This document shows, in pieces, positions 1-64,000 of a stretch of 64,000 nucleotides of DNA. Each line of letters opens with the position of its first letter. Within the stretch, counting starts at the first letter, position 1. The notes beneath the pieces were generated by a model. It made no database searches. It saw nothing but the letters and a program-made list of their open reading frames with translations, and was not told where the DNA came from. The position numbers were made by a program, and so were the translations under genes. Source of the stretch: Planctomycetota bacterium (GTDB taxonomy: Bacteria > Planctomycetota > SZUA-567 > H5-PLA8); assembly GCA_045863855.1 (NCBI GenBank), contig BTVV01000009.1:30398-94397 (forward strand), read 5' to 3'.

Positions 1-3000
1 AACGCGGACGCGCTGGAAGTGGGCGACGGCGGGACGGCGATTTTCTGGTCGGATCTGGGGACGTGGTTTTACGGTTCGCTGAGCGCCAAGGGCGGTGCGT
101 CCGGCGGCGACGGCGGCTTCGCGGAAATCAGCGGCAAGGCCTTCCTGCGCATGGCTGGCTCGGCGGATCTGAGCGCCGCCAACGGTAGTTTAGGAACGTT
201 GCTGTTGGACCCGACGGATATCGAGATTCAGAACGGTTCCAGTGACGGGGACGACACGGGAGCATCCGCCACGGACTTTTCGAACAACTTTCCGGGCGGC
301 GCTCCGGCGACGAGCGTGATCTTCGAGTCTGAACTGGAAGGCCTAGCGGAAAACGCGAACGTCACGATTCAGGCCACCAACAGCGTGATCCTGAAAGATC
401 TGACGACGGATGGGGTGCTGGAACTGGCGCTCGCCTCAGGTTCGCTGACGATTGATGCGGGAACCTCGTTCACGTTTGAAGATACCACTAACACCATCCG
501 CACGAACGGCGGCGACCTGATTGTCACCGCCGCTTCGGCGACGCTGGGCGTGCTGGACACAACCGGTTCGACGGGGACTGCGACGGGCGGAAATATCTCC
601 GTCACGACCTCGGGCACCATCACGCTGCATCAGAATCTGACGACGCTCGACGGCAATATCACCCTTGCCGGGGCGGTATCGTTGCAGACCGACCTCACCC
701 TGAACACCGGCGACGGGAATGCCTCGATCACCGGCGCGCTCGACGGCAACGCGAACACTCTCACGGTGGTTTCGGGCGCGGGAACGGTGACCTTTGGCAG
801 CGCGCTGAGCGACCTGGACACACTCGACGTGACTGGCGGGACGATCTCGCTGGGCGGAAACGTGACCACGACGGGCACGCAGGACTACCACGGCGATGTG
901 GAGATCGCTGGCGCGAGCGTGACGCTCACGACCACCGATAGCACCGTGACCTTCGACGGCGCGATTGAAGGCGATACCGATGGCGGCCAGGCGCTTACGG
1001 TAAGCGTCGGCAACGGCGACATCGTGCTCTCAGGCGACGTGGGCGCGACCAACGCGTTGGCCTCGCTGAACCTGACCAGCACCAGCACGACCATCGAAAT
1101 CGGCGGGAACGTCACCACGGCCGGCGCGCAAGTGTACGACGGACACGTGCTGATTACCGGCGGCGACGTGACGCTCACCGGTGTGGGCATTCAGTTCACC
1201 GGCGACGTGGACGGTTCGGGCACCGAGAACTTGACGGTGGATGCGACGACGGGGACGGCCGATTTCCAGGGTGCGGTAGGCCTTCTCAATAACTTCGAGG
1301 CCTCCGGCGCGGCGATCCTCTTCGCCGGCGACGTGACCACCGACGGGACGCAGACTTACACCGGCGCCGTTGAACTTTTCGGTGACCGGACCTTCACGGC
1401 CTCCGACGCTGACATCACCTTCGACGGCGCGGTTTCGGGCAATACCGCGGCCGAAAACCTGACCGTGGACGCGGGGACCGGCGCAGTGGACTTCACCGGC
1501 GCGTTGACCGACTTGGCCTCCTTGGACGCCACCGGCACGACCATCGGCGTGGGCGCGAACGTGACGACGAGCGGAGCGCAGGACTACCACGGCGACGTTT
1601 CCGTCAACGGCACGGCGACGCTCTCGGGCACGGACTTGACCTTCGAAGGCACGGTGACAGGCTCCGGCGGACCAGACCTGACCGTTTCCGGCACAGGGAC
1701 GGTGGACTTCCAGGACGAGGTGAGCGCGCTCAACAGCCTCGCCGCCACCGGCACGACGATCCAGATCGCCGCGGACGTGAGCACCACGGCTTCGCAGAGC
1801 TACACCGGCGACGTGATTCTATTCGGCGACCTGACGCTTAACGCGGTTGGAGTGACCTTTTCGGCGACCGTTACGGGCAACGCGACCAGCGAAGTCCTGA
1901 CGATCGCTTCGACAGGCGGCACGGTGGACTTCGGCGGGGAAGTCAGCGACTTGGGCAGCCTGGACGTAACGGCCGACTCCATCGAGTTCGCCGCGAACGT
2001 GACGACGACCAACGCACAGACGTACACGGGCGACGTGGCCCTAAATGGCGATATCTTGTTCACCACCACCGATCACGACGTGACCTTCGACGGCGCGGTC
2101 ACCGGCGGCGGGAACGACCTGACCGTCGCGGCCGGCGCAGGCGACGTGATCGTCACGGGCGCGGTCTCCGGCGTGGGGGCGCTCGATCTGACCGGCGCCA
2201 CGATCGAGTTAGGCGGCGATGTCACGACCACCGGCGCGCAGACCTACCAAGGCAATGTGCAGATCAACGAAAGCCTTACGCTCACGGGCGCCGGCCTCAC
2301 GTTCGAGGGCACCGTCGCCGGCGGCGACGGCGATGAAGACCTCACTGTGGACGCCGGCGCGACCACGGCCGATTTCCAGGACGCGGTAAGCAAACTTTCC
2401 AGCTTCGACGTTACCGGTGCGGCGATTCAGTTGGCCACCGACGTGACGACGACCGGGCTGCAGAGCTACGACGGTGCGGTCACGATTTTTAGCTCGCTTA
2501 CGCTGACGGCAGGCGACGTGACCTTCGTGAGTACCGTGGAAGGCGACACGGGTGCGGAGAGCCTGACGATCGATGCAACTGGCGGGACGGCGGATTTCGG
2601 TTCCACGGTGGATTCGATCGATGTGCTCGATGTGACGGGAGCCACGATCCGGTTCGCTGCAGACGTTACGACCGAAGGCGCGCAGACGTTCACCGGCGAC
2701 GTGGAACTGACGGGGAGCGTGCTCTTCACGACCAGCAACGACGGCGTGACCTTCGACGGGAACGTGGACGGCGGCACGAACGACCTGACGGTGGACGCGG
2801 GTACGGCGGCGGTGGAGATCGCGGGGAACGTCACGGACGTCGGGACGCTCGACTTGACCGGAACCACCATCGAATTGGGTGGGGACGTCACGACCACCGT
2901 ATCGCAGACCTACCGGGGCAACGTGGTGGTCAACGCGAGCCTCACGCTGACCGGCGCGGGAATCTTGTTCGAAGGCACGGTCGCCGGCGGCGTGGGAACC

Positions 3001-6000
3001 GAAGACCTGACGGTGGACGCCACGACGGGCACGGCCGATTTCCAGGACGCCGTCAGCAGCCTGAACAACTTCGACGCGTCCGGCGTGGATATCTTCCTGG
3101 CCACGGACGTGACGACTACCGGCACGCAGGATTACGACGGCTCGGTGAGGCTCTACGGGGACGTGATCCTGACGGGCAGCGGCGTGGCCTTCTCCGGAAT
3201 CGTGGAAGGCGACCTCGGCTCTGAAAATCTGACTGTGGACGCCACGGGCGGCACGGCCGACTTCGGCGGCGACCTCAGCAGCCTGGCCAGCCTTGACGTG
3301 ACGGCGAACACGATTCTGCTCGGCGCGGACGTAACCACCACCGGAGCGCAGGACTACAACGGCGCCGTCGAATTGCAGGCCAACGTGGCACTCACCACCA
3401 GCACAGCCGGCGACGTGACCTTTGCCGACACGGTGGACGGTTCTGGCGCGGGCGGTCAGAACCTGACCTTGGACGTGGCCGGCGCCATCGACTTCCAGGG
3501 GGCAATCGGCTCCTCGGTGCGCTTGGGCGCTATCCAAGTGGACGATGCCACCGACCTCTCGCTGTTGGGCCTGACGGCGGGCAGCTTCACGCAGGTCGCC
3601 GGCACGGGCACGACGACCTTCGACGGCGCCGTGGATCTGGATGCGGCGGGCGGGCTGAACGTTGCGACGGACACCATCCTTGTCAACGGCACCGTGGACA
3701 CGGTGAACGGCGGCGGCGTGACGCTGACGGCGGCCAGCGCGCTGACGATCGATGCAGCGGCTGTGATGAACCTGGACGGCGCGTTCCTAGAGAACGGCGC
3801 CGGGACGGTGAACGCGGCGGGCAGCATCACCACCAGCAACGCGGATGTGACCTTCACCAACATCGTGACGCTGGACGGAGATCTGGCTGTGACGAGCGGC
3901 GGGGGCCAGATCGAATTCCTGGGCGGCGCGGTGGGATCGACCGACGGCGGGGAGTCGCTGACGCTGGACGCGGGCTCGGGCGGGTTCACCTTCGGGGGCG
4001 ATTTGGGAGCGGCGGGGGCGGCGTTGAACGACCTGACGCTGACCTCGGACCAGCTCTTTACGCAGGACGTTGATATTGTCGCGGCGGGAACGGTGCTTTT
4101 GCAGACCGCCGGCGCGACGCAGAACGCCGGATTCACGGTTCAGGCCGATACGCTGCTGCTTGAGGGGACGGGCGACTTTACGCTGAATGGGGCAAACGAT
4201 GTTTCGAGCTTCGGCACCAGTGGCACAGGTGTGGCCGGCGACATCGTTTTCAACAACGGTACGACGAACCTTACTACGCTGGCGATCGACACGACGGGTA
4301 CGGGCAACCTGACGCTGCGCCACGACGGGACGCTGGACTTGATGGGCGCGGTGAGCCTGACGGGTTCGTTCGTCGAAGAAAACGCGGCAGGTACCGGCGC
4401 GGGTGGGCTGGTGACGCTGGCGCAGGACTTAAACGTCGCGGCCGGCGAGGACATCACCTTCAAGAGTGCGTTGGCGATCGACGGGACGGTGGAGATCTCG
4501 ACGTCGGGCGCGGGCAACTTGAACTTCTTCACCATCGACGGTGCGACGGTCGATACGGATTCGATCACGCTGACGGTGGACACGGGCTCCATTACGTATA
4601 CCGGCGGACTGGGCGGCGGGACGCGCTTCGACAACATCACGCTGAACACGGGTGCGGGGATCACGATCGATCAAGATTTGAGCGCGGCGACGCAGGTAAC
4701 GATCAACGCGGGCGGGAACATCGATCATTCGGACGGAACGATCTCCGCCGACACGGTCACGCTCACCACGACGGCCGGCGGTGCGACGCAGTCGGGTACG
4801 GCGAGCATCGATGCGACGACGCTGCTGGTGGAAGGCACGGGCAACTTCACGCTGAACAACGCGAACAGCGTGGACGAGTTCGGCACCAGTGGCGCAGGCG
4901 TGGCCGGCGACATCGTCTTCAACAACGGTACGACGAACCTTACTACGCTGGCGATCGACACGACAGGTACGGGCAACCTGACGCTGCGCCACGACGGGAC
5001 GCTGGACTTGATGGGCGCGGTGAGCCTGACGGGTTCGTTCGTCGAAGAAAACGCGGCAGGTACCGGCGCGGGTGGGCTGGTGACGCTGGCGCAGGACTTA
5101 AACGTCGCGGCCGGCGAGGACATCACCTTCAAGAGTGCGTTGGCGATCGACGGGACGGTGGAGATCTCGACGTCGGGCGCGGGCAACTTGAACTTCTTCA
5201 CCATCGACGGTGCGACGGTCGATGCGGATTCGGTAACGCTTACGCTGGGCACGGGCACGCTGGCCCTGGGTGGTGCGATCGGCGGCGGCACGCGGCTCGA
5301 CAACGTAACCTTCAACTCGGGCGCAGGTATCACCCTGAACCAGAACGTGACCGCGGCGACGCAAGTGGACGTGAGCGCGGCCGGAGCCATCGCGCAGACG
5401 GCTGGAACGATCTCCGCCGACACGGTCACGCTCACCACGTCGGCCGGCGGCGCGACGCAGTCGGGTACGGCGAGCATCGATGCGACGACGCTGCTGGTGG
5501 AAGGCACGGGCAACTTCACGCTGAACAACGCGAACAGCGTGGACGAGTTCGGCACCAGTGGCGCAGGCGTGGCCGGCGACATCGTCTTCAACAACGGCAA
5601 TACGGCGCTAACGACCTTGGCGATCGACACCACAGGCTCGGGCAACCTGACGCTGCGACACGACGGAACCTTGGACCTGTCCGACACGATCACGCTGACG
5701 GGTTCGTTCGTCGAAGAAAACGCGGCAGGTACCGGCGCGGGTGGATTGGTGACGCTGGCGCAGGATCTGAGCGTCGCGGCGAACCAGAATATTACCTTCA
5801 AGAGCGCCCTTGAAGTTTCCGGAGACCGATCGATTTCGACCTCGGGTACGGGGAACTTGAGCTTCTTCACGATCGACGGAAGCACGGCCGATACGGACGC
5901 GATCACGCTCACCGTGGATACCGGCTCGATTACCTACTCCGGCGCCATTGGCGGCGCCACCCGCTTCGACGCGATTACGCTGAATACGGGCGCGGGGATC

Positions 6001-9000
6001 ACGCTAGGCCAGGACCTGGACGCGGCGTCGCTGATCGAGATCAACGCGGCGGGGACGATCTCGCACACGGGCGGGTCGCTCTCGGCCGCTACGGTGCATC
6101 TGAACACGACCGCCGGCGGCGTCTCGCAGGCCGTTGGCAGCGGTGGGATCGCGGCGACGATCTTGACGCTCGAAGGGACCGGGAATTTCTCCCTGCTCGA
6201 CGCGGACAACGCGGTGGGCACGCTTGAAACCAACGGCGCGCTGGCCGGGGACTTGACCTTCGTGACCGGCTCGACGGTGACGACCGGCGACATTACCGCA
6301 GACGCCGTGGCCGTCGAACACACCGGGGCGCTGACGCTGGGCGGGGACATCACCGCGGACTCGTTCGTCGAATCGAACGTCGGGAATACGGGCGGCAGCG
6401 CCGGCGGCGTCAACACGCTCGCCGGAGCCGAACGGACGATCGATACGAGCGGCGCGGGCGGGGCCATCACCTTCAAGAGCAACGCGACGCTGAACAGCGA
6501 CCTGACGCTGAACGCAGGGGCCAGCGGCGGAACGATCACGCTGGCGAACGTGAATGACTCGGTGGCCGGCGCCGATACGCTCGACCTGACCGGCGGCGGG
6601 TTCGCCTTCGGCACGCTGGGGACGCCGAACCGCCTGGGCGAGATCGCGCTCACCACCAACCAAGCCGGTGGCATCACGGTGACAGGTACGGGCCTGAACG
6701 CCGATCGTATCACCTTCGAAAACACCGGCGGCAACCTGACGGTCGGGTCGGCTCTGACGGCCGACGAGATCACCCTGACGGCCAACGGGATGCTCGCGGT
6801 GAACGGTCTGCTCACGGCGCTCGACGGCGGCGCGGGCCTGGTGACGCTGAGCGGCACTGGGATCACGCAGACGGCGGGCATCCGCACCGATACGCTGGAA
6901 CTGGACGGCACGGGCAGCGTGGTGCTGAATTCGGCGGCGAACCAGATCGAGGCGCTGACCGCCCTCTCGAACACTCTGGACGATGTTCAGGTGACGACGA
7001 ACCCGGCGAGCGGAACGTTTACCTTGGGCGCGTTCGATACGACGGGCGCGGCCGGGACCGGCGACCTGACGGTTAACTTCGGCAGCGACAATCTGCTGAT
7101 CAACGGTCCCGTGGATCTTAAAGGTTCGTTCTCGACGGGCGCCTCGAGCGGCGGGATCACGTTGGCCGGCGACCTTACGGTGGGTAACAGCATCACCTTC
7201 ACCGGAACGCTGGGCGTCTCGGGTGTGGCGTCGTTGACCAGCGGAGCCGGCGGCGGGATCACGCTGGGCGATGTGACAGGCGCGGGCGCGGACTTGACCC
7301 TGACCGCGGGCAGCCTGGGGATCGATTTCAACGGCAACGTGGGCACCTCGGGCGGGCGCTTGAACAGCCTGACGCTGAACACCGACGGACCGGTGACGCA
7401 GGACGCCGGCGAAAAGCTTCACGCCAATACCTTGACGCTTCTGGGCGATGCGATGTACGCGCTGCGCACGAATATCCTTACGCTCGACGGCGGCGGCGCG
7501 ACGCTGGGCGGCTCGCTGTCGCTGGCCAACGACGGCGCATTGGCCGTGGACGTGAATCCGCTGACGGTCGCGGGTGACGTGACCCTGCGCACGTTGGCCG
7601 GCGCGATTACGATCAACGAAGACGTCAGTTCCACCGGCGCGGGCGGAACGGTAACTCTGGATGCGGCCGGCGGCGCCACGACGACCGGCGGATCGACGGT
7701 GAGCGCGGACAATCTGCTGCTGTCCGGAGGCGGAACGTTCGACCTGGCTACCTCGGTAGACACGGTGGCCTCGACCAACTTGGGCGCGGGTTCGGTCACG
7801 CTCGTAAACGACCAGACGCTGGCCGTGGGCGACGTCGGCGCGGGGTCGGGTTTGACGGCCGGGGGCGGGATCGACCTGACCGTCACGGCCGGAGACCTGA
7901 CGCTTAACCGCGGGCTGAGCGCGGGGACGGGCGATGTGAGCCTCGACTGGGGCGGCACGCTGGCGCAGAACGCGGGGACGATTGCCGGCGGCACGCTGAC
8001 GCTGGCCGGGGACAGCAACGCGGGCCTTGCGCTGGCGCTCAACGTGAGCGAGATCGCGGGAACGGTGACGGGTTCGAGCACGCTGGCACTGAACAATGCC
8101 GGTGTGCTGACCTTCACGGGCTTCGACGCGGATACGAATTCCCTGCGCGTAAACGCGGGAGGGGCGAACGGAGACTTGAGCGCCGCCGATCTGCTGCTCA
8201 CGGGCACTGGAATTTTCAATCTCGACACAACGGTCGGCACGCTGGCGGCGAACGTGACTGGCGCGCTGACGATCGACGAAACCGACGGACTGATCGTGGG
8301 CACCGTCAACGGCGAGAACGGTGTGCAGACCGCGGGCGGGAACGACATCAGCCTGACGGCCGGCGGAGCGCTGATCCTGAACCAGCAAGTGAATGCCGGC
8401 GCGGCGGGGGATGTGACGCTGGACTTCGCGACGCTGGGCGGCGCGGCGTTGGTGACCGGCAACGTGCTGGACCTGGCCGGAGCGAGTGGGTTCACGCTGA
8501 CGACGGACGTAAACGTGCTGCAGGGTACGCTGACGGGCGCGGCGGCGACGACCGTGAACAATACCGGCGCGCTGAACCTGAACGGGTTCGATGCAAGTGG
8601 GATTTCGCTGCGCCTTTCGGCCGACGGCGCCACGGGCAGCGTGACGTCGAACGAACTGCAACTTAACGGCACGGGAGTCTTCAACCTCACGACGACGGTG
8701 AACACGCTGGCGGCCAATGTGACGGGCGCGCTGAGCGTGGACGACACCGACGGGCTGACCGTGGGCACCGTGGGCGCGGTTACGGGCGTGAACAGCAACG
8801 GCAGCGCGGTGACGCTGGGCACGAACGGCGCGGGGGTCCTGGCGTTGAACCAGGATGTGACGGCTGCCGGTGCGACGGTCATCCTCGATGCAGCCGGCGA
8901 CGTGACTTCAGGTGGCGGCACCGTAACGGCCCAGACGCTGGACTTGCGCAGCGGCGGCGCCGCGACGGTGGACGCGAACGTAACGGTCCTGCGCGGGTTC

Positions 9001-10821
9001 TCGAACGGAAACTTGGACCTTACCAACGCGGGCCATTTGAACCTGAACAACTTCAACGCGGCAGGCGTCGATTTCCTCCTGACGGCGGCGGGCGCGGACG
9101 GAACGGTGAGCGCCGGCGGCTTGGCGATTTTCGGCACGGGGGCTTTCGCTCTGACCTCGACGCTGGACCGCCTGGCGGGGAATGTCAACGGAGCGGTGAC
9201 AATCACCGATGCGGGCACGCTGACGATCGGGACGGTGGGCGCGCAGAACGGGCTGATCAGCACCGGGGGAGATATCCGGCTGACGGCTCCGGGCGGCCTT
9301 AACTTGGCGCAGGACCTGCGCGCGGCGGGCTTCGAGATTCACCTGCAAGGGAATGGCGCGCTGCAGACGGGCGGAACGCTGGAGGCCGACCGGCTGCGGC
9401 TGGCCGGACCGGGTGCGTTTACGCTGACAGGCGCGACGAACGACGTGAATGTCCTGGCGGCGCAGACCAACAGCGCTCTTTCTTTTACCGATGTGGATAA
9501 CCTGACCATCGGCGCGGTCGGCGTGACGGTGGGGATCGATACGAGCGGAAATAACCTGACGCTGTCGACCGGCGGCATGCTGATCTTGGCGCAGGAAGTC
9601 CGCGCGGGCTTGGCCACGACCACCTTTAATGTGGCGGCGGGCGGCGTAAACCAAGTTCCAGGCGCCCGCATCATGTCCGACCGCTTGCTGCTGACGGGCG
9701 CCGGCGCTTTCAATCTTCTGGAAGGCGGCAACCTGATCCGCACCCTGGCCGGCAACCTGACCGGCGGCGGGGCTTCGACGCTGAACTTTCGCACGGCGGG
9801 TAACCTGTTCATCGGGACGGTCGGCGTTCAGAACGGGATCCTGACCACGGGCGGCTCGGTCACGCTGGCCGCGCCGGGCGGATTTATCCAGGTAGATCGT
9901 CCAATCAATACGGGCGCCGGTCCGCCCGGTACGGCGACGCTGACGGGCGATATTCGCCCCGCGAATCCGATGCTCGCGGGATCGGGCGACATCACGCTCA
10001 CGGCCCAGATTCTGCCGGGGGGCGGCGCGGGGAATACGACGACCTTCCAGTTGAACCCTTCGATTCCGATGGGACCGCAGGACGGCGGCTTTACGCTGCC
10101 GGACCTCGGGAACGTAAACATCGGGATCGATACGTTCGACGATCCGGACGGGTTGGGTGCGGGCGGCGATCTTGGGACGAACGGCGACGACCTTCAGATC
10201 ACGCTGCCGGAAGAGTTGCTCAAAGCGTTCAATACGGTGCTCTCGGTGACTTCGACGACGGGCTTCGAAGACGAAGGCCTGCGCAATTCGCTGGACGAGT
10301 TCCAGGCATCGGAGCAGGCGCTGACGCTGGCGCAGCAGGTGCTCGACCACGCGGCCAAAGTGCTGCGTTCGCTGCAGCCGGGCGACCCACTGCGCGAGGC
10401 GCTGCAGAAGCTGATCGACGAAGTGAACGCGGCCTCGCAGGAAGTGCGGAAATCGAACGTGGCGCTGGCCGAGTTGATCGCGAAGTTGTACGCGGACGGC
10501 CGTCCGGATCGCGTGGGCAAGGATGCGCTGGAAGGCGCGCTGAAGGGCATGCAGCGCGCAAACGAGCGGCTGCTCGTCACGTCGCGGGCGCTGGAAGCGG
10601 CATTGAAGGCGATTCAGCAGCCGGCGGGCGCTCCGGCGGCCCCGGCGGATCGAGCGGTGCTTGAAGTGGCGGCTCAGCGCGCGCGGGAGCAGGCCACTCG
10701 CGAGGCGGCGGATGCGCGCGACCGGCAGGACCGCGTGGGCCAGGACGCGAAGTTTGCGACCCTGGAAGAATACAAGGCGCAGGAAAAAGGGCGCAAGCCG
10801 GAAGGTACCGACGGGAAATAG
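1..10821 (+). CDS. Giant filamentous haemagglutinin-like TpsA exoprotein (type Vb secretion substrate), 5'-truncated by the window edge
   Basis: Frame is open from base 1 (NADALEVGDGG...). It carries the extended TPS/haemagglutinin N-terminal signature GDGGTAIFWSD...GGDGGFAEISGK...GTLLLDPxDIxI, then G/T/D/A/V-rich beta-helix-type repeats and a helical C-terminal tail. A TpsB gene lies downstream. Confidence 0.9.
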   Translation, partial: NADALEVGDGGTAIFWSDLGTWFYGSLSAKGGASGGDGGFAEISGKAFLRMAGSADLSAANGSLGTLLLDPTDIEIQNGSSDGDDTGASATDFSNNFPGGAPATSVIFESELEGLAENANVTIQATNSVILKDLTTDGVLELALASGSLTIDAGTSFTFEDTTNTIRTNGGDLIVTAASATLGVLDTTGSTGTATGGNISVTTSGTITLHQNLTTLDGNITLAGAVSLQTDLTLNTGDGNASITGALDGNANTLTVVSGAGTVTFGSALSDLDTLDVTGGTISLGGNVTTTGTQDYHGDVEIAGASVTLTTTDSTVTFDGAIEGDTDGGQALTVSVGNGDIVLSGDVGATNALASLNLTSTSTTIEIGGNVTTAGAQVYDGHVLITGGDVTLTGVGIQFTGDVDGSGTENLTVDATTGTADFQGAVGLLNNFEASGAAILFAGDVTTDGTQTYTGAVELFGDRTFTASDADITFDGAVSGNTAAENLTVDAGTGAVDFTGALTDLASLDATGTTIGVGANVTTSGAQDYHGDVSVNGTATLSGTDLTFEGTVTGSGGPDLTVSGTGTVDFQDEVSALNSLAATGTTIQIAADVSTTASQSYTGDVILFGDLTLNAVGVTFSATVTGNATSEVLTIASTGGTVDFGGEVSDLGSLDVTADSIEFAANVTTTNAQTYTGDVALNGDILFTTTDHDVTFDGAVTGGGNDLTVAAGAGDVIVTGAVSGVGALDLTGATIELGGDVTTTGAQTYQGNVQINESLTLTGAGLTFEGTVAGGDGDEDLTVDAGATTADFQDAVSKLSSFDVTGAAIQLATDVTTTGLQSYDGAVTIFSSLTLTAGDVTFVSTVEGDTGAESLTIDATGGTADFGSTVDSIDVLDVTGATIRFAADVTTEGAQTFTGDVELTGSVLFTTSNDGVTFDGNVDGGTNDLTVDAGTAAVEIAGNVTDVGTLDLTGTTIELGGDVTTTVSQTYRGNVVVNASLTLTGAGILFEGTVAGGVGTEDLTVDATTGTADFQDAVSSLNNFDASGVDIFLATDVTTTGTQDYDGSVRLYGDVILTGSGVAFSGIVEGDLGSENLTVDATGGTADFGGDLSSLASLDVTANTILLGADVTTTGAQDYNGAVELQANVALTTSTAGDVTFADTVDGSGAGGQNLTLDVAGAIDFQGAIGSSVRLGAIQVDDATDLSLLGLTAGSFTQVAGTGTTTFDGAVDLDAAGGLNVATDTILVNGTVDTVNGGGVTLTAASALTIDAAAVMNLDGAFLENGAGTVNAAGSITTSNADVTFTNIVTLDGDLAVTSGGGQIEFLGGAVGSTDGGESLTLDAGSGGFTFGGDLGAAGAALNDLTLTSDQLFTQDVDIVAAGTVLLQTAGATQNAGFTVQADTLLLEGTGDFTLNGANDVSSFGTSGTGVAGDIVFNNGTTNLTTLAIDTTGTGNLTLRHDGTLDLMGAVSLTGSFVEENAAGTGAGGLVTLAQDLNVAAGEDITFKSALAIDGTVEISTSGAGNLNFFTIDGATVDTDSITLTVDTGSITYTGGLGGGTRFDNITLNTGAGITIDQDLSAATQVTINAGGNIDHSDGTISADTVTLTTTAGGATQSGTASIDATTLLVEGTGNFTLNNANSVDEFGTSGAGVAGDIVFNNGTTNLTTLAIDTTGTGNLTLRHDGTLDLMGAVSLTGSFVEENAAGTGAGGLVTLAQDLNVAAGEDITFKSALAIDGTVEISTSGAGNLNFFTIDGATVDADSVTLTLGTGTLALGGAIGGGTRLDNVTFNSGAGITLNQNVTAATQVDVSAAGAIAQTAGTISADTVTLTTSAGGATQSGTASIDATTLLVEGTGNFTLNNANSVDEFGTSGAGVAGDIVFNNGNTALTTLAIDTTGSGNLTLRHDGTLDLSDTITLTGSFVEENAAGTGAGGLVTLAQDLSVAANQNITFKSALEVSGDRSISTSGTGNLSFFTIDGSTADTDAITLTVDTGSITYSGAIGGATRFDAITLNTGAGITLGQDLDAASLIEINAAGTISHTGGSLSAATVHLNTTAGGVSQAVGSGGIAATILTLEGTGNFSLLDADNAVGTLETNGALAGDLTFVTGSTVTTGDITADAVAVEHTGALTLGGDITADSFVESNVGNTGGSAGGVNTLAGAERTIDTSGAGGAITFKSNATLNSDLTLNAGASGGTITLANVNDSVAGADTLDLTGGGFAFGTLGTPNRLGEIALTTNQAGGITVTGTGLNADRITFENTGGNLTVGSALTADEITLTANGMLAVNGLLTALDGGAGLVTLSGTGITQTAGIRTDTLELDGTGSVVLNSAANQIEALTALSNTLDDVQVTTNPASGTFTLGAFDTTGAAGTGDLTVNFGSDNLLINGPVDLKGSFSTGASSGGITLAGDLTVGNSITFTGTLGVSGVASLTSGAGGGITLGDVTGAGADLTLTAGSLGIDFNGNVGTSGGRLNSLTLNTDGPVTQDAGEKLHANTLTLLGDAMYALRTNILTLDGGGATLGGSLSLANDGALAVDVNPLTVAGDVTLRTLAGAITINEDVSSTGAGGTVTLDAAGGATTTGGSTVSADNLLLSGGGTFDLATSVDTVASTNLGAGSVTLVNDQTLAVGDVGAGSGLTAGGGIDLTVTAGDLTLNRGLSAGTGDVSLDWGGTLAQNAGTIAGGTLTLAGDSNAGLALALNVSEIAGTVTGSSTLALNNAGVLTFTGFDADTNSLRVNAGGANGDLSAADLLLTGTGIFNLDTTVGTLAANVTGALTIDETDGLIVGTVNGENGVQTAGGNDISLTAGGALILNQQVNAGAAGDVTLDFATLGGAALVTGNVLDLAGASGFTLTTDVNVLQGTLTGAAATTVNNTGALNLNGFDASGISLRLSADGATGSVTSNELQLNGTGVFNLTTTVNTLAANVTGALSVDDTDGLTVGTVGAVTGVNSNGSAVTLGTNGAGVLALNQDVTAAGATVILDAAGDVTSGGGTVTAQTLDLRSGGAATVDANVTVLRGFSNGNLDLTNAGHLNLNNFNAAGVDFLLTAAGADGTVSAGGLAIFGTGAFALTSTLDRLAGNVNGAVTITDAGTLTIGTVGAQNGLISTGGDIRLTAPGGLNLAQDLRAAGFEIHLQGNGALQTGGTLEADRLRLAGPGAFTLTGATNDVNVLAAQTNSALSFTDVDNLTIGAVGVTVGIDTSGNNLTLSTGGMLILAQEVRAGLATTTFNVAAGGVNQVPGARIMSDRLLLTGAGAFNLLEGGNLIRTLAGNLTGGGASTLNFRTAGNLFIGTVGVQNGILTTGGSVTLAAPGGFIQVDRPINTGAGPPGTATLTGDIRPANPMLAGSGDITLTAQILPGGGAGNTTTFQLNPSIPMGPQDGGFTLPDLGNVNIGIDTFDDPDGLGAGGDLGTNGDDLQITLPEELLKAFNTVLSVTSTTGFEDEGLRNSLDEFQASEQALTLAQQVLDHAAKVLRSLQPGDPLREALQKLIDEVNAASQEVRKSNVALAELIAKLYADGRPDRVGKDALEGALKGMQRANERLLVTSRALEAALKAIQQPAGAPAAPADRAVLEVAAQRAREQATREAADARDRQDRVGQDAKFATLEEYKAQEKGRKPEGTDGK
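859..3370 (+). repeat. Twelve intragenic ~74-aa repeats with motif [ND]V[TS]TxxxQx[YF]xGxV
   Basis: Motif starts at 859, 1108, 1330, 1558, 1774, 1996, 2218, 2440, 2662, 2884, 3106 and 3328. The period is exactly 222 bp from 1774 onward. Confidence 0.9.
4210..6200 (+). repeat. Three tandem 669-bp (223-aa) intragenic repeat units with near-identical DNA blocks
   Basis: ttcggcaccagtggc occurs at 4210, 4879 and 5548. Block 4210-4553 is near-identical to 4879-5222, and 4735-4928 to 5404-5597. The right boundary is approximate. Confidence 0.92.
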
Positions 10822-10824
10822 CCC

Positions 10825-13800
10825 ATGAGCGAAAACGAGACACCTAAAAAAGAAGACGCCGAGCCGGACGTGGTCCTGCCCTCCGAACAGTCGGAGGAGG
10901 AGCTGAAAACTCTGCTTCAGGAAGTGTGGCGCAATACGATCGCGCCGCACGAAATGAACAAAGTTCCGCTGAAGTCGGATCAGCTCAAGTCGGACGTGAC
11001 CATCGTGACGGCGCAAGCGTTGCCGCAAGGAGCCGTGGCGGCGACGGTGATGGGGAACGGCACCAGCAGCGTCCCGAAGGCGAATCCGCGAACGGTCTTC
11101 TCGCTGCCGGAGACGCAGACGGTCATCGGCTCGACCGGATCGCGGCTGGGCGTGACGGGCACCAAAACACAGATCGACGATCCCGGTGCGAAGGCCATCG
11201 AGACAGCCGCGACCCTGATGGGGCCGCAGGGCACCAAGTCCCCGAACAAGACGCCGACCCAGACGGCCCGGGGCACCGTAACCTCCCGCGGATCGGTGAC
11301 GGCGCGCGGTACGACGACGACGCGCAGCACCAGCGCCAAAGCCCTGCTCCAAGCGGCCAAGAAGCTGGCGTCGATCTCCGTTTCTCGCCTGATCGTGCAG
11401 GAAAAGAGCGTTGTCGATAAGCCCGTGGAAGCGCAGCCGCTGGATTTGGACCCGGAAGCCGGCGTAGCGGATTTCGAGATCGAGCGGGTGCTGGGTGAAG
11501 GCGGCATGGGCGTGGTGTACATCGCGCGGCAGACGGCCATCGACCGCGAAATCGCGCTCAAGATGATCAAGCCGAAGATGTCGCAGAACCCGGATATCCA
11601 GGCCGTCTTCCTGGCTGAAGCGGCAGTAACGGGCGACCTGGAACATCCGAACATCGTACCGATCTACGATCTGGGTGTGACGAGCGACGGAGTGCTGTTC
11701 TACGCGATGAAGCACGCGAAGGGCGTGCCGTGGAAGAATGTGCTCACCCAGCGCGCGCAGCAGGACAACATCGAGATTTTAATGAAGGTGGCCGACGCGG
11801 TGGCATTCGCGCACGCGAAGGGCATCATTCACCGCGATTTGAAGCCCGAAAATATCATGTTGGGCGAGTTCGGCGAAGTTCTGGTAATGGACTGGGGTCT
11901 GGCGGCCTGCGTGAAGGACGGCGGAAAAATCGGCCGGCTCACGCCGGACAACGCGGCGGGCGGCACGCCTGCGTACATGGCGCCCGAGATGGCCACGGGC
12001 AACGTGGAACTGATTGGCTACGTCAGCGACGTGTACCTGCTGGGCGCGATCCTGTACGAGATCGTTGCGGGCGTACGCCCGCACGCCGGCAAAGACATGA
12101 TGGATCTCCTGTTCAACATCGCGACGAACAAGATCCAGCGGACGGACAAGAAGGGCGAACTGATCGATATCGCCTTGAAGGCCATGGCCGCGAAGCCGGA
12201 GGACCGCTACCCCAACGTCAAGGCCTTCCAAGATGCGATCCGCTCGACGCAGAAGCACTTCGAAAGCATCGCGCTTTCGGATAGCAGCCAGGAGCGGCTG
12301 AATAAGGCGCTGAAAACAAAAGAGTACGAAGACTTCGCGCAGGCGCTCTTCGGTTTCGAAGAAGCGTTACAGATGTGGAAGTCGAACAAGGCCGCCAAAC
12401 AAGGCGCACTGGATACGCGGTTGTATTACGCGAAGGCGGCAGTGGAGAAGGAAGACCTGGACTTGGCGGCTTCGCTGATCGAGCCTGCGAAGGATAAGTT
12501 CGGGAGCTTCCTCAACGAGATTAAGTCCCGCATGCGCTCGCGAGATGCGCGGCGCTTCCGGCTGCGCGCGCTGACCTACGGTTCGGCGGGCCTGGCGGCG
12601 CTCTTCCTGGTGGGCGTGACGGTGGCGTACTTCCTGGTCTCCGACGAGCGCGACCGCGCGGAGGTGGCGCGGCAGAACGCAGAACTGGCCAAGAAAGCCG
12701 AAGAACAGCAACGCCAGGAAGCCGAGAATCAGCGTGCCGAAGCGGTGCGAAGCAAGGAACAGGCGGAAGATGCGCGCGTGCGCGCCGAGACGGCGCGCAA
12801 GGAAGCCGTTTCGCAGCGCGAGCGCGCGGAGAAGGCGCTCACCGATCTGGCCCAGGAGAAGAGCAAGGTAGAAGAAGCCTACTCCAAACTGGAGAAGCAG
12901 GCTCGAGAATTGATCGAAGCTCAGCAGGCCGAGTTGGAGGCGAAGAAAAAGACGGAACTGGCGGAACTTTTGAAGAGCGAGGCTCAGAAAAAGGCGGACG
13001 AAGCGCAGGCGGAAGCCGCACGCACGGGCATGCTGATCAAGGCCTCGGAAGACTGGATCTTCGACGGCGCCGATGCCCAGAAACGCCAAGCCGCAGCGGC
13101 GGCCAAACTTGGGAAGCCGGCGCAGATGGACCTGGACCTTCCCAAAGCCGCGAAGCTGCGCATGGTGCTGGTGCCCGAAGGCGTTTTCGTCATGGGCAGT
13201 CCCGCCAAGGAGTCTTCGCGCGCGGCAGAAGAGTACCTGCATCAGGTCATGCTGCCGCAGGCGTTTTGGCTGAGCGCGACGGAAGTAACCCGCGCGCAGT
13301 GGGAAGCGCTGACGGGTCAACCCGCGCCGGCCATGAGCGAAGGCGGGGATCTGCCGGACCTCCCGGTGGTGAACGTGAGCTACAATGACATCTCAAGTCT
13401 GCTGCTTCCGAAATTGCAGCCGCTCGCGCCGGAAGGCTACGTTTTCCGTCTGCCGACGGAAGCGGAGTGGGAGTGGGCGTGCCGCGCGGGAACCAATACC
13501 GCGTATGCCGTGGGCGACGACGAAGCGGCCCTGCGTGATGCGGCGTGGTTCCGGCTGAATAGCCGCGGCGCTCCGCACCCGGTGGCGCAACGCCGCGCCA
13601 ATCCGTGGGGTCTGTTCGATCTTCACGGAAATGTCTCGGAACTCTGTCACGACGCTTACGACCCGAATTACTACCTGACCGGAGCGAAAGAGGCTCCGAT
13701 GAACGTAGACAACGAGAAATTTAAAGTGGTGCGCGGCGGTTCGTGGGTGAACCTGCCGCAGCACTGCCGGTCGGCGTACCGCAGTTACGCGCACCCGGAC

Positions 13801-13866
13801 AATCGCTACGACCATTTGGGGCTGCGCGTTGCGCTGGCTCCGAAGGCCGCGAGCGGCGGACGCTAA
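10825..13866 (+). CDS. Membrane-anchored Hanks-type Ser/Thr protein kinase with coiled-coil stalk and C-terminal FGE-sulfatase (SUMF1/EgtB/PvdO-like) domain
   Basis: Kinase motifs GEGGMGVVY, IALK, HRDLKPEN, VMDWGLA and GTPAYMAPE. TM helix ALTYGSAGLAALFLVGVTVAYFLV. Long E/A/K/Q-rich coiled coil. FGE motifs FVMGS, RLPTEAEWEWACRAG, NPWGLFDLHGNVSE, RGGSW and GLRV. Confidence 0.93.
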   Translation: MSENETPKKEDAEPDVVLPSEQSEEELKTLLQEVWRNTIAPHEMNKVPLKSDQLKSDVTIVTAQALPQGAVAATVMGNGTSSVPKANPRTVFSLPETQTVIGSTGSRLGVTGTKTQIDDPGAKAIETAATLMGPQGTKSPNKTPTQTARGTVTSRGSVTARGTTTTRSTSAKALLQAAKKLASISVSRLIVQEKSVVDKPVEAQPLDLDPEAGVADFEIERVLGEGGMGVVYIARQTAIDREIALKMIKPKMSQNPDIQAVFLAEAAVTGDLEHPNIVPIYDLGVTSDGVLFYAMKHAKGVPWKNVLTQRAQQDNIEILMKVADAVAFAHAKGIIHRDLKPENIMLGEFGEVLVMDWGLAACVKDGGKIGRLTPDNAAGGTPAYMAPEMATGNVELIGYVSDVYLLGAILYEIVAGVRPHAGKDMMDLLFNIATNKIQRTDKKGELIDIALKAMAAKPEDRYPNVKAFQDAIRSTQKHFESIALSDSSQERLNKALKTKEYEDFAQALFGFEEALQMWKSNKAAKQGALDTRLYYAKAAVEKEDLDLAASLIEPAKDKFGSFLNEIKSRMRSRDARRFRLRALTYGSAGLAALFLVGVTVAYFLVSDERDRAEVARQNAELAKKAEEQQRQEAENQRAEAVRSKEQAEDARVRAETARKEAVSQRERAEKALTDLAQEKSKVEEAYSKLEKQARELIEAQQAELEAKKKTELAELLKSEAQKKADEAQAEAARTGMLIKASEDWIFDGADAQKRQAAAAAKLGKPAQMDLDLPKAAKLRMVLVPEGVFVMGSPAKESSRAAEEYLHQVMLPQAFWLSATEVTRAQWEALTGQPAPAMSEGGDLPDLPVVNVSYNDISSLLLPKLQPLAPEGYVFRLPTEAEWEWACRAGTNTAYAVGDDEAALRDAAWFRLNSRGAPHPVAQRRANPWGLFDLHGNVSELCHDAYDPNYYLTGAKEAPMNVDNEKFKVVRGGSWVNLPQHCRSAYRSYAHPDNRYDHLGLRVALAPKAASGGR

Positions 13867-13992
13867 GCGGTAAAGGACCGACCGATAAGGCTTTGCCAGG
13901 TCATGGACCGCCGTAGTACGGCTGGGAAAAGCGCCGGGAAACCGGGCGCATGGAGCGTTGTTTTCCGCATGGGCAGCCTCGTGCCTAATCGC

Positions 13993-15732
13993 ATGCACGT
14001 CGTCGCGTGGCTGCTGGCCCTCGGCCTGAGCGGGCTGAGCGTCGCGCACGGCGTGGAGGACGAGCGGCGCAAGCCCAAAGAGCCCGAGAAGCCCGCTGCT
14101 CCGGACGTGGAAATCAAAAAGCCGGAACCCGAACAGACCGAAGCCGAGAAGAATAAGGACGCCGAGAAGACCCTCGTCGAAGCGCTGATCGGGCTTCGTC
14201 TCGTGGGCCGCACCGAAGACGTGATTCCCAAAGACGCGAAAGTTTCGGGCATCGATACCTCCAGCGTGCCGATGCTGGAGTCCGATGAGTTGCACGAAAA
14301 GCTTTCGGAATTTGTGGGCAAGCCGATCTCGCTGAAGGCGATTCGCGGCATGGCGAGGGAAGTGATTCTCCATTGCCGGGCGCACGACCGGCCCTTCGTC
14401 AATATCTCGGTCCCCGAACAGGACATCACGGGCGGCGTGGTGCAGCTCCTGGTGGTGGAAGCGAAGGTGGGCGAAGTGCGCGTGGAAGGGAACCGCTTCT
14501 GGCGCACTGCCCAATACCGCAATGGAGTCACCCTTCAGCCCGGCGATTCGGTGAGCGAGCAGAAGCTGATCGAGGAGTTGAACTATTTCAACGAAAACGC
14601 CTTCCGCCAGGTAAAGCCGATCTTCAAGCCGGGCAAAGAGCCGAATACGACGGATTTGGTCCTAAAAGCCGAGGAGCGCTTTCCGGTGCGCTTCTACGGA
14701 GGCTACGAAGATACGGGAACGCAGAGCACCGGCTTGGATCGAATGCTGGTTGGATTCAACTGGGGCAATGCGTTCATGCACGGCCACGAGATCGGATACC
14801 AGTTCGCGGCGGACATCGACGTGGAGCGGCTCCTGAGCCACAGCGGGTACTGGCGCATTCCGCTTCCGAATAAGCACTCGCTGGCGTTTTCGGGCGGCTA
14901 TTCGACCATTCAGGCGCCCCTCAATGCGGACATCGATAACGGCGGGTTCAACTGGCAGGCCAGTATGCGCTACATCGCGCCGTTGCCCAAACTGGGGCGC
15001 TACCGGCATGAAGTGCAGATTGGATTCGATTTCAAGCAGACGAACAACAATCTGGACTTCGGCGGTGAAGCGATCTTCGATTCGACCATCGATATCGCGC
15101 AGTTCGCGCTTCAGTACAGTGGAAGCTATCCGGATGCTTGGGGCCGCACGAGTTTTTCGGTGGGCGGCTACGCGAGCCCCGGGCACTTGACGAGCCGGAA
15201 CACATCGCACGAGTATAACGTCGCGCGGCCAGGCACCGATCCTCAGTACGCATACGGCGAGTTGAGTTTCGAACGAGCGTGGCGATTGCCGAAAGAAATC
15301 CTCCTGGTGCAGCGCTTTCATGGGCAACTGGCGACGGGACGCATGCAGAGTACGGAACAGTATTTGGCAGGCGGATACAACTCGGTGCGTGGATACGACG
15401 ATCGCTTGGTCTCCGGCGATCAGGGCTTCGTGGCAAACGTGGAACTGCGCTCGCCGAATTTTCTCCTGGGTACCGTGAACGGAGATCCGCAGTACGAGAA
15501 CCGCCTGCAGTTCATTGCCTTTTACGATTTTGGCCGCGTGCATAACCACGGGCGTTTGATTGGCGAAGCGAAGCGGACGGATCTGGAAAGCGTCGGCGCG
15601 GGTTTGCGTTACCGCCTCGGCAACCACGTGAACGTTCGGTTCGATTACGGCCGGCAACTCAGGCGGATCGACGGCAATACCGAAGGCGGCGACCACGGAC
15701 GCGTGCACTTGGGCGTGGTAGTCAGCTATTGA
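13993..15732 (+). CDS. TpsB / ShlB-FhaC-HecB family outer-membrane secretion protein (POTRA + Omp85 beta-barrel)
   Basis: Signal peptide MHVVAWLLALGLSGLSVAHG (start could be upstream at 13903, 13969 or 13981). POTRA-like VPEQDITGGVVQLLVVEAKVGEVRVEGNR. Conserved loop-6 motif GGYNSVRGY, FYDFG, and a C-terminal aromatic residue. Confidence 0.92.
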   Translation: MHVVAWLLALGLSGLSVAHGVEDERRKPKEPEKPAAPDVEIKKPEPEQTEAEKNKDAEKTLVEALIGLRLVGRTEDVIPKDAKVSGIDTSSVPMLESDELHEKLSEFVGKPISLKAIRGMAREVILHCRAHDRPFVNISVPEQDITGGVVQLLVVEAKVGEVRVEGNRFWRTAQYRNGVTLQPGDSVSEQKLIEELNYFNENAFRQVKPIFKPGKEPNTTDLVLKAEERFPVRFYGGYEDTGTQSTGLDRMLVGFNWGNAFMHGHEIGYQFAADIDVERLLSHSGYWRIPLPNKHSLAFSGGYSTIQAPLNADIDNGGFNWQASMRYIAPLPKLGRYRHEVQIGFDFKQTNNNLDFGGEAIFDSTIDIAQFALQYSGSYPDAWGRTSFSVGGYASPGHLTSRNTSHEYNVARPGTDPQYAYGELSFERAWRLPKEILLVQRFHGQLATGRMQSTEQYLAGGYNSVRGYDDRLVSGDQGFVANVELRSPNFLLGTVNGDPQYENRLQFIAFYDFGRVHNHGRLIGEAKRTDLESVGAGLRYRLGNHVNVRFDYGRQLRRIDGNTEGGDHGRVHLGVVVSY

Positions 15733-15823
15733 TTCCGTTGACGGCCTTGAATTTCGGTCGCTTTCGAAAGAGACTGTAAAGAGGTTTGGCCGCGCGTCAC
15801 GCAAGGCGTCAGGAGTTGGTTTC

Positions 15824-17479
15824 ATGACGTCCCCACCTGCCGGCTCTAATGACATCGCAGGCAAGACGCTGAAGCCGGGCATGGCCACCATTCGCGTGCT
15901 GGCTGAGATCCAACTGGAGCGCGGCCAGCCGCTTTCGGCGGACGACTTACAAGCCATCCCCATTTTCGAAGGAATTCCGCTGGCGCAGCTTGCTCGGCTG
16001 CCGGGCTCGGTGGTGCGGCGGCAATTCAAAGCGGGCGAAGTAATCTGCCGCGAAGGCGAGTACGGGTCGACCGCGTTTTACATGCTAGACGGCCAAGTGG
16101 AGGTCTCGCTGCAGTCGCCGCTGGCGCACGTGGCGAGCCGGAAGGCGGAAACCAAGCGCGGCGGATTCTTCGGCCTGCTTCGGGATTTTACGCACCGGCT
16201 GGCCAGCGGGAAGGAAGACCCGCGGCCCCACGCGGCGAACGAGCAGCGTTATATTCCCATCGACGGATCGGTCGACCTGCCCATGAACAAGCCCATCGCG
16301 ACGATGGCCGCGGGCGACCTGTTCGGCGAGATGACGTGCCTCAATTTCAATCCGCGTTCGGCGACGGTCAAGGCATTGAGCGATTGCACGACGCTGGAGA
16401 TGCTGCGCAATGTCCTGCAGGTGTTGCAGAAGAACCCCAAGTTCAAGCAGAGGCTGGAACGCAACTACCGGGATCGCGCACTGGGCCAGCATTTGCGTAG
16501 CGTCCCGATTCTGGCGGGTCTTGAAGACAAGTTCATTGACCAGTTGCGCGAGCGCGTGGAGTTGGTCTCGTACGAGCCGGGCAAGGTGATCTGCAAGCAG
16601 GATGAGCCGGCCGATGCGTTCTACCTGATTCGAGTCGGCTGCGTGAAGGTAAGCCAGGAGCATCCCGGCGGTGAACTGGTGCTGGCGTACTTGAGCCGCG
16701 GCGAATTCTTCGGAGAGATGGGACTGTTGCAGGGCGGAAAGCGCAACGCGACGGTCTCCGCGCTGGACCACGTGGAGCTGGTCCGCATCCGTATGGCAGA
16801 CTTTCGATTTATGCTGAGCTGGTACGACGACCTAAAGGAGAAGTTCGAGCAGGTGTACGAACAGCGCTCGAAGTCGATGCAGCGCGCGCAGCAGGTGGCC
16901 TCCCGTATTCCGCTGAACGATTTTCTCTCGCAAGGCCTGATGCAGGCGCAGAGTCTGCTCCTGCTGGACTTGGAACGCTGCACGCGCTGCGACGAATGCG
17001 TGCGCGCATGCGCGGACAGCCACGACGGCGTTACGCGGCTGGTGCGGGAGGGCCTGCGCTTCGATAAGTTTCTGGTCGCGACCTCGTGCCGAAGCTGCCT
17101 CGACCCCGTTTGCATGATTGGCTGCCCGGTAGGTAGCATCCGCCGCAAGGAAAACCTGGAAGTGGTGATCGAAGATTGGTGCATCGGCTGCGAGAAGTGC
17201 GTGCAGCAGTGCCCCTATGGAAATATCGCCATCCATGAGTTTCCGGCCAAGGCCGGGGCCGCGCCGGAGGGTGGGGCGCAGGACGAGAGTGCCGAAGCGC
17301 CGGCGGCAGAGGTAAAGAAAGCCGCCATGGAAAAGAAGGCGGTGACGTGCGATCTGTGCACCGACCTTCGCGAGCCCAGTTGCGTGTATGCGTGTCCGCA
17401 CGACGCCGCGCATCGCGTGGACGCCAAGCGCTTCTTCGAAACGGGCTTGGCGAAGAAATCCAAAGTTTCGCCGCCTTGA
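15824..17479 (+). CDS. Tandem cyclic-nucleotide-binding domains fused to a multi-[4Fe-4S] ferredoxin (DmsB/NrfC-like) domain
   Basis: Two cNMP signatures (GDLFGEM...RSATV; GEFFGEMGLL...RNATV) and four Cys clusters: CTRCDECVRAC, CRSCLDPVCMIGCP, CIGCEKCVQQCP and CDLC...CVYACP. Confidence 0.88.
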   Translation: MTSPPAGSNDIAGKTLKPGMATIRVLAEIQLERGQPLSADDLQAIPIFEGIPLAQLARLPGSVVRRQFKAGEVICREGEYGSTAFYMLDGQVEVSLQSPLAHVASRKAETKRGGFFGLLRDFTHRLASGKEDPRPHAANEQRYIPIDGSVDLPMNKPIATMAAGDLFGEMTCLNFNPRSATVKALSDCTTLEMLRNVLQVLQKNPKFKQRLERNYRDRALGQHLRSVPILAGLEDKFIDQLRERVELVSYEPGKVICKQDEPADAFYLIRVGCVKVSQEHPGGELVLAYLSRGEFFGEMGLLQGGKRNATVSALDHVELVRIRMADFRFMLSWYDDLKEKFEQVYEQRSKSMQRAQQVASRIPLNDFLSQGLMQAQSLLLLDLERCTRCDECVRACADSHDGVTRLVREGLRFDKFLVATSCRSCLDPVCMIGCPVGSIRRKENLEVVIEDWCIGCEKCVQQCPYGNIAIHEFPAKAGAAPEGGAQDESAEAPAAEVKKAAMEKKAVTCDLCTDLREPSCVYACPHDAAHRVDAKRFFETGLAKKSKVSPP

Positions 17480-17517
17480 CCGTACCCGCCGCGCGGATAA
17501 GGACGAGCCGGTCCGCA

Positions 17518-18696
17518 TCAAGCTCTACGTAACGCTTCGACGACCTTAAGCCGCGACGCATGGAGAGCCGGCAAGAAGCCTCCGATAAATCCCATCGCCA
17601 GCGCCAGGAAGGACGCGATCAGCAAGATGTTGGGCGTGACCGTAAACTCGAAAGCGGTCTCGCTGAAGGTGGCCCAATTGGTCGTACCGGTTTTCATGCC
17701 GTCGAAAATCATGCTCGCCGCGCAGCCGATGACCGCCCCGATGCTCGCCAAGCACAGCGACTCGACGATAAAAGCCACCCACAAGGACTCGGGCGAAAAT
17801 CCCATACTCAGCATGCAGCCGATCTCGCGCTTCCGCTGAGCTACGGCCGCGTACATCGTGTTCATCGCGCCGACCACGCCGCCGATGGCCATGATGAACG
17901 TAAGAATGCCGCCCAAGATCGTGATCACGCTGGCCATCAGCTCCGACTGCTTGCGGTAATACTCTTTTTCGTTCAACGCCTGCACCGATTGCAGCCGCGG
18001 ATCGTCCGCGATCGTCTGTTCCAAAGTGTTGCGGGCCGCTTCGGGGTCCCCATTGGCGCGGAAGATTGCGGACTGGTACACGTCCTTGCGGTTGAAGGTG
18101 CTGACGAAGATCGTCCCGTCCATCCATATTTCGCTCTCGAAGGAGTTCCCGTCCGCTTCGAAGATGCCCACGATCTCGAAGCGGTGCCGTCCGGAGACAA
18201 ACTCGCCGCCGATGCCGAAGCCTTCCAGACGGCGAGCCAGCGCCGCACCCACGACCACCTGATTGGTGCCCCAGGCGATCCAGCGCCCTTCGCGCATTCT
18301 GACTTCCTCGTGGACATCCAAAGATCGTGGCGATGCGCCGCGCAGGTTGATGTAGCTGTCCCCGCTGCCGTCTTTGCGCGGAAGATTGATCAGCGTCAGG
18401 CATTCCAGACTGAAAACTTTCGCGCCATCTGGGCCAGTGGCCACGATTGGCATTTCCTCGATGATGCGGGCGACTTCGCGCCGTACCTGGCTCTGCATTT
18501 CCGCGTCGGCCCCTTTGCGCAGCACGATTACATTCCGGGGACTCCCCGATGTCGCCACCGCGCGCCGGAAACCCTCGGCAAGCGCCAAGAGCACCACGAA
18601 CACCACCACGACCAGTGCGATCCCGAATACCGCCATGGCCGATGAGCCTTTGCGAATGGCGATGCTGCGGTAGCTGTACGTAAGCGGGATCGCCAT
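17518..18696 (-). CDS. ABC transporter permease (MacB/FtsX family)
   Basis: N-terminal TM helix, periplasmic domain, MNTMYAAVAQRKREIG motif and C-terminal TM helices ending PALHASRL...ALR. Confidence 0.9.
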   Translation of the reverse strand: MAIPLTYSYRSIAIRKGSSAMAVFGIALVVVVFVVLLALAEGFRRAVATSGSPRNVIVLRKGADAEMQSQVRREVARIIEEMPIVATGPDGAKVFSLECLTLINLPRKDGSGDSYINLRGASPRSLDVHEEVRMREGRWIAWGTNQVVVGAALARRLEGFGIGGEFVSGRHRFEIVGIFEADGNSFESEIWMDGTIFVSTFNRKDVYQSAIFRANGDPEAARNTLEQTIADDPRLQSVQALNEKEYYRKQSELMASVITILGGILTFIMAIGGVVGAMNTMYAAVAQRKREIGCMLSMGFSPESLWVAFIVESLCLASIGAVIGCAASMIFDGMKTGTTNWATFSETAFEFTVTPNILLIASFLALAMGFIGGFLPALHASRLKVVEALRRA

Positions 18697-18698
18697 GG

Positions 18699-19871
18699 CT
18701 AAACGCTGCGCAGCGCCTCCGTGGCTTTCATGCGCATGCCCACCACCGCGGGCACGATGCCGCTCAGCACGCCGGTCAGGACCGCGATGCCCAGCGCACC
18801 CAGCAGTGAAGCCGGCGGCATGTGGAAAATCGGAAAGAAGTCCGGCTTGGGATTCACTTCGGCCACATTGAACATCCCGAAGGCTCCGCCCGCGCCTAGG
18901 ACAAAGCCCAGTCCGGCAATCACCATGGATTCGCCGATCAGCAGGCGGAATACGAAGCCGTCCGTAAATCCGATCGACTTTAGGATGCCCATCTCGCGTG
19001 TCTGATCGCGCGCGCTCATCATCATCGTGTTGGCAGCCACCAGCAGCATGGTAAGCACGATCGCCGACCCGATGGAGCGCAGCAATAGTTGCAGATTGCC
19101 CATCATCGCGACGAACTGCATGTTGAACGCTTTCTCGGTCACGGTCTTTGTCTCGAACGGGCTGTTCGCAAAGCGGCGGTCGATGGAAGTCGCGATGTCC
19201 TGAAATCGTGCCGGATCGTCCATGCTCATCAGGAAAATTCCGACTTGTCCTTTGCCGAACTCGCGGCCTTCGTCGAAGTACTTGTAATGGAAGAGCATCA
19301 TGGTTCGATCGAAGGTCGGGCTGTTCGAGGTGTAGATGGCGCGTACGTTAAAAGCCCAGGGCTTGTTTCCGGGCTGGTTCCAGATGGTGCTGCGCAGGAC
19401 GATCCGGTCGCCTACCTTGATGTGCAGCCGCTCGGCCGTCTTGTCGCCTACGACGCAGCCGGCTTGATCGTTGAGCAGCGCTCGAAGCTCGTCCTGATCC
19501 GCAATGATGACTTCCGGCACGATATCCAGGTAGTCCTTCAATTCGACCGCGAACTGGGCGAAGAATTCCTCCCGCGCGTCCTCTTGCGTATCTTTTGGCG
19601 TATAAAGTCCGCCGAACCAGACCATCGGCGCGACGCCGCTCACGCCCTCGCATTGCTCGATATTGCTGCGGTAGGCGATCGGGATCGTAAATGCCAGCGA
19701 TTCCTTGTGCTGTACCACCAAACGAGAGGCGCTGGACATCGAGACGCCCACGTTGAAGGCGTATAGCACCGACTCCAGAAAACAGTACAAAAACAGCGCG
19801 AGCGCGATGCTGACCACGGTAAGCAAGGTTCGCAGCGGTTTGCGGAGCAGGGATTTGAGCAGAAGATTCAT
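18699..19871 (-). CDS. ABC transporter permease (MacB/FtsX family)
   Basis: RKPLRTLLT N-terminus, ANTMMMSARDQTREMGILKSIGF motif and three C-terminal TM helices. Confidence 0.9.
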   Translation of the reverse strand: MNLLLKSLLRKPLRTLLTVVSIALALFLYCFLESVLYAFNVGVSMSSASRLVVQHKESLAFTIPIAYRSNIEQCEGVSGVAPMVWFGGLYTPKDTQEDAREEFFAQFAVELKDYLDIVPEVIIADQDELRALLNDQAGCVVGDKTAERLHIKVGDRIVLRSTIWNQPGNKPWAFNVRAIYTSNSPTFDRTMMLFHYKYFDEGREFGKGQVGIFLMSMDDPARFQDIATSIDRRFANSPFETKTVTEKAFNMQFVAMMGNLQLLLRSIGSAIVLTMLLVAANTMMMSARDQTREMGILKSIGFTDGFVFRLLIGESMVIAGLGFVLGAGGAFGMFNVAEVNPKPDFFPIFHMPPASLLGALGIAVLTGVLSGIVPAVVGMRMKATEALRSV

Positions 19872-19887
19872 GCGAATGGGCCGGCTC

Positions 19888-20589
19888 TCATGCCTTTGGC
19901 GCCGTCGCGGAGTCCAGGGCCAGTACCCCTTTCTCCAAGTGCAACTGCCGCCGCGCGCATTGCGAAACCTTGGGATCGTGGGTCACCACGATGATCGTTT
20001 TTCCGTGATCGCGGTTTAAGGAGAGGAGCAGATCCATCACCTCCTGCGCCGAATGAGCATCCAGATCCCCGGTGGGTTCGTCGGCAAGCAGCAATTCCGG
20101 GTCGCACGCCAACGCCCGGGCGATGGCCACGCGCTGTTCCTGCCCGCCGGAAAGCTCGTCGGGCCGGTGATGCATGCGCTCGGCCAAACCGACGATCCGT
20201 AGTGCCGTTTCCACGTGCTTTTTGCGCTCGGCTTTCGTCAGCGGCAACAGCGTCAGCGGAAGTTCCACATTCTGGAAGGCCGTCAGTACCGGCAGCAGAT
20301 TGAAGGATTGAAAGATGTACGAGACATGCCGCGAGCGCCATTGCGCCAGTTGGCGCGGCGAAAGTTCTCCCAAATCCTGCCCGCACACGATCAGGGTGCC
20401 GTCCGAAGGGCTGTCGAGGCCCCCAATCAGATTGAGGAGCGTCGTTTTTCCCGATCCCGACGGCCCCATCAAGGCGACGAAGTCGCCTTCCGCGATATCG
20501 AGGCTGACGCGATCCAGCGGCAGAATCAGTTCGCCGCCCTTGCGGTAGAAGCGCGTGCACTCGCGAAGCTGGATGATGGGATTGGGCAT
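19888..20589 (-). CDS. ABC transporter ATP-binding protein (LolD/MacB-like)
   Basis: Walker A GPSGSGKT, signature [15 protein letters not shown], Walker [13 protein letters not shown] and VTHD. The ATG at 20589 was preferred over the TTG at 20610. Confidence 0.93.
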
Positions 20590-20621
20590 GGGCTGTGCCT
20601 GGTGGTCCAAAGCTGCGTTGG

Positions 20622-22082
20622 CTATTTTTCAGGAACGACGACTTTCGCGCCGTCCCGATTCAGACCTTCGGCGCCGGAAACAACCACCGTTTCACCCGGC
20701 GCCACGCCCTCGGTAATCTCGATCCAGTCGCCCGCCCGCGTACCCGATTTCACGGGACGGCGGAAAGCGATGCCGTCTTTAACGACCCAGACCGTCTGCC
20801 CGTTATCTTGGAGCGCACCGAAAGGGATCGCGCATTTCAGCGGTGCTTCACCGGTGTCGGCCCCGGGCGGCGCATCGTCCGGAAGAAACTTCACTCGGAT
20901 GCCCATGTCGGGCAAGATGCGTTCGGCCACGAAAACGCTTTTCCCTTCCTTATTGGGCAGGAAGTCCACCCGCACCTGAACCGTCGCCTTGCTGCGGTCC
21001 GCGCGTGGCAGGATGCGCTGCAACTTGCCCGCGAAGGTCTTGCCCGGCATGGCATCGACGTTGATCGCCGCGCGCTGTCCGGGCATCACGCGGCCTAAGT
21101 ACGTCTCGGCCACGTCCACCTCGGCCTGCAAGGACGCCCAATCTGCGACGGTCACGATCGATCCGCGCGCCATCTGTCCGCCCACGCTGACGGGCGCGAT
21201 AATCTCGCCCAATTCCGCCGCCTTTTCGGTTACGACGCCATCGAATGGCGCACGAATGAAGTATTCCACCAACTGCGATTCAAGTACCGCGAGGCTGGCT
21301 TCGGCGGTTGCGACGTTGGTTTGCGCCACCGCGACCGACTGCTTGGCCACCTCCGCTTGCTTCTGGCGCACGCTGACGAGCTGCTCCGAAGCTTCCCGCC
21401 GCCGCGCGATGGTCTTCATCTTCGCTTCGGCCATGCGCACTTCGGTCAGCCGGTCGTCCACTTCCGAGAATCCCATGGCCTCGGCCTGAGCGAGCTTCGT
21501 GTCGCGCTCCAGCCGGCGCTGCGCGTCATCCCACATCACTTTCATTTCGGCGACTTCGGCATCGAAGGTGGCCAAAAGCACTTTTGCGGAAACAATCTCC
21601 GCTTCGGCTTGTTCGTGCGCCGAACGCAGGCGTTCCACTTCCGCCTTTCTCCCGGCGATCTCGGCTTTGAGCTGGGCGATCTGTGCATCCAACTCATGGT
21701 GCTCGATCTCGGCGATGATCTCACCTTGCTTGACCTCCTGCGCTTCCTTGACGTTCAGCTTCGAGAGCCGGCCTACGAATTTGGCCGCAAGGACCGCTTT
21801 TCGATCCGCCACAACATATCCTGCGGCGGTCAGTTCGGTATCTTGAGCGCCCCCTTGAGCCAATTGGTTCAAGGTCAGCACTTTAACCGCCGACGCCGTC
21901 TTCACTTCCACGCCGCGCATGCTGCGCTGCAGGGCCGGGGCCACGACCGCCAGAATCAGGAAGATGCCGCCCACAACGAACGGCCACAGCGGCAAGCCCT
22001 TGCGTTTGCCGCTGCGGTCGATCTTCAGTTCCGCCAACTCGTCCGTGGCGCGAACGGGATGCGTCCCGGTGTCTACCTTCAT
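20622..22082 (-). CDS. Efflux periplasmic adaptor (MacA/HlyD-like membrane fusion protein)
   Basis: N-terminal TM helix, lipoyl-like GRLSKLNVKEAQEVKQGEIIA, long alpha-hairpin, IRAPFDGVV and C-terminal GETVVVSG. It is the first gene of the ABC operon. Confidence 0.9.
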   Translation of the reverse strand: MKVDTGTHPVRATDELAELKIDRSGKRKGLPLWPFVVGGIFLILAVVAPALQRSMRGVEVKTASAVKVLTLNQLAQGGAQDTELTAAGYVVADRKAVLAAKFVGRLSKLNVKEAQEVKQGEIIAEIEHHELDAQIAQLKAEIAGRKAEVERLRSAHEQAEAEIVSAKVLLATFDAEVAEMKVMWDDAQRRLERDTKLAQAEAMGFSEVDDRLTEVRMAEAKMKTIARRREASEQLVSVRQKQAEVAKQSVAVAQTNVATAEASLAVLESQLVEYFIRAPFDGVVTEKAAELGEIIAPVSVGGQMARGSIVTVADWASLQAEVDVAETYLGRVMPGQRAAINVDAMPGKTFAGKLQRILPRADRSKATVQVRVDFLPNKEGKSVFVAERILPDMGIRVKFLPDDAPPGADTGEAPLKCAIPFGALQDNGQTVWVVKDGIAFRRPVKSGTRAGDWIEITEGVAPGETVVVSGAEGLNRDGAKVVVPEK

Positions 22083-22220
22083 GCCATGCTCCGTATCGAG
22101 GGTGCCCGCAAACCGCCAATTACAATCGCCGAGGTCGAGTAATTCAAAGGATGATTCCAGATGGGCTCGCCGCGATGTACGCGAGTTGGCGCAAGCGGCA
22201 AGTGATGTTATGTTATAGTA

Positions 22221-23333
22221 ATGCGGTGCAAACTTCTATTACTGGTCTCTGTGTGGACGGTCTGCGCCGCAAGTTGGGGCGCAGAAACGCAAGCGGCCTC
22301 GTCCGAGTTGCCGCTCGGCGTATGGACGAAATTCCACGAACAGCGCGCCGGCGAAGGCGTAACGTTTAGACGCCAACCGCACGGCGGGAGTTGCTTCGAC
22401 ACTCGGCGCGGGCTCCTCGTGCTTTTCGGCAGTGACACGCACGGGAAAGACTGGACCAACAGTCCGCTCTGTTTCGATCCGCTCACTCGAACGTGGACCC
22501 GAGAATATCCCGACGATGCGTTTGAGACCTACCGCGTGACCGAAGCGGGCGCGCCGGTCTGCGGCCCCGATGGTGCGCACCCATGGGCGAGCCACACCTT
22601 CGGCGCGGTCGTTTACGATTCGCATCGCGGCGAGATGACGGTCGCGTGTTTCGACACACACCTGGAGCCCGGCCGGTTCACCTCGGTATTCAAGGATCTC
22701 TGGCCGCAAATCAAGCTTCAGCCCACATGGTTCTTCAGCAGCGAAACGAAAGCCTGGTCCATGCTGCCCAAGGGGGTCAGTTTTTTTCCTCATTGCGCCT
22801 GTTGGGATAGCGACCGCAACGCGGTGCTGGGGTATCGAGCGGACGGCTTCTACGAACTTTCCGGCGAGCCGCGTGCTTGGAAAAAAGTCGCACCCGCCGT
22901 GCCGCCGCTTACGGGTTGGCACACCAACGCGGCGTACGACGCCAAGCAGAAGGCTATGCTGGTCTTCGGGCACCACCAGAATTCGAACGAGATCGTGGCA
23001 TTTTTCCCGGCGAAGGCCGAAGCGCGCTTGATGCCCACCCCGGGCGCGCGACCGCCCAAGGACCAGCATAATCCCATGGAGTTTCACCCCGGAATCGGGA
23101 AAACCGTGGTGCTGATCGACAAGACGATTAAGAAAGACGGCGCCGAAAAGGATACGACCGAGACGTGGCTTTACGATCTTGGCGCCGACGCGTGGACGCA
23201 AGTCGAATCGGCGACGCTCCCCTTTGCTTGCGGGATGAACTACAACCTCGAATACGCGCCCAACCTCGGCGCGCTCTTGCTCGTCACGAGCAATCCGGCG
23301 ACGACGGTCTGGGCGCTGAAGCTCGCCGAGTGA
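22221..23333 (+). CDS. Secreted Kelch-like beta-propeller protein, function unknown
   Basis: Signal peptide and Kelch-like blades (LVLFG...FDPLTRTW; TWLYDLGADAW). Carries the motif SHTFGAVVYD. Confidence 0.7.
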   Translation: MRCKLLLLVSVWTVCAASWGAETQAASSELPLGVWTKFHEQRAGEGVTFRRQPHGGSCFDTRRGLLVLFGSDTHGKDWTNSPLCFDPLTRTWTREYPDDAFETYRVTEAGAPVCGPDGAHPWASHTFGAVVYDSHRGEMTVACFDTHLEPGRFTSVFKDLWPQIKLQPTWFFSSETKAWSMLPKGVSFFPHCACWDSDRNAVLGYRADGFYELSGEPRAWKKVAPAVPPLTGWHTNAAYDAKQKAMLVFGHHQNSNEIVAFFPAKAEARLMPTPGARPPKDQHNPMEFHPGIGKTVVLIDKTIKKDGAEKDTTETWLYDLGADAWTQVESATLPFACGMNYNLEYAPNLGALLLVTSNPATTVWALKLAE

Positions 23334-23336
23334 AGG

Positions 23337-26300
23337 TTATGGCGCGGAGATGCTGGCCGCCGCCTCCGCGCGATAACCCAGATCCACCCTAACGATGCGT
23401 CCATTCAGCTTATCCGCGACGAAGGCCGAACGTTCGGTCACGCGTACGCGAATCGGCCATGCGAAGCCGATTTCAGGTTCTCCGGCGGGACTGCCCGGAC
23501 CTTCCGCATCGCGATTTCCGTAGCGTCCAAAACGCGTCAGCACTTGGCCTTCGGTATCCAGCACCTCCACTCGAAACTGCATCGCGTCCGGTACGAAGAT
23601 TCGGCCGAAACCGTCGGTCCCGAAGCTGGCATGCTCGCAGGTGCAGCGCAGATGATCTCGCGTTCGCGCGACCAGCGGCGAAATACCCAAGTGGGCCCAC
23701 TCGAGCCCCTCGACTTTGCAGAGCGGATGCCCGCCGTAGTTGACGCCGATGGCCCAATCTCCGGCCGGGTCCAGAGTCACGCGGCCTCCCGTGGGCTTGA
23801 ACTTGACGACGGAACCGTAGCAGTGCGCATACCCCAGCCACGGGCCGGGCGCCACGCCGCTGTCGCGCGGGAGCCGCCCCTCGAAAAACTTGGGCATCAA
23901 TTCGTCGGGATGCTTCAGCGAGCAGGCGATATACAGCGACCCATCGCGGTCGCACGCCAGCGTCGCCGCCGGCCCCGAACTCAGCGCCGGCATCGGCAGC
24001 GCCAAGTGGCTCTCGGAGGCCAACGTGCCGTCCGCGAGGTGCTTTCGAACCACCGAACCGGACTCCTCCGCCTGGCTCGCCAGCGTGAAGACCGAACCCT
24101 CCGCATCCACGGTGAAGTAATAGCAGCGCGGCGTCTTCAGCGCGCCTTTCGCATCGCTATTCGGAAAGGGGTCGGGCTCGCCCAAAGCCGAAAAGCGTTC
24201 TAGCTTGTCTTTAGGTTTGAACGCATATAGCTTGCCATCGCGTCCCCGGAAAAAGTGTTGCGGCTTATCGCCTTTCACCAAACTCCCGTCGCGTACGTCG
24301 TACACATAGCCGCCGCAGTGCAGAAAGCGTTCCTCGTGGCCAACCTCGAAGGTTTGTAGCGCCTGCGACTGTTCGTCGTCGCCCACCCGCCGGCCATGGG
24401 CCGAGATCGTATCCCCGCGGTCTTCGAAGGCGGCGCCTTGATCGATGAGTTGATGAACGCGACCCGGCGCCACGCTCACCCAAAGCAACGGAGCCTCCGA
24501 GTAAGCATCCAGCGCCATAAGCGCGGGCGTTCGCCGCGCCAAAGAAAGAGCCTGCTCCGCCAATTGCCTCCCTTCGGAAAAACCGTCGAACTTCACCAAC
24601 CGCTGTCCTTGCCCCGTGAGCGCCAGCACGTACACCGCTCCGGTTTTGGGATGCACCGCCACTTGCGAAGGCCGCTCGATCCGAATCGCTCCGGCGTAAG
24701 CGCCGCTGGCCTCGAAGACCGCGATGCGCCCGTTGCCTTGGTCGGCCACATACACGCGCCCTTGTGCATCCACGGCCAATCCAGTTGGATCTTGAAAGCG
24801 AGTCTCGCCGTCGCCCGGCGTTTCGAAGGTGCCCAGCCACGGCTCCGCGAAGCCGTCCTTCAGTTCCGCCGGTGCGGCGTTCAGGTCAAAGCGATAAACG
24901 GCATGATGCGGAGTACCGCCCCAGATGGTTCGCCCTTCGAGGCCGGTAACATACGCAAAGCGACCGTCGGGACTCAGCGCCATAGCCGCCTGCCCGCGAA
25001 TCAATTCATCGGCCAAAACCGGACCCAAATAATCGGATGAGACGCCGCCGTCGGAGCCCAGGAAGAGCAATCGCTTGGGTGCGCGCATCCGGATTTCGTC
25101 AACGCCGTTGATGACCATCAGTCTGCCGTCACCCGAGATAGCCGGTTGCTGCGGCGGAAGCGAACCGATCTGAGGCACGAAGGGATGCAGGAGAGGTTGG
25201 TAGGTCAGCGGCATCCAACCGCCTTCGGCGGTTGCCAGCACGCGCGCGCCGGCGACCTCTTCGCGCGGAAGCCGGACGGGGAAGGGGAGTGTCTGGCGTA
25301 CGTAGCGCCCTTCGCGGTCGAACGCAACGATCGCATGTTGCCTGTAATGCGCACCGCCGATGGATTCCGAAATGGCGTACAGAATGCCCTTGGCATCCAC
25401 CACCAGGCCGTGAACTTTTCCCAGCCGCTGCCGGTCGCCCACCACAATCCCGCCGAACGAAGCCTTCAGGCCCAGTCCCACATGCACGCGATAGGCGCCC
25501 GCGGGCAGACGCCGCCCGTAATCGTCCTTGAAGTCCCAATCCAATTCTTGCTTCAGCGAGTCCGGTTGAAAGGGCTTGGGCGCCTTCGGCCCCAAGTGGC
25601 CCGCGGCCAGATGCCGGACCACGCGGTCTTGCGCGTCCAGAATCGAGACGGCCGCATCCACGGGAGCTTGCACCGTGAAGTGAATCGTCGCCAGTTCGCC
25701 CGCGATTCGAACCTCCGGCGCCTGCGTGAATTTCGCTTCCGCTGCTTGGGCGGCTTGGGGAAGCGCTCGTGCATCCGCGGGCGGCGCGCGTCGTTTAAGG
25801 CCAAGCGCCGCAAGATTCAGCCCTCGGCGCTCCCAAGCTGTGGCCGTCGCATCGTGCAAGGTCCGGCAGTTCTGGAATCCCAGCACGCCGAAGCGATCCG
25901 GCATGTGGGACGAATCGGCCACGTTCCCGCGCCAGGCGAACTCGGTGTTCGCCCAAACGATGTCCTCCGAGTGATCGTCGCTGGCGCGCCCGATCGTGCG
26001 GTAACGCAAAAAGTTGACGCCCCATACCGCCGGCAGATCGTCGGCCTCGATGCCCAGATCGCGGTAGGCGATGCGCATTTCAAGCACCCAGTGCCGCTCG
26101 TTCACTCGCGCGCTCGTGCGCAGCGAGGACGGCTTCCAGGCTTGCCCGTCGCCGCGCGCCAAGGCCGTCTCGCCTTTGGAGTTGGCTTCCAGTATGAAAT
26201 AGCCGCCCGAGGCGAGATCCCCCGTGCGCCCAACGTCGAGCAGCACTTCGCACATGTCCTGCGCCCACATTGCGCCTTTTGTAATCATCTGCGCCGGTTT

Positions 26301-27392
26301 TTCTTCTTCGCACAAAAACAGTACGTACAAATGTTCCGCGTCGCTGACCGTCCGAACGAAGGTTCGGTTGCGCAGCGGCGTGCCCGCCAGTTCGCCGTCC
26401 AGGAATCCCAACGTGATCGGTTCCGCGTGGCGCCACGCTTCATCGTCGGGTTGCCCGTCCACCTCGGGCGCTTGCGGAACGACCGGCACCAGGCGTGCGG
26501 GACTGCCTCCGCAAAGTTCCTCAAGCTGGGGGCGGGAGAAGGCGAAACCTTCCGGAGACTTCGCGGCGGCCAGCGGATGGGCCGGAAGTGCTCGGGCCAA
26601 ACGCTGAATTCGTTCGCGCTCGGCGGCGAAAGCCGGGCCGTGCGGATGAAGCAATACGCCCAGCAGCGGCCGAAAAGGATGCCGGATCCGTTCCGTATCC
26701 ACGGGCCAGCCCAGTAGCTGGGTGCCCCAAGCGGGTTCCGGAGCCGCCGCAAGCGGCGCGGCGCGGTTCTTTCGAAACGCGTGCAGCCCCAGTCGGCACG
26801 TCGCAGCCGGCTGAAGGTGATCCGGGAGCGCGGTCCAGGGAACCTGAATTTCCACTGTCCACCAGCCGTACTGCTGCCCGCTGGCGGAAGCGATCCCGGG
26901 CGCAGCCCAGACCTCTCTCGAAGCACCCTCCGCTACTATCCTGCGGCAGGTGACGCCGTTCGAATTGACCGCGATTAGAAATCCGCTCTGGCCTTCTTCA
27001 GTCACAGCACCCAGCCACAGGCCCACGGCGCAATCGTCCAGTACGCCCAGCGCATCCGTTTCGCGTGCGTCCGATTTGAGTCCGCCTTTGGGAATGCGGC
27101 CATGAAAGCGCGCGTAGAGGTGCCGCGCATCCGTGGCGAATCGTACTTCGCCGCCGAATTTGGCCGGACCGGCCACATCGGGATGCGTATAACGCAGGTC
27201 CAACGCTGGCGCCGAACGCCAAGCAGCGTCCCAGGGTTTGCCGTCGATGCGGGGAGGTTCGGTGCATGCCGGCGCCAGCGTATGATCGGCGCCCAGCGCC
27301 GCCTGGAGTTCCGCAAGCGTCAGGGAATCGTCCGCCGCGAGACAAGCGAAGGCGGTCATCCAGACCGCGCACAGCACCGCGGCGGTACGCAT
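23337..27392 (-). CDS. Large secreted modular protein: two CBM9/DOMON-like domains, FlgD-Ig-like domain and NHL beta-propeller
   Basis: Signal peptide. Two PxxDG...W...LY...W..E..I segments. VSILDAQDRVVRHLAAG...WDFKDDYG (FlgD-like). NHL repeats FQDPTGLAVDAQGRVYVADQGNGRI and DGFGRIFVPD...FGRYGN. Confidence 0.7.
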   Translation of the reverse strand: MRTAAVLCAVWMTAFACLAADDSLTLAELQAALGADHTLAPACTEPPRIDGKPWDAAWRSAPALDLRYTHPDVAGPAKFGGEVRFATDARHLYARFHGRIPKGGLKSDARETDALGVLDDCAVGLWLGAVTEEGQSGFLIAVNSNGVTCRRIVAEGASREVWAAPGIASASGQQYGWWTVEIQVPWTALPDHLQPAATCRLGLHAFRKNRAAPLAAAPEPAWGTQLLGWPVDTERIRHPFRPLLGVLLHPHGPAFAAERERIQRLARALPAHPLAAAKSPEGFAFSRPQLEELCGGSPARLVPVVPQAPEVDGQPDDEAWRHAEPITLGFLDGELAGTPLRNRTFVRTVSDAEHLYVLFLCEEEKPAQMITKGAMWAQDMCEVLLDVGRTGDLASGGYFILEANSKGETALARGDGQAWKPSSLRTSARVNERHWVLEMRIAYRDLGIEADDLPAVWGVNFLRYRTIGRASDDHSEDIVWANTEFAWRGNVADSSHMPDRFGVLGFQNCRTLHDATATAWERRGLNLAALGLKRRAPPADARALPQAAQAAEAKFTQAPEVRIAGELATIHFTVQAPVDAAVSILDAQDRVVRHLAAGHLGPKAPKPFQPDSLKQELDWDFKDDYGRRLPAGAYRVHVGLGLKASFGGIVVGDRQRLGKVHGLVVDAKGILYAISESIGGAHYRQHAIVAFDREGRYVRQTLPFPVRLPREEVAGARVLATAEGGWMPLTYQPLLHPFVPQIGSLPPQQPAISGDGRLMVINGVDEIRMRAPKRLLFLGSDGGVSSDYLGPVLADELIRGQAAMALSPDGRFAYVTGLEGRTIWGGTPHHAVYRFDLNAAPAELKDGFAEPWLGTFETPGDGETRFQDPTGLAVDAQGRVYVADQGNGRIAVFEASGAYAGAIRIERPSQVAVHPKTGAVYVLALTGQGQRLVKFDGFSEGRQLAEQALSLARRTPALMALDAYSEAPLLWVSVAPGRVHQLIDQGAAFEDRGDTISAHGRRVGDDEQSQALQTFEVGHEERFLHCGGYVYDVRDGSLVKGDKPQHFFRGRDGKLYAFKPKDKLERFSALGEPDPFPNSDAKGALKTPRCYYFTVDAEGSVFTLASQAEESGSVVRKHLADGTLASESHLALPMPALSSGPAATLACDRDGSLYIACSLKHPDELMPKFFEGRLPRDSGVAPGPWLGYAHCYGSVVKFKPTGGRVTLDPAGDWAIGVNYGGHPLCKVEGLEWAHLGISPLVARTRDHLRCTCEHASFGTDGFGRIFVPDAMQFRVEVLDTEGQVLTRFGRYGNRDAEGPGSPAGEPEIGFAWPIRVRVTERSAFVADKLNGRIVRVDLGYRAEAAASISAP

Positions 27393-27421
27393 GGGGGCTC
27401 TCCTGGCGCTGAGTCGTTGGA

Positions 27422-29191
27422 TTACTTCACCGCGCGCGGGCCGTAATGCGGAAGCTCCGCCCCGAACTCGAATGCGCCCAAGTCCGGCGCCGCGCCTTTA
27501 TACCCATCGTTGAAGTTGGGCAGTACGACGCCCTTGTCGATCGCGCCCGACTTCTCGGCCAGCCGCATATCGCAAGCTTCGGGCGCCGCTTCGACTTTCG
27601 GGTCCGCCGGCGGCTTGGTGCCGTTCGCGAAGCAGGTGGAAGCGTCGATCGAATGAGCGCCTTTGTCCTTGTAGATCTCGCCGCCCGCCCGGGCATCCTC
27701 GATCGTCTTGTAAGTCTTGCGGGCATTCCACGTGGCGAACGTCTGGAACCCGCCGTACCCGTCGTTGTCGAAATCGCAGAAGCGCATGTTCGGCGTGCCG
27801 ACGTTCAGGCCCGTCCCGCCCGTGCCGAGGAACAGGTTGTTTCGCAGCAGCAGGTTGGTCACGGTCTCGTGGGCCGGCACGATATTGAAGCCGCCGCCGT
27901 TGCGCAGGCTCGTGTTGTGGAAGATTACCACCCCGCTGGTGTGGTTGTGCAGCTTGAAAGGCGAGTACGTACAGTTGTAGATCACGTTGCGGAAAAAGTA
28001 GACCGGACCGCCGCGAATCGGCTGCGCCGTGAAGCCGTGCGCGACGTTGCGTACGCGGTTGCCCCACACGCGCACGTTGAAGTCCGCGTAGTCCGTCTCG
28101 ATCCCGTCGTCGGTGCAGATGTTGCAGTCGTTATGGTAGAAGTCCGTCGACGAAAGCCCGCCGTGCCCGCAGCCGTGAACCGCGTCGCCGGTATTCTGGA
28201 TCAAATTGTGGCAGACCACATGCCCCGCGCCGGTCATGTAGGTCAGGCAAAACGACTCGATGCCTTTCGTTCGCGGCCAAGTGGTCGGCCCCTGGTAATC
28301 GTTATCGGCGATAAAATGCCGCTGGCTCTTGGTCTCGTCGCCGTTGTGAGCCGTGAAGCCTTTGGTGACCTCCCGGAAGACGCAGCGCCGGATCACCCAG
28401 TGGCTGCCTTCGTGCGCGACGATCCCGTACTCGCGCCCGCGCAGCGTCAAGCCTTCCAGCCAAATGTGCTTGAGCGCGTTGGCGCTGATCAGCCGGCCGC
28501 CTTTTTTGTGGTCCCCGCCGCCGTCAAGAATCACCTCGCCATCGCCCGCTGCGCGAAAGACCAGCGGCTTCCCCGGCGCGCCGGACTTCGGGATTACGAA
28601 CGTGTCGCCTTTGCACTGTTCCTTTACGTAGGTGCCCGCGTGCAGCAGGAAGAGTGTCCCCGGCTGAGCCGCGGCCACCGCCGCATCGAGCCCCTTAAAG
28701 GGATCTTCTTTCGTACCCGTTCCGCCGCCGGTGCCGGGCACCACGTGGACGGTAGTCAGGTCCGCCGGGGCCACCGGTTCCTGCCAAGTCGTCATCTTCA
28801 GGACCTTCTCGGCGGCGCCGCCGTCGGGGTCTTTCAGATTGAGCTTTACTTCGTACTCCGTTGCCGGTTCCAGCCCCAGGACGCTTCCGGCGAACATCCA
28901 ACCGCCTTCCACCGTGTGCTTCTTCGAAGTATTCTCTGCGTGCGGATTCGGGCGGCTGCGGAAGAGCGGAAAGCCTTGCCGCCAATCAGGTTCACTGACC
29001 TTGCGGTAGTGCACCGCAATCTCGGCATTGGCGTTGGCGTCGCCTTTGATCTTCCAGCGCACCCCTAAACAATGAATCGTGGGGATCTCCTCAACCGGCT
29101 CCCCCAGCGGCTCCGAGGCATCCTCACCGGCGCCAATCAACCCGGTAACCAGTAGAGGCAGGAGGCAGATCCAGCGAGTTCCGATGCGCAT
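27422..29191 (-). CDS. Secreted right-handed parallel beta-helix protein (pectin-lyase fold) with N-terminal FN3-like domain
   Basis: Signal peptide from the ATG at 29191. GLEPATEYEV (FN3-like), GTKEDPF...PGTLFLLHAGTY, DDGIETD, repeated N-x-[IV] beta-helix rungs and C-terminal APDLGAFE. Confidence 0.75.
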   Translation of the reverse strand: MRIGTRWICLLPLLVTGLIGAGEDASEPLGEPVEEIPTIHCLGVRWKIKGDANANAEIAVHYRKVSEPDWRQGFPLFRSRPNPHAENTSKKHTVEGGWMFAGSVLGLEPATEYEVKLNLKDPDGGAAEKVLKMTTWQEPVAPADLTTVHVVPGTGGGTGTKEDPFKGLDAAVAAAQPGTLFLLHAGTYVKEQCKGDTFVIPKSGAPGKPLVFRAAGDGEVILDGGGDHKKGGRLISANALKHIWLEGLTLRGREYGIVAHEGSHWVIRRCVFREVTKGFTAHNGDETKSQRHFIADNDYQGPTTWPRTKGIESFCLTYMTGAGHVVCHNLIQNTGDAVHGCGHGGLSSTDFYHNDCNICTDDGIETDYADFNVRVWGNRVRNVAHGFTAQPIRGGPVYFFRNVIYNCTYSPFKLHNHTSGVVIFHNTSLRNGGGFNIVPAHETVTNLLLRNNLFLGTGGTGLNVGTPNMRFCDFDNDGYGGFQTFATWNARKTYKTIEDARAGGEIYKDKGAHSIDASTCFANGTKPPADPKVEAAPEACDMRLAEKSGAIDKGVVLPNFNDGYKGAAPDLGAFEFGAELPHYGPRAVK

Positions 29192-29458
29192 GCGGGTTCC
29201 TAGCTTCTCAGGAGGTATAGACAGCACCTATGGACAGTACACCGTTACTATATATAGTTCGCTCGGATTCGGGCAATTTTTTGGACACGGGCTGGAGATC
29301 CGGCCGATTGCGGCATCTACTGTCCCAGCCACGACTTGCCTTGAAGCTCCGTTGGAGTATCCGCGTCTCTCGTCAGGCGTTATAATGGAAGGGCTACTCC
29401 TTAAACGGGACGCAACGGCGTTCCAGAGCGAACTAAACCACAGGACCGGGAGCGGTCG

Positions 29459-30451
<993 letters not shown>

Positions 30452-30474
30452 CGCATCGAAAGCACCCTGACGCC

Positions 30475-31362
30475 ATGGCCGAAGCCGAGGTCGCCGAACT
30501 CCTGAAGGAAGTCCGCCGCGTTCAGATCGTGGCCAGCCGCCTCGTTAACGATCTGCTCGCCGGCGAATACCTTTCCGCCTTCAAAGGCCGCGGCATGGTC
30601 TTCGAGGAAGTCCGCGCCTACGTGCCCGGCGACGAGATCCGCAGCATCGATTGGAACGTCACCGCGCGCACCGGCGAACCGTACGTCAAACGGTTCTGCG
30701 AGGAACGCGAGCTGACCGTCCTCTTCGCCGTCGACGTCTCCGCCTCGGGTCTATTCGGCAGCCAGCGCCGCAGCAAACTTCAGACCGCCGTCCAGGTCGC
30801 CGCGGTGCTGATGTTCAGCGCGCTGCGCAACAACGATAAGGTAGGACTCGTCACCTTCGCCGACGGCGTGCGCGAGTACGTGCCGCCGCGCAAAGGGCGC
30901 GGCGCGGTGCTGCGGTTGATCCGCGACCTCCTGGCCGCCGAGCCCGTCCGCGAGCCCACCGATCTGGCTTCGGCCTTGGAGTTCGTGGGCCACGTCCAGC
31001 GCCGCCGCGCCGTGGTCTTCGTGATCAGCGATTTCCAGGCGCCCGATTGCAGCCGCGCGCTGCGCATCGCACGCCAGCGCCACGACGTCATCGCCATCAC
31101 GCTGGCCGATCCGCGCGAACACGCGCTGCCCGAAGTCGGCTTCGTCACGCTCGAAGACGCCGAGACCGGCGAGATTCGGGAGGTCGACGCGCGCCACCCG
31201 CGCGTCCGGGCGCTCTTTGCGCACCGCGCCGAACAGCGCGAAGCACGCCTCGCCGAAACGCTGCGCCGCTGCGGCGTCGACCGCATGGACATTCGCACCG
31301 ACCGGCCCTACGCCAGCAGTTTGCAGCGATTTTTTCGCATGCGGGAGCGGCGCTACCGATGA
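30475..31362 (+). CDS. DUF58 domain protein (MoxR-associated, vWA-like)
   Basis: FKGRGMVFEEVRAYVPGDEIRSIDWNVTAR, EEREL, DVSAS and VISDF. Confidence 0.93.
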   Translation: MAEAEVAELLKEVRRVQIVASRLVNDLLAGEYLSAFKGRGMVFEEVRAYVPGDEIRSIDWNVTARTGEPYVKRFCEERELTVLFAVDVSASGLFGSQRRSKLQTAVQVAAVLMFSALRNNDKVGLVTFADGVREYVPPRKGRGAVLRLIRDLLAAEPVREPTDLASALEFVGHVQRRRAVVFVISDFQAPDCSRALRIARQRHDVIAITLADPREHALPEVGFVTLEDAETGEIREVDARHPRVRALFAHRAEQREARLAETLRRCGVDRMDIRTDRPYASSLQRFFRMRERRYR

Positions 31363-32420
31363 GACGCCGAATACGCCATGCTTCCGTATACGTCTTGCTG
31401 GCGGCGCTGGCGGCTTGCGCGCCGGCGCCCGATGCCGGTACCTCGAACGACGACCCGGCGGCGCTGGGCGAACCCTTGGTCCGTGAGGCCGAGAAGGGGC
31501 CCGTCAAGCTGCGCCTCGAACTGCGTCCCGCGCAACCCCGGCTCTCCGATACGGTTCGCCTGTTGCTCGAAGTCCGCGCCGCGCCGGAAGTCGAGATCGA
31601 GCCCCCAGCCTTCGCCAAATCCATGGGCGAGTTTCTCATCTCCGACTTCCACGAAGCTGCGGCGGGCCTCGAAGATGGCGTACCCGTGCGGCGCTTTCAC
31701 TACGAGTTGGAGCCCACGCAGGCCGGCCCGCACCTGATCCGCGAACTTTCGGTCACCTTTGTCGATCGGCGAGCGGCCTCGGAAGCGACGGATGCCCGAG
31801 GCGAGGTGGCGCTGGACCCGGTTCAAGTGGACGTGACCTCCGAGTTCGCCTCCGGCGCCCCCGATCTCGCGCAACTCGAACCGATGCGCGATCCCGTGGC
31901 GCTGCCCGTTCCGCCTTCGCGTTGGGCCTGGATCGTCGCCGGCGCGCTCGGGGTGCTGGCGCTCACGGGCTTGTTGCTGTACCTGCGCCGCCGCAGGCAC
32001 GCGCTCGAAGCCGCCGCGCCGCAGCGGTCGCCTGAGGAGATCGCGCACGAAGCCCTCAGACTCCTGCGCGAGCGCCGCCTGCCCGAACAGGGCCAGTTCG
32101 CCGAGTTTTACGTCGAACTCACGGCCATCGTCCGCCGCTACGTCGAACTGCGCACCGCCATTCATGCGCCCGAGCAGACTACCGAAGAATTCCTTCGCGC
32201 GATGCGCGCCGACGTGCGCTTCGATCCGGGGCAGCGGGAACGTTTGCGGCACTTCCTCGAAGCCAGTGACTTGGTCAAGTACGCGGCACAACGTCCGCGC
32301 GCCGAAGAGATCGAAGACGCCTTCGACCGCGCGCAGCAGTTCGTTGGACTGGGCGGGCAGGGGCTGTTGCGCCCGGAGCCAACTCCCGAACTCGCGGAAG
32401 CCGGCGGAGCGGCGCGATGA
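31359..32420 (+). CDS. Bat-operon membrane lipoprotein (BatD-like Ig domain plus TM helix)
   Basis: ATGA overlap with the DUF58 stop. Lipobox LAAC, a TM helix, and the conserved TTEEFL...DLVKYA tail typical of the gene preceding batA. Confidence 0.75.
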   Translation: MRRRIRHASVYVLLAALAACAPAPDAGTSNDDPAALGEPLVREAEKGPVKLRLELRPAQPRLSDTVRLLLEVRAAPEVEIEPPAFAKSMGEFLISDFHEAAAGLEDGVPVRRFHYELEPTQAGPHLIRELSVTFVDRRAASEATDARGEVALDPVQVDVTSEFASGAPDLAQLEPMRDPVALPVPPSRWAWIVAGALGVLALTGLLLYLRRRRHALEAAAPQRSPEEIAHEALRLLRERRLPEQGQFAEFYVELTAIVRRYVELRTAIHAPEQTTEEFLRAMRADVRFDPGQRERLRHFLEASDLVKYAAQRPRAEEIEDAFDRAQQFVGLGGQGLLRPEPTPELAEAGGAAR

Positions 32421-33499
32421 TCGAAACGTGGCCCACCTTCCGCGCGCCGGAATTTCTCGCCCTCTTGCCCGTCGCCGCCGGAACCGTCTACTACGCGCTG
32501 CGTCGCGCCGCGCGCCCTACCGTGCTTTACTCCAGCGTCGCCGACCTGCGCGGACTGCCGGTCTCGTGGGCCCACAGACTTAAGCAGGCCATGCCCTACG
32601 TCCGCATGCTGGGCTTGGGATGCCTCATCGTCGCCTTGGCCCGCCCGCAGCAGGGCATCACCGAGACCTTGCTGCGCACCGAAGGCATCGCCATTCAGGC
32701 CGCGCTCGATACATCGGGTTCCATGGACGCGATGGATTTCACACTCGACGGCAAGCGCAGTTCGCGCATGGAAGCCGTGAAGCGCGTTTTCACCGAGTTC
32801 GTGGCCGGGGCGCCAGCCGCCGGATTGGCCGGACGGCCCGACGATCCGATCGGCCTCGTCGCGTTCGGCGGATACGCCGACAGCCGCTGCCCGCTCACGC
32901 TCGATCACGGCGCATTGGTCGAAGTCGTAAAGACCCTCGATACGCCCAAGCTGCTCGAAGACCGCCGCGGAAACGTCGTCAACGAAGACCTGTGGCGCGA
33001 AGAGCAGCGCACCGCCATCGGCGACGCCATCGCACTATCGCTCGGGCGGCTCAAGGAAATTACGGCCAAGAGCAAGGTCATTGTCCTGCTTTCCGACGGC
33101 GTGAACAACGCCGGCGTGGCCGATCCCGTCGAGGCCGCGCGCGCGGCGAAAGAGATGGGCATCCGTATCTACTCCATCGGCATCGGGCAGACCGGCTCGG
33201 CGCTGTTTCCCGTGCCCGATCGCTTCGGAAAGACTGTCCTGCGCCCCATGGACGTCGAACTCGACGAGCGTCTGCTGAAGGAAGTTGCGAGCATGACCGG
33301 CGGGCAATACTTCAACGCGAAAGATACCGAAGCGCTGCGCAAAGTGTACGCAGAGATCGACCGACTCGAGCGGACGGAGACCGAGCGCCGCGTGTTCACC
33401 GATTACCACGAGCGTTACCCCGCGCCGTTATTGGCCGGGTTAGTGCTCCTGCTGCTCGACGGTGTGCTCGCGGCCACCCGGCTGCGAACGCTGCCCTGA
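32417..33499 (+). CDS. batA: BatA-like vWA domain membrane protein
   Basis: ALARPQ, MIDAS motif DTSGSM, TAIGDAI, LLSDG, TGGQYF and YAEIDRLE. ATGA overlap with the upstream gene. Confidence 0.88.
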   Translation: MIETWPTFRAPEFLALLPVAAGTVYYALRRAARPTVLYSSVADLRGLPVSWAHRLKQAMPYVRMLGLGCLIVALARPQQGITETLLRTEGIAIQAALDTSGSMDAMDFTLDGKRSSRMEAVKRVFTEFVAGAPAAGLAGRPDDPIGLVAFGGYADSRCPLTLDHGALVEVVKTLDTPKLLEDRRGNVVNEDLWREEQRTAIGDAIALSLGRLKEITAKSKVIVLLSDGVNNAGVADPVEAARAAKEMGIRIYSIGIGQTGSALFPVPDRFGKTVLRPMDVELDERLLKEVASMTGGQYFNAKDTEALRKVYAEIDRLERTETERRVFTDYHERYPAPLLAGLVLLLLDGVLAATRLRTLP

Positions 33500-33531
33500 A
33501 TGCCTTGAACCGAAGGAGCCGTGCGTAAGCG

Positions 33532-36336
33532 ATGGAATGGGCCGAACCTGCCGCGTTTTATCTGCTCTGGCTGATCCCCGCCTGGATCGGCCTGCAGGTT
33601 TACGCCCGCTCGCGCCGCCGGCGCGCCGCGGCGGCCTTCCTCGATCCGGCCGCGCATGCCAAACTGCTCCCCCAAGCCTCCGCCGCACGATTCTGGACGC
33701 GCACCGCCCTCGGCTCGCTCGCGTTGCTCTTCGCGATTCTTGCCGTCGCTCGCCCGCGCTTTGGCTCGTACGTCGAGCAGGTCAAGCGCCGCGGCAGCGA
33801 CCTCGTCGTGCTGCTCGACGTCTCCCGATCCATGCTCGCCACCGATGTTACTCCCAACCGTCTGGAGCGCGCGAAGGGGGATATCAAGCTGCTCCTCCAG
33901 CGCCTGAAAGGAGAGCGCGTCGCGCTCGTCGCCTTCGCCGGCAAGCCCGTGATCAAATGCCCGCTCACCGCCGATCACGGCTTCTTCCGCCTCGCGCTCG
34001 ACGATCTCGATACGAACAGCGCACCGCGAGGAGGCACCTTGATCGGCGATGCGCTGCGCAAGGGGCTCGAACTGCTCCCCGCCGATACGCAGCGCGATCA
34101 GGCCATGCTGCTCATCACCGACGGAGAGGACCAGAACTCCTATCCGCTCGAAGCCGCAGCCGCATGCGCCGACCGCAAGGTCATCGTCTTCACGCTCGGC
34201 CTGGGCGATCCCGACCAAGGCGCCCGCGTGCCCGGGCGCGAAGCCGGCAGCTTTCTCACCCACGAAGGCCAGCAGGTCTGGACGAAGATGGATCCGACGC
34301 TGCTGCGCCAGCTCGCCGTGCGCACCCGCGGCGCCAGCATCCTGGCCGGTACGCGCAGCTACGATCTAGGCCAGCTTTACGAGGACCACCTTGCTCATCT
34401 ACGCGGCGAAGAGATCACCAGCGAAAAGCGCCAGCGCCTCCACGAACGCTACCAGTGGTTCCTCGCGCTGGCCTTGCTCTGCTTCTGCGCCGAACTCCTG
34501 ATCGCGCCGTATCCCCCGCGCCACGCCCGCGCCCGGGAGCAGGCCGCGGTTCCCGTCGCGGCCGTTCGCAAACGCGCGAAAGCCGCAGCCGCATTGATAT
34601 GGTTGGGGATCGTCACGAATGCCGCGGGCTTTGCCGGAGAAGCGAAGTCCCCCGAACCTCCGGCCGAGCCTGAGCCGGTCCAGGCCGGTCCGCCCGCGCT
34701 CGACGAGAACGAAGCCTACGCGCGCAACGAGGAAGGCCTGCAATTTTACGCCGCGGGAGCGTTCGCGGACGCGCGCCAGCGTTTCGAACAGGCGCGCGCC
34801 GGCCTGCAGGACGCCTCCGTCGTCGAATTCAATCTCGGCTGCGTTGCGCACAAGCTCGAAGAACGCGACGAAGCCGAGCGCATGTATTCGACGGCCAGCC
34901 TCGCGCAGGATCGCCGCCTCGCCGTCCAGGCGCGCTTCAACATGGGAACCCTCGATTGCGATGCCGCGCGCAAACTCGTCGGCGCCGATCCCGAGCAGGT
35001 CGAATCCGCGAAGCGCGAGGAGATCCTGAAGGCGCTGGAATCCGCCGTCCGACACTACCGCGCGTGCCTGAATCTGGACCGAGGCTACCAGCCCGCGCGG
35101 AAAAACCTCGAACTCCTGCGCCAGTGGATCAAGTACTGGACCGGCCGCTGGAAGGAACTCGATCGCCAGAAACGCCGCGAACAGCTCGATCTGGTGCGCT
35201 TTCTCGAATATCTCGTCGCCGCGCAGCAGAAATTTCGTGGAGCCACCGAAGAACTCGCCGCGCAGGAACGCGCGCCCGCCGATGCCTGGGCCGAACTGAA
35301 GCGCGTGGAGAGCGAGCTGATCGAAGAGATTCCTTTCCTGAGAAAGAAGATCGAACAGGCCGCCGGAACCGAAGCCGGCGATCCGCAGGCCGCCGATCCG
35401 AAAGCGCTCGAAGCCCAGAAACAAGCGCTGGAGGCATTGCTTAAAGCCGGCGACGAAGCGGGGCAGGCGATGGAGCGGGCCGAAGCGCGCCTCGCCGCGC
35501 GCGACGGCGCGGCGGCGCTGGACGACCAGCGCGTGGCCATCGAAAAACTCGATTTCATCTGGGAGATCGTCGTTCCGTTCCAGCGCCTCCTCGGCCACGA
35601 CTTCAAAGGGCAGACCGAGATCGTCAAGCACCTCGAGCCCACGCGCATCACCCAGGAAGCCGCGCACGTACCCCTGCCGCTCCGCGCGCCCGACGCCTCG
35701 AAAGAGACGAAGCGTTTGGCCGAAGCGCAGGAGAAAATCGCGCGCCGGACCGCACTCCTCGTGCCCAAGGCCAAGCAGGAACTCGAACAGCTCAAGAACG
35801 AACCGCCGCCCGAGCACCCCGCGCCGCCCCCGGAACCCGGCCAGCCCGCGCCGCCGACGCCCGAACAGATCAAGCAAGGGCTCGAGAAAGCAATCGAACT
35901 CGCGCCCGGCGCCGTCGCAAGCCAGCTTTCGGCGCTGAAGCACCTGCAAGCCGAATGGCGGCTCGACGCCTATCCGGAAGCCGAAGCCGCGCGCAAAATC
36001 CTCGAAGAGATCGTCAAGGCGCAACCCCCGCAGCCGCCCGATCCGCAGCAAAATCAAGACTCGCAGGACCAGCAGGAACAGCAGCAAGAAGAACCGGAGC
36101 CCAAGCCGCAGGAAAACAAGACCGGCGCGGACGGTAAAACGCCGGAATCGAAGAGCGAGGACCAGCAGGACAAGCCCGAGGACGGGGAAAAGAAAGAGCC
36201 GAAGCTAACCCTTTCCCCCGAACAGATCGACGCCTTGCTGCGCCGCGTGCGCGAGCGCGAACAGGAACGCCGCCGCAAGCTCGACGAAATCCAAGGCCGC
36301 TTGCTGGGACCGGCCGATGTGGATAAGGATTGGTAA
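33532..36336 (+). CDS. batB: BatB-like vWA protein fused to TPR and long helical BatC-like region
   Basis: DVSRSMLATDVTPNRLERAK, LITDGED, TPR-like FNLG/FNMG helices, a Q/E/P-rich linker and the C-terminal KDW typical of BatC. Confidence 0.82.
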   Translation: MEWAEPAAFYLLWLIPAWIGLQVYARSRRRRAAAAFLDPAAHAKLLPQASAARFWTRTALGSLALLFAILAVARPRFGSYVEQVKRRGSDLVVLLDVSRSMLATDVTPNRLERAKGDIKLLLQRLKGERVALVAFAGKPVIKCPLTADHGFFRLALDDLDTNSAPRGGTLIGDALRKGLELLPADTQRDQAMLLITDGEDQNSYPLEAAAACADRKVIVFTLGLGDPDQGARVPGREAGSFLTHEGQQVWTKMDPTLLRQLAVRTRGASILAGTRSYDLGQLYEDHLAHLRGEEITSEKRQRLHERYQWFLALALLCFCAELLIAPYPPRHARAREQAAVPVAAVRKRAKAAAALIWLGIVTNAAGFAGEAKSPEPPAEPEPVQAGPPALDENEAYARNEEGLQFYAAGAFADARQRFEQARAGLQDASVVEFNLGCVAHKLEERDEAERMYSTASLAQDRRLAVQARFNMGTLDCDAARKLVGADPEQVESAKREEILKALESAVRHYRACLNLDRGYQPARKNLELLRQWIKYWTGRWKELDRQKRREQLDLVRFLEYLVAAQQKFRGATEELAAQERAPADAWAELKRVESELIEEIPFLRKKIEQAAGTEAGDPQAADPKALEAQKQALEALLKAGDEAGQAMERAEARLAARDGAAALDDQRVAIEKLDFIWEIVVPFQRLLGHDFKGQTEIVKHLEPTRITQEAAHVPLPLRAPDASKETKRLAEAQEKIARRTALLVPKAKQELEQLKNEPPPEHPAPPPEPGQPAPPTPEQIKQGLEKAIELAPGAVASQLSALKHLQAEWRLDAYPEAEAARKILEEIVKAQPPQPPDPQQNQDSQDQQEQQQEEPEPKPQENKTGADGKTPESKSEDQQDKPEDGEKKEPKLTLSPEQIDALLRRVREREQERRRKLDEIQGRLLGPADVDKDW

Positions 36337-38207
36337 TGCCCCGCGCGCTTCCTGTGATCCGCTGGCTCCTCCCGGTGCTGCTGCTCCTGGCGGGAGCGGC
36401 GCATGCCCGCGACAGCCGCGTCACCGTGGATGCCGCCGTGGATCCGCCGGAAGTGTACATCGGCGACTCGCTGGTCTATGTCGTCCAGGTAACCGGCGCG
36501 CGCGATGTCGCGCCGCCCGATCTCTCGGCCTTGAAAGCCGAATTCGAGATCTCCGGTCCCAGCGTCCAGTACTCCACGCGCAGCGAGAATTTTCGCTCCT
36601 GGGTGGCCGCGCAATTTCGCTACGTGCTGACGCCGCGCCGCCCTGGAAAGTTAGTGCTTCCGCCGCCCAAAGTTACCGTAAACGATCACGAATACGCCGG
36701 GCCGCGGCATGAAGTCAACGTGCTCCCGCCCGAAGACCAGGACGTGGCGATCCTGGAACTCGAAGCGAAGCCGCGCCGTGTGTACGCGGGGCAACCGTTC
36801 AGCGTTATTCTGCGCGTGGTCATGAAGCCGTTGCCCGAGGCGGATCGCGAACCGCTCCAGTTCACCGAGCCGCCCGTGCTGCGCATGCCGTGGCTGAAAG
36901 AGCCGCCGGCCGACGTGCGCGCCTTGCAGGAAAAAAACGACATTCTCGGGCCCATCCTGGTGCAGACGCGCCGATCCGGCGACGCGCGGGGCTTCGAGTT
37001 GGAAGGCTTCGTCTTTCAGGGCGGCTTTTTTTCGGAAAAGGCGGTCGTTCGGCCCGAACCCAAGCGCGTGGTGCGAACCGACAAGACCGGAAAACAGCTT
37101 TCCTATTTCGTTTACGAAATCGAAACGCAATACGCCAGCGACAAGCCCGGCACGTATCCGTTCGGGCCGGCGCTGCTCAACGGCCGCTTCATCGCGGGCG
37201 TGAATGCCGGACGTATGATCGTCAAACGCTTCCCCGTGGTCGCGCCGGCGGTTGAAGTCGAAGTCGCGTCCCTCGATCCGGCCGCCATGCCGCCCGGATT
37301 CTCCGGCGCCATCGGCCGCTTCTCCATCTCGGCCACCGCCTCGCCGCTCGAATTGCGTGTCGGAGATCCCTTGACCCTGGAACTGGCCGTGAAGCCCGCT
37401 CCCGGCAGCGTTTCGCTGGAACAGGTCGGCGCACCCGATCTGACCCGCCAGGAAGGGCTGGCCCGCGATTTCGTGGTGGTCGACGAAAAGCCCATCGGGG
37501 AAGTGGCCGGAGGCGAGAAACGCTTCCGGTATGCGCTGCGCCCCAAGCGCGCGGGCGTGCAGATTCCGGCGCTGCGGTTTTCGTACTTCGACCCCCAGGC
37601 CGAGAAATACGTCGATACCGCCAGCGAACCCATCGCGCTGAAAGTCACCGAGGCCGTGGCCTTGGGCGCACAGGATGTCGTCGGCGCGCCGCGTGCAAAC
37701 GACGATCGCGGACCCGTTCAAGCCAGCGCCGGCGGCATTCACCAGAATGTCACCGGACTTCGGGATATCCGAGACGAACGCGCCGATCCGCGCCTCGTTA
37801 TCGCATGGATCGCCGGCTTGGCCGTCTTCTACGCCGCGCTCAGCACCTTTGTCGTGCGACGTCGCCGGCTGGCGGGCGACTGGGCGCGCCAGCGCCGCCT
37901 GCGCGCGCTCAAAAGCGCGCTGGCGCGGCTCGATGCGCCGGACGCCGCCGCCCCCGGCCCGATGCGCGCCGCCTTGCTGGGCCTTTGCGCCGATCTGTGC
38001 CACCTGGCCGAGGCCGGTCTGACGGCGCGCGAAGCCGACGCGGCGCTGCTGCGCGCCGGCGTATCCGAGCCCCTGCGGCGCGAACTGTCGGCGCTGCTCG
38101 AACGCCTCGAACAGGTCGCCTACGGCGGCGGCAGCATGCTGGATCCGCGGGTCTTGGATCAAGCCCGCGCACTGGCCCCGCGCATCGACGCCGAGGTGCG
38201 CCGATGA
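36336..38207 (+). CDS. batD: BatD family protein
   Basis: TAATG overlap with batB. Signal peptide, Ig-like repeats, FSGAIGRF, VGDPLTL, FSYFDP and a C-terminal TM helix. Confidence 0.85.
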   Translation: MPRALPVIRWLLPVLLLLAGAAHARDSRVTVDAAVDPPEVYIGDSLVYVVQVTGARDVAPPDLSALKAEFEISGPSVQYSTRSENFRSWVAAQFRYVLTPRRPGKLVLPPPKVTVNDHEYAGPRHEVNVLPPEDQDVAILELEAKPRRVYAGQPFSVILRVVMKPLPEADREPLQFTEPPVLRMPWLKEPPADVRALQEKNDILGPILVQTRRSGDARGFELEGFVFQGGFFSEKAVVRPEPKRVVRTDKTGKQLSYFVYEIETQYASDKPGTYPFGPALLNGRFIAGVNAGRMIVKRFPVVAPAVEVEVASLDPAAMPPGFSGAIGRFSISATASPLELRVGDPLTLELAVKPAPGSVSLEQVGAPDLTRQEGLARDFVVVDEKPIGEVAGGEKRFRYALRPKRAGVQIPALRFSYFDPQAEKYVDTASEPIALKVTEAVALGAQDVVGAPRANDDRGPVQASAGGIHQNVTGLRDIRDERADPRLVIAWIAGLAVFYAALSTFVVRRRRLAGDWARQRRLRALKSALARLDAPDAAAPGPMRAALLGLCADLCHLAEAGLTAREADAALLRAGVSEPLRRELSALLERLEQVAYGGGSMLDPRVLDQARALAPRIDAEVRR

Positions 38208-38983
38208 GCCTGCGCGGCGTGTTGGCGGTTGCATGCTGGTGCTTGAGCGTGGCGGCGTTGCACGCCGAAGACCGCGAACGTGTCTTCCACCGTGCGCTCG
38301 ATACCTTCGATGCCGCCCGCAGTCCCGACGAATTTCGCGCCGCCGCGCGCCTCTTCGAAGCCGTCCTCGACGGCGGCATCGAGAACGGAGCGGTGCTCTA
38401 CAACCTCGGTAACGCGCACTTCCGCGCCGGCGATTACGGGCGCGCCATCGCCGCCTACCGCCGCGCGCTGCGGCTGCGCCCGCGCGACCCCTACCTGCGC
38501 GCCAACCTGAACGCCGCGCTTGACGCCGCCCCCGGCGGACGCGCCGATGCCGATCCGCTGTGGTGGAAGCGCGTTTTCTTCTGGCACGCCACGCTCGCGC
38601 AGCGAGAACGCCTCTACGCCGCGGCCGGCGCGTGGAGCCTGCTATTGCTGCTCGCCTTGGTGCGGCTCTGGCGCGCGGGCGGTCCTGAACGAACGGCCGG
38701 CGCCCTTCGCGGAGCCCTCGCGTTTGCTCTGCTCGTGGCGCTCTTGGCCTCGGCAAGCGCCGTGCTCGGGGATCTCGACGAGTACGCCCGGCCGCGTGGC
38801 GTCGTCCTCGCCGAAACCCAGGCACGCAAAGGAAACGGGGAAAGCTACGAACCCGCCTTCGATCAGCCGCTCAAGCAGGGCGCCGAATTCGAGGTTCTCG
38901 ATCGGCGTGGCGGCTGGGTCCACCTGCGCCTACCCGAAGCAGGCGAAGGCTGGCTGCCCGAGTCGAGCGTCGTCACTTACTAG
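38204..38983 (+). CDS. batE: BatE-like TPR + SH3 protein
   Basis: ATGA overlap with batD. TPR YNLGNAHFRAGDYGRAIAAYRRA, two TM helices and an SH3-like tail GAEFEVLDRRGGWVHLRL...GWLP. Confidence 0.85.
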   Translation: MSLRGVLAVACWCLSVAALHAEDRERVFHRALDTFDAARSPDEFRAAARLFEAVLDGGIENGAVLYNLGNAHFRAGDYGRAIAAYRRALRLRPRDPYLRANLNAALDAAPGGRADADPLWWKRVFFWHATLAQRERLYAAAGAWSLLLLLALVRLWRAGGPERTAGALRGALAFALLVALLASASAVLGDLDEYARPRGVVLAETQARKGNGESYEPAFDQPLKQGAEFEVLDRRGGWVHLRLPEAGEGWLPESSVVTY

Positions 38984-41936
38984 GCGGGCCGTCCGGCGCC
39001 GACGGCCGCGAAAGCATGTTCAGCCACGTCATCGCCGGCCGCGTCAGCGTGCCCATGAAGGCTTGTTCGTCCGCGAAGACCGTGCACTGTTTGATCTCGT
39101 CGCCATCCACGAACGCGATCAGGTCGAGCTGCTGGCCTTCCGTCCCGCATTCGCTCACGTACTTGCGCACGATCTCGATGGCCGGAAGCGTCTTGCGCCC
39201 CATCACGTCCACCAGCGGAAAATCGACCACGCCGTCGTACGCGCGGAACACCAGCTCCGTGCACACGATCTTGTCCGTGCTGAAGAAATCGAACTCGAAA
39301 TCGTACGGCCGGCCCACGTAACTGAAGCCGCGGGCGATGGCTTCCTTCTTTTGCTCCAGCGACAAGCGCGGACGCAGCACCGCCACCGAGTCGCCGCCGC
39401 CCGCGCTGTGCTCAAGCGACGTGCAGACCACTCCTTCGCTCAACGCTTCGACGACTACGTGCGCATGCCCGTGCTCGTCGGCCGCCGCGAACGCGTCCCA
39501 ATGCGGCGCGATGCGCGGGTCCGTATGCAGGCCCAGTTCGTGCAATTCGTCCGCGGCGCCCACGTACAGCGCCGCATGCGGCCAGTAGCCCGGAAGAAAC
39601 ATATTCGAAAGATACCAGTTCCGCCGCTCGATCAGAATGTCGCCCGGCTGCAGCAGTCCGCGCAGCCGCTCCAGATCCTCCGCCGTCAGCAGCGCCTGCC
39701 CTTCGCGGGGCGCCCGGATCTTCGTATCGCCGATCCACGTTGCGATCATGCTTTGAGCGCCGTACGCGATGCTCTTGCCCAGGCCCGTCACGTCCGTGGC
39801 CGCGAGGCTCACCTTCGTCTTCCAGACCTCCCCGCCCAGACGCTCGATCGTCTCCGTGGCCCGCGCGATGCGTGCATGGAATAGCGCTTGTGGCTCCGTC
39901 TTGTGCAAACCCGTCCGTGCAAACCCTTCCGCTTGGGAACGGTGGTACGCCAGCGCTTCGTGCAGATGCTTCAGGTTGTCCAGTTGCGCGAGATTCGCCT
40001 TGATTGTGTCGTAAGTGCCGGCCGGGATATCCCACTGCGGCGCGGCCTCGTTCAGCTTCTTGATGGTCTCGTCACACTGGAAGCCGGTCACGAACTTAGC
40101 GCTGGCTTCGTACAGCACCGCCGCCGCCGTGCACGAAAGCAGTCCGGCGCGCAGCCGCAGGTCTTCACGGCGCACCTCGCCGGCCTCGCGGTATTTCCAG
40201 AGCAAATGCAGCAAGGCCTTCCGGTAACCCAGGTAGGCCATCAGTTCCTGGCGCACCGCGTCGTTGTCGGCCTGCTTGTAGTACGTCCGTTCGCCCGACT
40301 CGAATTCGCTGCGCAGCTTCAGCGCGCGCGCTTCGAGTTCATCCAAGCCGTTCAGCAGATCGGCCAGGCCTGCCTCGTCGCGTACTAAACGAGCAGCCAG
40401 GTGTTCGGGATCGATCCGGCCCAGATTCGGCGCGCGCCCCGATAATTCCGCCAGCGGCTTCTCGCGCAGCATCTCCCGGCCCACGAAGAAGGCCGCGCAG
40501 CCGGCCGTCGCGGCCAGGCCCCAGCCCACGCCCGCGGCCAACCGGCGCCGCCACACCGGAGGCGCAGGCGGCAACGGCTCCTGGGGAAAGGCGCGGACGT
40601 AATCCGCGGCCATGGCGTTTAGGCGCATCTTCAATTGGGACAGCTCGCCGCGCAGCTTCCCCGCGCGGCGCGGATGCAGCACCAGTCGCATCTGGTGCCA
40701 CCACAAGAAGAACGCCTCGCGTCCAACATTCAGGTACAATAGGGCCATCAGGCCCGCCCACGGCATCAGCGCCGTCCAGGTGTAGATCGCCCAAGGCCGG
40801 AAATCGGTCTGCGTCAGCCAGAACCAGATCACCCCCGCGTACCACGCGAGGTATATCGGAAGCCCCAGCGAAAGCCGCGCCAGCGCCACCGTCGTCCGCC
40901 CCGGCGTCTGCACGCGCGGCGCCAGCAGGCTCACCAGCGAATACGGCACGAAATGATGCAGCAGACCCGCCAGCGCCGGCAGCAGGCCCAGCAGCAGCAG
41001 GATCGGTGTCGCCAGCAATCGCGCGCAAAGCTCCAGGCCGCCGAAGCGCAGCACCGGACTGTCGACGCGCAAGCCCACTTCGGCCACGCTCTCCCGATAC
41101 GCCTGAATCGCCGCGATCCCCGTCGCCGCGCGCGGCGGATCGCTGGCATGAAAGTAGTTGATCGCTCCCGCGATCCGCCGCCGGAACATCAGCGCCGACG
41201 CAGGATGCTGGCGCGTCTCTTCCGAGGGCGGTGCGAGCACCTCCAGGTCGGTCAGCAATGCTTCCCATTCCGGCCGGTCGAGATGCACCGTCAGGGTGCG
41301 CAATTCGCGCTCGATTTCGCGCGTCAATTCGCGCATCGCCTTGCGCCCGTCTCCGCCGTGCTTTTCCAGCCAGGCCGGTGCGTCGATCGGTTCGCCCACG
41401 CGAATCCAGACTGCGCTGCGGAAGCGACCTTTTTCCTGGTAGTTCAACCCGATCGGCACGACCTTGAGCTTCTGCGCGCCCTGCTCCAGCGCCTGCATCG
41501 CGATCCGCGCCGCGCCGGAGCGCACCTTTGCCACCTGCGGAGCGTCGTGCGTCAGCCCTTCGGGGAAAATACCCAGCGCCTCGCCGCTCGAAATCAGCGT
41601 CGCCGCGCGCTCCAGCATCCCTGCGTTCTGCTCGACTAGTTTGGGATCGTCCTGTCCCCTGTACGCCGGAATCATTCCCAGTGCGCGCAACACCGCGCCG
41701 AAGACGGGCACCTCGAAAAGCGGAGCCTTGGCCAGGAAACGCACCGGACGCTGCGCCGCGATGCCCAGCAAAACCGCGTCCAGCAGACTGTTCGGATGAT
41801 TTGCCGCCAGCAGCACCGGACCGTCCCGCGGAATGCGCTCGGCGTGGCTGACCTCAATGCGTGGATAGTAGATGCGAGCCAGACGCCGGATCAGCCAGCG
41901 CGACGCGTTTCCCAAGCCCCTGCCAATAGCACCCAT
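38973..41936 (-). CDS. Fusion of PlsC-type (lyso)phospholipid acyltransferase and permuted papain-like NlpC/P60 (YiiX/YebB, peptidase C92-like) domain
   Basis: N-terminus: NHPNSLLD (HxxxxD), FLAKAPLF and IFPEG. Several TM helices in the middle. C-terminus: LQPGDILI, GYWPHAALYVG, EALSEGV and GRPYDFEF...IVCTELV (His before Cys, the permuted order). Confidence 0.8.
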   Translation of the reverse strand: MGAIGRGLGNASRWLIRRLARIYYPRIEVSHAERIPRDGPVLLAANHPNSLLDAVLLGIAAQRPVRFLAKAPLFEVPVFGAVLRALGMIPAYRGQDDPKLVEQNAGMLERAATLISSGEALGIFPEGLTHDAPQVAKVRSGAARIAMQALEQGAQKLKVVPIGLNYQEKGRFRSAVWIRVGEPIDAPAWLEKHGGDGRKAMRELTREIERELRTLTVHLDRPEWEALLTDLEVLAPPSEETRQHPASALMFRRRIAGAINYFHASDPPRAATGIAAIQAYRESVAEVGLRVDSPVLRFGGLELCARLLATPILLLLGLLPALAGLLHHFVPYSLVSLLAPRVQTPGRTTVALARLSLGLPIYLAWYAGVIWFWLTQTDFRPWAIYTWTALMPWAGLMALLYLNVGREAFFLWWHQMRLVLHPRRAGKLRGELSQLKMRLNAMAADYVRAFPQEPLPPAPPVWRRRLAAGVGWGLAATAGCAAFFVGREMLREKPLAELSGRAPNLGRIDPEHLAARLVRDEAGLADLLNGLDELEARALKLRSEFESGERTYYKQADNDAVRQELMAYLGYRKALLHLLWKYREAGEVRREDLRLRAGLLSCTAAAVLYEASAKFVTGFQCDETIKKLNEAAPQWDIPAGTYDTIKANLAQLDNLKHLHEALAYHRSQAEGFARTGLHKTEPQALFHARIARATETIERLGGEVWKTKVSLAATDVTGLGKSIAYGAQSMIATWIGDTKIRAPREGQALLTAEDLERLRGLLQPGDILIERRNWYLSNMFLPGYWPHAALYVGAADELHELGLHTDPRIAPHWDAFAAADEHGHAHVVVEALSEGVVCTSLEHSAGGGDSVAVLRPRLSLEQKKEAIARGFSYVGRPYDFEFDFFSTDKIVCTELVFRAYDGVVDFPLVDVMGRKTLPAIEIVRKYVSECGTEGQQLDLIAFVDGDEIKQCTVFADEQAFMGTLTRPAMTWLNMLSRPSAPDGPPSK

Positions 41937-42061
41937 GCGGTTTCCAATAGCCGCTTTATTGCGGCAGGTTACACGATAGGCCGCCTTTTCGAGACGTCAA
42001 TCCGCTTGCATGCAATGTTTCGCTTGCCGTGTAACATAACTGAGGAAAGAGGAGGTGTCGC

Positions 42062-44491
42062 GTGCCCGCGTCCGCGGAGCGAACTTGGGCCGTTCGAGGC
42101 ATGCACTGCGCCAGTTGCGTACGTGCGGTCGAGAACGCGTTGCGCGCCGCCCCCGGCGTGCAAGCCGCTGAAGTTAACCTCGCCACGCGTTCGGCCCACG
42201 TCAAAGGAGCCATCTCTTTTGAGGCCGCGTCGAAGGCCGTTCGCGGAGCCGGGTACGCTTTGGCCGAAATCGACGCCGCCGCCGGGGCCGACGAGAGCCG
42301 CGCCGAGCTCCGCGCCGCTTGGGTTCGCCTGGCCGTCTCCGCCGCGCTGACCGTCCCCATTCTATTCACCATGTGGCCGGGCTTTGGAGATCGCTTTCCC
42401 GAGATCATGGGGTGGGGGAGCGCGCTCCTCACCACGCTGGTTCTGGCCGGCCCGGGCCGCGGTTTCTTCCTCAACGCCGCGCAACTCGCCACGCGCCTGC
42501 GCACCAATATGGATACGCTCGTCGCACTCGGAGCCGGCTCGGCCTGGAGTTACAGCGCCTACGTCCTGCTCGTGCACGGCGGGCACCACTTGTACTTCGA
42601 GTCCGCCGCCGTCATCGTCACGCTGATCTTGATGGGGCGCTGGTTCGAGGAACGCGCGCGCTTCGCCGCCGGCGATGCCGTTCGCGCCCTGATGAGCCTC
42701 GCACCGGCCACGGCCACCCTCGTCGAACCCGGCGGCGACCGCGAAGTCGCCGTCGCCGCGCTGAAAGCGGGCGATGCCGTTCGCCTCCGTCCCGGCGATC
42801 GCGTCCCCGTCGACGGCCGCGTACGTTCGGGCGAAGCCGCACTCAACGAGAGCGCCCTGACGGGCGAACCGCTTCCCGTGCGCAAGCGCCCCGGCGAGGT
42901 GCTCAGCGCCGGCGCAGTCGTCGAAGAAGGCTCGCTGATCTTCGAAGCCACGCGCGTGGGCGCCGATACCTCCCTGGCCCAGACCGTGCAAGCCGTCGAA
43001 CAGGCGCTTGGTTCCAAGGCCGACGCGCAGCGTCTGGCCGATGCCATCAGCGCCGTTTTCGTTCCGATCGTGCTCCTCCTCGCAGCCGCCACCTTCGCGG
43101 GCTGGTGGTTCGGCGGTCACGGTTTCGAGGGCGCGTTGCTCCCCGCGCTCAGCGTTTTGCTCATCGCCTGTCCCTGCGCGCTGGGGCTGGCCACGCCCAC
43201 CGTCGTGATGGTCGTCTCCGGCCGCGCGGCGCGATCCGGCATCCTCGTCTCGCGCGCCGCGGCCCTCGAACGCGCCGGCCGACTCGACACGCTGCTGTGC
43301 GACAAAACCGGCACCCTCACCGAAGGCCGCCCCGAAGTCACGTTCAGCCGCGCGCTTGCGCCCGGTGGATCGTGGCCCGCCGGTTTCCATGCGCGCTTGC
43401 GCGCCGCCGAATTTCCCAGCGAACACGCTGTCGCGCGCGCCATCGTACGCTGGTGCGAGCGCGAAGCGCCGGGAATGGTGCTCGAGGCCGAGCGCTTCGA
43501 GTCCTTCAGCGGGCGCGGCGTCCGGGCCTTTGCGGGCGGCGTCGACGTCTGCGCCGGCAGCGCCGGCTTTGTCCGAGAACGCCTCGAGCCCCAGACTGCG
43601 CTTCCCGAACTGAGCGACCTGCCGTCCGAAGCCACCGCCGCCTGGGTCGCATTCGACGGAAAGCCCGTCGCCGTGCTCGGCCTGGCCGATACCCTCCGCC
43701 CCGGCGCGGCCGATGCGCTCCGCGAACTGGCCGCCGCCGGGATCGAAGTGCACATGGCCACCGGCGACCGCGCACCCGCCGCGCGGGCCGTCGCGCGCGA
43801 ATTGATGATTCCCGCCGATCGCGTCCACGCCGAACTCACGCCCGCCGCCAAGCAGGCGCTTGTCGAAAAGCTCCGCGCCGCCGGCCGCCGCGTCGGCATG
43901 GTCGGCGACGGCATCAACGACGCGTCCGCGCTCGCTGCCGCCGAGGTCGGTTTTGCCGTCGGCTCCGGAACCGGCATCGCCATGCAAGCCGCCGACATCA
44001 CGCTCAAGCAGTCCGACATCGCCAAGGTCCTCGAAGCCGTGAACCTCGCCCGCGCCGCGCGCCGCACCATGTTGCAGAATCTCGGCTGGGCTTTCGGCTA
44101 CAACATTTTGGCGATCCCGCTGGCCGCGTTCGGCCTCCTCAATCCCATGATCGCCGCCGCCGCCATGGCCCTCTCGTCCGTCTCCGTTGTCGGCAACGCG
44201 CTGCGCCTGCGCGGCCTGCGCCGCGCCGAGCCTGTTCCGCCTGAAAAACCGGAAGCCGTTCCGGCGCACCCCAAGCCCGCACCCGCCGCCTCGATCACGC
44301 TGCCGGTCGAAGGCATGAACTGCGGGCATTGCGTCCAGACGGTCACGGATGCGCTGCGCGGCATCGACGGCGTCGCCGAAGTCGAAGTCACCCTTAACCC
44401 CGGCGCCGCGCGCGTGCGTTTCGATCCGGCGCGCGCCGACCGCGAGCGCCTCGCCGCGGCCATCCGCGGCTCCGGTTTCCAGGTGCCGTGA
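42062..44491 (+). CDS. copA: P1B-1 type Cu(I)-translocating P-type ATPase with N- and C-terminal HMA domains
   Basis: GMHCASC, TGE, CPCALGLATP, DKTGT, GDGIND, YN and MxxSS transmembrane motifs, and a C-terminal GMNCGHC. RBS gaggagg precedes the GTG start. Confidence 0.9.
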   Translation: MPASAERTWAVRGMHCASCVRAVENALRAAPGVQAAEVNLATRSAHVKGAISFEAASKAVRGAGYALAEIDAAAGADESRAELRAAWVRLAVSAALTVPILFTMWPGFGDRFPEIMGWGSALLTTLVLAGPGRGFFLNAAQLATRLRTNMDTLVALGAGSAWSYSAYVLLVHGGHHLYFESAAVIVTLILMGRWFEERARFAAGDAVRALMSLAPATATLVEPGGDREVAVAALKAGDAVRLRPGDRVPVDGRVRSGEAALNESALTGEPLPVRKRPGEVLSAGAVVEEGSLIFEATRVGADTSLAQTVQAVEQALGSKADAQRLADAISAVFVPIVLLLAAATFAGWWFGGHGFEGALLPALSVLLIACPCALGLATPTVVMVVSGRAARSGILVSRAAALERAGRLDTLLCDKTGTLTEGRPEVTFSRALAPGGSWPAGFHARLRAAEFPSEHAVARAIVRWCEREAPGMVLEAERFESFSGRGVRAFAGGVDVCAGSAGFVRERLEPQTALPELSDLPSEATAAWVAFDGKPVAVLGLADTLRPGAADALRELAAAGIEVHMATGDRAPAARAVARELMIPADRVHAELTPAAKQALVEKLRAAGRRVGMVGDGINDASALAAAEVGFAVGSGTGIAMQAADITLKQSDIAKVLEAVNLARAARRTMLQNLGWAFGYNILAIPLAAFGLLNPMIAAAAMALSSVSVVGNALRLRGLRRAEPVPPEKPEAVPAHPKPAPAASITLPVEGMNCGHCVQTVTDALRGIDGVAEVEVTLNPGAARVRFDPARADRERLAAAIRGSGFQVP

Positions 44492-44549
44492 TATCCTTGC
44501 GCGCCGCCCGCGCCGCGGCCAAAATGGCTGACTCGTACCCTTCGCCTCC

Positions 44550-45809
44550 GTGGATGCCCACCCTTTGAAGAACGTCTGGCTGCTCGCCACCGTCTCGTTC
44601 CTGTACGGCGTCGCGATCGGCACCTGGGCCACCGCCACGCCACAGGCCTGCCTCGAACTGCGCTTCTCCAGCGAGCAACTCGGCCTCATCGGGTCCGGGC
44701 CGGCCGTCGGTTATGCGCTCAGTTGCCTGATCTTGGGGCAGCTTTGCCGAGGACTGCGCGGTAAGCACGTCCTGCTGGCCGGCGTCGCGATTTCGCTCGC
44801 CGCGGCCGTCTGGATGAGCCAGGCGAGCGATGCCTCCGGCGCCACCGCCGCGCAACTCTTGCTCGGGCTGGCCGCCGGAGCGTTCTGGCCGTTTTGCAGC
44901 GCCTGGATGCTCGACTTTCAGTGCGAAGGCATCTCCAAATCGCGCATTCTGCGATTCTACAACTTGGGCTGGACTTCCGGGACGATGCTCGGTTTTCTCG
45001 TTGGAGGATGGCTTTGCGCGGCCGGCATCGTGCTTGGCGCGTTCCTGGCCTGCGCGGCGCTCTTCGGAGTGGTCCTCGTGCTTTCTCTTTTCCCAAGCGG
45101 CACCTCGCCGCGGCACGCCGAAGTCCTGCCTACCCAGCAGCGCCGCGCCGTCGAAGCCGCCCGCGAAGTAGCGCACCCCGTCGGCTGGGCGCTCTTTGCC
45201 GCCGCCGCGCTCGCCAACCTTGCCGCTCTCGCCGGGCGCGCCATCGTCAACGTCAACTACGCCGAACTGAACGAAGTCTACGGCTACGGCAAGGATCGCA
45301 TGGGCTACCTCGGCGCCGCCAGCCTCGCCGGGCAGATGCTCGCCTTCGCCATGGGCCGCTGGTACGAACCTTACCTCGGCCTGCGCCGCACCTATTTCGC
45401 GCTCGGCGCGGTCCTTGCGGCGGTCAGCCTGGCGCTCGCCTACGTCGAAAACCTCCCGCTGCTGCTTCTGCTCGTCGTACTCGTCGGCTTTGTCCTCGCC
45501 CTGGCCTTTCAATCCGGCATCGTCGCCGCGACCGGATTCTTCGCCTCGCCGCGCACCGGAACCACCGTCCACGAAGCCGTCGTCGGACTCGGCACCATGG
45601 CCCCCCTCCTGGCCGGCGTGGTCGTCCAATGGGCCAAGGAGTCGGGCTGGGAAACCCGCGAAGCCCTCCGCGCCCCCTTTGCCGTGCTCGCCCTAACGGC
45701 CCTCCTCATCGCCGTCGTCCAAGCTCTGCTGGTCTCGAAGCAGCCCGAACGCCGCGCGCTCCTGGCCGGCGATGTGCACGCCGCGAAAGCCGCCGGAAAT
45801 GTGGACTGA
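44550..45809 (+). CDS. MFS transporter
   Basis: About 12 hydrophobic helices in two halves separated by a hydrophilic central loop. Confidence 0.75.
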   Translation: MDAHPLKNVWLLATVSFLYGVAIGTWATATPQACLELRFSSEQLGLIGSGPAVGYALSCLILGQLCRGLRGKHVLLAGVAISLAAAVWMSQASDASGATAAQLLLGLAAGAFWPFCSAWMLDFQCEGISKSRILRFYNLGWTSGTMLGFLVGGWLCAAGIVLGAFLACAALFGVVLVLSLFPSGTSPRHAEVLPTQQRRAVEAAREVAHPVGWALFAAAALANLAALAGRAIVNVNYAELNEVYGYGKDRMGYLGAASLAGQMLAFAMGRWYEPYLGLRRTYFALGAVLAAVSLALAYVENLPLLLLLVVLVGFVLALAFQSGIVAATGFFASPRTGTTVHEAVVGLGTMAPLLAGVVVQWAKESGWETREALRAPFAVLALTALLIAVVQALLVSKQPERRALLAGDVHAAKAAGNVD

Positions 45810-45891
45810 ACAGGCTATCTTTAAGAGTTGCCCCGACCCGTTCTGCCGATAAAAGGATAGAGCGGTTTTTCTGCGGCATCGGAGCAGGCGC

Positions 45892-46839
45892 GTGGCACGC
45901 TGGTACTACTACCCGGGCGAAGAGTCCAACGTCCTTCAGAAGCTGCGCAACCGCATCTTCCGAAAGCCCGTGCCCGACTTTCCCAAAACGATCCTGATCG
46001 AGACCCAGTTCGGCTGCAACGCCGGCTGCGTCTTCTGCCAGTACCCGCAGATCAAGGACGACCTGCCCCGCGGGCGCATGACCAACGCCACCTTCGAGAA
46101 GATCGCCAAAGAGTGCGGCGGGCGCGGCGTCGAACGCTTCATCCTGGCGCTCGACAACGAGCCGCTCATGGACGGCGGCATCGTCGAGAAGTACAAGCTC
46201 CTCCAGCGCCACTGCCCCGACGCCAAGCGCAACCTCACCAGCAACGGCTCGCTCTTTACCGACAAGAAGATCGAGGAACTTCTCGGCAGCGGCGCCGTCA
46301 ACGAAGTCTTCCTCTCGATCAACGGTTATACGAAAGAGACCTACGAAGCGCTGATGAAGCTCCCGTTCGAGAAGAGCATGGAAGCCATCGAACGCTTCTG
46401 CGCGTACCTCCGCGCCCATCCCCAAGTGCGCCGCAACCTCGACATCGCGGTCAAGGTCGTGAACACGAAGAAGGTCCAGCCCGAACTGGAAAAGATGCGC
46501 GAAAAATGGGAGCGCCAGGAAGGCTTCCGCTTCCTCGTCCTCGACATGGACAACCGCGGCGACCAGCTCGATATGGGCCAGGAATCAGTCCTCGCCGCCG
46601 AAGAGATGAAGCCCAACACCACCTGCCGCCGCCCGTTCCACACGCTGGTCCTCTCGTGGGAAGGTTACGCGGTCATCTGTTGCGTCGATTACATGCGCGA
46701 AGTCAAACTCGGCAACGTGCACGAACAGTCGGTTTACGAGATCTGGAACGGTCCCTATTTCACGAAGATGCGGCAGGAATACCTGGCCGCCGATTTCACG
46801 AACCTCAAGCCGTGCCGGACCTGTAAGATCAACAACTGA
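45892..46839 (+). CDS. Radical SAM protein with C-terminal SPASM/twitch domain
   Basis: CNAGCVFC (CxxxCxxC), NEPL and TSNGS. Twitch motif CRRPF...ICC...LGN...IWNG...CRTC. Confidence 0.9.
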   Translation: MARWYYYPGEESNVLQKLRNRIFRKPVPDFPKTILIETQFGCNAGCVFCQYPQIKDDLPRGRMTNATFEKIAKECGGRGVERFILALDNEPLMDGGIVEKYKLLQRHCPDAKRNLTSNGSLFTDKKIEELLGSGAVNEVFLSINGYTKETYEALMKLPFEKSMEAIERFCAYLRAHPQVRRNLDIAVKVVNTKKVQPELEKMREKWERQEGFRFLVLDMDNRGDQLDMGQESVLAAEEMKPNTTCRRPFHTLVLSWEGYAVICCVDYMREVKLGNVHEQSVYEIWNGPYFTKMRQEYLAADFTNLKPCRTCKINN

Positions 46840-47053
46840 CCCGCACGCCGCGAGGGCGTGCCGCGTCACCGGTTATGGGTAGGGCCGTAGCATTCGAACC
46901 TGCCGTTCACCCTCCCGAAATGCGGGAAGGGCGGAGGAGGTGACCCGAAAGCGCGCGAAGCGAATCCTGAACATTCCATCCGAACCGGGCCGCCTGTTCC
47001 CAAGGGATACGGGCGGCGCTGCGCAGATCCATTTGTTCCGCGGTGCACACTTC

Positions 47054-47216
47054 GGGCCGCTAACAAAACCTGCGTCGAGGCGGCTGCGCCGCGCCGGTCA
47101 AGCGGGACAAAGGGCGAAGAAGCCGGATCGGAGCGAGCATCCGGCGCCTGAGCCTGATGAAGTCCCGCAAAAGACCGCCGCAACCAGACGACCCATGATG
47201 GTTTCGTTAATGGCTC
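47054..47216. mobile_element. MITE-like / long palindromic intergenic element (~163 bp)
   Basis: Imperfect terminal inverted repeats gggccgctaacaaaacc (47054-47070) and ggtttcgttaatggctc (47200-47216). Nested internal inverted pairs: gtcg/cgac, cggtc/gaccg, gcgggac/gtcccgc and gccggat/atccggc. No ORF. Confidence 0.55.
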
Positions 47217-47236
47217 TTATTCGGGAGGAGGCCCAG

Positions 47237-47941
47237 ATGAACAAAGCCGAAGCCCTGAAGGCCCTCGAACGCGCGGGATCCGAACAGACGCGCAAAACCT
47301 ACGCCCGCCATGGCGTCAAAGGCCCGATGTTCGGCGTCAGCTACGCCGAACTCGGCAAACTCGCCAAACAGATCAAGACCGATCAGCGCCTCGCCGAACA
47401 GCTCTGGACCAGCAAGAACCACGACGCCCGCGTCCTCGCGACCATGATCGCCGACCCCGCTTCCTCGCGCGCGCCCTTGCTAAAGGATTGGCTCAAGGAC
47501 GTGGACAATAACGTCCTGGTCGATGCGCTCTCCAAGGTCGCCGGAAAAAGCCCCGACGCCGCCAAACTCGCCGCGCAGTGGATCAAGACCAAAGCCGAAT
47601 GGTCCAGCGCCGCCGGCTGGGCCGTCCTGTCCGTCCTGCTTTGCGAGGAGCAGGACCTGCCCGAAGACGAATTGGCCGAGCGCATCGCGCAGATCGAACG
47701 CGAGATTCACAAAGCGCCCAACCGGACGCGCCACACCATGAACATGGCGCTGATCAACATCGGCACGCGCGGCGGCAAGCTCCAGGAACTGGCCATCGCC
47801 GCCGCCGGCCGCATCGGAAAAGTCGAGATCGATCACGGCGAGACCGAGTGCAAGACGCCCGATGCCGTCGAGTACATCCGCAAAGTCATGGCCTACCGCG
47901 AAAACAGGGGACTGCCCGGACGCAAACGCGCCGGCTGCTGA
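47237..47941 (+). CDS. DNA alkylation repair protein (AlkD-like HEAT repeat family)
   Basis: RBS ggagg before the ATG at 47237. FGVSYAELGKLAKQIKTD..LAEQLW...DARVLA and GKVEIDHGETECKTPDA. Confidence 0.82.
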   Translation: MNKAEALKALERAGSEQTRKTYARHGVKGPMFGVSYAELGKLAKQIKTDQRLAEQLWTSKNHDARVLATMIADPASSRAPLLKDWLKDVDNNVLVDALSKVAGKSPDAAKLAAQWIKTKAEWSSAAGWAVLSVLLCEEQDLPEDELAERIAQIEREIHKAPNRTRHTMNMALINIGTRGGKLQELAIAAAGRIGKVEIDHGETECKTPDAVEYIRKVMAYRENRGLPGRKRAGC

Positions 47942-48046
47942 AGCCCCCGCCAGCGGCGCGAATATTCGGGCCGTGACAAAACAAACCGGCCATCGGCCGT
48001 CTATCGCTCGATAGGGCCATACGTCGCCCTATGCCCTCGGTCGCCT

Positions 48047-48067
48047 CCCCTCCTTGCTAAAGAGGGG
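48047..48067. repeat. REP-like GC-rich hairpin between convergent genes
   Basis: cccctcctt-gct-aaagagggg. Further small inverted repeats nearby (ctatcg-ct-cgatag at 48001-48014). Confidence 0.4.
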
Positions 48068-48162
48068 CAGGGGAGGTGACACAACCCGTTCGCACGAAGC
48101 GCGCTCCCAAACCCTAAAGACCTGCGCGAGTTCGCGGGGAACGTGCCTCTTCCTCGATGGCT

Positions 48163-48915
48163 TCAAACACTCGCCCGCAGCAACGGGTGGTGGAAATCCA
48201 CCCGCATCGGCTCCCCCTTGCGGTCCCGCGTCCCCGGCGTCATGAAGTGGATCGCAAACGCCCGCCGCGGCCGGTCCGTCGTGTTCGGAGCGGTGTAATG
48301 CAGCGTCTGGCAGTGGTGGAACATCGCGCCCCCCGCCGGCAGATCCACCACCACGGCCTTCGACTCGTCCACGTCTTTGATCTTGAGCAGCGCGTTCGTC
48401 TCTTCGTTCTTGTCGTGCCAGACCGGTTTCAAATGGCTCCCCGGGATCACCTGCATCGCGCCGTTCGCCACGTCCGCGTCGTCCAGCGTCATCCAGCAGC
48501 TCACCAGGTTCGCCGGCCGGCAGCGCCAGTACCCGTTGTCCTGGTGCCAGCTCACCGCGCCGCCCGTCCGCGCGGGCTTCGAAAGCGCCTGGTCGTGGAA
48601 GAGCATGATGTTCGGGCCGATCAGATCCTGCACCGCGTCGAGGATGCGCGTGTCGTACAGCAGCTTCCGGAACGCGAGACTCCGCTCGCACATCTGGCAG
48701 ATCTGCAGCATCTGCTTCGTCGCCGAGGCCTTCTGCTTCGCGTCCCCGCCGTCGTCCAGGGACAAGTTGCGGAACGAATTGCCTTCCACCGCCTGCCGGA
48801 AGACCTCGTCGTACTCCGCCCGCAACGCCTCTATTTCCTTGGGCTCCAGCAGCGGACCGTACTTCAAGTACCCCTGCGCCGCGAAGAAATCGAGCTGTTC
48901 CTGACTGAGCGCCAT
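48163..48915 (-). CDS. Phytanoyl-CoA dioxygenase (PhyH) family Fe(II)/2-oxoglutarate dioxygenase
   Basis: WHQDNGYW (HxD), NGAMQVIPGSH, FHHCQTLH and the distal RRA. ATG at 48915 with an upstream aaagg RBS. Confidence 0.9.
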   Translation of the reverse strand: MALSQEQLDFFAAQGYLKYGPLLEPKEIEALRAEYDEVFRQAVEGNSFRNLSLDDGGDAKQKASATKQMLQICQMCERSLAFRKLLYDTRILDAVQDLIGPNIMLFHDQALSKPARTGGAVSWHQDNGYWRCRPANLVSCWMTLDDADVANGAMQVIPGSHLKPVWHDKNEETNALLKIKDVDESKAVVVDLPAGGAMFHHCQTLHYTAPNTTDRPRRAFAIHFMTPGTRDRKGEPMRVDFHHPLLRASV

Positions 48916-49134
48916 GGCCGCACCTTTCTGAAATGTACCCACGCGAAAAGGCCGTGAGCGGTGAACCAGGGGCTGTCCTATAGGCTCAAGCCCTACCCTG
49001 GCGTCCGCCGCTTACTCTTGCCTCTTCTCTTATTACGCCTTCCCGTTCCCCCATCTAACCCCATCCCCCCTTGCCGGGGAATGGACCGGCATGGTAAAAA
49101 CCTATCTGAAATTCACATACCGGGATCCTGCCCC

Positions 49135-50007
49135 ATGCCCGACGAAGCCGACTTCCTGCACCGCATCGACGCCGGCTGGGCCGCGCTGCCGCCCGGGGCC
49201 ACTTACGGGCCGCGCCGCGTCAACCACTACCAGTTCCTCTACATCGAGGCCGGCGACGCCGTGGCCGAACTCGACGGCCGCACGTACGACGCCCCCGCCG
49301 GCACGATGATCCTGCTCCATCCGGGCATGACCGATTACTACCGCTGGGATCCCGTCCGCCACACAAAGGCCAGCTACATCCATTGGCAGATGCGCGCGCC
49401 CTTGGCCGAGTTGCCGCCGCGCGAAGCCTGGCCGCGGGCCGTGCGCCTGCCCGAAAGCGACATCGTCCGGCCGCTCTTCCGGCACCTGGGCTGGCTCATG
49501 GATCGCGAGGGGCCGCACCAAGCCGCGCTGCTGCAAAGCGCGCTGCGGCATCTGTTGGTAGCCTTCGTCAGCGGCGAACTGCACACACGCGCCGAAAGCA
49601 GCGGCGATCTGCCCGAACCCGTCGCGCGCGCGCTGCGGCACGTCCAGGCGCGCTGGAACGAAGGGTCCGTCTCGGCCTTCACGCTCGCGCAGCTTGCCCG
49701 GGCGGCCCACGTCAGTTCCGGGCACCTCTGCCGCGTCTTCAAGCAGACCCTCGGCTGCGGCCCGCTTCAGGCCTTGCGCCTGATCCGCGTCGACCGCGCC
49801 GCGACGCTCCTCGCCCGCACCAACCTGCCCGTCCGCGAAATCGCTCGCCAGACCGGCTTCGAGAACGCCTTCCACTTTTCGCGCTGCTTCCGCGAAGCCT
49901 TCCGCATGCCGCCCCGCGAATACCGCCTCAAAGCCGTCGCCGGCCAGATCGTCCCCTCCACCCGCCTCATGAACGTCCGCCGCATCATGGGCCCGGCGTG
50001 GGCGTGA
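49135..50007 (+). CDS. AraC family transcriptional regulator (cupin sensor + double HTH)
   Basis: LAQLARAAHVSSGHLCRVFK and IARQTGFENAFHFSRCFREAFRMPPREYR. Start is approximate. Confidence 0.92.
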   Translation: MPDEADFLHRIDAGWAALPPGATYGPRRVNHYQFLYIEAGDAVAELDGRTYDAPAGTMILLHPGMTDYYRWDPVRHTKASYIHWQMRAPLAELPPREAWPRAVRLPESDIVRPLFRHLGWLMDREGPHQAALLQSALRHLLVAFVSGELHTRAESSGDLPEPVARALRHVQARWNEGSVSAFTLAQLARAAHVSSGHLCRVFKQTLGCGPLQALRLIRVDRAATLLARTNLPVREIARQTGFENAFHFSRCFREAFRMPPREYRLKAVAGQIVPSTRLMNVRRIMGPAWA

Positions 50008-50010
50008 CGT

Positions 50011-50040
50011 GCATTTGGGTTTTGGATTCTGGATTTTGGA
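50011..50040. repeat. Short heptameric (TTTGGAT-like) tandem repeat; reverse-complement copy at the window end
   Basis: ggattctggattttgga (50024-50040) is the exact reverse complement of tccaaaatccagaatcc (63983-63999). Confidence 0.6.
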
Positions 50041-50063
50041 GGGTGCGCCGAGGACGGGGGCAA

Positions 50064-50350
50064 TCACCGCAGAGCCGCAAAGGGCGCAGAGTAAGGCAGG
50101 ACGAATGCAGAAATCATCCCAGGAAGCGACACCTGAATAGAAGAATTGAACGCGGCAGTCTTATGCCACGGCCAGGCAGTTGGTAAGCCGCGAAGCCGTT
50201 GACCCTCCTCCACCGTTTGTTTCTGTGCGTTCCGTGGTGAAATCCCCCCAAAGAAAACCGCCCCGGCTCTCGCGAACCGGGGCGGCTGTAGCATCTTCAA
50301 GTCGTTCCTAAGTCCCGACGTTCTCTGCGTCCTTCGTGCCTCCACGGTGA
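50064..50350. repeat. Pair of 28-bp imperfect inverted repeats bracketing the AraC/PhyH convergent intergenic region
   Basis: tcaccgcagagccgcaaagggcgcagag (50064-50091) versus ctctgcgtccttcgtgcctccacggtga (50323-50350), about 22/28 complementary. A related half-site lies at 50222-50240. Confidence 0.55.
50250..50285 (-). terminator. Rho-independent terminator for the minus-strand PhyH gene
   Basis: Stem ccgccccgg / ccggggcgg (50258-50285), followed on the minus strand by ttttcttt. Confidence 0.65.
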
Positions 50351-50357
50351 AAATGCC

Positions 50358-51272
50358 TTACACGCCCCATTCCTTCCGCGCGTCGGCCATCGACTTCGTC
50401 TGCCCCTTCTGCCACGCGTAATGGGCGATCGGATTCTGGCCGATCCAGCGCTCGTCCACCGGATCCTTCAACGGCTGGTAGCGCGTATCGCAGCTCAGCC
50501 GGTAGCGGTCTTTCTGGTTCGTGATCGAACCGTGCATCGTGTACATCCCGAAGATCAGCACGTCGCCCATGCGGAATTCCGTCGTCGCGAAGCGTCCGCC
50601 GAATTGGTCCACCATCTCCACCGGATCGTCGCTGAACCAGCCCTGCACCTTGTCGCGGTCCACATCCATCTTCCCGTACGTCGCGCGCAGCTTCGCGTAG
50701 CTCTCCAGATTGTGCGAACCCAGCAGCAGCGCCAGCGGGCCGTCTTCGTAGCCGATGTCGCCCAGCGGCGTCCAGACCGTATGCAGCCGTTCGCTGCCCC
50801 GGCCCATGTACACCACGTCGTAGTGCGCGCCCGTGTACCCGCCCTTGCCGACCGCGCGAATCCACTTGTAGTCGAACGTCAGGCTCGGCTCGCCCAGATA
50901 CTTGTCGAAGAAACCCATGATCTCCGGCGACTCGACGACCCCCAAGAACTCCGGCGTGTGCGAGACCGCCTTCGCGCCGCCCAAAAATCCGCCCCGCGCG
51001 CCTTCCTTGATCACGCCGTCCATCAGCGCAAAGTCCAGATTCACCTGGTCGTTCTGGGCAAGGTTCTCCAGCAGCACCTTCCGCGCAGCGATCACCTTCT
51101 CGCGATGCTGCAAGCCCCGCAGCAGCAAGTAGCCGTCTTCGGCCATCCGCGCGCGCAGCGCTTCGGGGTTGTCTTGAATATCGTTGCTGTCGCGCAGGTG
51201 GCCCAGGTACTTGCCGCCCAGTTCGAGCTGGCGCTGGCCCATGGGAAGCGTAAGTCCGGTGGCGGTGCTCAT
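50358..51272 (-). CDS. PhyH family Fe(II)/2OG dioxygenase (second, divergent subfamily)
   Basis: DGYLLLRG, GAHYDVVY (HxD), VWTPLGD, LLGSH, MHGS and RLSCDTRYQP. ATG at 51272 with an upstream ggag. Confidence 0.88.
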   Translation of the reverse strand: MSTATGLTLPMGQRQLELGGKYLGHLRDSNDIQDNPEALRARMAEDGYLLLRGLQHREKVIAARKVLLENLAQNDQVNLDFALMDGVIKEGARGGFLGGAKAVSHTPEFLGVVESPEIMGFFDKYLGEPSLTFDYKWIRAVGKGGYTGAHYDVVYMGRGSERLHTVWTPLGDIGYEDGPLALLLGSHNLESYAKLRATYGKMDVDRDKVQGWFSDDPVEMVDQFGGRFATTEFRMGDVLIFGMYTMHGSITNQKDRYRLSCDTRYQPLKDPVDERWIGQNPIAHYAWQKGQTKSMADARKEWGV

Positions 51273-51419
51273 GGCGTTTCGAGTCTCCGGTCGGGTTCGG
51301 GGCGGGCTGGACGAAATGACCTTATTTCTTGCCAACCGCCTTGGTGCCATTCATACTATTCCCTTAATGGAGCCCCCGGAATGGATAGGGTGCTCCAACT
51401 ACCTGGACTTTTTGCTCAT

Positions 51420-52334
51420 ATGGCGCGCGCCCGAACCGTCCCCGAACTCCCCGTCAGGCCCCCCACGCCGCCCGGGGAAGAACACGGCGCGCGCTGGGAA
51501 GTCCCCAGCGCCGCCCACAAGGAACTCGGACTCTGGGTCCGCGCCGCCGGCTACCAGCAGCAGACCAAACCCGGCCTCGCCTCCGACCGCCGCCTCGGCA
51601 ATTACGCCGCCGTCTATCTCGTCGAAGGCAGCGGGTGGTTCTGGAGCGAACCCACGGGCCGTGTCGAAGTTCAGGCCGGATCCCTCTGGTGGATCTTTCC
51701 CGAGGTCCCGCACCGCTACGCGCCGCACAAGTACTGGCACGAACGCTGGGTGATCTTCGACGGCCCCGTCGCCGAACGCTACGAACGCCACGGCTACCTG
51801 CGCCCCGAAAAGCCCGTCGTCGACGTCGGCGCGCATCCGCAGGTCCAGGAAATCTTCACCCGCTTCCACGACGACTTCATCCACGGCCACCCGCTCGCCG
51901 TGCCCCTCGCTTCGGCGCTGACGCACCAGCTCATCGTCGTCGTCCACGGCCTCGCCACCGGCCAATGGGGCAACCGTGCCCCGCCCGATCCGCTCGTCGC
52001 CGAAGTCCTCGGCCTCATCGACCGCGAAGCCACCCAAGGCCTCACGCCCGAAGCCCTCGCCGAACGCGTCCACGTCGGATACTCGACCCTGCGCCGGCAC
52101 TTCAAGCGCCACACCGGCTACGCCCTGAAGGAATACCTCCTCAGCGTACAACTCAAGCGAGCCAAGGAACTCCTCGCCTTCACCGAACGCCCGGTCCAGA
52201 CCGTCGCCGCGCAAGCCGGCTTCGCCGATCCGTATTACTTTTCGCGCATCTTCCGCGCCCGCGAAGGCGTCTCGCCCAGCGACTTCCGCGCGCGCCAAAG
52301 CCGCATGGCCGGCGGCCTGGCGCGGCAGCCGTAA
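51420..52334 (+). CDS. AraC family transcriptional regulator
   Basis: Cupin-like N-terminal domain (YLVEGSGWF...PEVPHRY). LAERVHVGYSTLRRHFK and AGFADPYYFSRIFRAREGVSPSDFR. Alternative start at 51381. Confidence 0.92.
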   Translation: MARARTVPELPVRPPTPPGEEHGARWEVPSAAHKELGLWVRAAGYQQQTKPGLASDRRLGNYAAVYLVEGSGWFWSEPTGRVEVQAGSLWWIFPEVPHRYAPHKYWHERWVIFDGPVAERYERHGYLRPEKPVVDVGAHPQVQEIFTRFHDDFIHGHPLAVPLASALTHQLIVVVHGLATGQWGNRAPPDPLVAEVLGLIDREATQGLTPEALAERVHVGYSTLRRHFKRHTGYALKEYLLSVQLKRAKELLAFTERPVQTVAAQAGFADPYYFSRIFRAREGVSPSDFRARQSRMAGGLARQP

Positions 52335-52369
52335 AAAAAAAACGGCGCCCGCCAGAAGCGAGCGCCGTT
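52333..52369 (-). terminator. Rho-independent (probably bidirectional) terminator
   Basis: Hairpin aacggcgc...gcgccgtt preceded by A10 (a T-tract on the minus strand), between convergent araC and rhodanese genes. Confidence 0.7.
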
Positions 52370-52402
52370 CGATCCGTCGTCCTGCCGTGAAGCTGCGCGG
52401 GA

Positions 52403-52804
52403 TTACTCGGCCGCTTTGAGTTGCTCGCCGCCGGCCGTCCAGCCCGACGACCCGCCGCTGAAATGCTTCACGTTCGTGTAACCCAGCTTCTGCGCCGCAG
52501 CCGCGCCCGCCTTGTACGCGTTGCACTTCGGACCGCCGCAGTACGCCACCACCAGCGCCGTCTTGTCTTCAGGCAGGTGCTTCGCCAGATCGTCCTTGGC
52601 CGCCGAGAAATCGATCGCGCCCGGGATGTGCCCCTTCTTGTACGAATCCGCGCCGTTGCAATCGATCAGCGTCACCTTCTTCTCGGCGATCGCCTTCTTC
52701 AGATCCTCGAGGCTGATATCGCCCACCGGATCGCCGGCGTAGCTCGCCACGCCCAGCATCGCCACCAACGCCACCGCAAAAGCACTCGCCAAAACTCGCT
52801 TCAT
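52403..52804 (-). CDS. Secreted rhodanese-like domain protein
   Basis: RBS aggagg, signal peptide MKRVLASAFAVALVA, GHIPGA, active-site loop YCGGPKC, and LGYTNV...GG...W. Confidence 0.88.
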   Translation of the reverse strand: MKRVLASAFAVALVAMLGVASYAGDPVGDISLEDLKKAIAEKKVTLIDCNGADSYKKGHIPGAIDFSAAKDDLAKHLPEDKTALVVAYCGGPKCNAYKAGAAAAQKLGYTNVKHFSGGSSGWTAGGEQLKAAE

Positions 52805-53062
52805 CGTACGCCTCCTGAAAATGGGGTTTTCCTTCACATGCTATTCGACGCCAGTCGACGCATCTCATTCAGGTACAAGACGCCGCACACTATTCCCCAG
52901 CTTCACGAAATTCTGAGTCTGCGTACTATATGAACTTCATGTAGATAAACAGGTTATGAGATTTTAGGCTTGGGAGGCGGCAGATCAGATCGATATTCGC
53001 GCCTGCACCTTGCGGGGCTGCCTGCCCTATAAACGGCCGATCCAGCCGCTCGGACCCTTCAC

Positions 53063-54268
53063 TTACGCCCGCGCCGGCCATCCCGGCTGCCGAGACGCGT
53101 CTTCCGCGATCTCCAACACCATCGTGTACGCCGGACCTTGCCGCCCCATCACGTTTACCGTCCGCACCTCGAAGCGGCACCGCCCCGGATGCAAGCGCCA
53201 CGGATACTCCATCCCTTCGATACGCTCCGGCGCGCCGTCGTCCACACGCACTTCGTAATGGCTGAAATACGGCGCGCACGGCGTGTAGAATTGCACCCGG
53301 CCGTAGTACGGCATTTTATGCGGCGGCAATATCTCGAAATGTGCCGCGTCCAGATCGGGATACGCGTCGGCGAGTTCTTCGGTGAACAGGAAGGTCCCGC
53401 TCGAGTAGCGCTTGTGCTCGAAGGTCTTCGGCGGCTTGCCCTGATACCAGCGCTGCCGCTTGCGCGCTTCGTCCAGCGGCAGGACCACCGGAGGCTTGCC
53501 CCCGCGGCCGTCGCGCCGGAAAACGTCGTTGCGGCATTCGATCAGATGCCAGAATAGCGCGCACGCCTCAGGCTTCCCCGCGATGCCCGTCCGCGCCCGC
53601 GGCACCGCGCGGTTCTCCGGACCGACGCGTGCGACGATCCCTTCGCCGCGGTGCGTCTGCCAGCGCCGCCCCACTTCCTCCGCGTTCAGCGGCACGCCGT
53701 CCAGTTCGTAATGATGGTCGTAGTTCGGATCCACGCAGACCCATTTGCGCAGTTCGTTCACCCACACGTCGGCGACGCCGTGCATGTTCGAGGCTTCGGT
53801 CGGCAGGTGCTCGCCGTCCACCGCCAGCTTGCGCGCGGGAATCCCCAGCGCCGCGGCCGCCGCCACGAAGACCGTCGCGAAGTGCGTGCAAAAAAAAGTC
53901 CCGCCCGAACGCGAAGCCGCCAGCAGCGTCGCAGGCTCCAGACCCGGAACCGCCGGGTCCGTGCCGTTGACGAGCTGCACGAATACCCAGTGCCGCAGCT
54001 TCAAGATCGCGTCCCACTCGCCACGCGCGCCGGAAACGACCTCCTCCAAGCGGTTGCGCACCCGGAATTCCGCCGCGAAACGGTTATCGAAATCCTGGAA
54101 GCAGAACGGCATTCGGCTTACCGCCGGACGCGGATTGTCGTACGCAACCACCTCCACGCGCCAGCCGTGCCGCCGCTCCAGTTCGAGCCACACGGCGTCG
54201 AAGGGCCGGGCTGGAGGGTCCGCCAGGCGCTCAGGCGCCAAGCTCACCGGTTGGGTTTCTAGGGTCAA
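53063..54268 (-). CDS. Transglutaminase-like (Cys-His-Asp) domain protein
   Basis: FFCTHFATVFVAAAAALGIPAR, HGVADVW and KWVCVDP. The TTG start is uncertain. Confidence 0.78.
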   Translation of the reverse strand: MTLETQPVSLAPERLADPPARPFDAVWLELERRHGWRVEVVAYDNPRPAVSRMPFCFQDFDNRFAAEFRVRNRLEEVVSGARGEWDAILKLRHWVFVQLVNGTDPAVPGLEPATLLAASRSGGTFFCTHFATVFVAAAAALGIPARKLAVDGEHLPTEASNMHGVADVWVNELRKWVCVDPNYDHHYELDGVPLNAEEVGRRWQTHRGEGIVARVGPENRAVPRARTGIAGKPEACALFWHLIECRNDVFRRDGRGGKPPVVLPLDEARKRQRWYQGKPPKTFEHKRYSSGTFLFTEELADAYPDLDAAHFEILPPHKMPYYGRVQFYTPCAPYFSHYEVRVDDGAPERIEGMEYPWRLHPGRCRFEVRTVNVMGRQGPAYTMVLEIAEDASRQPGWPARA

Positions 54269-54286
54269 GAAATTGATCCTTTCGGT

Positions 54287-55519
54287 CTACGGGGCGGCGA
54301 CGAGGGCCGTTGCATCCAGGCGCAGCACCGCCCATTCGCGGGAGCACCTCGAAAGCAGAATCAAGCCGCGCGCACTGTCGTAGCAGGCGTAATTCCACTC
54401 CGTTGAACGGTCTCCGGAAAATGAAAACGGAACGTGTTTGAGTTTGGTCCAGGTGCCGCTATCGGGGTCCATCAGGTACTCGCCGGTATCGGTGCGCAGC
54501 CAATACCGATCCAGGTGCTCGACGTAAACGAGACCCATGCGAGGAATGCCTTCCACGGAGCCCGCGCCCAATCGCTCGAATTTCTCGGTCTTGGCGTTAA
54601 AGACCAAGACCGTGTGCATCGGCAGTTCGGCTGGGCCATCCTTCTTGGGACGCCAGGCGCTTCCGCCATGAAACAGAATGCGCTGGCGCTTCCCATCCAC
54701 CGCCGCTTGCCCTCCCGTATAGCCGTTGGCGGCGTTCGCCTTCGCATCCACGGGGCCTCCGCCCGGGCTGTCGAGCAAAACCTTCCAGGCTTTCGCCTTC
54801 AGGTCGTACTTGGAAACCGTCCAAACGCCGAAATGGTAAAGCGCGCCTGCCTCCGGTACCGCGCGCAAAATGGTGTCGTACGGTTCTTGCCGCTTGAGCG
54901 CGGGATATTCGAGTTGTGTCCATCGCTTCGACTTGATGTCGAAGGACCAGAACGTAAATACCGTGGTGCCTTGGTTCGCATCGAATAGCGGATGTTTGTT
55001 GGGTACCCCCGCATTCGCTCCATTAATCAGGAAGAACGAACCGCTTGCGGCGTCGTAACAGATGCCGTTGTATGTATGCCGCGGACAGGGCGTCGGATCG
55101 GTCTTGTTCTCGTCGAGCGGATACGAGCATTGATTGGGGTCCGTGGAACGCGCGCCCGCGCGCCAGTTGCTCCGCTTGACGAGTTCAAGTTCGTTGCGCA
55201 TGCAATCGTAGGAATACAGGCTGTCCGAATAGTTATTCGGTACAGCTTTTCCCGGCGGCATGGTCGTGTAGCCGGTAAGCGTCAGAATCTTGTTGATCCC
55301 CGGGCAAAAGACGTCGCTGCCGAACGAGTTAATGTGCACGATTCGGCCGCCCTCCCAAGGCTTGGGAATCACCACGGCCGGAGGCGGCAGGCTCACCCAT
55401 TGGTTCGCCGGAAATTTGGCCGCAGCTTCCGCGAGCAGGCCGGAATCCGTGGCCGCATGCACAAGCGAGAACGTCAAGCATAAGAGAGCGGAAAGGATGC
55501 GAACCGACTTGTTGGGCAT
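54287..55519 (-). CDS. Secreted Kelch-like beta-propeller protein
   Basis: Signal peptide, PANQW, PTPCPRHTYNGICYD and FWSFDIKSKRW blades. Confidence 0.7.
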   Translation of the reverse strand: MPNKSVRILSALLCLTFSLVHAATDSGLLAEAAAKFPANQWVSLPPPAVVIPKPWEGGRIVHINSFGSDVFCPGINKILTLTGYTTMPPGKAVPNNYSDSLYSYDCMRNELELVKRSNWRAGARSTDPNQCSYPLDENKTDPTPCPRHTYNGICYDAASGSFFLINGANAGVPNKHPLFDANQGTTVFTFWSFDIKSKRWTQLEYPALKRQEPYDTILRAVPEAGALYHFGVWTVSKYDLKAKAWKVLLDSPGGGPVDAKANAANGYTGGQAAVDGKRQRILFHGGSAWRPKKDGPAELPMHTVLVFNAKTEKFERLGAGSVEGIPRMGLVYVEHLDRYWLRTDTGEYLMDPDSGTWTKLKHVPFSFSGDRSTEWNYACYDSARGLILLSRCSREWAVLRLDATALVAAP

Positions 55520-55570
55520 GGCGAGTTCTCCCGGTTCTACGGTCTATTTAAAGCAAGGCCAACGCGAAGT

Positions 55571-56725
55571 TCACGGCACGTACCGGAACCGGAAACACTC
55601 GAGCTGGTAGTTCATCAGCACGCAATCCGTCGACGGATCGTACTGCAAATACCCATTCACCAGCGGCAACTCGCCGCCTTTGGCGTCCTTCCACACGTTC
55701 GTATGGGGGTCGAAGACGCGCGTATCGTTTCCCGTGGGGCCGATCACGAGGTACACGTCGTGCTTGGAGATATAGCAGACGCCTTTGGTCTTGCGGCGCG
55801 GGTCCTTGTCCTTCGCCGCTTCCTCCTTGGTAAGCACCGGCAGATCCCAGCAGTCCGGCAGCGCGGCGAACTCCTTGCTGGCCGGATTGAACGTGCAGAG
55901 TTTCTCGCCCAGGCGGAAGACCCACAGCGCGCGCTTGCTGTCCCAGGCCGAACGAGCGTTGTATACGCGCATCGGGCACTTGTTCTTGGGCGCGAGCTTC
56001 TCCCACTTCTGCGATTTCAGGTCGAACTCGGCGTAGAAATTGCCGCCGTCGTTCAAAAACAAGAGCTTCTCGCCCTGTGGCCAATGCGTCAGATGGTTCT
56101 CGTACGGAGAGCCCGTGTAGCCGGCGCTGGCGATCCCGTCCTCGATCCGCGTCCAGCGCTTCTCCGCGAAGGCGTACTTCCAGAGCGACTTGTTGTCTTT
56201 GGCCAGCGCTTCTTTCGCTGAGGCCTCGGCCTTATCCCCCAGGCCCGTCTTCCAGTTCGCGCCCAGCACCAGGTACACCGCGTCCTCGGGCTCGACGTAG
56301 CAGATTCCGTCGTACGTATGCCGCGGACTCGGCGTCGGATGCTCCTGAAACGCCGGCAGCAGTTTCCCGCCTCCGTAGCTTCCGCCGCCCCAGTGCGCGA
56401 TCTCTTCCACGGCCGCCGAATCCGCCTTCGGGTCCCATTTCACGGTGGTGTTGGTGTAGTACCCCGGCGAAGTGCCCAGCGCCTTCGACTCGATCCCCGT
56501 CCGGATCAATATCTCGCCTGTCTTCGAGCGATACACATTATCCGAGTACCCGTCCGTGGTATCCCAGCGCCCGTCCGGCGTGTGCGCCGCGAGCACCGCC
56601 TTCCAGTCGATCTGAACTTTCTGCCAGGTATTCGCCGGAACTTCCGACGCGCGGGCGGCCGAGCACCAGACCGCGGCGAGCAGAACCGCCAGACCGCACG
56701 GCGAGATGGATGCGGCTCGGGACAC
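55571..56725 (-). CDS. Secreted Kelch-like beta-propeller protein (paralog of the adjacent gene)
   Basis: GTG at 56725 after RBS aaaggag. Signal peptide, PANTW and PTPSPRHTYDGICY. Confidence 0.7.
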   Translation of the reverse strand: MSRAASISPCGLAVLLAAVWCSAARASEVPANTWQKVQIDWKAVLAAHTPDGRWDTTDGYSDNVYRSKTGEILIRTGIESKALGTSPGYYTNTTVKWDPKADSAAVEEIAHWGGGSYGGGKLLPAFQEHPTPSPRHTYDGICYVEPEDAVYLVLGANWKTGLGDKAEASAKEALAKDNKSLWKYAFAEKRWTRIEDGIASAGYTGSPYENHLTHWPQGEKLLFLNDGGNFYAEFDLKSQKWEKLAPKNKCPMRVYNARSAWDSKRALWVFRLGEKLCTFNPASKEFAALPDCWDLPVLTKEEAAKDKDPRRKTKGVCYISKHDVYLVIGPTGNDTRVFDPHTNVWKDAKGGELPLVNGYLQYDPSTDCVLMNYQLECFRFRYVP

Positions 56726-56742
56726 GGGTGGACTCCTTTCGA

Positions 56743-58173
56743 TTACGGCGTCTTCGCCAATGCGGCCACTTCTTTCGGGTTCAGCACGCGGTGGTACACC
56801 CGCAAGTCGTCCATCCAGCCGTCGAACGTGGGAACATTTTTTTCTGTGCCGGTCACGAATTTTCCGCCGATGCGCAAGCTGTACCCGGAGTTCTGGGCTC
56901 GGCCGATCGCTCCGCCACCCCCTTGAGCCTGGCCTGCCGGCCGGCCGTTCACATACGCCAAGGCGGTTTTGCCGTCGCACGTCCAAGCCAAGTGGATCCA
57001 GCCGGTCTCTGGCGCACGGACCGGCATCGGCGCGGACAGTTGGTGGCCGGTCTCTCCCTGGATCCAGTGCCAGGTCACCTGCGTGGCTTGCAGGCTCAGA
57101 CGGTAGCGGTGCCGGTTTTCCAGCAAGACCGGGTTCGACGCATGCGCGGCGCGCTTGATCCACAACGCGATGCTCACTTGCTCGGTATTCTTAAGGTGCG
57201 GGCCTTGCAGAATAACGCCTCCGGCATCGTGCCCTTGGCCGTTGAAGCGGAAGGCCTTTCCGTGCATGCCCGGAGCGGAGGTATCTTCGCCGGAGGCGAC
57301 CCCCTTGATCGCACCGACGTTCTCGAAGGATTGGTGAAAGACCAAGCCTTCCCGGAGCCCCGGATCTTCGTTGGGTGCGGATTCGGGCGGATCCACCGTC
57401 TTGGCTTCCGACGGCGATGCCGATTTCGATGCACCCGGTTCGTCCGGCGGCGCGCTCTTCGCGAACGTGCCTTCGGCAGGCGCTTCCGTCCGTACGGGTA
57501 GGGGAGGACCTTCCGACACCACTGCGGGCGCCGGCGTCGGCACAGGCGCGGACGGTTCTTCCGTCTTTACTTCCACGGTTTCCTTAGGTTGAGCGGCCGG
57601 CTGAACAGGGGTCTCGACCGAAGCTTGAACCGGCGGCTCCACGGGGGCCGGAACAGCCGGTTCGACGGCAGGCGCTGCAATGCGAGCCGGTTCGCGCTCC
57701 GTAACGACCGGGATCGACTTCTGTGCCGGAGGTTCGGGTACTGCGGGAGGAGGGGAACGATCGAGGACGCTGAGCGCCGGTGTCGGAGCCTTCGCGTGAT
57801 CCGGCTTCGGCTCGCTCGAACGTCCGAACGCGAAGGCCAGCAGCAGGACGACGGCCAGCAACCCCGCGCCCGCGGCGGCGAACACGCCGGCCTTCGAGCG
57901 CTCGGGTTTCGCCGGCGCCGCCCGTGCCTTGGCCGGCCGGATCGCCTTCGACGAAGCCACGCCCACCGCCGCACTCGGTTTCGACGGCGTCGGGTTCTTG
58001 TCCAGGATCGCCCGCGCCGCGTCGTCCGTCAGCGCCATCGTTTCCAGTGTCAGCACGCCTTCCGCGCATTCCGTGCAGAATACGCCGCGCAATTTCTTAT
58101 TCTTGGCCTGGCCTTGAGCCACGTCCACGGCCGTGACCCGCTTCCCGCACTTTTCGCAGAAGTAGAATTCCAT
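56743..58173 (-). CDS. Zn-ribbon / TM / Pro-rich linker / LamG (concanavalin A-like) domain protein
   Basis: N-terminal CEKC...CTEC, one TM helix, a P/A/E-rich stalk, and LamG motifs SIALWIK, WIHLAWTCDG, YVNG and FDGWMDDLRVYHRVL. Confidence 0.8.
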   Translation of the reverse strand: MEFYFCEKCGKRVTAVDVAQGQAKNKKLRGVFCTECAEGVLTLETMALTDDAARAILDKNPTPSKPSAAVGVASSKAIRPAKARAAPAKPERSKAGVFAAAGAGLLAVVLLLAFAFGRSSEPKPDHAKAPTPALSVLDRSPPPAVPEPPAQKSIPVVTEREPARIAAPAVEPAVPAPVEPPVQASVETPVQPAAQPKETVEVKTEEPSAPVPTPAPAVVSEGPPLPVRTEAPAEGTFAKSAPPDEPGASKSASPSEAKTVDPPESAPNEDPGLREGLVFHQSFENVGAIKGVASGEDTSAPGMHGKAFRFNGQGHDAGGVILQGPHLKNTEQVSIALWIKRAAHASNPVLLENRHRYRLSLQATQVTWHWIQGETGHQLSAPMPVRAPETGWIHLAWTCDGKTALAYVNGRPAGQAQGGGGAIGRAQNSGYSLRIGGKFVTGTEKNVPTFDGWMDDLRVYHRVLNPKEVAALAKTP

Positions 58174-58219
58174 GCGCGATACCTTGTCGCAAAGCTCCGC
58201 GGCGGCCGTAGGCCCTGCG

Positions 58220-59359
58220 TTACTTGCTGACCGTCTGGGCCTGAACGCCGGCCGCCGCTGGCGCGTGTTTGTACAAGTATACCTTCCCGTCGGCCCACAT
58301 GCTCACGCCGTACTCGGGGATAAACGCGCAGACCGGCATCGCGCTGCTCTTGAAAGGCCATTGCGAAATCGCCGATGCAATCGCCACGTACTCGTTCTTG
58401 TCGCTGTCGAACTCGAAGCACTGCGCCCCCGCTTCATCGCGGAATCCGAAAATCAGGTAGCGGCCCGTCGCCGGATCGATGGTGATCTTGTCCCCCCTTA
58501 CGCCAAGATCCAACGGCGCTTCCTTAAGCTGCTCGATTGTCCCGTCGGCCTTGAAACGGGCCACGACGCGGCGGTTGTTGTTGCCGCCGGTCATAAGCAC
58601 CTCTTTGCGGTACGGGTTGTGCCGGAAAAGGCTATGGTAGCCATCCACGGGGCTGGTGCCCAAAGGCTCCCATTTCTGGCGCGCCTGGCTGAAAATGCAG
58701 GGCGTTTTGCCGAGCGAAATCAATCCGTCCATGGCGTTAAAGTATTCGATCGACATGCTGCCGCCCTGGCCTTCGGGCTTGGCGGGAAGCTTCGTCCACT
58801 TCTCCGTCAGCGCGTCGAAGAACGAGATGCCGCCCTCCAGCTTCAGGCCTTCCGTCTCGCTCTCGAATCCGTTGTAGCGGTGGTAAAAACGGCTGCGTTC
58901 GTGATCGAACCCGTTGCTGCTGTAAATATGGCCGAACTTGGAACGGAAACACGGATTGTCGCTCTTGGGATCCAGTTCCACGGTGCGCCAGGCATTCTTC
59001 TCCTCCGAATAGGCGATGAAGCGCCGAGTCTGGCGCAATCCCATGAAGAAAAACTGGCCGGTCCGGCTGTCCCAGTGCGCGTCGTCGGTCCAGCCCGCGA
59101 TATGCAACCCGCCGGAACCGCCGCCGTTGCGCCCCCCATTCACCTTGGGCGAACTCCACGTGCCCGGCGGAACTTCCGTCTTCAGCTCCGCCCAAGTCCC
59201 CGGCTGCATCGAAAGCGCCAGCTTGGACAGCTCGCTTTGCCCCTTGCGCGCCGCCACCGCCTTCTTGGTCTCCTCGCCGCCGGGCAGCCAAGTCGGCTCG
59301 AACGCATGAGCGGAAAGCGCCAGCACCAGGCCGCAAAAGGTAAGGATCGAGATTCGCAT
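58220..59359 (-). CDS. Secreted beta-propeller-like protein, function unknown
   Basis: Signal peptide, LPGGEE...ELSKLALSMQPGTWAEL and GHIYSSNGFD. Clear paralog of the adjacent gene. Confidence 0.7.
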   Translation of the reverse strand: MRISILTFCGLVLALSAHAFEPTWLPGGEETKKAVAARKGQSELSKLALSMQPGTWAELKTEVPPGTWSSPKVNGGRNGGGSGGLHIAGWTDDAHWDSRTGQFFFMGLRQTRRFIAYSEEKNAWRTVELDPKSDNPCFRSKFGHIYSSNGFDHERSRFYHRYNGFESETEGLKLEGGISFFDALTEKWTKLPAKPEGQGGSMSIEYFNAMDGLISLGKTPCIFSQARQKWEPLGTSPVDGYHSLFRHNPYRKEVLMTGGNNNRRVVARFKADGTIEQLKEAPLDLGVRGDKITIDPATGRYLIFGFRDEAGAQCFEFDSDKNEYVAIASAISQWPFKSSAMPVCAFIPEYGVSMWADGKVYLYKHAPAAAGVQAQTVSK

Positions 59360-59395
59360 GACTCGGTCTCCGTGAGGGTTCGTTCGTATCCGGCG

Positions 59396-60463
59396 TTACT
59401 TCTTCTCGCTCGCCTGACTGTCCCAGACCGACGGATCGTGCTTGTACAACCACACCTTGCTGTCCGCCCACATGCTCACGCCGTGCTCGGGTATATAGGC
59501 CACCAGCGGCGAGTCGTACGAGCCGAACGGCCAAGCCGTCTGCGTGAAGTCGTCGATCTTCCGGTAATCGTTCTTGTCCGCGTCGAACTCGTAGAATTGG
59601 CGCTCCGGAACCATGAACAAATACCGCCCCGACTGCGGGTCTACCGTGCAGGTCGAGAAGCGGATCGTGAGCGGCCCGCCGGGGAAGTCCTTCATGGCTT
59701 TCAGCGTGCCGTCCTTCTGGACGATGGCCACGGCTGCCGAGTCGTTGCCGCCTGCGAAGAGCACTTCCTTGCGGAACGGATTCTCCCGCGCCACCGAGTG
59801 ATAGCCGTGCGGCGCGATCTTCCCCAGGTTCGACCAGGCCTGCTTCTCCTCGCTGAAGAGGTGAACCACACCCGCGGGCTTCTTGGTCAGATTGAGCAGC
59901 CCTTTGAGGCCCGGATGGAACTCGATCGTCATGGACTGAGTGTCGCCGCCGATCGGCGGCAGCACCGTCCACGTATCCGCCCGAAGGTCGTAGCGCCGCC
60001 CGTTCGTGTAGTAGCGGCTCGTTTCGGCGTCGAAGGCGTTGGCCGAATACTGGTGTCCGAACTTCTGCAAAAGCTCCGGCCCATTCTCCTTCGTGTGGAA
60101 CTCGATGTTCCGCCAGGTGTTCGTCTCTTCGGAGTACGCCACGAATTTACGCGCCTGCCGCACGCCGAAATACAGGAACTGCCCCGTCCGGGAATCCCAG
60201 TGCCCGTCGTCCGACCACGTGCCGATGTGCAGCCCCTTCGAAGGCTGCGGCGCCGACCACAACCCTTTCGGAACCTCGCACGGAAGCACCGCCCACGTCC
60301 CCGGCTTCATCGAAGCCGCCAGCTTCGACAATTCCGTCTTGCCGCGCCGCGCTTCCACCAGCTTCTTGACTTCCTCGCCGCCCGGCAGGTACGCCGCATC
60401 GCCGCCGAACACCGGCCCCGCCAGCAGCACCACCGTGACCAGGATCGCCATCGCCGTACGCAT
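59396..60463 (-). CDS. Secreted beta-propeller-like protein, tandem paralog
   Basis: ATG at 60463, signal peptide, LPGGEE...ELSKLAASMKPGTWAVL and GHQYSANAFD. C-terminus IPEHGVSMWADSKVWLYKH matches the neighbour. Confidence 0.72.
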   Translation of the reverse strand: MRTAMAILVTVVLLAGPVFGGDAAYLPGGEEVKKLVEARRGKTELSKLAASMKPGTWAVLPCEVPKGLWSAPQPSKGLHIGTWSDDGHWDSRTGQFLYFGVRQARKFVAYSEETNTWRNIEFHTKENGPELLQKFGHQYSANAFDAETSRYYTNGRRYDLRADTWTVLPPIGGDTQSMTIEFHPGLKGLLNLTKKPAGVVHLFSEEKQAWSNLGKIAPHGYHSVARENPFRKEVLFAGGNDSAAVAIVQKDGTLKAMKDFPGGPLTIRFSTCTVDPQSGRYLFMVPERQFYEFDADKNDYRKIDDFTQTAWPFGSYDSPLVAYIPEHGVSMWADSKVWLYKHDPSVWDSQASEKK

Positions 60464-60495
60464 GCGTCCGCCCTCGCTTCCGAGTGTTCCTGAAT

Positions 60496-61722
60496 TTAAG
60501 AGGAAACCGCGGCGCTCGGCACACTCGCCGCGAGCCGTGCATCGCAAGTCATCGGTACGCCCACCCGCAGCGCCGGACGTTCCGGGCGCTGCATTCGCCA
60601 CAGCAGCAGTTCCGCCGCCGTGCGCCCCAGTTCCGCGCCGTCCGTATGAATCGGCAGCGCCGCCCCGCGGTACGCGCCCGAGATGCAGCCCGCCGCAGGC
60701 AAGCGCAGCCCGCGCGCTTCGAACGCCGCCTGCAATCCTTCCGCCTGCGCTACCGAATGGCACACCACCGCGTCGGGCCGCTTTTCTTCGGGCAGCGCCA
60801 GCAGCCGGTCCGCCATCTGCGCTTCGCGCCCCACGAGCTCGAAATGCAGCGCGTCTTCGCCCGCCACCAGACCCAGTTCGTCCATCGCCGCGCGGAACGC
60901 GCTCAAGCGCAGAAAGCTGTCAGGATCGATCCGCCGCTTTCCGAGCTGGTACGCGACCACTTCCGCCGGCGTCAGCGCGTCCGATGGCGCCGCAACCACC
61001 ATCTCCGCCCCGACGAAATGAATCCGCCGCGCGCCCTGCTCGTACAGCGCGCGAACCGCCGCGCGGAAGCCCATCGTCGGATCGACGTACACCTGGTCCG
61101 CGCGCGACGCGAAGCGCTCGTTCGGAAAATCCACCAGCACCGCCGGAACGTTCGAATCCAGCACCCGAGCCAGCCAGTCTTCTTCGATGATGCTCAACGC
61201 CACCAGCCCGTCGAAGCGGCCCGCTTGCACCGCCTCCAGCGCCGGATGACGCTCGCGGCTCCAGCTCGATTCGCCCAGCGCCTCCACCGTCACCGCGCGG
61301 CCTACGTCCGACCAACGTACGCGCGTCGGCTCCCGCTCGCCCGAACGATCCCACTCCGGCGCCGCCGCCTCCAGGCCCCAAGCCGTCAATAGGCCCCGCG
61401 TCATCTCGCCCTGAAACCAGTTCTGCATCCGGTCCGGTCGCACCGACCGCGGCCACAGCACCCCGATCTTCAAATGCCGGCCCGGCAGCAGCGGCGGGCG
61501 CGCAGGATCCGCCACGTACGTGCCGTCCCCGCGCCGACGCACGATCAAGCCCTCGCGCACCAGCTCCCCCAACGCGCGGACGACCGTCTGCTTCCCCGCC
61601 TTCAGCAACCGCGGCAATTCCGTCTCGCCCGGTAAGCGGCTCCCCGGTTCGTACACCCCATCCCGGATGCGCTTCCGCAGCGCCTCGACCACTTCGCGAT
61701 GTTTGAGCATGCGTGGTTCCAT
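60496..61722 (-). CDS. GntR wHTH regulator with LacI/periplasmic-binding-type sensor domain (AraR-like architecture)
   Basis: GVYEPGSRLPGETEL...TVVRALGELVREGLIVRRRGDGTYV, then VPAVLVD, GARRIHFVG and RPDAVVC. Alternative start at 61710. Confidence 0.85.
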   Translation of the reverse strand: MEPRMLKHREVVEALRKRIRDGVYEPGSRLPGETELPRLLKAGKQTVVRALGELVREGLIVRRRGDGTYVADPARPPLLPGRHLKIGVLWPRSVRPDRMQNWFQGEMTRGLLTAWGLEAAAPEWDRSGEREPTRVRWSDVGRAVTVEALGESSWSRERHPALEAVQAGRFDGLVALSIIEEDWLARVLDSNVPAVLVDFPNERFASRADQVYVDPTMGFRAAVRALYEQGARRIHFVGAEMVVAAPSDALTPAEVVAYQLGKRRIDPDSFLRLSAFRAAMDELGLVAGEDALHFELVGREAQMADRLLALPEEKRPDAVVCHSVAQAEGLQAAFEARGLRLPAAGCISGAYRGAALPIHTDGAELGRTAAELLLWRMQRPERPALRVGVPMTCDARLAASVPSAAVSS

Positions 61723-61733
61723 ACCTCCGCATA

Positions 61734-61816
61734 CACCGTAACATCGATGTAGTTAGATTAAAACACCGGTGTTTTAATAATAACATAAAACATTTTATGA
61801 TAAGCACTTATATAAT
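61734..61816. promoter_or_regulatory. AT-rich divergent promoter with palindromic operator candidates
   Basis: Perfect 22-bp palindrome attaaaacaccggtgttttaat (61757-61778), acatcgatgt (61741-61750), cataaaa-ca-ttttatg (61784-61799), ataag-ca-cttat (61800-61811), and a TATAAT at 61811-61816. Confidence 0.7.
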
Positions 61817-61960
61817 CAGCGGATGCAACCTTAACTGGAATCTGAAAACTAAGATCCCGCCCGCCTCCTTATATAGCAACCATCGCAGCCGCCTGCGCTC
61901 GCCACCTTTCCGCGCGGCTGCTACCATGCCCGCTCGCCTTAACACCTAAAGGAGATCGCC

Positions 61961-62821
61961 ATGCGTCTGGTCAGCTTCGGCCCCGCCGGTTCCGAACGCC
62001 TCGGAGCCCTCATTGCGAACGAAACCAAGATCGTGGACCTAAACAAAGCCGATCCGGCGCTCCCGGACCAGATGCTGGCTTATCTTCGCGGCGATTTTGA
62101 GTCGCGCGTGCGCAAGCTTCTGGCCGATACCTCCCAGGTGGCCCCCTCTGCCGTCGTGGACCGGGCCGCCGTTCGGCTGGGCGCTCCCGTTCCGCGGCCG
62201 GGGCTGATCGTCTGCGTGGGCCTGAACTACAAGGACCATGCCGACGAACAGGGGCACGAATACCCCAAGGCTCCGCTGCTGTTCTGCAAAGCGCCCTTCT
62301 CGGCGGTCGGGCCGAACGACGACGTGGAGTATCCGGAAGACGTCACGCAGCTCGATTACGAAGTCGAACTGGGTGTCGTGATCGGCAAGCCGGCCAAGCG
62401 GGTTAAGGCGGAAGACGCCGGGCGCTACATCGCCGGCTACTGCACGCTCCACGATGTCTCGGCGCGGTGCGCGCAGTTTGGGGACAAGCAATGGTTTCGC
62501 GGAAAGTCCTTCGATACCTTCTGCCCCTTCGGACCCGCGCTGGTCACGCCCGAAGAAGTCGACGCCGCCAACCTCAAGCTCACCTGCAAGGTGAACGGGG
62601 AAATCCGACAGAACTCCAACACGAACAACTTGATCCACGAAGTGCCGAAGCTCGTCGCCTACATCTCGCGCGGCATCACGCTGCAGCCGGGAGACATCAT
62701 CGCGACCGGCACGCCGGCCGGCGTGGGCGTCTTCATGAAGCCGCCGGCGCTCCTGAAGCGCGGCGATCTCGTGGAACTGGAAGTCCACGGCCTGGGCAAG
62801 ATCGTCAATCGAATCGTCTGA
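61961..62821 (+). CDS. Fumarylacetoacetate hydrolase (FAH) family protein
   Basis: CVGLNYKDH, LDYEVELGVVIG, HDVSAR, GKSFDTFCPFGP and GDIIATGTPAGVG. RBS aaaggag. Confidence 0.93.
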   Translation: MRLVSFGPAGSERLGALIANETKIVDLNKADPALPDQMLAYLRGDFESRVRKLLADTSQVAPSAVVDRAAVRLGAPVPRPGLIVCVGLNYKDHADEQGHEYPKAPLLFCKAPFSAVGPNDDVEYPEDVTQLDYEVELGVVIGKPAKRVKAEDAGRYIAGYCTLHDVSARCAQFGDKQWFRGKSFDTFCPFGPALVTPEEVDAANLKLTCKVNGEIRQNSNTNNLIHEVPKLVAYISRGITLQPGDIIATGTPAGVGVFMKPPALLKRGDLVELEVHGLGKIVNRIV

Positions 62822-62889
62822 TCGCGGGGAAACGGTCCTTCCGCTTCCCCGCACGGGCCTGACGGCCCGAAGCTACGGGGGACGTAAGG

Positions 62890-63810
62890 ATGCGGCAGCG
62901 CGAACGGTCGGTTTCTCGAGTGCTTTTCCGCGGCGCGCTTGCCGCCACGCTGGCGCTCGCCGCGCTCAGCGGCTGCGGCGACAAGAAGCACGCCAAGGCC
63001 CCCGCGCCCGCCACCGAACGCATGGCCTCCGCGCCCTCGGTGACGCCCAGCATGCCCCAGCCCGAACCCCGCACCCCGCCGCCCGCTCCAACCGGCGCCG
63101 TGCGCTGGTCCGATTCCATCACCCTCTACGGACCCATGCCCCAGGCCGAACTCGATAAGCTGATCAACGCGCCCGCGATCACCAACGTCGGCATCGCGCG
63201 CCCGGCATCCACCGCTTCGGCCGGACCGGCTCCGGCCCACATCGCCGCAGCCGATCCGCGCTGGGACGTCCGCCTCGGCACCGACTGGAACTACCTCGTC
63301 CTGCACCACTCGGCCAGCGCCACCGGCTCCGCCGCCAGCTTCCATCGCGCGCACCTCGCCCGCGGCTGGGACGGACTGGGCTACCATTTCGTCATCGGCA
63401 ACGGCTCCGGAAGCGGAGACGGCGAAGTCGAGATCGGATACCGCTGGCAGCAGCAGACCCGCGGCGCCCACGCCGGCAACGCAGAATACAACGAACACGG
63501 CATCGGCATCTGCCTCGTCGGCAACTTCGAAGAAACGCACCCCACACCGCGCCAGATGCAAGCCCTCACCACGCTCGTGCGCTTCCTGCAGGCCAAGTGC
63601 GGCATCCCCGCGAACAAGATCGTCGGGCATTCCGACGTGCCCGGCAAAGATACGCAATGCCCGGGACGCTACTTCAGCATGAGCAGCTTCCGCGGCCAGG
63701 TCGGTTCCGCCGGTTCCGGCCCTGTCTCCGTCAGCGCGGCCAAGCCCGCCAAGAAAAGCGCCACTTCTTCCGTCTCCAGCGGCATCAAGACCAGCGCCCT
63801 GCTGCCCTGA
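62890..63810 (+). CDS. Lipoprotein N-acetylmuramoyl-L-alanine amidase (Amidase_2 / PGRP-like)
   Basis: Lipobox LSGC and Pro-rich linker. Zn-amidase motifs VLHHSA, GYHFVIGNG, GAHAG, IGICLVGNF, VGHSDV and TQCPG. Confidence 0.88.
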   Translation: MRQRERSVSRVLFRGALAATLALAALSGCGDKKHAKAPAPATERMASAPSVTPSMPQPEPRTPPPAPTGAVRWSDSITLYGPMPQAELDKLINAPAITNVGIARPASTASAGPAPAHIAAADPRWDVRLGTDWNYLVLHHSASATGSAASFHRAHLARGWDGLGYHFVIGNGSGSGDGEVEIGYRWQQQTRGAHAGNAEYNEHGIGICLVGNFEETHPTPRQMQALTTLVRFLQAKCGIPANKIVGHSDVPGKDTQCPGRYFSMSSFRGQVGSAGSGPVSVSAAKPAKKSATSSVSSGIKTSALLP

Positions 63811-63843
63811 TCCCGTCCTTGTTCGCAACCGTTCCGCGCTGCC

Positions 63844-63903
63844 GCCCCTCAGGGGCCGGCACGCGTTTGGAGCGCCGGCCTCCCACGGCTTACGCCGTGG
63901 GCT
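63844..63903. repeat. REP-like palindromes downstream of the amidase
   Basis: gcccc-tca-ggggc (63844-63856) and cccacggc-ttac-gccgtggg (63882-63901). Confidence 0.55.
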
Positions 63904-64000
63904 AAACGCTGCCGGCCCACCGGGACTTACGCCGAAGTCCCGCTCCACGCCCGCCGCACCGGCGCCGCGCACCGCCGGTCATTCCAAAATCCAGAATCCC

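Follow-up and report, generated by a model that had tools for sequence, protein, structure and literature searches.

Organization of the locus

The window is a 64,000-nucleotide stretch of contig BTVV01000009.1 from a Planctomycetota bacterium (genome G000), and its first 17,479 positions hold four open reading frames on the + strand at 1..10821 (5'-open), 10825..13866, 13903..15732 and 15824..17479. The first is the 3' part of tpsA, which is truncated by the window edge; the gene starts 1011 bp upstream (G000:C9:29387), and the whole gene (G000:C9:29387-41218) encodes 3943 aa. It is followed after 3 bp by the gene for a receptor-like Hanks Ser/Thr kinase and, after a further 36-bp spacer, by tpsB. 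The initial annotation had proposed this order on one strand, and the ORF coordinates confirm it. Neither a sigma-70 promoter nor a + strand terminator was predicted between 10000 and 18000, which is uninformative. Matching contigs in RNA runs come from relatives only (about 92-97% identity) and may include DNA; one covers the tpsA-kinase junction, and such contigs cannot show transcription or strand.

TpsA is laid out as a signal peptide, a TPS domain, a β-rich passenger, a linker and a helical tail. The N-terminus is hydrophobic and signal-peptide-like, and the TPS domain matches PF05860 (E 6e-26) and scores above the TIGR01901 cut-off, which assigns the protein to type Vb secretion. The passenger includes a 669-nt (223-aa) repeat unit that is present three times, nearly in tandem (4210..6129, + strand). 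Its last 235 residues are confident short β-strands in an AF2 model, and the fold search with this model is dominated by the helical tail. The partner gene tpsB (13903..15732) is the only tpsB found in G000 and encodes two POTRA domains (POTRA_2 and POTRA) and a ShlB/Omp85 barrel, also as expected for type Vb. The gene at 15824..17479 encodes a protein with cNMP_binding and Fer4 domains and has a 62%-identical paralog on contig C14. It had been read as part of the operon, a reading that fails: the gene occurs behind tpsB in no genome other than G000 and its near twin G002, and it was rejected as a member of the module.

A helical domain terminates TpsA

A linker of about 70 residues (10009..10218) lies between the last β-rich turns and the tail. 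It is predicted to be disordered, with pLDDT <50 at residues 237-306 of the AF2 model of window positions 9301-10818 (506 aa). The tail itself (10204..10788, + strand) is modeled as an all-helical domain of about 190 aa with five helices and a three-helix core, which supports the helical C-tail of the initial annotation as a discrete domain after a flexible linker. The tail has no specific Pfam or PDB match and no toxin-domain match. Foldseek returned nothing at E<=0.001, and the best VIA hit (Z 12.4) was to generic helical bundles, within background for helical proteins; these searches speak for the families listed, and a similar family outside the listings may exist. No fold match was obtained with the 506-aa model of passenger end, linker and tail. 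Judged by its sequence, the tail is a previously undescribed domain common to TpsA and DUF4347 surface proteins.

A HMMER search detected 72 tail matches in the protein library, and a library cluster labeled Phycisphaerae carries the tail. The tail alignment matched nothing in a word-indexed protein search, which is weak evidence. The tail was confined to the query's class in a 401-genome sample of the phylum with seven candidates scored per genome; one weak match there (E 7e-5) was a short unrelated 389-aa protein and was rejected. Tail sequences diverge fast (11-51% identity). Divergent tails in G041 and G052 gave weak in-register matches (E about 0.01) and were left out of the counts, and the G048:C2 tail (prob 80, E 1.4e-5) was included in the trees. 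G000 contains no second, orphan copy.

The receptor-like kinase

The kinase gene (10825..13866) encodes 1013 aa with Pfam matches to Pkinase (residues 217-435) and FGE-sulfatase (779-1003) on either side of a single transmembrane helix (587-605). The kinase domain (11473..12234) has an intact Gly-loop, catalytic Lys, HRDLKPEN, DWG and APE, so its sequence assigns it to the Hanks type with all catalytic motifs present, in line with the kinase named in the earlier reading. A cytoplasmic juxtamembrane region (12235..12582, alignment A4) is specific to the clade and was used as the marker of clade membership. The transmembrane helix (12583..12639) carries basic residues on its N-terminal side, predicting an N-in, C-out topology and agreeing with the claim that the FGE domain lies outside the cytoplasm. 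A stalk of about 130-140 aa follows (12640..13059), coiled-coil-like by its sequence pattern; the domain matches bear out the rest of the proposed kinase/TM/long coiled coil/FGE architecture. Stalk length ranges from 58 to 276 aa in relatives, which argues against a fixed-distance contact.

The FGE-fold domain (13060..13833) has Treponema variable protein TvpA (2y3c) as its best PDB match. It lacks the cysteine pair after RGGS that forms the active site of catalytic formylglycine-generating enzymes (RGGSWVNLPQHC versus RGGSFLCTDQYC in the C105 paralog). The domain was rejected as a DGR target: the G000 assembly (94% complete) contains only the self match to the FGE 3' end and no template repeat differing at adenines. 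Kinase-domain matches number 85 in G000, which also has a second kinase-TM-FGE protein, on contig C63 and unlinked to tpsA.

Tail and kinase are conserved together across two export systems

The synteny proposed initially holds across relatives: the order sel1-tpsA-kinase-tpsB is kept in G001, G002, G004 and G012, four relatives in two genera, and a kinase of the same clade flanks tpsB in two genomes of another family. Among 62 genomes of the class, seven of nine tpsB matches lie within 12 kb of a clade kinase, and the other two are on contigs of 3-4 kb. In relatives lacking tpsB, the tail terminates LEPR-XLL/DUF4347 surface proteins encoded at a TolC/HlyD/M50 export locus (Pfam OEP, HlyD, GAF-like-HlyD and M50-HlyD) beside a clade kinase. 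A profile built from five TpsA tails alone detected these kinase-adjoining DUF4347-type proteins with E values of 1e-15, 4e-12 and 6e-8. Of 32 genomes that have a strong clade kinase, 18 also have the tail, against 2 of the 30 that lack one; kin are not independent in these counts. TPS, TolC/MFP/M50, DUF4347 or tail neighbors are present at 22 of 32 loci of FGE-type clade kinases, with several of the remaining ten on short contigs, and at none of five informative loci whose kinases belong to the clade but have a different ectodomain (TPR- or LRR-like, judged by eye). In each of three genomes (G023, G025 and G047), one export locus carries both tail and kinase, and a second export locus lacks both. 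Because tail-less export loci are also kinase-less in these genomes, the kinase follows the tail and not the export system.

The tail-kinase linkage spans families, convergent, divergent and tandem gene orders and both export systems. TPS-linked kinases do not form one clade (AU p 1.4e-4) and neither do TPS tails (p 2.6e-4), so in these sequence trees the TPS linkage is polyphyletic for kinase and tail alike. Identity among tails rises and falls with identity among FGE domains (rho 0.79 for 15 loci and 0.74 for 10 loci), and congruence of the two trees is expected from linkage alone. Four of 30 tail proteins in the protein library share an identical source and exact contig size with one of 26 clade kinases. 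No clade kinase lies within 12 kb of nine of the 26 tail matches. Four of these are contig-limited; those in G029, G025 and G058 (second copies), G036 and G048:C110 are not. Among the 17 linked tails 12 were seeds; non-seeds were linked in 5 of 14 cases, four of them close kin of seeds. A metagenome scan yielded three tail loci, none with a kinase. Two were short, and the third (L143) has the tail and export genes with no kinase within 20 kb. Outside f1/g19, in 15 loci from 11 other-class genomes (G043, on a 3.7-kb contig, is uninformative), 12 Planctomycetota tpsB loci have neither clade kinase nor tail. The initial annotation treated TPS as the defining unit, a view displaced by tail and kinase at TolC/HlyD/M50 loci without tpsB. 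On the sequence comparisons the conserved unit is the tail plus the kinase, not TPS itself, and their link is stronger than first supposed because it survives the change of export system.

Proposed mechanism and alternatives

Anatomy and co-occurrence are the observed part of the case, and we give about even odds to an adhesin-coupled receptor-kinase module as the explanation of the locus. Sec passage across the inner membrane followed by N-terminus-first threading through TpsB is established TPS biology, and TpsA would take this route. By its anatomy and the precedent of CdrA, HMW1 and FhaB, the linker would lie in the TpsB pore and the folded helical tail would form a periplasmic plug. The predicted topology would have the kinase present its non-catalytic FGE-fold domain on the coiled-coil stalk in the periplasm. 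The FGE end would bind the tail, and the adhesin's display, release, clustering or load may then alter kinase dimerization and autophosphorylation. Phosphothreonine would recruit an FHA-GAF-HD-GYP c-di-GMP phosphodiesterase and an FHA-kinase, candidates suggested by neighbors in relatives. The FHA-GAF-HD-GYP gene adjoins the locus in G037, G057, G025, G027 and G030; the FHA genes of G000 are unlinked to the locus and none is next to it in the window. We hold it evenly poised whether the tail remains in the periplasm and contacts the FGE ectodomain, with the kinase signaling to FHA proteins that include the HD-GYP enzyme. The arrangement suggests that a cell may monitor, from within its envelope, what state its own adhesin is in.

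A possible but rather doubtful alternative is linkage without direct binding. The tail would be a periplasmic retention plug or protease target, and the kinase would sense another cue, such as a glycan or envelope damage, through a lectin-like FGE domain and control adhesin expression or release inside-out through c-di-GMP, following Lap/CdrA logic. Tails without an adjacent kinase, L143 included, fit this reading, as do the HD-GYP, GAF-cyclase and FHA-kinase neighbors and the cleavage of the periplasmic CdrA C-tail by LapG under c-di-GMP control, as described in the CdrA portion of PMC5422565. However, the kinase tracks the tail in the three genomes with tail-less export loci, and no LapG- or LapD-like genes were noticed within the loci. 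Kin recognition, in which the tail is cleaved and delivered or displayed to a neighbor's periplasm and read by the cognate kinase with FGE as an immunity-type binder, is improbable. The kinase does occupy the immunity slot of a Burkholderia bcpAIB-like gene order (bcpAIB as treated in part of PMC5422565), the tails diverge fast, and a title in the reference list of PMC13713981 reports FGE-like immunity proteins for T6SS; yet the tail is one conserved family with no polymorphic cassettes, no orphan copy in G000 and no toxin-domain match.

VENN and ELYN are the pre-toxin motifs of CDI proteins, and both are absent from TpsA, which weighs against kin recognition and against a CDI toxin system alike. 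Such a toxin system, in which the kinase would be the immunity protein of a toxic tail, has the least probability of all: the kinase is directly behind tpsA, but it is an intact 1013-aa membrane protein unlike a small CdiI, and the tail also occurs on non-TPS cargo. Hitch-hiking, by which one of about 85 kinase genes fell beside the adhesin by chance and was co-inherited, is very unlikely. The number of kinases in G000, the unlinked C63 protein and the 12 kinase- and tail-less tpsB loci outside f1/g19 would allow it, whereas the link is kept across families, rearranged orders and two export systems and is specific to FGE-bearing members of the clade.

Returning to the adhesin-coupled module, the tail-kinase pair would be portable between the type Vb route and the TolC/HlyD/M50 route, the periplasmic place of the tail being hypothetical in the latter. 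We tentatively extend this to a portable outside-in adhesion-signaling cassette, a generalization that we hold with considerable doubt. Carried by any giant surface protein that is exported N-terminus first, whether TpsA or DUF4347 cargo, the tail would act in the periplasm as the ligand for its cognate FGE receptor kinase. Contact of the adhesin with a surface or another cell would lead to threonine phosphorylation and a c-di-GMP change, a bacterial analog of integrin-type signaling.

How bacteria register surface engagement by an adhesin is a standing question. In the accounts of PMC5422565 and PMC11898600 considered here, the adhesin-tail systems CdrA and LapA signal inside-out. The module names a candidate ligand (the 190-aa domain), receptor and output that are testable in vitro without culturing the organism, and it gives a defined candidate partner to one of many orphan Planctomycetota kinase-FGE proteins. 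The common C-terminal tail hints at TPS-like handling of DUF4347 cargo by the uncharacterized TolC/HlyD/M50 route, with N-terminus-first export followed by retention.

Comparison with known systems

Planctomycetota have kinase-FGE fusions, including DGR targets. The kinase described here shares their domain architecture, as does the C63 protein, but its clade is tied to export loci, and G000 yielded no template repeat for the 3' end of this FGE domain. The literature covered, which takes in few subscription journals, contained no paper linking DUF4347 with a kinase in Planctomycetes and none joining two-partner secretion, threonine kinase and formylglycine. The export genes of the relatives match the T1SS-related TolC/HlyD/GAF-HlyD/Peptidase_M50 locus of Kamneva et al. 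2015 (PMC4452313). The main text of that paper has 0 occurrences of 'kinase', its supplementary neighborhood figures could show kinases, and neither DUF4347 cargo nor the tail is described in the sections considered.

The order of tpsA, small gap, partner gene and tpsB is that of Burkholderia bcpAIB CDI/CDS loci. Unlike bcpAIB, the tail is conserved and non-polymorphic and the gene behind tpsA encodes the large kinase, not a small immunity protein. As proposed here for TpsA, the large adhesins of CdrA/CdrB-LapG and LapA/LapD/LapG keep their tail in the periplasm, and theirs is tied to c-di-GMP (relevant parts of PMC5422565 and PMC11898600). Those adhesins signal through a protease, whereas TpsA has 0 cysteines in 3943 aa and a folded helical domain in place of the C-terminal cysteine hook, with a kinase as its partner.

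A parallel in working is the TagQ/TagR-PpkA-Fha1 pathway, which also combines a periplasmic FGE fold, an inner-membrane Hanks kinase and an FHA output. In Pseudomonas aeruginosa the FGE domain of TagR is modeled to bind and dimerize PpkA, and PpkA phosphorylates Fha1 (PMC13713981, sections on this pathway). Here too, FGE is predicted to be the periplasmic portion of a membrane kinase, and putative FHA partners are neighbors in relatives. Separate TagR, TagQ, TagS/T, PppA and T6SS genes are absent from the locus maps. Unlike in TagR-PpkA, kinase and FGE domain are parts of one protein, joined through a coiled-coil stalk, and the proposed input is an adhesin tail. By this analogy, the locus would resemble TagR-PpkA-Fha1 in its working and would not be a member of that pathway.

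Architecture and synteny of the tpsA-kinase-tpsB locus

The four ORFs of the initial annotation were confirmed in place. The window corresponds to G000:C9:30398-94397, G000 being the window genome. The tpsA gene starts at C9:29387, upstream of the window, and encodes a 3943-aa protein with a TPS domain. In the 1013-aa kinase the catalytic motifs are intact. A single TM helix, basic on its N-side, leads into a coiled-coil-like stalk and then an FGE-sulfatase domain that lacks the FGE cysteine pair. The tpsB product combines two POTRA domains with a ShlB barrel; no other tpsB was found in the window genome. The genome contains 85 kinase-domain matches and a second kinase-TM-FGE protein of a different type, away from TPS (G000:C63:29340-32534, 1064-aa frame), so the architecture by itself is nothing special. 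The passenger has 669-nt repeats (window 4210-6129), and the open frame of G002 is longer by 231 aa, consistent with one extra copy. The tpsA of G001 (L012:216-12742) lies in two ORFs of 3766 and 402 aa in different frames that break just before the tail, the ~190-aa all-helical C-terminal domain; this is either an assembly error or a genuine split.

The proposed synteny of tpsA, kinase and tpsB was borne out. The order sel1-tpsA-kinase-tpsB recurs in two genomes of the same genus (G001 and G002) and two of another genus (G004 and G012). Two genomes of another family, G037 and G057, have tpsB followed by FHA-GAF-HD-GYP, kinase and FHA-kinase, with tpsA divergent and upstream of these genes in G037 and on a separate contig in G057. 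Among all 62 genomes of the class (including the unpublished G017, which enters these tallies only), tpsB is present in 9; a clade kinase, recognized by the cytoplasmic juxtamembrane region of the window kinase, lies ≤12 kb away in 7, and the other two tpsB genes are on contigs of only 3-4 kb. Neither clade kinase nor tail was detected at 15 tpsB loci in 11 genomes of other classes (3 candidates scored per genome). The cNMP/Fe-S gene, annotated as a further member, drops out of the set: it is 3' of tpsB in only the window genome and G002. Its product (window 15824-17479) has a 62%-identical paralogue (G000:C14:67547-69850) with an additional N-terminal Cys-rich, ferredoxin-like region. A Sel1 protein with 12 repeats (L001:16634-18208) precedes tpsA in 5/5 TPS loci of the window family and may act as a periplasmic chaperone or be a fourth component. 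In a Lentisphaerales MAG (L027:5109-11473), a gene upstream of tpsA encodes a TpsB barrel preceded in the same protein by coiled-coil-like sequence of at least 880 aa, and probably >1500 aa when an N gap is included. The protein has an N-terminal hydrophobic segment, and this TpsB may be tethered to the inner membrane.

A single clade of TPS-linked kinases was rejected (AU p = 1.4e-4; 21-row subset and a simpler model, with a 35-row tree inspected beforehand), as was a single clade of TPS tails (p = 2.6e-4, with long branches flagged). TPS pairing thus originated, or was retained, at least twice. Tail and FGE identities co-vary, a pattern that linkage alone could produce.

The tail and the kinase form the conserved unit

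A profile built from five TpsA tails only matched the C-termini of unrelated proteins that adjoin the kinase in genomes without tpsB. These proteins have DUF4347 and cadherin-like domains behind a LEPR-XLL-like start. Their neighbors are OEP, HlyD, HlyD with a GAF-like front and Peptidase_M50-HlyD genes. This export locus (OEP/HlyD/M50) is known from comparative genomics, in an article whose main text uses the word 'kinase' 0 times (PMC4452313). The profile matched 72 proteins in a 1.84-billion protein library: a TPS domain is present in 5, DUF4347 in 38, and the remaining 29, mostly fragments plus ~3 likely false matches, have neither. In long proteins the match is close to the C-terminus. 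AlphaFold models the tail as five helices (pLDDT 84); a low-confidence linker of ~70 residues lies between it and the beta-rich passenger, and PDB structure searches returned no specific relative.

The clade kinase is distributed far more widely than tpsB, with 45 strong matches (E<1e-20) in 32/62 genomes, and the surroundings of 39 were read. TPS, TolC/MFP/M50, DUF4347 or tail neighbors occur at 22 of 32 FGE-type loci (window included), and no partner was seen at 10. Kinases of the same clade with other ectodomains (TPR- or LRR-like by eye) have such neighbors at 0/5 informative loci, leaving out two on contigs <5 kb. In 27 of 29 loci measured, the stalk is between 58 and 276 residues long, a spread that speaks against contact at a fixed distance. 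Three genomes (G023, G025 and G047) each carry an additional DUF4347 export locus. No clade kinase lies near it, and its cargo has no tail (hhalign E 0.6-0.7), showing that the export system functions without the tail and that the kinase goes with the tail. At L164, L165 and L166, DUF4347 cargo genes with TolC/HlyD/M50 genes encode differing C-termini, and the final residues of the L165 cargo resemble a variable C-terminal extension.

Part of the tail census speaks against the pairing. Kinase linkage was found for 17/26 tail matches, but 12 of these were seeds. The 14 non-seed matches comprise 5 linked (4 close kin and 1 new genus) and 9 unlinked, for 4 of which contig ends limit the view. Of the clear exceptions, three occur as a second copy where the same genome also has a linked locus. 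A tail without any kinase match was found in G036 (88% complete) and G009 (91% complete), both in >600 contigs, and L143 has no kinase within 20 kb in a locus that stops at the M50 gene, past which the kinase often sits. Outside the genome set, 4/30 tail proteins match one of 26 clade kinases by exact contig size and source, linkage here being deduced from record data; two such matches by chance have p = 0.0007 in a rough simulation. What is conserved is the pairing of tail and kinase.

A proposed periplasmic signaling model

Export of TpsA proteins starts with the N-terminus, and several of them retain a periplasmic C-terminal anchor (PMC5422565); a folded bundle at the end of a long linker would be compatible with a periplasmic plug. 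Two points make the periplasm the most likely meeting place: the TpsA tail has to cross by Sec, and linkage tracks the ectodomain, not the shared cytoplasmic part. In Pseudomonas aeruginosa, the TagR FGE domain is modeled to bind and dimerize PpkA, which phosphorylates Fha1 (PMC13713981), and the window kinase appears to combine the TagR and PpkA roles in a single fused protein. The tail would signal to the kinase ectodomain in the periplasm, as initially proposed, with contact, release or display of the adhesin as candidate triggers; to tail-to-ectodomain signaling we give an even chance.

An indirect inside-out linkage is possible and distinctly less probable. Signaling between kin cells is unlikely. 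Hitch-hiking is very unlikely, and CDI is given the least weight.

Under tail-to-ectodomain signaling, the adjoining genes are of interest as outputs. FHA-GAF-HD-GYP genes adjoin kinase loci in five genomes, the window genome has an unlinked homologue on C3 (27-28% identity), and FHA-kinases are adjacent in three genomes. Two export loci that carry the kinase have at their far end a GAF-adenylate/guanylate cyclase gene (L073:18244-19899, Pfam-confirmed, and L066:18273-19901), which is proposed as an alternative second-messenger output.

Comparison with known systems

The module is real, apparently undescribed and mainly restricted to one class of Planctomycetota; its mechanism we infer. Searches of openly available papers, supplements aside, turned up no description of the tail or its kinase pairing. 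The window locus is not a CDI system or a TagQRST locus, it is not CdrA-like (TpsA has no Cys), and its kinase is not a DGR target in the window genome. By its secretion features, it is a true TPS system.
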